A stretch of 32,000 bases of DNA from Candidatus Saccharimonadota bacterium (GTDB taxonomy: Archaea > Micrarchaeota > Micrarchaeia > Micrarchaeales > Micrarchaeaceae): contig OY970071.1 in NCBI GenBank assembly GCA_963705375.1, forward strand, positions 750,001 to 782,000, in the 5' to 3' direction. The position numbers and the translations under genes are program-made. Shown here piece after piece: positions 1 through 32,000 of the stretch (position 1 is the first letter of the stretch; each line of letters opens with the position of its first letter). Below the pieces are notes generated by a model. It was not told where the DNA came from. It worked only from the letters and a program-made list of their open reading frames with translations, and ran no database searches.

Positions 1-177
1 GGCTGATCAGTTTCTCTGCCGAAGAATAAGCCAATTCAAGAATCATGCTGTTTGGCAGTGACCACGCATCCAATTCACACATAGTCATCCACGTAAAGCT
101 TTATAGTGTTTTTGTGCAACGCACCGCACACGTCGTACGAAGCCAAATAATTCAAAATAGTACGTGCAGTTTAGATG

Positions 178-187
178 TTTATAAAAA
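178..187 (+). promoter_or_regulatory. TATA-box-like element upstream of the LUD-domain gene
   Basis: TTTATAAAAA at 178-187, about 50 nt upstream of ATG 234. It lies inside the longer ORF 45..839, which argues against the long N-terminal extension. Confidence 0.35.
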
Positions 188-233
188 CCTACACGTTGGA
201 TATCTGAATGCTTCTGTTAGAAAAGATGATGTT

Positions 234-839
234 ATGGATTGGACAAAACTTGCAGATGATGCTGCTGTTAAGAAGGTCGCAGATGCCCTCACAAAGAGGG
301 GTATGAAAGTTCAGATTGTCAAAAACAAAAAAGAGGCAATGGAGCTTATTCTAAGCCTTATACCACACCATGCCGAATTAACATGCGCAAACTCTATAAC
401 TCTCGATCAGATGGGCATGAACGACGCCATTATGAATGGTGACTTTGTTTCGCTTAAAGAAATGCTGACTATGGATGGCAAGGCATATGCTCGTAATGAT
501 GCGTGGAGGAAAGCAGTGACTCCCCAATATGGAGTGGGAAGCGTACACGCCATAACAGAGAACGGGGAGATTGTGGTTGCATCTTCAAGCGGAAGCCAGT
601 TGTCCTTCTACGCGTATACTGCAGAGAAACTGATATTGGTTGTTGGGGCTCAGAAAATAGTCAAGGATCTTAATCAGGCCCTGGACAGGATATATCAGTA
701 CACTCTGCCACTGGTGACCGAACAGGAAGCGAAGATGGGGCTTATCGGTACAGACGTGAACAAGATTCTCATCGTAGAGCGAGAACACATACCAGACAGA
801 ACGACGATAGTGCTGGTCAGAGAAAGGCTAGGTTTCTAG
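234..839 (+). CDS. LUD-domain protein (LutC/YkgG-like, DUF162 family)
   Basis: ORF 45..839. Family-like sequence begins at Met-64 of that ORF (ATG 234, MDWTKLADD...). GVGSVHAITENGEIVVASSSGSQLS...LILVVGAQKIV resembles the LUD/DUF162 core. TAG stop at 837-839. Confidence 0.7.
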   Translation: MDWTKLADDAAVKKVADALTKRGMKVQIVKNKKEAMELILSLIPHHAELTCANSITLDQMGMNDAIMNGDFVSLKEMLTMDGKAYARNDAWRKAVTPQYGVGSVHAITENGEIVVASSSGSQLSFYAYTAEKLILVVGAQKIVKDLNQALDRIYQYTLPLVTEQEAKMGLIGTDVNKILIVEREHIPDRTTIVLVRERLGF

Positions 840-911
840 AAGTGCCTATCTGTGTTGAACCTTCAAAGTATTAAAACACATTAATAGGGCCTTTTAAGCC
901 AACAAATTAAT

Positions 912-998
912 TGCGCCAGCCGGGATTTGGACCCGGATCGCTAGCTGTTTCCAATATTATGGGAAGCTAGTATCTTAACCAGGTTGGATCACTGGCGC
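912..998 (-). tRNA. tRNA-Gly(CCC) with a 13-nt intron at canonical position 37/38
   Basis: Hand-folded from the reverse complement: acceptor GCGCCAG/CTGGCGC, discriminator A. D-arm ATCC-AACCTGGTTA-AGAT, anticodon stem CTAGC/GCTAG. After intron removal the loop is TTCCCAA (anticodon CCC). T-arm CCGGG-TCCAAAT-CCCGG. No encoded CCA. G1-C72, C2-G71, G3-C70 fit Gly identity. Confidence 0.8.
947..959 (-). other. tRNA-Gly intron (13 nt, relaxed BHB)
   Basis: Sense strand CTAGC-TTCC-CAT-AATATT-GGAA-ACA-GCTAG. The 4-bp helix TTCC/GGAA lies between the 3' bulge ACA (next to the anticodon stem) and a loop holding the 5' site. Cutting after the 2nd bulge nucleotide removes TAATATTGGAAAC. Confidence 0.7.
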
Positions 999-1160
999 AT
1001 CAAGAGCGATATACTTTTCAGCACTAACATATTTAATCGTGCCAGGGTTTGGCGCATGCACGATGTAGGGGCTATGGGCTAGATCTATAGTGGATGTGTC
1101 TGATCCTGCCTGACATACTTTTTTATTTTAGTGTTCCGCATTATTCCAAAGGTAATTTGT

Positions 1161-1685
1161 ATGGGGCTGTTTGGAATCGGAGACGGAAAGATGGAGATGC
1201 AGATTGCTAATGTAAATGTGGCGCCAGGTGAAACCGTGGAAGGCGCTGCCACACTGACCTTAAACAAGGACGTCAAGGGCAAAGAAGTCCTTGCAACACT
1301 ATTTGCAGAAAGGACTGAAATACGCTACTATAATGGAAAGCGTAATAGTAGCCGCGTTAGAATGTATGCAAAGTCCGAAACGCTCGATACCGAAAAACTC
1401 TATACAAAACAAGACAGTCCGTATCAGTACAAATTCAGTTTTGTTATTCCTTTGCTTCAGACTCCTCAGACTAGTGCGGCCCCCTCGGGAGCACTTGGTG
1501 CTGCCCTTGAGGTTGTGGGAGTGCTGAATACGATTAGTGGGAATAGTGTGGAATATAGTCCCGCGTGTTGGTATGTTATGGTAGAACTAAAGCACGAAGC
1601 CATGCTAACTTTTTCTATCTCAAAGATGACAGAGATAAACGTGGCTGCACCACCACAACCTGGTGGTGGGGCAATTACAAACTAA
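1161..1685 (+). CDS. hypothetical protein, possibly SpoOM/arrestin-like fold
   Basis: ORF 1131..1685. ATG 1161 (MGLFGIGDGKMEMQIANVNVAPGETVEGAATLTL...) recalls the SpoOM-type N-terminus (G-I-G, then PGE-V-G). A T-rich TATA-like run lies at about 1117-1129. The stop is 9 nt before lipA. The functional call is weak. Confidence 0.55.
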   Translation: MGLFGIGDGKMEMQIANVNVAPGETVEGAATLTLNKDVKGKEVLATLFAERTEIRYYNGKRNSSRVRMYAKSETLDTEKLYTKQDSPYQYKFSFVIPLLQTPQTSAAPSGALGAALEVVGVLNTISGNSVEYSPACWYVMVELKHEAMLTFSISKMTEINVAAPPQPGGGAITN

Positions 1686-1694
1686 AGTGACTAA

Positions 1695-2570
1695 ATGGTC
1701 AAGCCAGAATGGCTCACAATACGGCCAGCTTCTACAAAAGAGTATCAAAACATCAAGGATTCTATTGCTGTGTTCGGACTGAACACAGTGTGCGTTGAGG
1801 CCCACTGCCCCAACATGTCTGAGTGTTGGAGTGCAGGCACTGCGACGGTCATGGTTCTTGGAGATGTGTGCACAAGGGGGTGCAAATTCTGCGCAGTTAA
1901 AAAGGGTGCGAAAGGTGAACTCTTAGATTCAGCAGAACCGATCAAACTTGCAAATGCGATACGTGGTTGGCATCTCAAGTATGCAGTGATAACTTCTGTG
2001 TGCAGGGACGACTTGGAAGATCAGGGTGCTGGGCATTTCGCGGCGTGCATACGCGAAATAAAAAGATTAAACCCTAAGGTCATGGTCGAGGTTCTAATTC
2101 CTGATTTTCACGGCGACATAAACTGCATCAAAGCCATTGTTGACGTAAAACCTGACGTTATAGGTCACAATATCGAGACCGTTGCAAGAATATCCCCTAC
2201 AATACGAGACCGCCGTGCTTCCTATCTGCTGTCGTTGGATGTGCTTCGGACTGTTAAAAAACTGGATAGTGATATGTTCACAAAATCTGCAATGATGCTG
2301 GGCCTTGGCGAGACCGACGCCGAAGTTGTTCAAAGTATGAAGGATCTCCGTATTGCAAATGTGGATTTTCTTGCACTAGGCCAGTACCTGCGGCCTTCTG
2401 TCAATCACGTCGAAGTAAAGGAGTATGTTGCGCCTAAAAATTTTGACGCTCTTCAGAAGGTTGCAAAAAAGCTTGGGTTTCTGTATGTCGCATCGGGGCC
2501 TTTTGTTAGAAGTTCATACAAGGCGCAGGAAGCATTTATCAAAGCCATGATTGGTCTCAAGAAGCGCTAA
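1695..2570 (+). CDS. lipA: lipoyl synthase (radical SAM)
   Basis: 291 aa. Both LipA cysteine clusters are present: CPNMSECW and CTRGCKFCAV. Full-length family-like sequence. Confidence 0.95.
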   Translation: MVKPEWLTIRPASTKEYQNIKDSIAVFGLNTVCVEAHCPNMSECWSAGTATVMVLGDVCTRGCKFCAVKKGAKGELLDSAEPIKLANAIRGWHLKYAVITSVCRDDLEDQGAGHFAACIREIKRLNPKVMVEVLIPDFHGDINCIKAIVDVKPDVIGHNIETVARISPTIRDRRASYLLSLDVLRTVKKLDSDMFTKSAMMLGLGETDAEVVQSMKDLRIANVDFLALGQYLRPSVNHVEVKEYVAPKNFDALQKVAKKLGFLYVASGPFVRSSYKAQEAFIKAMIGLKKR

Positions 2571-3313
2571 CGCATGAAGTTCCATACATCTGTCTTGTAC
2601 TCGTTTTGCGCAAGGTCCTCAATCCTTCTAACTTCTTCAGGGCTAAAAGTTTCGATTTCGTAGTCTTTTCCTTCGGTGAAACTCTTCAATAGCTCTTTGT
2701 ACACGTTCTCTCTTGTTATATTTTTATGTTCAAGAACGCAGGTAACCCTCTCCCGTGCGCTATTTATCATCTTATCTGAGATCTTCTCCTGGCTTACTTT
2801 CAACACAGAGAACATTTTTTCAAAATTCAGACTGTAAAGTATTGTTCCGTGTTGCAACAATATCCCTCTGCTTCTCGACTGAGCATTTCCGGATATTTTC
2901 CTGCCCTCAACTTCTATATCATTTATCGGAGCAAACTGCGCATCTATTCCAAGTGCGGAAAGTGCCTTTATGATCCACCCACAGATGACTTCATAGCTCT
3001 CTATGATGTTCTTCGGAAAGAGCGTTTCAGGTGCGATTACGCTGTAAGTCAGCTCTCCCTTCTCATCATGGTACACTGCACCGCCGCCTGTTTTTCTCCT
3101 AACATAGTCCACTCCAGACTTCTTACATTCCTCAACATCTATTTCGTCTAGCATCGACTGGAAGTGGCCTATCGACACTGCGCCTGGCTTCCAGGTGTAG
3201 AACCGCATGGTGGGCATGGCCCTTTTCTCCACTATCTCTTTGCTGATTACTTCATCAGCAGCCATGTTGAAATAGGCATCATGCTCTTCCAATCCTATAA
3301 CACGCCATATCAT
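2567..3313 (-). CDS. lplA: lipoate-protein ligase A, catalytic (N-terminal) domain protein
   Basis: ORF 2567..3382. Likely start is Met-24 (ATG 3313, MIWRVIGLEEHDAYFNMAADE...). Contains LplA/LipB-type motifs (RRKTGGGAVYHD, GRKISGNAQ). Its ATG overlaps the upstream gene's stop as ATGA. Its TAG stop overlaps the lipA TAA on the opposite strand (2567-2570). Confidence 0.9.
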   Translation of the reverse strand: MIWRVIGLEEHDAYFNMAADEVISKEIVEKRAMPTMRFYTWKPGAVSIGHFQSMLDEIDVEECKKSGVDYVRRKTGGGAVYHDEKGELTYSVIAPETLFPKNIIESYEVICGWIIKALSALGIDAQFAPINDIEVEGRKISGNAQSRSRGILLQHGTILYSLNFEKMFSVLKVSQEKISDKMINSARERVTCVLEHKNITRENVYKELLKSFTEGKDYEIETFSPEEVRRIEDLAQNEYKTDVWNFMR

Positions 3314-3621
3314 TTTATTGCCATTTTTATGGTCTGAGCTATTGCATCCGGGGTTATTCCGATGAACTCTATATTGTTGCATTTCGCTACGTTGTGTATC
3401 TTCTCTGAAAATGTACCAGCATCTTCGTTTACATACATTCCTACAACCGAGGTCTCTATCTTAGGAAGTGCATCTTCAGGAAATATGAAGAAGTCGCCGA
3501 CTATCTGAAGTTCAGATATCTTATCATCATATTTGAGCTTCACAACCAGCAGTTTGCCTCCGGGCACCTTCTGCTTCGCAACACCGTCCTTCAACATCGC
3601 ATCATCCTTTTCTCTTGCCAT
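3310..3621 (-). CDS. lplB: lipoate-protein ligase accessory (C-terminal-domain) protein, LplB-like
   Basis: 103 aa, immediately upstream of and translationally coupled to lplA (ATGA at 3310-3313). Size and position match the separately encoded LplA C-terminal domain known from Thermoplasma. An alternative start is Met-9 (3597). Confidence 0.7.
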   Translation of the reverse strand: MAREKDDAMLKDGVAKQKVPGGKLLVVKLKYDDKISELQIVGDFFIFPEDALPKIETSVVGMYVNEDAGTFSEKIHNVAKCNNIEFIGITPDAIAQTIKMAIK

Positions 3622-4180
3622 GACTTTCCAAGAATTCCAACAGCTTGTTTATAGCAATACGCCTGTGGCTGATCAAGTTCTTCTCTTTAGAATCCATCTC
3701 CCCAAAAGTCTTACTGTGTCCTTTTGGTATAAAAATAACATCCCACCCAAATCCGTTCGTGCCTTTTGGATGCACGACTTTTCCAAACACACGTCCTTCG
3801 AAGAAGTGCACGCCGTCTTTAGCGCCAGCGTAGCCTATTGTGCATCTCGCCTCGGCAGAATACTCTCCAAAACTGTCTGCTATATGGTAAATGCCCTCTG
3901 GGCCTATTGCCTTCAGGAACCACTTCACCAACGGGCCTGGCATGCCATTCATACATCTTAAGTGAAAAGAAGTATCCTCTACTGCAACATCTCCTTTTCT
4001 GTGTTTCATACCTTCGACAAGTTTTTCACGTATTATCTTTTTGGAATCCAGGTCCTGTATCTCCGGCAGCTCCAGATCCAACTGCCTGACGTCTATGTCT
4101 TTCAGGATGGCTTTAAATTCTGAAAACTTGTCCTTGTTGCCTGTTATCAGATATAGCATGGTATCACTCGGCAGATTCAT
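3602..4180 (-). CDS. rdgB: non-canonical purine NTP pyrophosphatase (RdgB/HAM1/ITPase family)
   Basis: 192 aa. MLYLITGNKDKFSEF...GFGWDVIFIPKGHSKTFGEM...ISHRRIA is typical of HAM1/RdgB. An alternative start is Met-8 (4159). The 3' end overlaps the lplB start by 20 nt. Confidence 0.85.
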   Translation of the reverse strand: MNLPSDTMLYLITGNKDKFSEFKAILKDIDVRQLDLELPEIQDLDSKKIIREKLVEGMKHRKGDVAVEDTSFHLRCMNGMPGPLVKWFLKAIGPEGIYHIADSFGEYSAEARCTIGYAGAKDGVHFFEGRVFGKVVHPKGTNGFGWDVIFIPKGHSKTFGEMDSKEKNLISHRRIAINKLLEFLESHGKRKG

Positions 4181-4312
4181 ACACGATGGTTGTATTATTT
4201 ACGTGATCTAGTTTTTATGATTTTTACTAAATAACTGTATCTGTTCTCCTGAATCACTCTTAAACGGAACCCTTGTTCCGCACATAGATCAGAAAGAAAA
4301 TTTATGTTGAAA

Positions 4313-4888
4313 TTAATCCAGCCAAATTTTGCACCAACCTGTTTTTTCCATACAGGTCTTTAGCTCTCTGTAGAAGTATTTGGTATTCTTTAGTGAATTG
4401 TTTAGTTTTGCAGAGATAGCTAAGATCTGCCCGCCATCTTTAAGCAATCTTGAAAGAATTTTTAATAATTGTCTTGTTTTATTTACCGAACCGCCCATGC
4501 CCATGTTGTTCTCGAGAAACGTGATTGTATCAAACTTGTTTTTCGAGTGAAATTTAAAAATGTCTGCAACGAAGCAATTATCACATCCCTTCATTCTGGC
4601 AACGTCTATCACATTTTTGGATATATCTATGCCTTGAACATTGCCTTTTTCTGATAGTGCCGTGATGTAATTTCCAGTACCACATCCAACATCTAAAATA
4701 TTTCCACGTGATAAGGAGGTCAATCTTTTTTCTAGTTTTGACAGGCGAGTGTGCTTTCTAAAATATCTATTCAATTTATGTTCATGTAGATTACCTTTCA
4801 TATCTCTGAAATAAAACCTACTTTTGTCTCCGTAAGCATACGCGCGCAGGGCTTCACCAAACAATTCCATTGCTTTTTTAGGCGCCAT
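4313..4888 (-). CDS. class I SAM-dependent methyltransferase
   Basis: ORF 4313..4909 starts with TTG; the first ATG is at 4888 (MAPKKAMELF...). Motif I is ILDVGCGTGNY. Substrate unknown. Confidence 0.8.
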   Translation of the reverse strand: MAPKKAMELFGEALRAYAYGDKSRFYFRDMKGNLHEHKLNRYFRKHTRLSKLEKRLTSLSRGNILDVGCGTGNYITALSEKGNVQGIDISKNVIDVARMKGCDNCFVADIFKFHSKNKFDTITFLENNMGMGGSVNKTRQLLKILSRLLKDGGQILAISAKLNNSLKNTKYFYRELKTCMEKTGWCKIWLD

Positions 4889-5195
4889 AGCGTCTTCACA
4901 CTCTACCAAATCTGTAAATCAGGTTCCATTACATTCATCAGCTTATTGTGCAAGGTATTTAACCTGCGTTGATGTATGTATCAAAGGTGATCTTACGAGG
5001 AGCATCAAATCAAAACTGAAAAGGTTTTTCAATAACTCAAAGGTTGACGCTCTTGTCCTTGTAAATACCACGACACCCGACCCGAATTTTGTCTACTTCA
5101 CCTGCTTTACAAGCGGACTGTGTGAAAACAATTTCCTGGTCGTAAAGAGAAATCATGCCAAACTTTTCACTACTGCGCTGGAGTATGATACTGTA

Positions 5196-6077
5196 ATGGC
5201 GCAAAAGCCAATGGGGGTGGAAGTGATAAAGACAGAAACCACGCAAGAGCTTATCGGCAAGCTGCGCAGAGAATTAAAAGGTAAAGCAGTTGGTCTGAAT
5301 TACGGCTTCCTACCAATCAAATATTATAACTTCCTTAAAAAGGAGGTCAAAATACTGAAGACTGTAGATGCTACAGCTTCTCTAACTGCTACAAGAGTGG
5401 TAAAGGATGCAGATGAGATCAAGACGATGTCAGAATGTGCAAGGATTGTCAGACATGCCCTGTCAAAGATAATGCAGTTTGCAAAGGAAGGCATGACCGA
5501 AAGGCAACTCGCGGCCATATTTAACGACATTATGATAAAACGTGGGGCACAAGCCCCGGCATTCAAGACCATAGTTTCATTTGGACGTAATTCCGCATTT
5601 CCCCACCATTTTCCAGATGACACCGTATTAAAGAAGAATGACATAGTCTTGATAGATGCAGGAGCAAAGTACATGAACTATCGTTCTGACATGACCAGGA
5701 CCTTCATATTCGAGCCAGACAGGAAGAGTGCTACTTACAAGCGCATCATAGCCCTGATTGATGTGGTAAAACTTGCTCAAAAGAACGCAATGGCTCTGAT
5801 GAAAGAAGGCACCGTTGGTAAAGAAGTGCATCTCTCTGCAGAAAAAACCATAAACGAGGCAAACGGCGGAATCTACAATCACAAGTTCATACATTCAATA
5901 AGTCATTCCATAGGTTTAGAGACTCATGACGGAGAAGTGCTCAATCGCAACTCTAAACTAGTACTGAAGAGTGGGATGGTTTTCAGCTGCGAGCCTGGAA
6001 TATACCTTCCCGGCTTTGGCGGAGTGAGGATAGAAGATGATGTTCTGATAACAGAAAAAGGCAACAGAATGCTCTAA
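5196..6077 (+). CDS. M24-family Xaa-Pro aminopeptidase/prolidase-like peptidase (minimal ORF; see finding on the start-less N-terminal domain)
   Basis: Pita-bread catalytic motifs are present: [46 protein letters not shown]. The frame stays open upstream. Positions 4980-5195 encode a recognisable creatinase/prolidase N-domain (SKVDALVLVN...NFVYFTCF...LVVKRNHAKLFTTALEYD), but no in-frame ATG, GTG or TTG precedes 5196. Confidence 0.8.
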
Positions 6078-6125
6078 GAGCAACACTTATGAAACTTTTC
6101 AAGCATGCTTATTTAGGTAGCTTAT

Positions 6126-6671
6126 ATGGCCAATAAGATGAAGATACTAGCCTTTGGTGCAAGCCTCAGAAAAGGATCGTACAGCAAGATTGTACAAGGT
6201 TCTCTTGCCGCTCTGGCTCCTGAAAATGCTGTTGTCTCTGAATTCAACCTGGAAGGAATACCTATTTTCAACCAAGACCTCGAAAGCAGCCTGCCGCCCA
6301 GAGTAAAGGCGTTCAAGGCTGCAATAGATGGTGCCGATGCGATTGTAATCGTCACACCAGAATACAACTATTCTGTGCCTGGATATCTGAAGAATGCGAT
6401 AGACTGGGCAACGCGGCCGTACGGCAGCAATTCATTCGAGGGCAAGCCCGCTGCAATAATAAGTACCTCTCCTGGGATGCTTGGAGGTTCAAGGGCAAAT
6501 TACCATCTCAGGCAGTCTTTCGTATTCATGAATGTGCATGCTCTCAATAAACCCGAAGCGATTATATCACAGGTTGACCAGAAGATAAAAGACAATGCGG
6601 TTTCGGACGAAAAAACCAAAGACACGCTGAAAAAGCTGCTTCAGAGCCTTGCATCACTTATAAGTGAGTAG
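6126..6671 (+). CDS. NAD(P)H-dependent FMN reductase family protein (YieF/ChrR-like)
   Basis: 181 aa. KILAFGASLRKGSYS...ADAIVIVTPEYNYSVPGYLKNAIDWATRP is characteristic of the FMN_red family. Confidence 0.85.
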   Translation: MANKMKILAFGASLRKGSYSKIVQGSLAALAPENAVVSEFNLEGIPIFNQDLESSLPPRVKAFKAAIDGADAIVIVTPEYNYSVPGYLKNAIDWATRPYGSNSFEGKPAAIISTSPGMLGGSRANYHLRQSFVFMNVHALNKPEAIISQVDQKIKDNAVSDEKTKDTLKKLLQSLASLISE

Positions 6672-6771
6672 TTTCGACCGGAAACTAAACTCATACTCTT
6701 GTCCCGTCAATTGTCTTGAGCATCCGGAAGTGCTATAGCTTTAGAACTCACAAATATTGTGGTGTGAGTGT

Positions 6772-7128
6772 ATGGTTGGTAAAAACATAGATAAAGTTTC
6801 AAAGGATCTTATAGCGGCGCAGGTTGATCTGCGCGGCGGAGTGCCAGAGCTTGAATTGCTGAGACGGGCTGATTTGACAGACGCAGCTAGGCAGGCGGCG
6901 CAAATTGCGGCACAATATGTGGTTGAAGGTTCAGATGCGTTCAAGAATGCGGCAGGTACTTATAGGAATGTTGCAGATGCGCTGAAAGATGCGAACGATA
7001 TTGAAGGTGCAAACTCCGCGTTAAAAACTGCAACAGACATCGAAAATGCCATGACGATACTTAGTGTTATAGTCAAGCCTCCAAAAATAGGAGAAGAAGA
7101 CGCCAGTGGAAACGTTAATGAAACCTGA
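6772..7128 (+). CDS. hypothetical protein (Ala-rich, predicted all-helical)
   Basis: ORF 6757..7128 starts with TTG; the first ATG is at 6772. I recognise no family. A 66-aa shadow ORF lies on the opposite strand. Confidence 0.45.
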   Translation: MVGKNIDKVSKDLIAAQVDLRGGVPELELLRRADLTDAARQAAQIAAQYVVEGSDAFKNAAGTYRNVADALKDANDIEGANSALKTATDIENAMTILSVIVKPPKIGEEDASGNVNET

Positions 7129-7156
7129 TCTCCTGGTGCGTAAGCAGCTAGCTTTA

Positions 7157-7552
7157 TCACAACGGCTCGAACTTGTACTGATAATGTATGAGGTCTTCCT
7201 TAGCCTCAGTACGCATCCTCCTGAAAACCGTCTTAACCTTCCCTCCGATCTTCACTTCCACTTTGGTGTCTAGTATGTGCCCTTCGACCATCGGACCCTC
7301 ATCAAGCTTTATGAGCCCTATTATGTACGGTGCATCCTCTTCAAAAGCTTCAGGTGGCACCATTACCTTAGTAAACGAGTATATCGTGCCATTTCCGCTG
7401 AATTGCTTTTCTACGAGCTTCGATTTTCTTCCACAGTTCTTGCAAACGACTCTTGGAGGGAAATAGTTAGTGCTGCAGTTTGTGCAGCTGTTCCCGCCCA
7501 AGTTGTACCTTGAGTTTATCTTTCTCCATATGCTCGCTGGTGCAGTATCCAT
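7157..7552 (-). CDS. DUF35 OB-fold/zinc-ribbon protein (scaffold of the archaeal thiolase/HMG-CoA synthase complex)
   Basis: ORF 7157..7609. Likely start is Met-20 (ATG 7552), 1 nt after the thiolase TGA. Zinc ribbon CTNCSTNYFPPRVVCKNCG is followed by an OB-fold-like segment. It holds the conserved third position after HMGCS and thiolase. Confidence 0.85.
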   Translation of the reverse strand: MDTAPASIWRKINSRYNLGGNSCTNCSTNYFPPRVVCKNCGRKSKLVEKQFSGNGTIYSFTKVMVPPEAFEEDAPYIIGLIKLDEGPMVEGHILDTKVEVKIGGKVKTVFRRMRTEAKEDLIHYQYKFEPL

Positions 7553-7553
7553 T

Positions 7554-8717
7554 TCAATCGCCTCTCTTGAATATGTGTACGACGGCAGTGGCTCCGCTTC
7601 CACCAACATTATGAGTCATCCCTATGTCTGCCCCGTCGACTTGCCTGTTTTTGGCATCTCCTCTTAGCTGCCACGTTATCTCGACTGCTTGTTTGACTCC
7701 AGTAGCACCTACCGGGTGCCCGCATCCTTTCAAACCTCCGCTGGTGTTCACTGACACCTTCCCATTGAGCGCAGTTTCGCCGTCCTCTATGGCCTTCGCA
7801 GCCTTGCCTTTCTGGTAGAACCCGAGATCCTCCATTGCAAGGATCTCTGCTATCGTGAAGCAGTCGTGAACTTCCAACACGTCTATATCGTTGGTGCTGA
7901 CTTTAGCCTGTTTGTAAGCGTTCTGTGCCGCAATCTTCGTTGCCTTAAGCTCTGTCACGCTGTCTCTGCCCGCAAGCCTTAGCGTGTCGCTTGCCTGCGC
8001 GCTTGCAACTATCTTGATAGGTGTGTCGTTGTACTTCTTTGCAATCTCCAAAGGTGCCAGCACGATAACGGCCGCACCGTCCGATATCGGAGAACAGTCG
8101 AGTAGCTTCAGCGGATCTGCGATTAGCTTCGACTTCATGACGTCCTCAATGGTGATCTTGTTCTTGAACTGCGCGAACTCGTTTTTGCTCGCGTTCTCGT
8201 GGTTTTTCACAGCAACACTGGCAAGCTGCTCCTCTGTGGTTCCGTATTCGTACATGTGCCTTTTTGCAATGAGTGCATACAGTCCAGGGAATGTTATGCC
8301 CTGTGAAAGCTCCCACTCCTGGTCACCTGCCCCTCCAAGTGCGGTCGTGGCTGCCGAGGCAGTTATGTCTGTCATCTTTTCGACTCCACCTACAACCACG
8401 ATGTCGTGTATCCCGCTAGCGACTGTGATGTAGCCAAGCCTGAGGGCACTGCCTCCGCTGGCGCACGCGTTCTCCACTCTAACTGCTGGTATGTTGTGGA
8501 AACCAAGCTGGTCTGCTATCATGGCTGCGGTGTGCTCCTGGCCTGTGAAGCTTCCAGGGGCCATCGTGCCACCGAAGAGCATCTCAATGTCTTTGCTTGA
8601 GATGTTTGCGTCCTCAAGCGCAGCCAGTCCTGCCTCTTCCATAAGCTGCCGCATCCCAAGGTTCCATCTCTCTCCGAACTTGGTCAAACCGACTCCTATT
8701 ATTGCAACATCTCTCAT
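7554..8717 (-). CDS. acetyl-CoA acetyltransferase (archaeal thiolase)
   Basis: ORF 7554..8720 begins with TTG; ATG at 8717 gives MRDVAIIGVGLTKFGE. Thiolase motifs are present: VENACASGG, and the C-terminal GLKGCGHPVGATG...NVGGSG. Confidence 0.95.
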   Translation of the reverse strand: MRDVAIIGVGLTKFGERWNLGMRQLMEEAGLAALEDANISSKDIEMLFGGTMAPGSFTGQEHTAAMIADQLGFHNIPAVRVENACASGGSALRLGYITVASGIHDIVVVGGVEKMTDITASAATTALGGAGDQEWELSQGITFPGLYALIAKRHMYEYGTTEEQLASVAVKNHENASKNEFAQFKNKITIEDVMKSKLIADPLKLLDCSPISDGAAVIVLAPLEIAKKYNDTPIKIVASAQASDTLRLAGRDSVTELKATKIAAQNAYKQAKVSTNDIDVLEVHDCFTIAEILAMEDLGFYQKGKAAKAIEDGETALNGKVSVNTSGGLKGCGHPVGATGVKQAVEITWQLRGDAKNRQVDGADIGMTHNVGGSGATAVVHIFKRGD

Positions 8718-8724
8718 CAAAACA

Positions 8725-9774
8725 CTACTCTTTCTTTATGGCCCTCTTGTTCTTCAGGTAGAACGAATAATCGAGATACGTCTTGTTTTTGGTTATTATC
8801 TCTTTTACAGGTATGATATTCTTGCGCTTTGCGTCTATGCTCTCCTTCACTTCGATGGCGAACGAGTCGCTTCCTGCGCCGGATCCGAAACTTGTGACAA
8901 GTATCTTCTGGCCTGGCTTTGCGATGTCAAGGGTCGCCGCAAGGCCTATTAGCGATGCACCGGAATAAGTATTCCCTATCATTGGCGTTATCAGGCCGTT
9001 GATTATCTGTTCATTGGTGAACCCCAACTGTTTTGCGACGTTCATCGGGAACTTGCCGTTGGGCTGGTGGAACACTGCATAGTCGAAATCTGACGGTTTG
9101 AGTCCCGTCTCCTCAAGAAGCATCTTTGTTGCGCTTATAGTGTGGTTGAAGTAGCCAGGTTCTCCTGTGAACCTTCCCCCGTGAGATGGAAAGCTTGCAC
9201 CCTCCTTCCTCCAGAAGTCCGGCGTGTCGGATGTGAAGCTTACAGTCTTCAGTATCTCTGCTATGTTGTCTTTGCCGCTTTTTCCAAGTATGAACGCAGC
9301 CCCGCCTGCACCGGCTGTGTATTCTAGCGCGTCTCCTGGCCTGCCCTGTGCGGTGTCGCTGCCTATCGTCATGCCGTAGTTTATCATGTTGCTGTCTACA
9401 AGGCCCATCACAATCTGCATACCTGCTGTTCCTGCCTTGCACGCAAACTCAAGATCTGCGGCCATGATCCTGTTTCCAGTGCATAATGCCTCCTTTACTA
9501 TAGTTGCTGTAGGCTTCACTGCATAAGGGTGGGATTCCGAGCCAACATAAACGGCACCTATTTCATGGGCATCTATGCCAGCGTGCGTCACTGCGCGCCT
9601 TGCAGCCTCTACAGCTATCGTAGCTGCGTCTTCGTCCTTGTCTTGAACACTTTTCTCTACGATGTTAAGGCCCGACTTGATGCCCTCCACTTCCTCGTTC
9701 CAGACCTTCGCTATCTCCTCTGCCCTTATCCTGTATATGGGAACGTAAACGCCATACCCTGCTATTCCTGCCAT
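8725..9774 (-). CDS. hydroxymethylglutaryl-CoA synthase (archaeal type)
   Basis: ORF 8725..9804 (TTG start inside korB). ATG 9774 gives [16 protein letters not shown]..., typical of archaeal HMGCS. Also LEFACKAGT and SFGSGAGSD. Confidence 0.93.
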
Positions 9775-9778
9775 TGTT

Positions 9779-10651
9779 TCACCTTTGCTCCTCCAAGGTC
9801 TCAAGGACCTGCTGCTTCGTAGGGTATGGCTGGTTTATCAGCGGCCCGTTCTTTAGCACAATATCCATCTCGCTGTACGTAGGCCTCTCTTTCTTGTAGA
9901 ACAAGCCTATGGGTATCTTCGACCAGCCAGATCTTTCAGCTTCAAGCGCTTTTTCAACCGCTTTGTCCATGTTTGTTGGGTCGTGGCTCTCATCAAGCTT
10001 GTACACTCTCTGCTTGTACCATTCATTTGTGTTCAGGTTGTTGAACGTAACGCAGTGGCTCAGAACGTCTATTATCGCAAATCCTTTATGCAATATTCCC
10101 TCTTTTATCAGGCCTGCCATATGCACAGGATCTCCAGCATAAGCCCTGGCAACGTAAGAAGCGCCAGATGCGAGCGCGACGCCTATCGGGTTTTCTGGCG
10201 TCTCTATCGATCCCAGAGGTGTTGACTTGGTCTTCGCACCCATCAAGCTAGTTGGGGAAGTCTGACCTGTGGTCAGCCCGTATATTTGGTTGTCTATCAC
10301 TATGTATGTCATGTCAATGTTCCTTCTTGCGTTGTGCACAAGGTGTCCTACCCCTATGCCATAACCGTCTCCATCCCCTCCAACTCCTATTACCGTAAGG
10401 TCATCATTTGCCAACTTGGCTCCTGCTGCAACAGGAAGAAGCCGTCCGTGCAGGCTGTGTATTCCATACGTGCTGAACACGTGGGGCATTGCTGAACTGC
10501 AGCCGATTCCGGAAACTATCAGTACCTTCTCCTTGTCTATGCCTAACTGTGTGAGTGCGCTGCGTATTCCTGCATAAACCCCATAGTCCCCGCAGCCGGC
10601 ACACCATATCGGCTTTATTCCCGATGCGTAATTCTGGTTAGTGTTTGTCAT
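9779..10651 (-). CDS. korB: 2-oxoacid:ferredoxin oxidoreductase, beta (TPP-binding) subunit
   Basis: 290 aa. WCAGCGDYG and [10 protein letters not shown] are TPP-binding motifs. It follows the alpha subunit after a 7-nt gap. Confidence 0.9.
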
Positions 10652-10658
10652 ATGATCA

Positions 10659-12389
10659 TCATTTTGTCAGCGCAAGAGCGCTTTTGGCTATCTCCTCTCC
10701 AGAGAACGCCTCTCCGTCGTACTTCAGTATGCTGCCCATCATGTCGGTGCCGGTAGCCAGCTTTATCACCTGCGCCAGCTGCCCCGTGAAGTTTCCTTCG
10801 ACATTAATGAGCTTCTTTCCGTTCAGGAGGGTTTTTGTCCTCTCTTTGTCAAGGGGCATTATATAGTTGAACAGAACGATGCCGAATTTACGTCCCATGT
10901 TTTTGAGTATTTCCGCCGCTTCAAGCACCGGTCCTGTTGTAGATCCGAACGTGACAAAGAAGTAGTCTGCACCATCATTGATGATTTTAGGCACGAATAT
11001 TTTTTCCTTCTTGAGCATGGTTTCTATTTTCCTCATTCTTTTTTCGTGCATCAGCTTTCTCATCTTTATCGATTCCTCAAGGCCTGCAAACGCATCGCTT
11101 ACCAGCTCTCCATACTCGTTGTGCTCGTCGCTAGGAGCGACATGCTCACATCCCTTTGTCCCTGGGAATGCCCTTGGCGAAATCCCATCCTCTGTAAGCT
11201 CGTATCTTTTGAACTTGTCAGGCCCGCCGTTCTCTTTGACCACCTTCCCCCTGTCTATGGTTGCGCTATCCAGGTCGAAATGTTCGACGCTCGCAACGCA
11301 CTCTGAGAGATACTGGTCCATCAATATTATGACAGGGACTTGGTATCTTTCTGCCAAGTCGAATACCTCTGCACCTATCTTGAAGCTCTCTTCCACGCTT
11401 GATGGTGCCACTACTATTCTCGGAAATTCTCCTTGCGAAGCGTGCATGGCAAAAAGGAGATCGCCCTGCTCATTCTTTGTCGGCAATCCTGTGCTAGGTC
11501 CTGTCCTCTGCGAATCAATGACCACTATCGGCGCTTCGATCATTCCTGCAAGGCCTAGGCCCTCTACCATGAGAGAGAACCCTCCCCCACTAGTGCCGCA
11601 CATCGACCTTACGCCCGCTACAGACGCGCCGATGGCCACGTTTATTGCAGATATCTCGTCTTCTGTCTGCTTGAAAAACACGCCTTTGTTTTCATGAGCC
11701 GCAAACCACGTCATCACGCCGCTTGCCGGAGTCATAGGGTACGCGGCGTAGAACTTGCAACCTGCAGCATATGCCCCAAGCGAAAGTGCCGTGTTCCCAT
11801 CAAGGAAATACCTGCGTTTCCCATCCCCTGACAGTGTGTATGTTTTTTCTACACCAGCATAGCCATATCCTTGCGTAGCTGCCTGTATGTTATCATTGAC
11901 TACCTTATCCCCCTTTCTCCCGAACTTTGCCCTCAGTATTTTGTCAAATTCTGCGATATCTGCGCCTATCAACTTGAGGACGGCGCCTATCGCAACCACA
12001 TTCCTGATTATGGGGGTGCCGCTAACCTCCATGGCAATGTCAAGCATGGGAAGCTTCACTAGCTTGAAATTTGATGCGTCAAGAGCGCTAACGTCTATTT
12101 TTGAAGGATCGTATATCACTGTGGCATTTCTGTTAAGGTTGTTCTTCTGATGTAGTATTGCGTCCTGGTTCAAGGCTACAAGTATGTCTATGCCATTTCC
12201 ATGACTGTGCAGCTCGGCATCTCCAATCCGTACTTGGTACCACACGTGCCCTCCGCCAACTATTGACTGGTATCCTCGGTATCCGAAGACATGCAATCCG
12301 TTCTTTGCGGCCGCTTCTATAAGCAAGGCTCCGCTGGACTCTATGCCTTCTCCATTTGCTCCTGCGATTCTAACAGATACGCTTGTCAT
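10659..12389 (-). CDS. korA: 2-oxoacid:ferredoxin oxidoreductase, alpha subunit (fused gamma-alpha type)
   Basis: ORF 10659..12419 starts with GTG. ATG 12389 gives MTSVSVRIAGANGEGIESSG, the usual N-terminal spacing for this family. The start could be 12419. Substrate (pyruvate or 2-oxoglutarate) is not decidable from sequence. Confidence 0.9.
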   Translation of the reverse strand: MTSVSVRIAGANGEGIESSGALLIEAAAKNGLHVFGYRGYQSIVGGGHVWYQVRIGDAELHSHGNGIDILVALNQDAILHQKNNLNRNATVIYDPSKIDVSALDASNFKLVKLPMLDIAMEVSGTPIIRNVVAIGAVLKLIGADIAEFDKILRAKFGRKGDKVVNDNIQAATQGYGYAGVEKTYTLSGDGKRRYFLDGNTALSLGAYAAGCKFYAAYPMTPASGVMTWFAAHENKGVFFKQTEDEISAINVAIGASVAGVRSMCGTSGGGFSLMVEGLGLAGMIEAPIVVIDSQRTGPSTGLPTKNEQGDLLFAMHASQGEFPRIVVAPSSVEESFKIGAEVFDLAERYQVPVIILMDQYLSECVASVEHFDLDSATIDRGKVVKENGGPDKFKRYELTEDGISPRAFPGTKGCEHVAPSDEHNEYGELVSDAFAGLEESIKMRKLMHEKRMRKIETMLKKEKIFVPKIINDGADYFFVTFGSTTGPVLEAAEILKNMGRKFGIVLFNYIMPLDKERTKTLLNGKKLINVEGNFTGQLAQVIKLATGTDMMGSILKYDGEAFSGEEIAKSALALTK

Positions 12390-12442
12390 GAAGAATTCAA
12401 CTGCCGGTGTGTCAAACACGGCCGGTGAACATATTGAACCAC

Positions 12443-12462
12443 GTTAGCTCTTTAAAGCTAAC
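12443..12462. promoter_or_regulatory. perfect 7-bp inverted repeat enclosing a TATA-like core, in the kor / hmgA divergent intergenic region
   Basis: GTTAGCT-CTTTAA-AGCTAAC (12443-12449 and 12456-12462). The centre CTCTTTAAAG is a candidate TATA box for the minus-strand kor-mevalonate operon. Confidence 0.4.
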
Positions 12463-12496
12463 TTCGCGTTCGACAATCGGCAAACACTAATTGCCC

Positions 12497-12506
12497 CTTT
12501 TATAGG
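12497..12506 (+). promoter_or_regulatory. TATA box of hmgA (leaderless or near-leaderless transcript)
   Basis: CTTTTATAGG is centred about 25 nt upstream of ATG 12527. Confidence 0.5.
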
Positions 12507-12526
12507 TTCCAGCCTAAAATTTTCAT

Positions 12527-13786
12527 ATGGTTTTAATGTCAGATGACAAAATAGACGCCATAGTGCAGGATTTGCTCGATAAGAAAATCAAACTCCACGA
12601 AGTGGAGGGTGTTGTCGGCAATGACAGTACCGAAGCAACGCGCGTCAGAAAGCGGTTTCTGGAGAAGAAGTTCGGTGTTGAGCTGAAACACATCGGTTCT
12701 ACAACAATAAACATCAACGATGCGATAAACAGGAACATAGAGAACCCCATAGGTGCCACACAGGTCCCCTTGGGCTATGCAGGGGACATAAAGGTCAATG
12801 GCGACAGCGCAAATGGCAACTACCCAGTTCTTCTTGCAACTACGGAAGGGCGGCTTGTGGCTGGCATATCCAGAGGCATCTCTGTGATCAACAAGGCAGG
12901 TGGTGCAAACACCATCGTAATCCGTGACGGGATGGCCCGCGACGTGCTTGTTAGGGCTCCCGACGCAAAAGGCTCCAGCAAACTTGCGCGTTGGGTAGAA
13001 AGCGGCGAAGGCAATGAGTTCTTTAGGAAAGCCTTCTCAGAAAGCACATCCCATGGCAAGTTCGTCGAGGTGAGGCCGTTCATTGCTGGCAGGGATGTCC
13101 ACTTGAGATTCAGGGCGACAACCGGTGCTGCGATGGGCATGAACATGGTAACAATCGCGGCCAAGGGTGCCGTGGATAAGATGGTGCCTTATTTAGAAAG
13201 CAAGTTTGGGCTGCACATAGATGTTTTAAGCGAATCGGGAAACATGTGCGCAGACAAGAAGCCCTCTTACATAAACTTCCTAGAGGGCAGGGGCGTGTCT
13301 GTGACTGCAGACATACTCGTGCCGAGGCCGTTGGTTGAAGATATATTTAAAGTCAAACCAGAACTCATGGTTGAACTGAACAAAGTCAAGAACCTGACAG
13401 GCTCTGCGCTTGCAGGCTCTCATGGCTTTAATGCTCATGTTGCAAATACGCTTGCCGCGATGTACATTGCGCATGGGCAAGACGTAGCGCAGATAGTTGA
13501 GGGTTCCATGGCCATAACTGATGCTGCGATGGTTGGAGACGACCTATATGTTTCGCTCCTCATGCCTTCTATAGAAGTTGGCACTTATGGTGGCGGTACG
13601 GCACGAGAAACGCAGAAGGAGGCCCTAAGCCTGATGGGCCTTTACGGCTCTGGCGATGCAGAAGGGAAGACAAGGCTTGCATTTGCAGAAGTTGTAGTTG
13701 CGGCATGCCTTGCCGGTGAGTTGAACTTGCTGGGTGCTGAAGCCGGCATGGATCTTTCAAAGAGCCACAGCAAAATAAAGAGATAA
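12527..13786 (+). CDS. hmgA: HMG-CoA reductase, class I (soluble archaeal form)
   Basis: 419 aa. TTEGRLVAGISRG, GAAMGMNMV and GTYGGGT are catalytic-domain motifs. No membrane domain. Confidence 0.95.
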   Translation: MVLMSDDKIDAIVQDLLDKKIKLHEVEGVVGNDSTEATRVRKRFLEKKFGVELKHIGSTTININDAINRNIENPIGATQVPLGYAGDIKVNGDSANGNYPVLLATTEGRLVAGISRGISVINKAGGANTIVIRDGMARDVLVRAPDAKGSSKLARWVESGEGNEFFRKAFSESTSHGKFVEVRPFIAGRDVHLRFRATTGAAMGMNMVTIAAKGAVDKMVPYLESKFGLHIDVLSESGNMCADKKPSYINFLEGRGVSVTADILVPRPLVEDIFKVKPELMVELNKVKNLTGSALAGSHGFNAHVANTLAAMYIAHGQDVAQIVEGSMAITDAAMVGDDLYVSLLMPSIEVGTYGGGTARETQKEALSLMGLYGSGDAEGKTRLAFAEVVVAACLAGELNLLGAEAGMDLSKSHSKIKR

Positions 13787-13834
13787 AGGAGATAAGCGTT
13801 TCCTGCGCATACTGTCTGCTTGATTGGTGTGCCG

Positions 13835-14425
13835 ATGCGGAACGAAACCCGGCTTGTCTTAGCTTCAACGTCACCGAGACGCGATGCCATCCTTAACCAG
13901 ATAGGCTTGGATCACGTTTCAGTTGCCAGCGAAGTCGATGAAAAAAGCATAAAGATCACATCTCCGCGTGCGTATGCCCGCACTCTTGCAGTTTTGAAGG
14001 CGAGCAGCGTAGCGCCAAAATTCAAAGACTCTATAGTGATAGGTGCCGATACTATCGTTGTACTTGATGGCAAGGTGCTCGGCAAGCCTGAAAGCGAAGA
14101 ACACGCGGCAAGCATGCTCCAAAATCTAAGCGGAAGAACCCACACTGTCATAACTGCCCTCTGTGTCATTGATACTAAGTCCAACACTAGGGTTGTGAAG
14201 CTGGTTAGCACTCGCGTGAAATTCCGTAAACTGAATAGCAAAGCAATAAAAGAATACGTGCGCAGCGGAGAACCGCTAGACAAGGCTGGGGCCTATGGGA
14301 TACAGGGTAAGGGTGCTGCCCTGGTTGAGAGCATATGTGGCGACTTCTACAATGTGGTCGGTTTGCCTGTTCCTGCGCTCATGAGCATCTTGGAAAGGCT
14401 AGGTGCCCTTCCAAGAAGTGCATAG
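13835..14425 (+). CDS. maf: Maf-like nucleoside triphosphate pyrophosphatase
   Basis: ORF 13820..14425 starts with TTG; ATG 13835 gives MRNETRLVLASTSPRR. DKAGAYGIQG is near the C-terminus. Confidence 0.85.
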   Translation: MRNETRLVLASTSPRRDAILNQIGLDHVSVASEVDEKSIKITSPRAYARTLAVLKASSVAPKFKDSIVIGADTIVVLDGKVLGKPESEEHAASMLQNLSGRTHTVITALCVIDTKSNTRVVKLVSTRVKFRKLNSKAIKEYVRSGEPLDKAGAYGIQGKGAALVESICGDFYNVVGLPVPALMSILERLGALPRSA

Positions 14426-14443
14426 TCTCTGTTTCTACTTCCT

Positions 14444-15235
14444 TTAGTTGTAGCCCAGCTCACGAAGCTTTTTCATTATCCTCTCTCTTGCGACTCCTCT
14501 TCCTGCCCTTTCGTGCATGCCAGGGCTCTTATTTGGTGTCGTATCGAGCGTAGAGCCTAGAGATGTATATCCCTTATCGTATAGTGGATTGTGAGGAAGG
14601 CCGTTTCTGTCAAGATATTCCTTCACGTCGTCCCTTGTCCAGAATAGTATTGGATGTACTCTGTCGTGTACGGGGTTTGATCTTGGCGAGAATATGCTTT
14701 CCTTTGCGCGCTCCTCGTGCTCCACCCCTCTTATTCCTCCAAGGAATGCGTCGAGATTCAGGGTCTTTATTCCCCTCACCATGGGCTCTATCTTATGGTG
14801 TTTGTTGAACTCCAGCGTAAACTCTGGGGTTCCAAATCCATACTTCTTCTTAAATTCCTCTGCCTTGTCCGTCCCTGCTCTAACGGTCGTAAAGCTTTCG
14901 AAGCTCCAGTCCTGTCTGAGTTTCTCTATAAACTCAAAAGTCTCTGGGAACTCGTATCTGGTATCGACAAACAGGATAGGCATATCGTGCTTTATCTTCA
15001 ACACGATGTGAAGCATGGCCTCGCTGTCGCCTCCACCGCTGAATCCTACTCCAGGATTTTTGTATTTCTTTACTGTTTCTTTGATTATCTCTTCAGTTTT
15101 CTTTATCTTCTCGTCCAACGAGAGATTTAGCAGCTGTCTCACTTCAGGACGCATCAGCTCGATGCACCTTTCAGTTCGGCCCTCGCCGAATTCTGCATCT
15201 TCCGGTGCCTCTCTTTTTGTGTCTTCTTCTTTCAT
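14444..15235 (-). CDS. PAPS-reductase/CysD-family ATP-pyrophosphatase-like protein (lacks the redox cysteines)
   Basis: 263 aa. PP-loop GFSGGGDSEAML; CysD-like GGIRGVEHEERAKESIFSPR; NPLYDKGYTSLGSTLDT; C-terminus ERAGRGVARERIMKKLRELGYN. The only Cys in the protein is N-terminal, so it is unlikely to be a genuine PAPS/APS reductase. Confidence 0.8.
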   Translation of the reverse strand: MKEEDTKREAPEDAEFGEGRTERCIELMRPEVRQLLNLSLDEKIKKTEEIIKETVKKYKNPGVGFSGGGDSEAMLHIVLKIKHDMPILFVDTRYEFPETFEFIEKLRQDWSFESFTTVRAGTDKAEEFKKKYGFGTPEFTLEFNKHHKIEPMVRGIKTLNLDAFLGGIRGVEHEERAKESIFSPRSNPVHDRVHPILFWTRDDVKEYLDRNGLPHNPLYDKGYTSLGSTLDTTPNKSPGMHERAGRGVARERIMKKLRELGYN

Positions 15236-15245
15236 GGAATCATCT

Positions 15246-15265
15246 TGTTATAACATGTTATAACA
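15246..15265. promoter_or_regulatory. tandem pair of a perfect 10-bp palindrome (TGTTATAACA x2); candidate operator
   Basis: TGTTATAACATGTTATAACA sits between the TATA box (15271-15280) and ATG 15235 of the CysD-like gene, over the expected transcription start. Confidence 0.5.
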
Positions 15266-15270
15266 TATGA

Positions 15271-15280
15271 GTATATAAAG
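15271..15280 (-). promoter_or_regulatory. TATA box of the CysD/PAPS-reductase-like gene
   Basis: Minus-strand CTTTATATAC, centred about 40 nt upstream of ATG 15235. Confidence 0.5.
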
Positions 15281-15411
15281 CTTGCCGGACTTTGGCCGGA
15301 TTATCTGAACTGACAGAGTGCTCACAACTCTGGTTCCAGAAGACGTATATTATGGCGAAGGCTGCCAGGCAGTGCCGTCCTGGCCAAAGAAGCGGTTCAA
15401 ATGAACCAATG

Positions 15412-15618
15412 TTACTGCTTATTGCCGCCATGCGTCGGGATTATTGCCCATGCAATGATGTACGCTATGATGCCAGCTCCGTACATCAAACAAAACACTA
15501 CCCACAATATTCTTATTATTACAGGGTCTATGCCAAAGTATTCTCCCAGGCCTCCACACACTCCCCCTAGCACTTTATTTTTTTCAGATCTGTATAATCT
15601 CTTTATTTTTTCTGGCAT
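15412..15618 (-). CDS. PspC-domain membrane protein
   Basis: 68 aa. LYRSEKNKVLGGVCGGLGEYFGIDPVIIRILWVV is a PspC domain, followed by a TM helix. A GGAGAG Shine-Dalgarno (15622-15627) lies just upstream of the ATG (GGAG core ends 5 nt before it). Confidence 0.75.
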   Translation of the reverse strand: MPEKIKRLYRSEKNKVLGGVCGGLGEYFGIDPVIIRILWVVFCLMYGAGIIAYIIAWAIIPTHGGNKQ

Positions 15619-15694
15619 TAACTCTCCTTTTGATAAGAATTACTCTCGTATTGTTTAATTTATAGCTTCACTTTTGTTCAGGCACAACCTGTTT

Positions 15695-16906
15695 TTATTT
15701 CGGTTTAATGAACTCAATAAGTTCCGACTTGCCAGAGAATATGTTCTTGCTTTCTCCTGGATCCTTGGTCAAATCGTACTCTTCAGTGCCATAGTGGTGG
15801 CTCGTCTTGCATAGATTGCAGAAGTTGTCTCTTGCAACGATGAGCTTCCTATCATATGTCCTGACTGCTCTCACATCATTAGCCATGGCATCAAAAAGCA
15901 GAATCTCATTTCTTACTCTTTTACCGTCTTTTATCAAGGGCATAAGCGATTTTCCGTCAAGTGCAACAGTTTTCTCTCCCATAAAATCCAAGATCGTAGG
16001 CACTATGTCCGTGTTCTGGACCATTCCATCTATTACCTTTCCGCTTATGCTAGGCAACCTCATGATAAGAGGTGCCCTGACAGAGCCGTCGAACAACCCA
16101 CAAGTAGCAAAATAGATCCCGTGTTCGTGTATTACATCACCATGATCTCCAAGGATGACTAAGATGGTATCATCAAGCAGGCCGTCTTGCTTCAGGAACG
16201 TGTATAGTCTGCCTATTTCGTGGTCGATGATTTTTATCGTATCATCGTACTTATCTATGACGTCTTGCACAGAATAGAGTTTCGCGGTATCCATCTTCTT
16301 TTTCACATACTCTCGGTATGCTTCATCTTTTATACTGCCTAAAATCTTGTCTGATTCGTCAGTTCTGCTGCCCTTGTATGGTGTATTTGGAAACGGGAAG
16401 TGGGTATCCCAAAGATGCAGGAACGCAAGGAACGGCTCCTTGGCATTTTCGATTTTTGAGATTGCCAAATCAACAGTCATCTTGGTCGGGGCAAACAGAC
16501 CTTCTATTTCCTCCTCATTCTCTTTGTAGTAATCGAATCCTTTGGTAAACCACTCTCCGAGCCAGTCAAAGCACATCGTTTCGTAGCCTTTTTCTTTCAG
16601 GAAGCTCGGAAGCCAGAATTTTATGTTTTCGACCTGGTCGTACTCTTCGGGCTTGGTGTATGGAAATTGGTGAATGACTCCGTGAGTGCTTGGGAGAAGT
16701 CCTGAGAATATTGTCGTCACGGCGGGTGCAGTCCCGTTCGCAACAGAAAAGTGGTTCTTGAAAAGGATTCCGCCCCTGGCTATTTTCTTAAGGTTTACGT
16801 CCGTTTTCTTCTCATAGCCAAACAGACTCATGTGGTCTGGTCTGAACGCATCGATAACTATTACAATTATGTTCAGTTTGCGCACGTTATCACCGTTGTC
16901 TCTCAT
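15695..16906 (-). CDS. alkaline-phosphatase-superfamily hydrolase (sulfatase/phosphodiesterase-like)
   Basis: ORF 15695..16975. Likely start is Met-24 (ATG 16906, MRDNGDNVRKLNIIVIVIDAFRPDH). The metal and nucleophile region is ANGTAPAVTTIFSGLLPSTHGV, with no C/S-x-P-x-R formylglycine motif. LGDHGD lies downstream. Confidence 0.8.
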   Translation of the reverse strand: MRDNGDNVRKLNIIVIVIDAFRPDHMSLFGYEKKTDVNLKKIARGGILFKNHFSVANGTAPAVTTIFSGLLPSTHGVIHQFPYTKPEEYDQVENIKFWLPSFLKEKGYETMCFDWLGEWFTKGFDYYKENEEEIEGLFAPTKMTVDLAISKIENAKEPFLAFLHLWDTHFPFPNTPYKGSRTDESDKILGSIKDEAYREYVKKKMDTAKLYSVQDVIDKYDDTIKIIDHEIGRLYTFLKQDGLLDDTILVILGDHGDVIHEHGIYFATCGLFDGSVRAPLIMRLPSISGKVIDGMVQNTDIVPTILDFMGEKTVALDGKSLMPLIKDGKRVRNEILLFDAMANDVRAVRTYDRKLIVARDNFCNLCKTSHHYGTEEYDLTKDPGESKNIFSGKSELIEFIKPK

Positions 16907-16948
16907 GTTCAAGCAAATATGAAAATCACGGTAAGTATCAGAGTGAAT

Positions 16949-16960
16949 CCTTTTATATGT
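16949..16960. promoter_or_regulatory. shared, possibly bidirectional TATA element between the AP-superfamily gene (-) and the RHH gene (+)
   Basis: CCTTTTATATGT reads ACATATAAAAGG on the other strand. It is centred about 43-48 nt from both ATG 16998 (+) and ATG 16906 (-). Confidence 0.35.
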
Positions 16961-16997
16961 GCAATGTGCTGACACTTCATAACATTATGGGATCTTT

Positions 16998-17222
16998 ATG
17001 GCAAAAGAAAGCACAGAGAAAAGGAGATACACCACAATAACTATACCTACCCCTCTTTATGAAAGGATACAGCTCAAGATAAAGAACACAAGCTTCTCGT
17101 CAGTATCCGACTACGTGACGTACATTTTAAGAGAGACTGGCTCTGAAGTTGCTGTGAAGAAAACCAGCAAGAAGGAAACAGCGACAATAATAGAGAAGCT
17201 AAGGGCGCTTGGATATACTTGA
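16998..17222 (+). CDS. ribbon-helix-helix (CopG/Arc/MetJ-like) DNA-binding protein
   Basis: 74 aa. The N-terminus RRYTTITIPTPLYERIQLKIKNTSFSSVSDYVTYILRE fits the RHH pattern of beta-strand, helix, helix. Confidence 0.6.
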   Translation: MAKESTEKRRYTTITIPTPLYERIQLKIKNTSFSSVSDYVTYILRETGSEVAVKKTSKKETATIIEKLRALGYT

Positions 17223-17278
17223 ATTAAACTACTAACATCTTCGGTCTTCTTATTCGTGACCTTATTCTGTTTTGCGAG

Positions 17279-17989
17279 TTAGTGGACAATCAGGGCGAAT
17301 AGCAGCACACCAGAAAGGCCGCCGCAGATGCCGCACAACACGTTAGACGTGTACTTGTTACCTATGCCTTTCTCCTCATAATAGCCAAGCATAGAATCCA
17401 CAACACTGCCCACAAATCCTCCAAAGAGGACACTCAACACTGCGCTTGATGCTAGTGGTGTTGATGCCATATAGAGTGCCTGAAGCTGATTTATTATCAG
17501 CACCATCATCAGCGCAACAAGTAGTGACGCCAGTATGCCTGAGAGCAGGCCAAGCAACGTCACTCCTCCTGAAGTGCCTCTCTTGACCTTCTTTAATGTA
17601 AAGATCATCCTTGGCATACCGTCGAGTATGCCTATCTCGCTTTCAAATTTATCTGCGGTTATCGCCGCAGTGCTGGCAACGAAGCCAATTACGCAGAGTG
17701 CCTGTGCCCTTCCGGTGCCTGTCATGGCAAACGCGAAGAATGCTATTGCTGCAAGGAGTGGCGGCAGGCCGTTCGCGAGCACGTTCTTCACACCTCTCCG
17801 GTCACTTTCTATTCCAAAACGCCTCTTTTTGTAATCGTGACCAACCTTTGTCACGAAGGCAGAAAGCACTAGAAAAAGGAGCATCGTAAGTATGAAGAAT
17901 GGGCCGAATCCAAGGCCTAGAAGCATGAGGGCGATTCCCATAGTCACAGCAAGCGCGAAGCCCTTTTTATCGAGAGTAAGAAACAGCAT
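17279..17989 (-). CDS. DUF92/TMEM19-family integral membrane protein
   Basis: 236 aa, polytopic. RRGVKNVLANG, ADKFESEIG, SGGVTLLG and DSMLG resemble the conserved DUF92 blocks. Confidence 0.65.
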   Translation of the reverse strand: MLFLTLDKKGFALAVTMGIALMLLGLGFGPFFILTMLLFLVLSAFVTKVGHDYKKRRFGIESDRRGVKNVLANGLPPLLAAIAFFAFAMTGTGRAQALCVIGFVASTAAITADKFESEIGILDGMPRMIFTLKKVKRGTSGGVTLLGLLSGILASLLVALMMVLIINQLQALYMASTPLASSAVLSVLFGGFVGSVVDSMLGYYEEKGIGNKYTSNVLCGICGGLSGVLLFALIVH

Positions 17990-18156
17990 ATAATTCCATT
18001 TTTATGAAACTAACAAAGGTTTTTAAGCTTATTTTTGGATATATTGGTACGGGTTCTATACTGTAGGAAGGTCGTGAAGAACTGGTCGCCTTGCCAGCGT
18101 GCTTCTGAGCACGTTGGCACTCTTCCTTTTCATGTTGCATTATATGTCTCTAAAAC

Positions 18157-18168
18157 GCTTATATACTT
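18157..18168 (+). promoter_or_regulatory. TATA box of radA
   Basis: GCTTATATACTT lies about 30-35 nt upstream of ATG 18197. A second TATA-like ATTATATG is at 18139-18146. Confidence 0.45.
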
Positions 18169-18196
18169 ATTCTACGCTATTACTATCGGTGTTTCT

Positions 18197-19147
18197 ATGC
18201 CTAAGGACAAAGGAGTAAAAGAATTAGAAGATCTTCCGGGCATAGGAGAGGCTACCGCCGATAAGTTGAGGACAGGTGGTGTAGACAGCATCGATAAGAT
18301 AGCTGTAATGTCTCCTTACGAGCTGAGTGAGCTTTCAGGGATAAATTCCGAAGCGGCAAAGAAGGCAGTGCAGGCCGCCCAAGAAGCCACCACTGTCAAT
18401 TATGAGACTGGCGACCAAATTCTTAACAGAAGGAAAGAAATAGGCAAGATCACAACAGGCTCGAAGGACCTTGACGATCTCATAGGTGGCGGGGTCGAGA
18501 CCAACGCCATAACTGAAACGTACGGCAAATTCTCAAGCGGCAAGTCGCAACTCGGATTCCAGCTTGTGGTTGCGGTCCAACTTCCTAAGGATAAAGGCGG
18601 CCTTGAAGGCAACGTGCTGTTTATCGATACAGAAGGCACTTTCAGGCCTGAGCGCATAGAGAGCATAGCCAAGGCCTATGAGCTTGACCCTTCAACAGTG
18701 CTTGCGAACATCATGGTCGTGCGCGCAACTACGACTGAGCAGCAGATCCTCTCCATAGACCGTGCGGACAAGCTCATCAAAGAGAAGAACATAAAGCTTA
18801 TAGTGGTGGATTCTCTCACCTCGCTGTTCAGGGCAGAGTTCGTCGGCAGGGGTGCACTTGCCGAGAGGCAGCAGAAATTGAATCAGATGATCCACAGGCT
18901 GCAAATGCTGGCCGACACGCACAGCCTTGCAGTGTACATCACAAACCAAGTGATGGACAACCCTGCAATACTTTTCGGAGATCCTACGACGCCGATAGGC
19001 GGCAACGTCCTGGCGCATGCTGCTACCACAAGGCTTTATCTCAGAAAAAGCAAGGAGGACAAGCGCATAGTTCGTCTTGTCGACTCGCCAAGCATGCCTG
19101 AAGGTGAGTGTGTGATAAAGATAACTCTCAACGGCGTGAAAGACTGA
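18197..19147 (+). CDS. radA: DNA repair and recombination protein RadA
   Basis: ORF 18035..19147 starts at a TTG far upstream. ATG 18197 gives MPKDKGVKELEDLPGIGEATADKL (HhH N-domain). Also Walker A GKFSSGKSQ and Walker B LIVVDS. Confidence 0.95.
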   Translation: MPKDKGVKELEDLPGIGEATADKLRTGGVDSIDKIAVMSPYELSELSGINSEAAKKAVQAAQEATTVNYETGDQILNRRKEIGKITTGSKDLDDLIGGGVETNAITETYGKFSSGKSQLGFQLVVAVQLPKDKGGLEGNVLFIDTEGTFRPERIESIAKAYELDPSTVLANIMVVRATTTEQQILSIDRADKLIKEKNIKLIVVDSLTSLFRAEFVGRGALAERQQKLNQMIHRLQMLADTHSLAVYITNQVMDNPAILFGDPTTPIGGNVLAHAATTRLYLRKSKEDKRIVRLVDSPSMPEGECVIKITLNGVKD

Positions 19148-19192
19148 TCGGCGTGCTCTTCATAAGTTTCTTCGCCGCGGATTTCATGGATT

Positions 19193-19975
19193 GTGTGCAG
19201 GAATGAGTTGGTATTTGTGCTGTTCTTAGTGGGTATAGGGCTGTGTGAAGACGACATAACTTTAAAGGCAAAGGATGTGTGCAGCAGATGCGATCTGTTT
19301 CTTGAGCGCTACACAAGCCTTGTAGATGACAACCGCATAAAATTCATCGAAAAACTTTTCGGAAAACGCATCCAGCAGCTAGATCGGGCAGACATGGAAG
19401 AGGATAACAAGGTTATTCTAGAGTTGGCAAAAAACAACGACGTTGCGGTGCTGATAAGCGGAGATCCTCTCGTTGCAACAACACACAAGATTCTGTACAT
19501 AGATGCCAAGAAGCTCGGCATAAAGGTCGAGGTCGTGCATGCAGCATCGGTGATGAGCGTTGCCATAGGTGAGAGCGGTCTCGACTTCTACAGGTTCGGC
19601 AAAGTTTGCACGATACCCAAATGGCATGTACACTATTCGCCTGTATCTTTCTACGAGACGATACGACTCAACATGCAGAACAACGAGCATTCTCTGGTGC
19701 TGCTTGATTACGACCCAATAGTTGAGAGTTCGCTGCAGATGCCTGATGTCGTAAAGGAGCTAAAAGCAGCAGAATCTGAATACAAGTCTGGCATCGTCAC
19801 CAGCGAAACGATGGTCGTTGTCCTTAACAACCTCTCACAGTCGCAGGCGGTCAAGGCCTTTGTGAAGTTTGGCGAGCTCGAGAAGCTGAACATTAATAAA
19901 GGCCCAACTGTAATAATTATTCCTGCCAAGCTCACAAGCATAGAGCAGGAGGTCTTGGACAGCATATATCGGTGA
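19193..19975 (+). CDS. dph5: diphthine synthase
   Basis: Tetrapyrrole-methylase fold: VGIGLCEDDITLKA, ERYTS, VAVLISGDPLVATTH. There is no ATG near the 5' end. The ORF opens with GTG 19193, but GTG 19217 (MLFLVGIGL) best matches the usual N-terminus. Confidence 0.85.
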   Translation: MCRNELVFVLFLVGIGLCEDDITLKAKDVCSRCDLFLERYTSLVDDNRIKFIEKLFGKRIQQLDRADMEEDNKVILELAKNNDVAVLISGDPLVATTHKILYIDAKKLGIKVEVVHAASVMSVAIGESGLDFYRFGKVCTIPKWHVHYSPVSFYETIRLNMQNNEHSLVLLDYDPIVESSLQMPDVVKELKAAESEYKSGIVTSETMVVVLNNLSQSQAVKAFVKFGELEKLNINKGPTVIIIPAKLTSIEQEVLDSIYR

Positions 19976-19979
19976 TTTG

Positions 19980-21146
19980 ATGCCTTTGCAACTAAGTTTC
20001 GACAAAAAAACAGGAGGCATCTACACAGTAGATCAGTCCACAAAGGATGTGCTGACTAGCGGATACTTTGGAGTTGCTCATGAAGATAGGCTTTCGCTCG
20101 CGCCTGAAGAAGGCCTCTTCTTGATGGATGTTAGGAATGCCGTGTGTGTATCTGCGAAGGAGGAGAAACCTCTGTCTTTCAACGAGATAGCCCAGGAATT
20201 CAGCACGGGAAATAAATTCCTAGCACGCTATTTCACATACAAGGATTGGCGCGATCGTGGACTCATAATAAAAAAGCCGGATCACACCTCTGCCGAAGGG
20301 AGCGTTCTTCCTGTTAAGAGCTATCGCGCCTCAAAACTGAAGCTTAAGGACTATTCAATGGATGGGGTTTTCTTCCCTGCAGACATGATGACGATAGTGG
20401 ATGATGAGGTGCAGGGCAAACTCATCTACGAAGAGCACTGGTTCGGTCAGTATGGGACCTATAAGACCAACGACCATGGCGTGCTGAACAAACTGGACGT
20501 GTATGAAACCCTCTTTCTCATAGACTGCGACGTCCTGCGCATCAAGAACTTCAGCCGCAAAGACATAGCAGAGCTTGCAAGCAAGCGCAGATCCGATTTC
20601 CAGAAGCTCTATGACGTGTACAAGGACTGGCGCAGCCGCGGCTATGTGATCAAGACCGGATTCAAGTTCGGGACCCACTTCCGGGTGTACTTTCCGCAAG
20701 CACAACCGATGAAGAAGGACGAGAGTTGGGTGCATTCGAGGCACGTCATCCATGTATTTCCAAGAGACGCCAAGCTGCTCATATCAGAATGGGCCCGGGT
20801 TATCAGGGTCGCCCATTCTGTAAGGAAAACTTTCATACTTGCGATACCTGGAAAAATCAGGAAGAAGCGCCTTGCGATAGATTTTGTGCTTTATCATAGG
20901 AAGGGCAACGGCATAGAGACTCCAAACACCGGAAGCCCGAGATATGCGATGCTTTCTCTGAGCGAAGAGGAGTATCTTGGCGGCAGCGAACTTTCTGCAA
21001 TAATCAACGATGCAGGAGAGCATAAACTGGAACTTATAATTGCAATCGCAGACAGAGAGACCGCTGTGACATATTATAGGGTCAAGAAGATAGAACTTCA
21101 GGGCAGCGAATACGAGTATTATGAGATAGACTGGATGCAGCCGTAG
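19980..21146 (+). CDS. endA: tRNA-splicing endonuclease, long single-chain form with three EndA-like units
   Basis: 388 aa from ATG 19980. Unit 1 (about aa 1-115) has an N-domain plus YFTYKDWRDRGLIIK but no catalytic residues. Unit 2 (about 120-295) is complete: YDVYKDWRSRGYVIKTGFKFGTHFRVY, HSRHVIHV, AHSVRKTFILA (Tyr/His/Lys). Unit 3 (about 296-389) is a C-domain-like repeat: DFVLYHR...LELIIAIADRETAVTYYRV. Confidence 0.9.
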   Translation: MPLQLSFDKKTGGIYTVDQSTKDVLTSGYFGVAHEDRLSLAPEEGLFLMDVRNAVCVSAKEEKPLSFNEIAQEFSTGNKFLARYFTYKDWRDRGLIIKKPDHTSAEGSVLPVKSYRASKLKLKDYSMDGVFFPADMMTIVDDEVQGKLIYEEHWFGQYGTYKTNDHGVLNKLDVYETLFLIDCDVLRIKNFSRKDIAELASKRRSDFQKLYDVYKDWRSRGYVIKTGFKFGTHFRVYFPQAQPMKKDESWVHSRHVIHVFPRDAKLLISEWARVIRVAHSVRKTFILAIPGKIRKKRLAIDFVLYHRKGNGIETPNTGSPRYAMLSLSEEEYLGGSELSAIINDAGEHKLELIIAIADRETAVTYYRVKKIELQGSEYEYYEIDWMQP

Positions 21147-21154
21147 GTGGGCAT

Positions 21155-21460
21155 GTGGCTGATTCGAAAGTTTACTTGATTGTTCATGGAGTAGTGCAGG
21201 GTGTCGGATACAGGCATCTTGTGCGCACAATGGCGATACGGCACAGCATACGCGGCTTTGTGAAGAATGACGAAGACGGCAGCGTAGGCATAGTTGCGAT
21301 GGGTCCTGCGGACGAATTAGAGCAGTTCATTCGCGATATAGACGTGCACTTTTCTGCCGGGCCATCTGTGGTACATATAGAACGGCCATCAGAAACTCCG
21401 AAAGGCTTCCCAGAAACGGACTCAATCGACAAACAGTCAAGGTTTATGATAATAGAATGA
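21155..21460 (+). CDS. acyP: acylphosphatase
   Basis: 101 aa, GTG start preceded by GGTGG. VYLIVHGVVQGVGYRHLV...GFVKNDEDGSV is the acylphosphatase signature. Confidence 0.85.
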   Translation: MADSKVYLIVHGVVQGVGYRHLVRTMAIRHSIRGFVKNDEDGSVGIVAMGPADELEQFIRDIDVHFSAGPSVVHIERPSETPKGFPETDSIDKQSRFMIIE

Positions 21461-21461
21461 G

Positions 21462-21572
21462 CGGGCCCGGGGGGATTTTCAGAACGCCTAGCTTTTGGCT
21501 GGGCTTTATTTTTTGAACCCCCGACCTACCGGTTAAGAGCCGGCCGCTCTAACCTACCTGAGCCACGGGCCC
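21462..21572 (-). tRNA. tRNA-Lys(CUU) with a 36-nt intron in the T-loop (position 59/60)
   Basis: Hand-folded: acceptor GGGCCCG/CGGGCCC, discriminator G. D-arm GCTC-AGGTAGGTTA-GAGC. Anticodon arm GCCGG-CTCTTAA-CCGGT. Variable loop AGGTC. T-stem GGGGG/CCCCC encloses 43 nt instead of 7. After excision it is 75 nt with T-loop TTCAAAT. No encoded CCA. Confidence 0.85.
21476..21511 (-). other. non-canonical tRNA intron (T-loop, relaxed BHB)
   Basis: Sense strand GGGGG-TTCA-AAA-...-TGAA-AAT-CCCCC. The 4-bp helix TTCA/TGAA has the 3' bulge AAT against the T-stem and an A-rich 5' bulge. An internal hairpin GCC-C-AGC/GCT-A-GGC is present. The A-run makes the exact register ambiguous, but the mature sequence is the same. 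Confidence 0.75.
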
Positions 21573-21594
21573 TGATTAGCTTGACACGCACAGG

Positions 21595-21608
21595 CTTATT
21601 ATTCTTTG
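21595..21608 (-). promoter_or_regulatory. TATA box for tRNA-Lys
   Basis: Minus-strand CAAAGAATAATAAG, centred about 29 nt upstream of the tRNA 5' end (21572). Confidence 0.45.
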
Positions 21609-21736
21609 TGGAGACGAGCCCTTTGGCGGCGAGGACATTCCCGTAGCAGTCTTTGAGTTACTTCCTTTTGCTCTTAGTTATAGTGATCACAAACACGACT
21701 GCAACGAGCAGAAGTGTATAAATATTTGCCAAATAC

Positions 21737-22159
21737 TTGTTTAGTGTGGAGGCGTTTACTGTGGCTGCAAAATACAAAATTGGGCAAGAAAGCGCATGGC
21801 TTACCCTGGAATTCGAAAAATGCATAAAATCAAACAATGTGGCATGCTGGGAATTTCAGGTTAAGACACTCTTAAAATTCGACTATCGCATTCCAGAAGC
21901 AGTTGTGGCAGTAATAAACGAACTAGAAAATCAGCCAAAAGAAGTGCCAATAACCATAACCCCTGCAATATTGGATAAACTTAAGGGCGTAGATGTGATT
22001 GATAGGGACTTTACAGTGACGCTCGTAGGTACTTATTATATACGCGGAGATGCGTTCTTGGCCGCATGGAATGCGAGAAGTATTATGCTCTGTGAAGACA
22101 TGCTGGCGCATATGACTTTTGACAGCGCAAAGCTTCCGAAGCTTAGAAAAGAGCGGTAA
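21737..22159 (+). CDS. hypothetical protein
   Basis: 140-aa ORF with a TTG start; in-frame GTGs at 21746 and 21761 are alternatives. TATA-like GTATAAATATTTG is at 21716-21728. I recognise no family. Confidence 0.45.
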   Translation: MFSVEAFTVAAKYKIGQESAWLTLEFEKCIKSNNVACWEFQVKTLLKFDYRIPEAVVAVINELENQPKEVPITITPAILDKLKGVDVIDRDFTVTLVGTYYIRGDAFLAAWNARSIMLCEDMLAHMTFDSAKLPKLRKER

Positions 22160-22179
22160 GGTATTGTAGCCGTGTTCGT

Positions 22180-23523
22180 TCATTTCTTGCTTTTCTTAAC
22201 GAAACCATCTATGATGTCGTCAAACTCCGTGCCTTTCGGCTTTAGCTCGTAGCTAACCTGCACTATTGGCTTTGTCACATTTATCAAGCTCCTGAGGTTT
22301 ATGGGGGTTGCAGACACCACTACGTCGCAATCCGCGTTGTTAACAGTGGCTTCCAGGTCACGCACTTCTTTTGGACTGTATCCCATAGCAGGCAGCTCTT
22401 GGTCAAGCTTCGGGAACCTTTCGAACACCTTTTTTATTGAGCCGACTGCATATTTCTTTGCACTGATGATTTCCTTTGCACCATACGTCTCAGCAGCAAC
22501 CCTTCCAGCACCAAACAGCATGTTGCCGTGCGTTATCGTCGGACCGTCCTCTATGGCGAGCACACGTTTTCCCTTTATGATCCTCGGATTGTCCGGAGTG
22601 ATAATGGAGTCTGCATACACTAACTTTGCATTTCTGTTTATGGAACGCAGATTTGTATCCAGTCTTTCCAACTGTTCCTTTGTGGCTGAATTTACCTTGT
22701 TTATCACCAGAACATCCGCCATTCTGACTGACGTCTCTCCCGGATAATATGAAAGCTCATTGCCGACCCTCAAAGGGTCTGCGACTGTTATCAGCAGATC
22801 GGGCTTTATGAACGGCAAGTCATTATTGCCTCCATCCCATAAAACTATATCTGCTTCTTTCTCTGCTTCACTCAAAATCTTGGCGTAGTCCACGCCCGCG
22901 AACACCACAAACTTGTTTTTTATGTGCGGTTCGTATTCTTCCCGCTCTTCTATCGTTGTTTTGTGTTTTTCCAGGTCCTTTAGCGTTTCAAATCTTTGCA
23001 CAATCTGTTCCTTTAACACCCCATAAGGCATCGGATGCCTTATCACTGCTACTTTCAAACCAGCGTTGCGTATGCGGCTTGCTATGTATCTGGACGTCTG
23101 GCTCTTGCCGCTGCCTGTCCGAACTGCGCAGACGGCTATCACGGGTTTGGTCGACTTAAGATAGGTGTGTTCTGGAGCAACAAGCCAAAAATCAGAGCCG
23201 TTTGAGTTCGCTATGCTCGCCTTGTGCATCACCTCCACATCGTCAAGGTCGCTGTATGACTGTACGCACACATCTACCTTGAATTTTTTGATCAACGTGG
23301 GCAATTCCGACTCATCAAATATATTTATGCCATCAGGATATAGCGTACCTGCAAGCTCTTTCGGATACATACGGTTAGATATGTAGGGTATCTGCGCCGC
23401 GGTAAACGCTACCACTTCGTATTCGCCATTATCCCTGAACAGCATGTTGAAGTTATGGAAAGCGCGGATCTATGCAGACCTATCGCGTCCTGCTGCCCCG
23501 ATAACGATGACCTTTTTTGCCAT
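22180..23523 (-). CDS. COG2403-family P-loop protein (often annotated predicted GTPase or cyclic 2,3-diphosphoglycerate synthetase-like), interrupted by a 21-nt BHB intron candidate
   Basis: ORF 22180..23445 carries the family body: FRDNGEYEVVAFTAAQIP, AVRTGSGKSQTS, IRHPMPYG, TIEEREEYEPH, LWDGGNND. The same frame continues upstream through one TAG (23470-23472) to ATG 23523 (MAKKVIVIGAAGRD), which has a GGTGA Shine-Dalgarno 6 nt upstream. If 23461..23481 is removed the product is 440 aa. Confidence 0.85.
23461..23481 (-). other. candidate BHB (endonuclease-type) intron in mRNA, 21 nt, contains in-frame TAG
   Basis: Sense strand GGA-CGCG-ATA-GGTCT-GCAT-AGATC-CGCG-CTT-TCC. Outer helix GGA/TCC, 3' bulge CTT, central 4-bp helix CGCG/CGCG, 5' bulge ATA, inner 5-bp helix GGTCT/AGATC, loop GCAT. 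Cutting after the 2nd nucleotide of each bulge excises AGGTCTGCATAGATCCGCGCT and joins ...CGC GAT|TTC CAT.... Confidence 0.65.
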
Positions 23524-23529
23524 ATCATT

Positions 23530-23534
23530 TCACC
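23530..23534 (-). promoter_or_regulatory. Shine-Dalgarno (GGTGA) for exon 1 of the COG2403 gene
   Basis: Minus strand ...AAATGGTGAAATGAT-ATG. There are 6 nt between GGTGA and ATG 23523. No comparable element precedes ATG 23445. Confidence 0.5.
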
Positions 23535-23692
23535 ATTTCAATCATATTCACCTAGGAATATACAAACTTTATATCTTCCGAATTTTTAGAACGCGCTTGC
23601 TTATGCATTGGCATCGCTTCTGTATCGTAAAGAACAGACAATCTAAAGACGCCTGTATTGCTATCAAGCTTCGTAAATGCGCACATTCCGAA

Positions 23693-23703
23693 GATTTAAT
23701 AAC
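23693..23703 (+). promoter_or_regulatory. TATA box of the surface-protein gene
   Basis: GATTTAATAAC is centred about 34 nt upstream of ATG 23732. Confidence 0.4.
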
Positions 23704-23731
23704 ATGTACTTAATATCTGATAATGTTTTGA

Positions 23732-26314
23732 ATGCATGGGAAAACTAAGAGATCTCAATCTGCCATGGAGTATCTCATGACGTACGGCTGGGCGATTCTG
23801 GTTATTGCTGTCGTACTTGCTTCTCTGTTTGGGTTGGGCGTGTTCAACAGCGGTACTTCTGTAGTCGGCACCTCCTGTTCATCACGTATCGGCTATCTGT
23901 GCAGCAATCCAGTCCTGCTTTCTAACGGTCTGTTGTCCACAACAATAGGCTCTTCACAGCCGATAACTGTTACCGGTGTCGCATGTTCTAGCGGTTCTTC
24001 CTCACCGTCAAGTTTCAGCTCTGCGAATATAGCTCTCGCTGCAGGCGCACAGCAGAATGTCGACTTCCCCTGCTCACTATCTTCAAATGCGCTGGGCACG
24101 CCTTTCGCAGGAACATTATGGATGCAGTACGCGCAGAACGGCCAAACTGGTCTTGTGACGCAGGTTGCATCGGTGAATGCCAAGGTCGCTGCCTTTGGTT
24201 CTGGAGGTGGAGGCGGTGGTACTACGACCGTAGGAACTACAACCATAGGAACTACGACCACACCCTCATCATCCACATACTCTTTCTCTGCGACAGCAGG
24301 ATCTGGAGGCTCAGTGTCGTGCCGTTCTTCAGGCTCTACAATACCATGCACTGGAAACTACGCAGCAGGAAACACAATCACGATTAACGCGATACCGAAT
24401 TCGGGCAATACATTCAACTACTGGACAGGTACGTGCGCAGGTTCAAATCCATGCACGTTCACAATGCCCGCAAATGCAGTTGATGATTCTGCGAGCTTCT
24501 TTGCGACGTCATCATCAGCACAGTATGTGGCGCAGTTCGACGGAGAGAGTGGTGCCATCAGTACAGGAACGACTGATTTCCCTTTCACCACAGGCTCTCC
24601 AAATTCGTTCTTCACTTGGGTCTATGTGGGCGCAACTCAGGGCCTTTCTGCTCTATTTATTTATGGTGGAAGTGGTGGAAATGGTCCAGAAGCGATAGCC
24701 CTGAATGTCTCATCTACTCATGCAAGATTGGACTATCCGGATGGGGCTGATTATGAAGCTGCGCCGTTCACACTTAATTCATGGCATTTTGTAGGTTTCA
24801 CATATGATGGCGGAACAACGGTCAACTTATACGTAGATGGCGGCTCTCCAGAAACGTACACAAACGTACGGCAACAAGATGTAGGAACTAATCCGTCTTT
24901 TATAGCATATATCGGAGGTGTGGGTGCTCCAGTGTATGGTTATTACACACAAGGTTACATGTCAGATGCCCAGTTCTACGCCACAGAGCTTTCGTCAAGC
25001 AAGGTGCACGCCCTGTATACTGAGGGCATGGGTGGTACTGCAATGCCTGCATCTGACTTGGTGGGCTGGTGGCAACTGAACAACAACGCGAATGATTATA
25101 GCGGAAATGGCAACACGGGCACTCCGTCGTCAGGCGTTACCTTTGTTACAATTGCAAACGTCATTCCTTTGAGTCAGATAACATACGCTTTCTCAGCAAC
25201 TCCTGGCTCTGGTGGTTCGGTGTCGTGCCGTTCTTCAGGGTCGACGATACCTTGCACCGGAAACTATGCTGCAGGAAACACCATTACTCTTAATGCAATA
25301 CCAAGCTCGGGCTATGCATTCGACAGCTGGACAGGGACTTATTCAAACAGCCTTAATCCCTGGACGCTTACACTCCCTGCAAATGCGGTTACTGAGACTG
25401 CAAACTTCATTTTGACAACACCTCAGTTGCGCACAATAGCCACAGGGCAGGTCGCTCCGATGAGTGTAGTGGTCGACAGCAGCGGCAACGTCTACTGGGG
25501 TGGGGAAGGGGGTAATATAAAGGAGCTGCCAAGCGGCCTATCCGGCAACGACAATATCATAACGGTTGCATCTGGACAATCCAACCCGAATTATGTTGCA
25601 GTTGGCGATGGCAACATCTACTGGATAAATTTGGGCTTTTCAGACACCACCAATGTGGTGGAATACAATTCAGGAAGCCTCTGGACGGGTACAGGAACTC
25701 CTTTGGCATTAGCAGCAGGCAACAGCAAAGTCTACTGGTCATACTGGCCTTACTCTGGAGACAGCAGCCTCATGGAGTATCCTGGCGGCACGCTCTACAC
25801 GGCACATGATGTCCAGCCCTCTAGCATAGTGGTCAGCAACGGCAACATCTACTGGACTGATCCAAGTGCTATTAGGGAGTACACCTCAGGAAGCGTCGTA
25901 ACGCTTGCGACAGGACAGGACAGCCCTAGATCGGTAGCTGTAGACAGCAGCGGCAACGTCTACTGGGCGAATGACGGTTCTTACCCCAACGTTGGCACCA
26001 TCATGGAACTGCCCAGCGGGAAGATTGGAAACGCCAATGTCATAACGCTTGCGTCGGGGCTGAACCAGCCAGGTGCTTGTTGTGGTTCTGGCTTTGGAAT
26101 TGGAACGGCAGTTACTAATGGCAACGTCTATTGGATTACAGATGACTCGGAAGGCCACGCAAGTCTCGTGCAGGAGATGCCAAGCGGTATGTCAGGCAAC
26201 GACAATGTCATAACAATTGCATCTGGACAGAACTACGCAGATAGTATAGCGGCAATCAACGGCAAGGTATACTGGGCAAACCTAAACGACGGTACCATTA
26301 TGGAGTATTCGTGA
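23732..26314 (+). CDS. large secreted/surface protein with class III (type IV pilin-like) signal peptide, two B-repeat-like domains, a LamG-like domain and a 7-repeat beta-propeller
   Basis: 860 aa. The leader MHGKTKRS|QSAMEYLMTYGWAILVIAVVLASLF has basic residues, Ser at -1, Gln at +1, Glu at +5 and a hydrophobic helix. A Gly/Thr linker spans aa 156-180. B-repeat-like modules are aa 183-250 and 485-553. The LamG-like core is aa about 262-435 (FDG...WHFVGFTYDG...LYVDG...ELSSSKVHALY). Seven G-N-[VI]-Y-W ... [IV]-x-E-[YLM]-x-S-G units span aa about 565-860. Confidence 0.85.
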   Translation: MHGKTKRSQSAMEYLMTYGWAILVIAVVLASLFGLGVFNSGTSVVGTSCSSRIGYLCSNPVLLSNGLLSTTIGSSQPITVTGVACSSGSSSPSSFSSANIALAAGAQQNVDFPCSLSSNALGTPFAGTLWMQYAQNGQTGLVTQVASVNAKVAAFGSGGGGGGTTTVGTTTIGTTTTPSSSTYSFSATAGSGGSVSCRSSGSTIPCTGNYAAGNTITINAIPNSGNTFNYWTGTCAGSNPCTFTMPANAVDDSASFFATSSSAQYVAQFDGESGAISTGTTDFPFTTGSPNSFFTWVYVGATQGLSALFIYGGSGGNGPEAIALNVSSTHARLDYPDGADYEAAPFTLNSWHFVGFTYDGGTTVNLYVDGGSPETYTNVRQQDVGTNPSFIAYIGGVGAPVYGYYTQGYMSDAQFYATELSSSKVHALYTEGMGGTAMPASDLVGWWQLNNNANDYSGNGNTGTPSSGVTFVTIANVIPLSQITYAFSATPGSGGSVSCRSSGSTIPCTGNYAAGNTITLNAIPSSGYAFDSWTGTYSNSLNPWTLTLPANAVTETANFILTTPQLRTIATGQVAPMSVVVDSSGNVYWGGEGGNIKELPSGLSGNDNIITVASGQSNPNYVAVGDGNIYWINLGFSDTTNVVEYNSGSLWTGTGTPLALAAGNSKVYWSYWPYSGDSSLMEYPGGTLYTAHDVQPSSIVVSNGNIYWTDPSAIREYTSGSVVTLATGQDSPRSVAVDSSGNVYWANDGSYPNVGTIMELPSGKIGNANVITLASGLNQPGACCGSGFGIGTAVTNGNVYWITDDSEGHASLVQEMPSGMSGNDNVITIASGQNYADSIAAINGKVYWANLNDGTIMEYS
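24221..24259 (+). repeat. 15-nt tandem repeat (about 2.6 copies) encoding the Thr-rich linker
   Basis: ACTACGACC / GTAGGAACTACAACC / ATAGGAACTACGACC encodes TTT-VGTTT-IGTTT. Confidence 0.7.
24278..24481 (+). repeat. intragenic duplicated module, copy 1 (B-repeat-like domain)
   Basis: YSFSATAGSGGSVSCRSSGSTIPCTGNYAAGNTITINAIPNSGNTFNYWTGT... The DNA shares an identical 20-mer GTGTCGTGCCGTTCTTCAGG (24314-24333) with copy 2. Confidence 0.8.
25184..25390 (+). repeat. intragenic duplicated module, copy 2 (B-repeat-like domain)
   Basis: YAFSATPGSGGSVSCRSSGSTIPCTGNYAAGNTITLNAIPSSGYAFDSWTGT... The identical 20-mer is at 25220-25239. Confidence 0.8.
25424..26311 (+). repeat. seven tandem propeller-blade repeats (about 40-55 aa each)
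   Basis: The hYW motif occurs seven times, at about aa 587, 629, 667, 706, 743, 799 and 846. Each is followed by h-x-E-h-x-S/G-G. The first and last units also share near-identical DNA (GGCAACGACAAT[AG]TCATAAC..TTGCATCTGGACA). Confidence 0.75.
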
Positions 26315-26560
26315 TGCGTTTGGGCAACAGAGTGACACATACGGGTACTGGTGCCGGAGGTGCAGGAGGCAGTGTGACGCTTACATGGAATGGTTCTCCT
26401 TCACGTATTCCGTGACGTCTGTTCTGAGGTTGATTCTGCAAAGCGCTGACCGATACAATCATCTACAAAAGAACAGAACAAACATCAATATCCACGGCAA
26501 ACGTTGTGTTATCAAACTATGCGTTGTATGTGTGCCGTGCATTTCGCTTTTAGTTTGCAT

Positions 26561-27631
26561 CTATGTGGATTTCTTTGGCGGCTTGCCAACAACGGGTATA
26601 GTGTTCTTGCATGCTGGACACCTGTTCTCACTATCCAATTTCCACTCTGTCAAATTGAGCCCGTAGCGTCCTATGACAAGTTCGCCGCATTTTGGACAAT
26701 ATGTGCTCTCGTAATGATTACCCGGATCATTACCTATGTAGACGTAGTTTAGGCCGTTTCTTTTTGCAATGTCGTAATGTGCCTTGAGCGAGTCATAATC
26801 AGTCTCCGGTACATCGAGCATCTTGTAGTTTGGAAAGAATCTGGTGAAGTGGATTGGTGTGTCTTCGCCTAATTCATCATGCAGCCATCTTGTCAAATTC
26901 CTGCACGCTTCTAGTGAGTCTCCGACTCCTGGCACCACCAGGTCCGTTATCTCTACATGTATGCCCACTTTTTTCAATTCACGAAGTGCCTCTTTTATCG
27001 GGTCGCTTGATAGTATACCACAATACTTCCTTACAAAGCTCTGCTCTCCGCTGCCTTTGAAATCCACAACAACCGCGTCTATTAGGCCCTTCATTTCCCT
27101 CACGGCTTCTTTTGTCATATAACCATTCGTCACAAACACGTTGAACAGTCCTTTCTTATGTGCTATCTTGGCAGTATCCAGCGCATATTCTATGAATATT
27201 GTGGGCTCATTGTACGTGTATGCCATGCCTTGCGCTCCGTCATTTAAAGCGCGTGCAACTGCGTCTTTTGGCAAAAGTTCAATACCAACTTCGCAACGTC
27301 TCTTCGAAATCTCCGGATTCTGGCAGAACTTACATCCAAAGTTGCAAGAAAGAGTTCCGACACCCAACACATAGCTGCCAGGCATGAAATGGTTGAAGGG
27401 TTTCTTCTCTATAGGGTCCAACTGAACTGCTGCAAGCCTTCCATAACTATTGAGGTATAACTTTCCCTTTACATTCTGCCTGAGATAGCAGAATCCATAT
27501 GAACCGTTTGGTATCTTGCATCTCCTTGCGCAGGCAAAACACTCTACGTTCTCCTCTCCTTCAGGCTTCCATAATCTAGCTTCTTTTATCATCAGAATGC
27601 ATTGGCGTTCCATGTATTTATTCATTGGCAT
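26561..27631 (-). CDS. AmmeMemoRadiSam-system-type radical SAM enzyme (PFL-activase-like)
   Basis: 356 aa. N-terminal Cys pair ECFACARRCKIPNGSYGFC; radical SAM cluster SCNFGCKFCQNPEIS; C-terminal zinc ribbon CPKCG...CPAC. A T/A-rich TATA-like run about 29 nt upstream of ATG 27631 supports this start. Confidence 0.8.
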   Translation of the reverse strand: MPMNKYMERQCILMIKEARLWKPEGEENVECFACARRCKIPNGSYGFCYLRQNVKGKLYLNSYGRLAAVQLDPIEKKPFNHFMPGSYVLGVGTLSCNFGCKFCQNPEISKRRCEVGIELLPKDAVARALNDGAQGMAYTYNEPTIFIEYALDTAKIAHKKGLFNVFVTNGYMTKEAVREMKGLIDAVVVDFKGSGEQSFVRKYCGILSSDPIKEALRELKKVGIHVEITDLVVPGVGDSLEACRNLTRWLHDELGEDTPIHFTRFFPNYKMLDVPETDYDSLKAHYDIAKRNGLNYVYIGNDPGNHYESTYCPKCGELVIGRYGLNLTEWKLDSENRCPACKNTIPVVGKPPKKST

Positions 27632-27726
27632 CAGTGCTTTGTAACAAGTTAGAAAATATTAAAAAAGCAAGCGTTTTTAGCCTAGTTTTCATATTCATAG
27701 AAAGGGATTTAAGTACCAAAAACACA

Positions 27727-27738
27727 AGATAATAAAAG
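27727..27738 (+). promoter_or_regulatory. TATA box of the gyrB-gyrA operon (leaderless spacing)
   Basis: AGATAATAAAAG is centred about 26 nt upstream of ATG 27759. Confidence 0.5.
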
Positions 27739-27758
27739 CTATTTTAGGCCTGATTTTA

Positions 27759-29675
27759 ATGGAACTTGGAGAATACACCGCAAAGGACATTATGGTTCTT
27801 TCCGGACCGCAAGGAATACGGAAAAGGCCGGCGATGTATATAGGCTCAACCGGTAGCAGAGGGTTCATTCATTTACTTTATGAAGTGCTGGATAACGCCA
27901 TAGATGAGTCTCTGGCTGGTTATGCAAACACCATAACAATAACGCTTGAAAAAGAGGAAGATTCTGATACTGCCGAAGTGAACGATAACGGCAGGGGCAT
28001 ACCTGTCGACATAATACCAAAAGAAGGGCGCCCTGCGCTCGAAGTCATACTTACAAGCATCCATACGGGTGCAAAGTTTGAAAACAAGGCATACAAGGTT
28101 TCAGGGGGCCTCCACGGCGTCGGTCTTACCGTAGTCAACTCTCTTTCTGAAAAGACCGAAGTCACAGTAAAAAGGAACGGAAACGTCTACTTTCAGACGT
28201 TCAGCAGAGGCGCTCCAGTTACGCAACTCAAGATAATCGGCGCCTGCCCAACAGAAGAGCGGGGTACGACCGTAAAGTTCAAACCCGATGCCGAGATCTT
28301 CTCAACAAAGACTTTTGATTCATTCGAGCTTACAGAGCGTCTAAAGGAGTTGGGATTTCTGAATCCTGGCATCACCATAAACTTAATAGACAAGCGTGAG
28401 CCCGGAAACGAGCATAGGTTGACTTTCTCTTCAAAGCGCGGGATAGCCGACTTTGTAGACGAGATCAGAGGCACAAAGGAACCTCTGACCAAGCAAATAC
28501 TCATAAACAAGGAGGTCGACTCGGTAAAACTAGAGCTTGCAATACAGTACGTCAACGACTACAGTGAGACGCTTTTGTCTTTTGTGAATAGGATAAAGAC
28601 ACAGGATGGTGGAACGCACGTGACGGGCTTCCATACTGCACTGACAAGGGCGATAACTAACTACATGCAGAAAAACAAGAAACAGCAAAAAAGCAATGCG
28701 AGTATCGAAGGTGACGACACAAGAGAAGGGCTCATTGCGGTTCTGTCCATACTCATGCAGAATCCTGAATTTGAAGGTCAAACAAAGGAAAAGCTGGGAA
28801 ACATATCCATCAAGAGCACAATAGACGGACTGGTCTATTCCGCGCTTTCCACATATCTCGAAGAGAATCCTGCAGACGCGTCAAGCATAATGCGCAAAGC
28901 TCTTTCCTCTGCCGAAGCCCGAGAATCTGCAAAGAGGGCACGTGACCTTGTAAGGAAGAAGAGCGCCTTTGACGGAGCACTGCTGCCCGGAAAGCTGTCA
29001 GACTGCACAGAAGGCGATCCAGAGAAGATTGAGTTGTTCATAGTGGAAGGTGAGAGCGCAGCCGGATCTAGCAAACAGGGCAGGGACCGCCATTTCCAGG
29101 CTATTCTGCCGCTTAAGGGAAAAATACTTAACGTCGAGAAAGCTTCAGACGAAAAAATATTCAACAACGCAGAACTGCACACACTGGTTACCGCGTTGGG
29201 CACCGGAATAAAAGAAACGTTCAATCCTGACAATGTTAGATATAAGAAGGTCGTAATGCTCACAGATGCTGACGTAGACGGTAGCCACATACGTACGCTT
29301 CTGATGACTTTCTTCTATCGCTACATGCGGGCCCTAATAGACCGCGGAAACATATACATAGCACAACCACCCCTCTACAAGGTCTCGAAAGGCAAGGAAG
29401 TCCATTATGTTTATTCAGACAACGAGCTAAACGCAACGCTCAAGAAATATGACGGCAATGCAACCGTGCAGCGTTACAAAGGTCTCGGAGAAATGAACCC
29501 AGAGCAGCTTTGGGAAACTACAATGGATCCTGGAAAAAGGGTGCTCAAGAAAGTTTCGATAAAGGATGCGCAGCTTGCTGATGCGCTATTCACCACGCTT
29601 ATGGGTGTGGATGTAGAGCCTAGAAGGCACTTCTTAGAAGCTCACGCAAGCGAAGTGTCTTTCCTTGATGTATGA
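27759..29675 (+). CDS. gyrB: DNA gyrase subunit B
   Basis: 638 aa. GHKL ATPase motifs (LYEVLDNAIDE, DNGRGIP, GGLHGVG); Toprim (ELFIVEGESAGGS..., LTDADVDGSHI); the C-terminal motif QRYKGLGEMNPEQLWETTM. Confidence 0.97.
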   Translation: MELGEYTAKDIMVLSGPQGIRKRPAMYIGSTGSRGFIHLLYEVLDNAIDESLAGYANTITITLEKEEDSDTAEVNDNGRGIPVDIIPKEGRPALEVILTSIHTGAKFENKAYKVSGGLHGVGLTVVNSLSEKTEVTVKRNGNVYFQTFSRGAPVTQLKIIGACPTEERGTTVKFKPDAEIFSTKTFDSFELTERLKELGFLNPGITINLIDKREPGNEHRLTFSSKRGIADFVDEIRGTKEPLTKQILINKEVDSVKLELAIQYVNDYSETLLSFVNRIKTQDGGTHVTGFHTALTRAITNYMQKNKKQQKSNASIEGDDTREGLIAVLSILMQNPEFEGQTKEKLGNISIKSTIDGLVYSALSTYLEENPADASSIMRKALSSAEARESAKRARDLVRKKSAFDGALLPGKLSDCTEGDPEKIELFIVEGESAAGSSKQGRDRHFQAILPLKGKILNVEKASDEKIFNNAELHTLVTALGTGIKETFNPDNVRYKKVVMLTDADVDGSHIRTLLMTFFYRYMRALIDRGNIYIAQPPLYKVSKGKEVHYVYSDNELNATLKKYDGNATVQRYKGLGEMNPEQLWETTMDPGKRVLKKVSIKDAQLADALFTTLMGVDVEPRRHFLEAHASEVSFLDV

Positions 29676-29684
29676 GTGTTTAAA

Positions 29685-32000
29685 ATGGCCGAAATAATTG
29701 ACGTTTCTATAGAGCAGGAGATGCAGACCAGCTACATAGACTATGCCATGAGCGTCATCATAGGCCGAGCTTTGCCTGAAGTGCGTGACGGATTGAAACC
29801 AGCACAACGTCGAATCCTCTATGCGATGTACAAGCTCAACAACATGCACTCACAACCGACGAAGAAGAGCGCAAGGATTGTCGGTGAATGCATCGGAAAA
29901 TATCATCCTCATGGTGACGTTGCAGTGTATGAGACGCTTGTAAGGATGGCCCAGGATTTCAGCATGAACTACATGTTTGTCGAGGGTCAGGGCAACATGG
30001 GATCCGTAGACGGTGACCCTCCTGCCGCGATGAGATACACAGAGGTGCGTCTTTCAACAATCGCCGAAGAGGTGCTTTCTGATTTGGAAAAGAAAACGGT
30101 CAAATTCATTCCAAACTTCGATAACACAGAGGAAGAGCCCACAATAATGCCTTCGAGGATTCCAAACCTGCTTCTAAACGGCGCAGCGGGAATAGCTGTC
30201 GGTGTGGCTACAAGCATAATGCCCCACAATCTCTCTGAACTGTGCGACGCAATAAACGCATATGTGGACAACCCGGAGATAAACAACGAAGGACTGCTAA
30301 ACTATGTGAAGGCGCCAGACTTTCCTACAGGGGGCACGGTGTTCCACAACACACATCTTACGGAGTCATATCTTACGGGCCGTGGCACTGTCACCATCAA
30401 AGGGACTGCAATAATCGAGGAGAAGAACAATAGGCAATCCATAATAATAACAGAGATACCTTACACTGTCAACAAATCCCTTCTTGTTGAAAGCATTGCG
30501 CACCTGGTTTCAGAGAAGAAGCTAGTCGGAATCTCTGACCTTCGCGACGAAAGCGGCAAGGAAGGCATGCGCATTGTTATTGACCTGAAGCCCGGCACTG
30601 CTTCCGACAGTGTCCTGAATTTCCTATATGCTCACACACAGCTCCAGATATCCCTGCCTGTCATGAACATAGCCATACTGGGCAACAGTCTTGTCACGCT
30701 GAACCTCAAGCAGTACTTCAAGACATTCGTCTCATACCGCCAGGAAGTGATAAGAAATAGGTGCAATTACGAGCTTGGAATAGCTCAGGACAAGCGCCAC
30801 ATAGTCGAAGGCCTTCTTGTCGCGCTAAACAACATAGACGGCGTCATAGATTTGATAAGGAAGAGCAGGACCTCAAAGGACGCCCAAGCGTCTCTGATAG
30901 AACAGTACAAACTCAGTGAAAAGCAAGCTAATGCGATACTCGAGATGCGGCTGAGCAGGCTCACAAGCATGGAGGTGGAAGAGCTCAACCATGACCGGGA
31001 AACGCTCACAAAAGAGATAGACTCACTGCAGAAGACACTATCCGATGAACGCAATATCCTTCAGATCGTCAAGGACGAAACAGCAGAGATAAAAAGAAAG
31101 TACGGAAGGCCACGGCGCACCAACATAGATTATAATGCCGCTGTTCAAGAATTCACTAGAGAGGATATGATAGTGGATGAAGAGACAACAGTCATACTTA
31201 CAAAGAAGAACTACATAAAGAGGCTGCCCACCAGTGCATACAAGGAGCAGGGGCGCGGAGGCAAGGGCATCATAGCCATAGAGTTAAACGAGGGCGACTT
31301 CGTCAAATCCGTGGTGCCGTGCATGCTCAAAGACTACCTGCTGTTGGTTTCCAACAAGGGCAGGGCATACTGGCTCAAGGCGTACATGGTTCCTCAGGAA
31401 GGCAGGTATGGGATGGGCAAGGCCATAGTTAACTTGGTGAAGCTGGGCGAAGGCGAGCGCGTTCACAGCATAATAAACACAAAATCCTTCTCAGGCACAT
31501 ATCTGACGTTCATAACAACAAAGGGCAGGATAAAACGCGTTGCGGCAGAGCGTTTCTCAAGACCAAGGGCAAGCGGAATAATTGCTATACCGCTGCTCGA
31601 CGGCGATGAGCTTGCCGACGTGTGCGTTTCATCAGGTACATTAGAGCTTTTCATAGCGACAAAGCGCGGAAAATCATTGAGATTCACAGAGTCCGGCCTG
31701 CGGCCTATGGGTCGTGTAGCGCACGGCGTAAAGGGCCTGCGCGTTGCGCCCGAAGATTCGGTTGTCAACATAATAGCTGCACGCAAAGGTGATCTTCTAG
31801 CTTCTGTCACGGAACTAGGCTACGGTAAAGTCACCGAAATCGACAAGTATAGGCTTCAGAAGCGTGCAGGCAAGGGCGTCATCAACATGCATCTCAAGGA
31901 AAAAACAGGCAACGTTATAAAAGTGCTGCGCGTGGAAGATGGAGACAATGTGCTGCTAGTGAACTCTAACGGTCTGTCTATAGAGTTCGAAGTTTCGAGC
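29685..32000 (+). CDS. gyrA: DNA gyrase subunit A (3'-truncated by the window edge)
   Basis: ATG 29685 lies 9 nt after the gyrB stop. I translated by hand to the window end (772 codons) and found no stop. [48 protein letters not shown]; active-site region [10 protein letters not shown]. It is absent from the ORF track only because no stop falls within the window. Confidence 0.95.

Follow-up and report, generated by a model that had tools for sequence, protein, structure and literature searches.

The minus strand of the window, by which we mean the entire stretch of 32,000 nt analysed here, carries a gene for a P-loop protein of the COG2403 type whose reading frame is interrupted close to its start. 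The public gene call P0001 covers the ORF 23445..22180 (421 codons), which lies downstream of an insert of 21 nt. As the preliminary description had it, and as we could confirm for all of its sequence statements on the minus strand, this ORF extends upstream in the same frame through a single TAG (23472-23470, inside the insert) to an ATG at 23523-23521. The ATG is followed by gca aaa aag, gtc atc gtt atc, ggg gca gca and gga cgc gat, then by the insert, which opens with agg tct gca TAG and closes with atc cgc gct, and then by exon 2 (ttc cat aac, ttc aac, atg ctg). Once spliced, the gene would encode a protein of 440 amino acids. The features of the locus are the following:

23567..23580, minus strand: putative BRE/TATA element cggAAGATATAAAG, 44-57 nt before the exon-1 ATG, recognised by sequence pattern only
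23530..23534, minus strand: Shine-Dalgarno-like GGTGA, 6 nt before ATG 23523
23482..23523, minus strand: exon 1, ATG plus 13 codons (MAKKVIVIGAAGRD), assigned from the sequence and its match to the conserved N-terminus of the family
23457..23490, minus strand: full hBHBh' motif, GGA-CGCG-(AU/A)-GGUCU-GCAU-AGAUC-CGCG-(CU/U)-UCC, slashes marking the predicted cuts
23461..23481, minus strand: predicted BHB intron AGGUCUGCAUAGAUCCGCGCU, 21 nt, missing from intronless homologues and covarying among carriers
22180..23460, minus strand: exon 2, beginning FHNFNMLFRDNG and running to the stop TGA 22182-22180
19977..21146, plus strand: gene for an ε2-type (three-unit) RNA-splicing endonuclease, 2.3 kb from the intron gene

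Both the GGTGA and a TATA-like element (AGATATAAAG, 23576-23567) upstream of exon 1 had been pointed out before and are indeed present, while ATG 23445 lacks a comparable Shine-Dalgarno sequence. In the upstream regions of relatives that were compared (loci L001-L003 and L085), the BRE/TATA-like element aligns with a conserved AAAAAGATTTATAG, and two of them (L001 and L002) have GGTGG at the place of GGTGA. Codon differences in exon 1 within the clade are mostly synonymous (34 synonymous vs. 15 non-synonymous, counted pairwise), which indicates that exon 1 evolves as coding sequence. A product starting at ATG 23445, i.e. at Met-20 of the spliced protein, has the N-terminus MLFRDNGEYEVVAFTAAQIPYISNR; in L001 the supposed internal start is a GTG, which corresponds to the Val position of the family.

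The host protein is found in the sources under the names “predicted GTPase” or “cyclic 2,3-diphosphoglycerate synthase” (cDPGS), the latter being given to many NCBI homologues. The match of the spliced protein to the solved cDPGS structure 9sxb is distant and confined to residues 212-421 (34 bits, E 1.4e-7), Pfam returned only a weak cobW match, and NCBIfam gave no match at 1e-5.

The endonuclease encoded nearby contains the Pfam domains tRNA_int_endo (PF01974, 2.9e-29) and tRNA_int_endo_N (PF02778, 7.4e-11), aligns over its full length with the structure of the ε2 EndA of ARMAN-2 (4fz2; residues 3-389 vs. 2-387, E 1.7e-165), and its gene is found in a matching neighbourhood in two relatives. 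Purification of the ARMAN-2 enzyme has been reported. The source organism is a Micrarchaeota relative of ARMAN-2; the earlier placement in a Thermoplasmata- or ARMAN-like genome was thus right in its second half and wrong in its first. No tRNAs in the window were reported by ARAGORN in default mode or by Rfam at the gathering threshold, and two intron-containing tRNA genes were recovered by the intron mode of ARAGORN and by Rfam at E ≤ 1, which indicates that a splicing system is in use. A Pfam scan of the ORFs of at least 180 aa in the window, except five, and of two shorter ones detected no RtcB.

Fold of the insert and predicted cleavage

Together with its flanks the insert can be folded into a strict hBHBh' motif, with two 3-nt bulges on opposite strands (AUA and CUU) exactly 4 bp apart (CGCG/CGCG), an outer helix of 3 bp (GGA/UCC) and an inner helix of 5 bp (GGUCU/AGAUC). 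The final 9 nt of exon 1 (GGACGCGAU) provide the 5' strands of the outer and central helices as well as nucleotides 1-2 of the 5' bulge, and the intron itself holds the inner hairpin, the CGCG that makes up the 3' strand of the central helix, and two of the nucleotides in the 3' bulge. Cutting in silico behind nucleotide 2 of each bulge results in GRD/FHNFN, as in uninterrupted homologues, with the predicted junction ...GGACGCGAU/UUCCAUAAC..., 21 nt shorter than the unspliced form, and the predicted junction peptide VIVIGAAGRDFHNFNMLFR. Intron boundaries located 1 nt further upstream are equally possible and would leave the product unchanged. The geometry, the cleavage rule and the restoration of this reading with removal of the stop had all been proposed in the preliminary description, and they are borne out: the tRNA-Gly(CCC) gene of the window (911-999, minus strand), on which the rule had been checked before, has a 13-nt intron after position 37, with the central helix UUCC/GGAA and both cuts behind nucleotide 2 of the bulge, and an identical rule, a cut between the second and third bulge residues, has been given for cbf5 (Yokobori 2009, PMC2738675).

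The centroid structure computed by RNAfold contains the CGCG/CGCG helix, the GGUCU/AGAUC hairpin and the 5' bulge; in the minimum free energy structure the outer segment is paired differently from the BHB motif, and the fold energy of the motif region was not unusual (RNAfold, z = +0.42). We also scanned the window for motifs that combine a 3-bp outer helix and a central helix of four Watson-Crick pairs with two bulges of 3 nt and an inner helix no shorter than 4 bp, and found 10 of them, compared with 12.3 ± 3.3 in 30 dinucleotide shuffles, i.e. no enrichment. Since BHB-like motifs occur at chance level, the argument from a single sequence is weak by itself and the comparative data have to decide. 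The chance that a BHB motif falls precisely around the 21 nt which the gene has in excess of the family is roughly 1e-5 per position and length, and such precise bracketing, combined with comparative conservation, is far above chance.

Carriers of the insert and intronless homologues

Nearly all full-length members among the best 120 homologues are uninterrupted and follow the pattern (I/L/M)GAAG(R/K)D(F/Y)xxxN, in agreement with the GAAGRDFHNFN-like N-terminus given for this family in the preliminary description. As uninterrupted homologues read GAAGRD-FHNFN, exactly 21 nt (7 codons) are extra in the window gene, as had been stated. At the DNA level, 81 junctions in intronless loci have GGN-(CGN/AGR)-GAY/TTY with nothing in between; this set stems from a scan of genome contigs with the spliced protein, in which the relatives among the matches listed were all at most 70% identical and intronless.

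An insert of 18-37 nt is located at the same Asp/Phe boundary in 36 independent loci, with lengths of 18, 20, 21, 22, 23, 24, 27, 29, 30, 31, 32 and 37 nt. Most of these are not multiples of three and shift the frame, so that translation cannot read through them, and given this range of lengths in other carriers the in-frame TAG and the 21-nt length of the window insert are incidental. A pattern scan of metagenomes returned 31 loci, each of them a COG2403 gene reading GAAGRD, insert, FHNFN. The pattern (GGAC..G..GAY / TTYC, with GGG and AGR codons excluded) specified only exon codons and a gap of 10-40 nt and left the insert sequence free; it does fix the columns of the outer helix and some of those of the central one, which are therefore ascertained and do not represent independent evidence. 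Loci L001-L003 and L120 (Caldarchaeum) were found via their proteins rather than the pattern and have an identical architecture. One regex match, L039, lacked a BHB and was set aside as a chance hit. The carrier assemblies were drawn from ENA, Logan, JGI and NCBI and show sequence variation.

The central helix is complete (4/4) in all 35 loci analysed together and also in L120, and the outer helix has at least 3 bp in 35/35. An inner helix of 2-13 bp adjoins the bulge in 34 of the 35 (just 2 bp in L106, according to a simple parser), and L093 forms this helix only if a single mismatch is allowed at its base. Over the 26 distinct cores, 99.0% of the cells pair, compared with 25-55% in controls with the partner displaced by 1-3 columns, the central helix being paired to 100% and the inner helix to 97%, and 45 double-change cells were counted, a value reached by none of 500 shuffles. 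In the same cores the wobble base of the exon Arg codon and its intron partner form U-A (14), C-G (10) or U-G (2). Compensatory changes were found at all four scored inner-helix pairs, and the sequences of the inner hairpin are unrelated from lineage to lineage. After excision, an intact ORF of 430-498 aa results at every locus not cut by a contig end, including those with insert lengths indivisible by three (the longer values, up to 498 aa, include an upstream in-frame extension under a crude start rule). Exon 2 is intact in the carriers, which share 48-88% protein identity.

The close relatives L001-L003 and L085 have kept the insert with changes in its inner helix (G·U to G-C and C-G to U-A), and L003 has UAA in place of UAG. 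Intronless relatives exist at 86-89% protein identity, so that the comparison of orthologues suggested in the preliminary description revealed both presence/absence differences and compensatory inner-helix changes. The carriers, which include two lineages of Micrarchaeota (DPANN) as well as Caldarchaeales (TACK), form about 20 clades in a neighbour-joining tree, i.e. the distribution is patchy. Caldarchaeales represent the largest carrier clade (19 sequences), and none of its close matches is intronless, which implies that in this clade the functional copy is the interrupted one. The intron is not limited to the genome or clade represented in the window. Several other carrier groups (L084, L086/L104, L100/L101, L099, L106 and L109) have about 60% identity to every labelled locus.

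Gene callers annotated the relatives likewise as truncated proteins. In other carriers the position of the internal ATG is occupied by Val, Leu or Ile, and callers have to place the start 30 or more residues downstream, which leaves 403-409 aa, or within the intron.

Splicing model and alternative explanations

These observations make it very probable that an archaeal BHB intron, the 21 nt of 23481..23461, separates codons 14 (Asp) and 15 (Phe) of the COG2403-type gene. From the sequence we infer splicing of the COG2403 pre-mRNA, that is its cleavage and ligation, and any regulatory role would likewise be an inference. Transcription would begin at a promoter upstream of ATG 23523, and in the pre-mRNA the exon segment GGA-CGCG would pair with the intron CGCG and the exon UCC, giving rise to the two 3-nt bulges, the 4-bp helix and the 5-bp intron hairpin. 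The ε2 endonuclease (gene 19977-21146) may then cleave behind nucleotide 2 of each bulge, and an RtcB-type ligase would link ...CGCGAU to UUCCAU... and probably circularise the 21-mer. The spliced mRNA is predicted to yield the full 440-aa protein with the conserved GAAGRDFHNFN N-terminus, whereas unspliced RNA could give no more than a peptide of 17 residues or, in the best case, a protein lacking its N-terminus.

Alternatively, the insert might be retained, with the internal ATG 23445 giving rise to a truncated protein of 421 aa, as all public annotations have it, and the 14 upstream codons being a decaying remnant. The intact ORF 23445..22180, its identity with the public gene call and the equal treatment of relatives by gene callers fit this explanation, but the segment lost would be the N-terminal motif that the family conserves best, and a remnant would hardly be in frame, change mostly synonymously and have its own conserved promoter box and Shine-Dalgarno sequence. 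Nor is a covarying BHB in 36 loci expected for a remnant, and the Val, Leu or Ile found at the internal-start position of other carriers likewise argues against it, so that we consider a truncated product very improbable. Still less credit can be given to the idea that the ribosome copes with the interruption, whether by reading through the stop codon, by frameshifting or by bypassing like that of T4 gene 60. The in-frame insert of the window (21 nt) with its single UAG and hairpin does superficially resemble some recoding sites. However, insert lengths vary from 18 to 37 nt and are mostly not multiples of three, and UAA replaces UAG in L003, which leads us to reject a pyrrolysine-type recoding of UAG. 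Bypassing was rejected as well, since no pair of take-off and landing codons restores the frame: matched codons are lacking, and the sole GAU in the insert resumes in a frame that ends at UAA within a few codons. What is conserved is the BHB geometry with its helix between exon and intron, a feature not required by any recoding signal known.

A further possibility is a pseudogene inactivated by a small palindromic insertion, or an artefact of assembly or sequencing. In its favour, the frame is formally interrupted, and hairpin insertions of small size are known as footprints of mobile elements. But the interruption recurs with sequence variation in 36 independent assemblies, exon 2 is intact at 48-88% protein identity among carriers, and the 19 sequences of the Caldarchaeales clade have no intronless member among their close matches, which leaves this explanation scarcely credible. 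Within the interpretation as a BHB intron, two extensions can be raised, which we regard as doubtful: either BHB introns have been gained or transferred repeatedly at a preferred mRNA site, or splicing gates the synthesis of the P-loop enzyme. Repeated gain or transfer is suggested by the spread of the carrier clades across DPANN and TACK, the 86-89% identical intronless sisters and the unrelated intron interiors, and would be compatible with site-specific intron mobility, either by EndA and RtcB working in reverse or by recombination with intron-bearing alleles. A gate, in which enzyme synthesis would be coupled to the state of the tRNA-splicing machinery, is likewise compatible with the data and by analogy might represent an archaeal counterpart of HAC1/XBP1.

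Comparison with known introns and splicing systems

A BHB intron in the crenarchaeal cbf5 pre-mRNA has reportedly been described by Watanabe in 2002 and Yoshinari in 2006. According to a study from 2020 (PMC7714728) and a review from 2023, cbf5 (inside the ORF) and HVO_1309 (5' UTR) are the only known archaeal mRNAs with BHB introns, and the review anticipates that further ones will be discovered. We found no description of a BHB intron in a COG2403 gene in the literature searched, and no paper for “COG2403”. The COG2403 intron would work like the cbf5 intron and yet stands outside that intron family. As in cbf5, a short intron with a BHB at the exon-intron borders is located within an archaeal protein ORF, its exon-pairing part is conserved and its interior variable, its distribution is lineage-specific with secondary loss, and pipelines mis-predict the gene (PMC2738675). 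The host gene, in contrast, encodes a P-loop protein and not a pseudouridine synthase, and the host organisms are Micrarchaeota and Caldarchaeales instead of Desulfurococcales or Sulfolobales. The distribution is also much patchier, with some 20 carrier clades, whereas cbf5 shows a single gain and about two losses. Furthermore, the motif is strictly canonical, whereas the BHB of most cbf5 introns is of a relaxed, “unconventional” kind that presumably requires an (αβ)2 enzyme (PMC2738675), and the endonuclease of the window is of the ε2 type. A canonical motif implies that any archaeal EndA type could process the COG2403 intron, which makes the connection that has been proposed between mRNA introns and the (αβ)2 enzyme less compelling.

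With the Haloferax volcanii HVO_1309 intron (Schwarz 2020, PMC7714728) it would share the nature of an mRNA substrate of the archaeal splicing endonuclease outside Crenarchaeota, but that intron (46 nt) is located in the 5' UTR and leaves the ORF uninterrupted. Splicing of cbf5 is supported by cDNA and in-vitro experiments and the HVO_1309 intron by circRNA-seq and in-vitro cleavage (PMC7714728), whereas the COG2403 intron is predicted from sequence. Introns of tRNAs, e.g. that of tRNA-Gly(CCC), have the identical hBHBh' geometry, cleavage rule and presumed EndA and RtcB, and are of similar size (13 nt vs. 21 nt), but here the host RNA is an mRNA and the codons Gly-Arg-Asp/Phe-His supply the exon half of the motif, so that its nucleotides are constrained both as protein code and as RNA structure.

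By analogy only, the COG2403 intron may also be likened to HAC1/XBP1 and SOS splicing, where an insert is removed without a spliceosome, through structure-guided cuts and RNA ligation, and the frame is restored or changed. These systems use another nuclease (IRE1 for HAC1/XBP1) and another recognition motif, and are regulatory or defensive. In metazoans XBP1 is ligated by RtcB, whereas in yeast the exons of HAC1 are joined by the tRNA ligase Trl1, which RtcB can reportedly replace in vivo (Tanaka et al. 2011); SOS splicing removes transposons from animal mRNAs, with RtcB acting in it (PMC12779559).

The COG2403 intron would constitute the second independent family of ORF-interrupting BHB introns after cbf5, which has been known since 2002, in another gene and in other phyla, one of its host lineages being a DPANN group with an unusual ε2 endonuclease. 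Its patchiness and the very recent presence/absence differences could make it a tractable system for the study of intron gain and loss in protein genes of prokaryotes. As a general strategy, homology-guided detection of short inserts combined with a check of BHB geometry could uncover further mRNA introns. The intron would also account for a systematic annotation error, with dozens of public proteins being truncated or having false, intron-translated N-termini, as for instance the 403-aa “GTP-binding proteins” of Caldarchaeum.

The interrupted gene and its bulge-helix-bulge motif

Read directly on the minus strand, ATG 23523 and the 13 codons after it encode MAKKVIVIGAAGRD. This first exon is followed by agg tct gca TAG atc cgc gct (23481..23461, 21 nt) and then by ttc cat aac ttc aac ATG ctg..., whose ATG opens the 421-aa ORF (23445..22180) called mechanically for the COG2403-type P-loop protein gene. 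The sequence statements of the preliminary description were all borne out by this reading, including the following features:

23490..23457, minus strand: bulge-helix-bulge (BHB) motif, GGA-CGCG-aua-GGUCU-gcau-AGAUC-CGCG-cuu-UCC, read from the sequence
6 nt upstream of ATG 23523, minus strand: Shine-Dalgarno-like GGTGA

A cut between the second and third bulge nucleotide, the rule stated for cbf5 by Yokobori et al. (PMC2738675), removes from this motif exactly the 21 extra nt and joins GAU|UUC. The RNAfold centroid includes the CGCG/CGCG helix and the GGUCU/AGAUC hairpin, the minimum free energy structure pairs the outermost bases of the segment differently from the motif, and the fold energy of the segment is ordinary (z = +0.42). 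The spliced translation matches thousands of homologues, and since the full-length proteins among the best 120 of these read uninterrupted through (I/L/M)GAAG(R/K)D(F/Y)xxxN, the 21 nt are precisely what the window's gene has in addition; the GAAGRDFHNFN-like family N-terminus given in the preliminary description is correct.

Motifs of this kind are not enriched in the window. A scan of both strands, requiring three outer base pairs, four Watson-Crick central pairs, a pair of 3-nt bulges and an inner helix of 4 bp or more, found 10, as against 12.3 ± 3.3 in 30 dinucleotide-preserving shuffles. Taken alone, the motif is thus no more than chance, and the signal is what it brackets: with 64,000 strand positions containing about 12 motifs by chance, and with 49 lengths allowed, the probability that one hits a particular position at a particular length is around 1e-5. 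The nine other loose matches, with implied introns of 21-51 nt, are in number at the level of the shuffle expectation:

5747, 17138, 17447, 27181, plus strand: loose hBHBh' matches (motif scan)
19866, 17086, 15487, 8337, 5911, minus strand: loose hBHBh' matches (motif scan)

Comparative evidence and alternative readings

Metagenomes were scanned with the pattern GGACGNGAY-N{10,40}-TTYCANRAYTWYAAYNTNYTNTTYMG, in which only the exon codons are spelled out and the insert, although obligatory, may have any sequence. All 31 loci recovered are COG2403 genes with ...GAAGRD, an insert and FHNFN..., and the inserts across loci measure 18, 20, 21, 22, 23, 24, 27, 29, 30, 31, 32 or 37 nt. Since most of these lengths would shift the frame, the inserts are not readable through by translation. 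In every locus not cut by a contig end, excision in silico restores an unbroken ORF of 430-498 aa, the upper part of this range including in-frame sequence added upstream by a crude start rule. Parsed as h-H-B-h'...h'-H-B-h, 35 of 35 loci have four of four central pairs and at least three outer pairs; the inner helices, of 2-13 bp, start directly after the bulge (locus L093 needs one mismatch) and are unrelated in sequence between lineages.

Pairs were counted in 28-nt cores to which each locus was trimmed (26 distinct sequences). In these, 99.0 % of cells pair, as against 25-55 % with partners slid by 1-3 columns; the search pattern itself dictates the outer helix and, in the central helix, three of four exon bases, so these do not count as independent evidence, and it leaves the intron strand and inner helix unconstrained. 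Cells changed on both sides number 45, a count that none of 500 shuffles reached. In the exon Arg codon, the wobble base pairs with its intron counterpart as U-A in 14 cores, C-G in 10 and U-G in 2, and compensatory changes occur at each of the four inner pairs. The same architecture was found in four loci reached through proteins instead of the pattern (L001-L003 and L120), for example GGA CGCG aca GAGC uugaaaaa GCUC CGCG aau UCC in L120, with an intron of 23 nt.

The six closest proteins among the matches listed (74-100 % identity) are all called as 421-426 aa starting MLFRDN, the same truncation as in the window's called ORF, and in the DNA of three of them (L001-L003) this boundary is likewise interrupted by 21 nt. 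Orthologues had been proposed as a source of compensatory change, and they supply it: an inner-helix G·U has become G-C in L001, where both bulges are altered and the flanking codons synonymously changed (GAC|TTT), and C-G has become U-A in L003, where TAA replaces TAG; L002 has lost one inner pair. Intron length varies within the window's clade, from 18 nt in L085 (loop AUA) to 21 nt in L001, L002 and the window itself; indels thus build up in the loop, and the BHB is preserved.

Over the 14 codons of exon 1, the window, L001, L002, L003 and L085 show 34 synonymous vs 15 non-synonymous codon differences, summed over all pairs, the latter at residue 2 or as V/I/L exchanges; judged by this pattern exon 1 is coding. 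Upstream, L001-L003 and L085 share a box, AAAAAGATTTATAG (ATAT instead of ATTT in L002), whose window counterpart is AAGATATAAAG, 44-54 nt before the ATG. L001 and L002 have GGTGG in the place of GGTGA; in the upstream regions of L003 and L085 no clear match to either was seen.

The feature is real, and very probably it is a genuine BHB intron, an interpretation of the preliminary description that the comparative evidence supports and considerably extends. The splicing endonuclease EndA would excise the 21 nt from the transcript and the RNA ligase RtcB would join the exons, yielding the full-length protein; cutting and joining we infer from sequence. The conservation of exon 1 and the other carriers argue against a truncated protein started at ATG 23445, the position called by annotation; moreover, this supposed start is GTG in L001, at the family's Val/Met position, and Val, Leu or Ile in distant carriers. 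Recoding or bypassing of the insert during translation is unlikely: insert lengths vary and are mostly not multiples of three, the stop codons differ, and the exon-intron helix is conserved. Against a pseudogene or artefact stand 36 independent assemblies in which exon 2 is intact.

Splicing machinery in the window

19977-21146, plus strand: gene for a three-unit ε2-type splicing endonuclease with tRNA-intron endonuclease domains
911-999, minus strand: tRNA-Gly(CCC), 13-nt canonical intron after position 37, found in ARAGORN intron mode only
~21572-21462, minus strand: tRNA-Lys(CUU), ~36-nt insert in the T-loop, GGGGG-UUCAAAA...intron...AU-CCCCC

From end to end the endonuclease ORF matches structure 4fz2, the ARMAN-2 ε2 EndA (E 1.7e-165). 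Enzymes of this type cut BHB motifs in vitro, strict as well as relaxed ones (PMC3239211), and are reported, in the literature covered, only from ARMAN-1, ARMAN-2 and Mancarchaeum. The gene's neighbourhood (RadA, diphthine-synthase-like methylase, EndA, acylphosphatase, COG2403) is kept in L001 and the contig of homologue P0005. No RtcB gene was found among the window ORFs scanned. Both tRNA genes contain introns. That of tRNA-Gly(CCC) has a UUCC/GGAA central helix and confirms the rule of a cut after the second bulge nucleotide, as the preliminary description had claimed for a tRNA intron of the window. The T-loop insert of tRNA-Lys(CUU) is in a non-canonical position; the gene, with the acylphosphatase gene on one side and the intron-bearing COG2403 gene on the other, was missed by default ARAGORN and scores 23.7 bits in Rfam, under the gathering threshold of 29.

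Distribution, annotation and relation to known introns

The COG2403 BHB intron is widespread, patchy and systematically mis-annotated. By the names of protein matches the window's protein clade is Micrarchaeota; the L096 group is placed among Micrarchaeota near Bilamarchaeum, and the L095/L107/L108 group is Candidatus Caldarchaeum (Caldarchaeales), with members recorded at NCBI as 403-404-aa 'GTP-binding protein' (e.g., MEM1941100.1, MDJ0273358.1). Carriers also include several further groups, two of them on contigs of 1.37-1.47 Mb. Carriers are 48-59 % identical to the window protein vs 66-77 % for intronless Micrarchaeota homologues. Presence/absence differences, for which a comparison of orthologues had been suggested, do occur between close relatives: intron-bearing L003 and intronless P0017 are 86 % identical, L096 and P0243 89 %. 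The empty sites in these intronless relatives read GGG CGT GAC|TTT and GGG AGA GAT|TTT, so the half-BHB is not kept there. In a rough NJ tree of 383 sequences, 62 carriers fall in 20 all-carrier clades (Fitch minimum 20 changes, inflated by tree error). As judged from these sequences the distribution is clearly patchy, which implies many losses, many gains, or transfer.

An intact GAAGRD motif is missing from 46 of the 360 homologues listed, of which about 36 look intron-disrupted. Many of the disrupted proteins start with '...(H/R)(E/D)FHNFN', the intron 3' end C(A/G)CG-A(A/T) translated in the exon-2 frame; public annotation thus truncates these genes or adds false N-termini. Dozens of database proteins are N-terminally truncated (403-426 aa) or begin with intron-translated residues ('...LAHEFHNFN', 'LKKLREFHNFN'), among them P0121-P0135, P0241, P0248, P0267, P0285, P0292-P0298, P0309, P0314 and, at NCBI, MEM0440531.1; the interruption is flagged in none of the misannotated records.

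According to Schwarz et al. 2020 (PMC7714728), cbf5 was the only additional BHB intron reported before, to which they added a 5'-UTR intron in HVO_1309; EndA papers of 2018 and 2025, the ARMAN-2 work among them, name cbf5 alone for pre-mRNA. The COG2403 intron appears to work in the same way as that of cbf5; however, it lies outside the cbf5 family, differs in gene, hosts and endonuclease type, and has a canonical instead of a relaxed motif. Archaea would then have a second family of BHB introns that interrupt an ORF; no paper in the open-access and bioRxiv literature covered connects this gene family with an intron, and a description may exist elsewhere.

NCBI's name for the host gene family, 'cyclic 2,3-diphosphoglycerate synthase', is weakly supported and looks over-extended: the spliced protein aligns to the solved cDPGS 9sxb with 34 bits in the C-terminal half only, has no NCBIfam match, and in Pfam matches only cobW, weakly. 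Divergent from the COG2403 gene lies a gene for an 860-aa protein (23732-26314, plus strand). Its N-terminus resembles an archaeal class III (pilin-like) signal (…QSAMEYLMTYGWAILVI…), followed by Thr/Gly-rich linkers, two Flg_new_2 (InlB B-repeat-like) domains and C-terminal repeated 'NGN(V/I)YW' units. The protein probably sits at the surface or is associated with a pilus.
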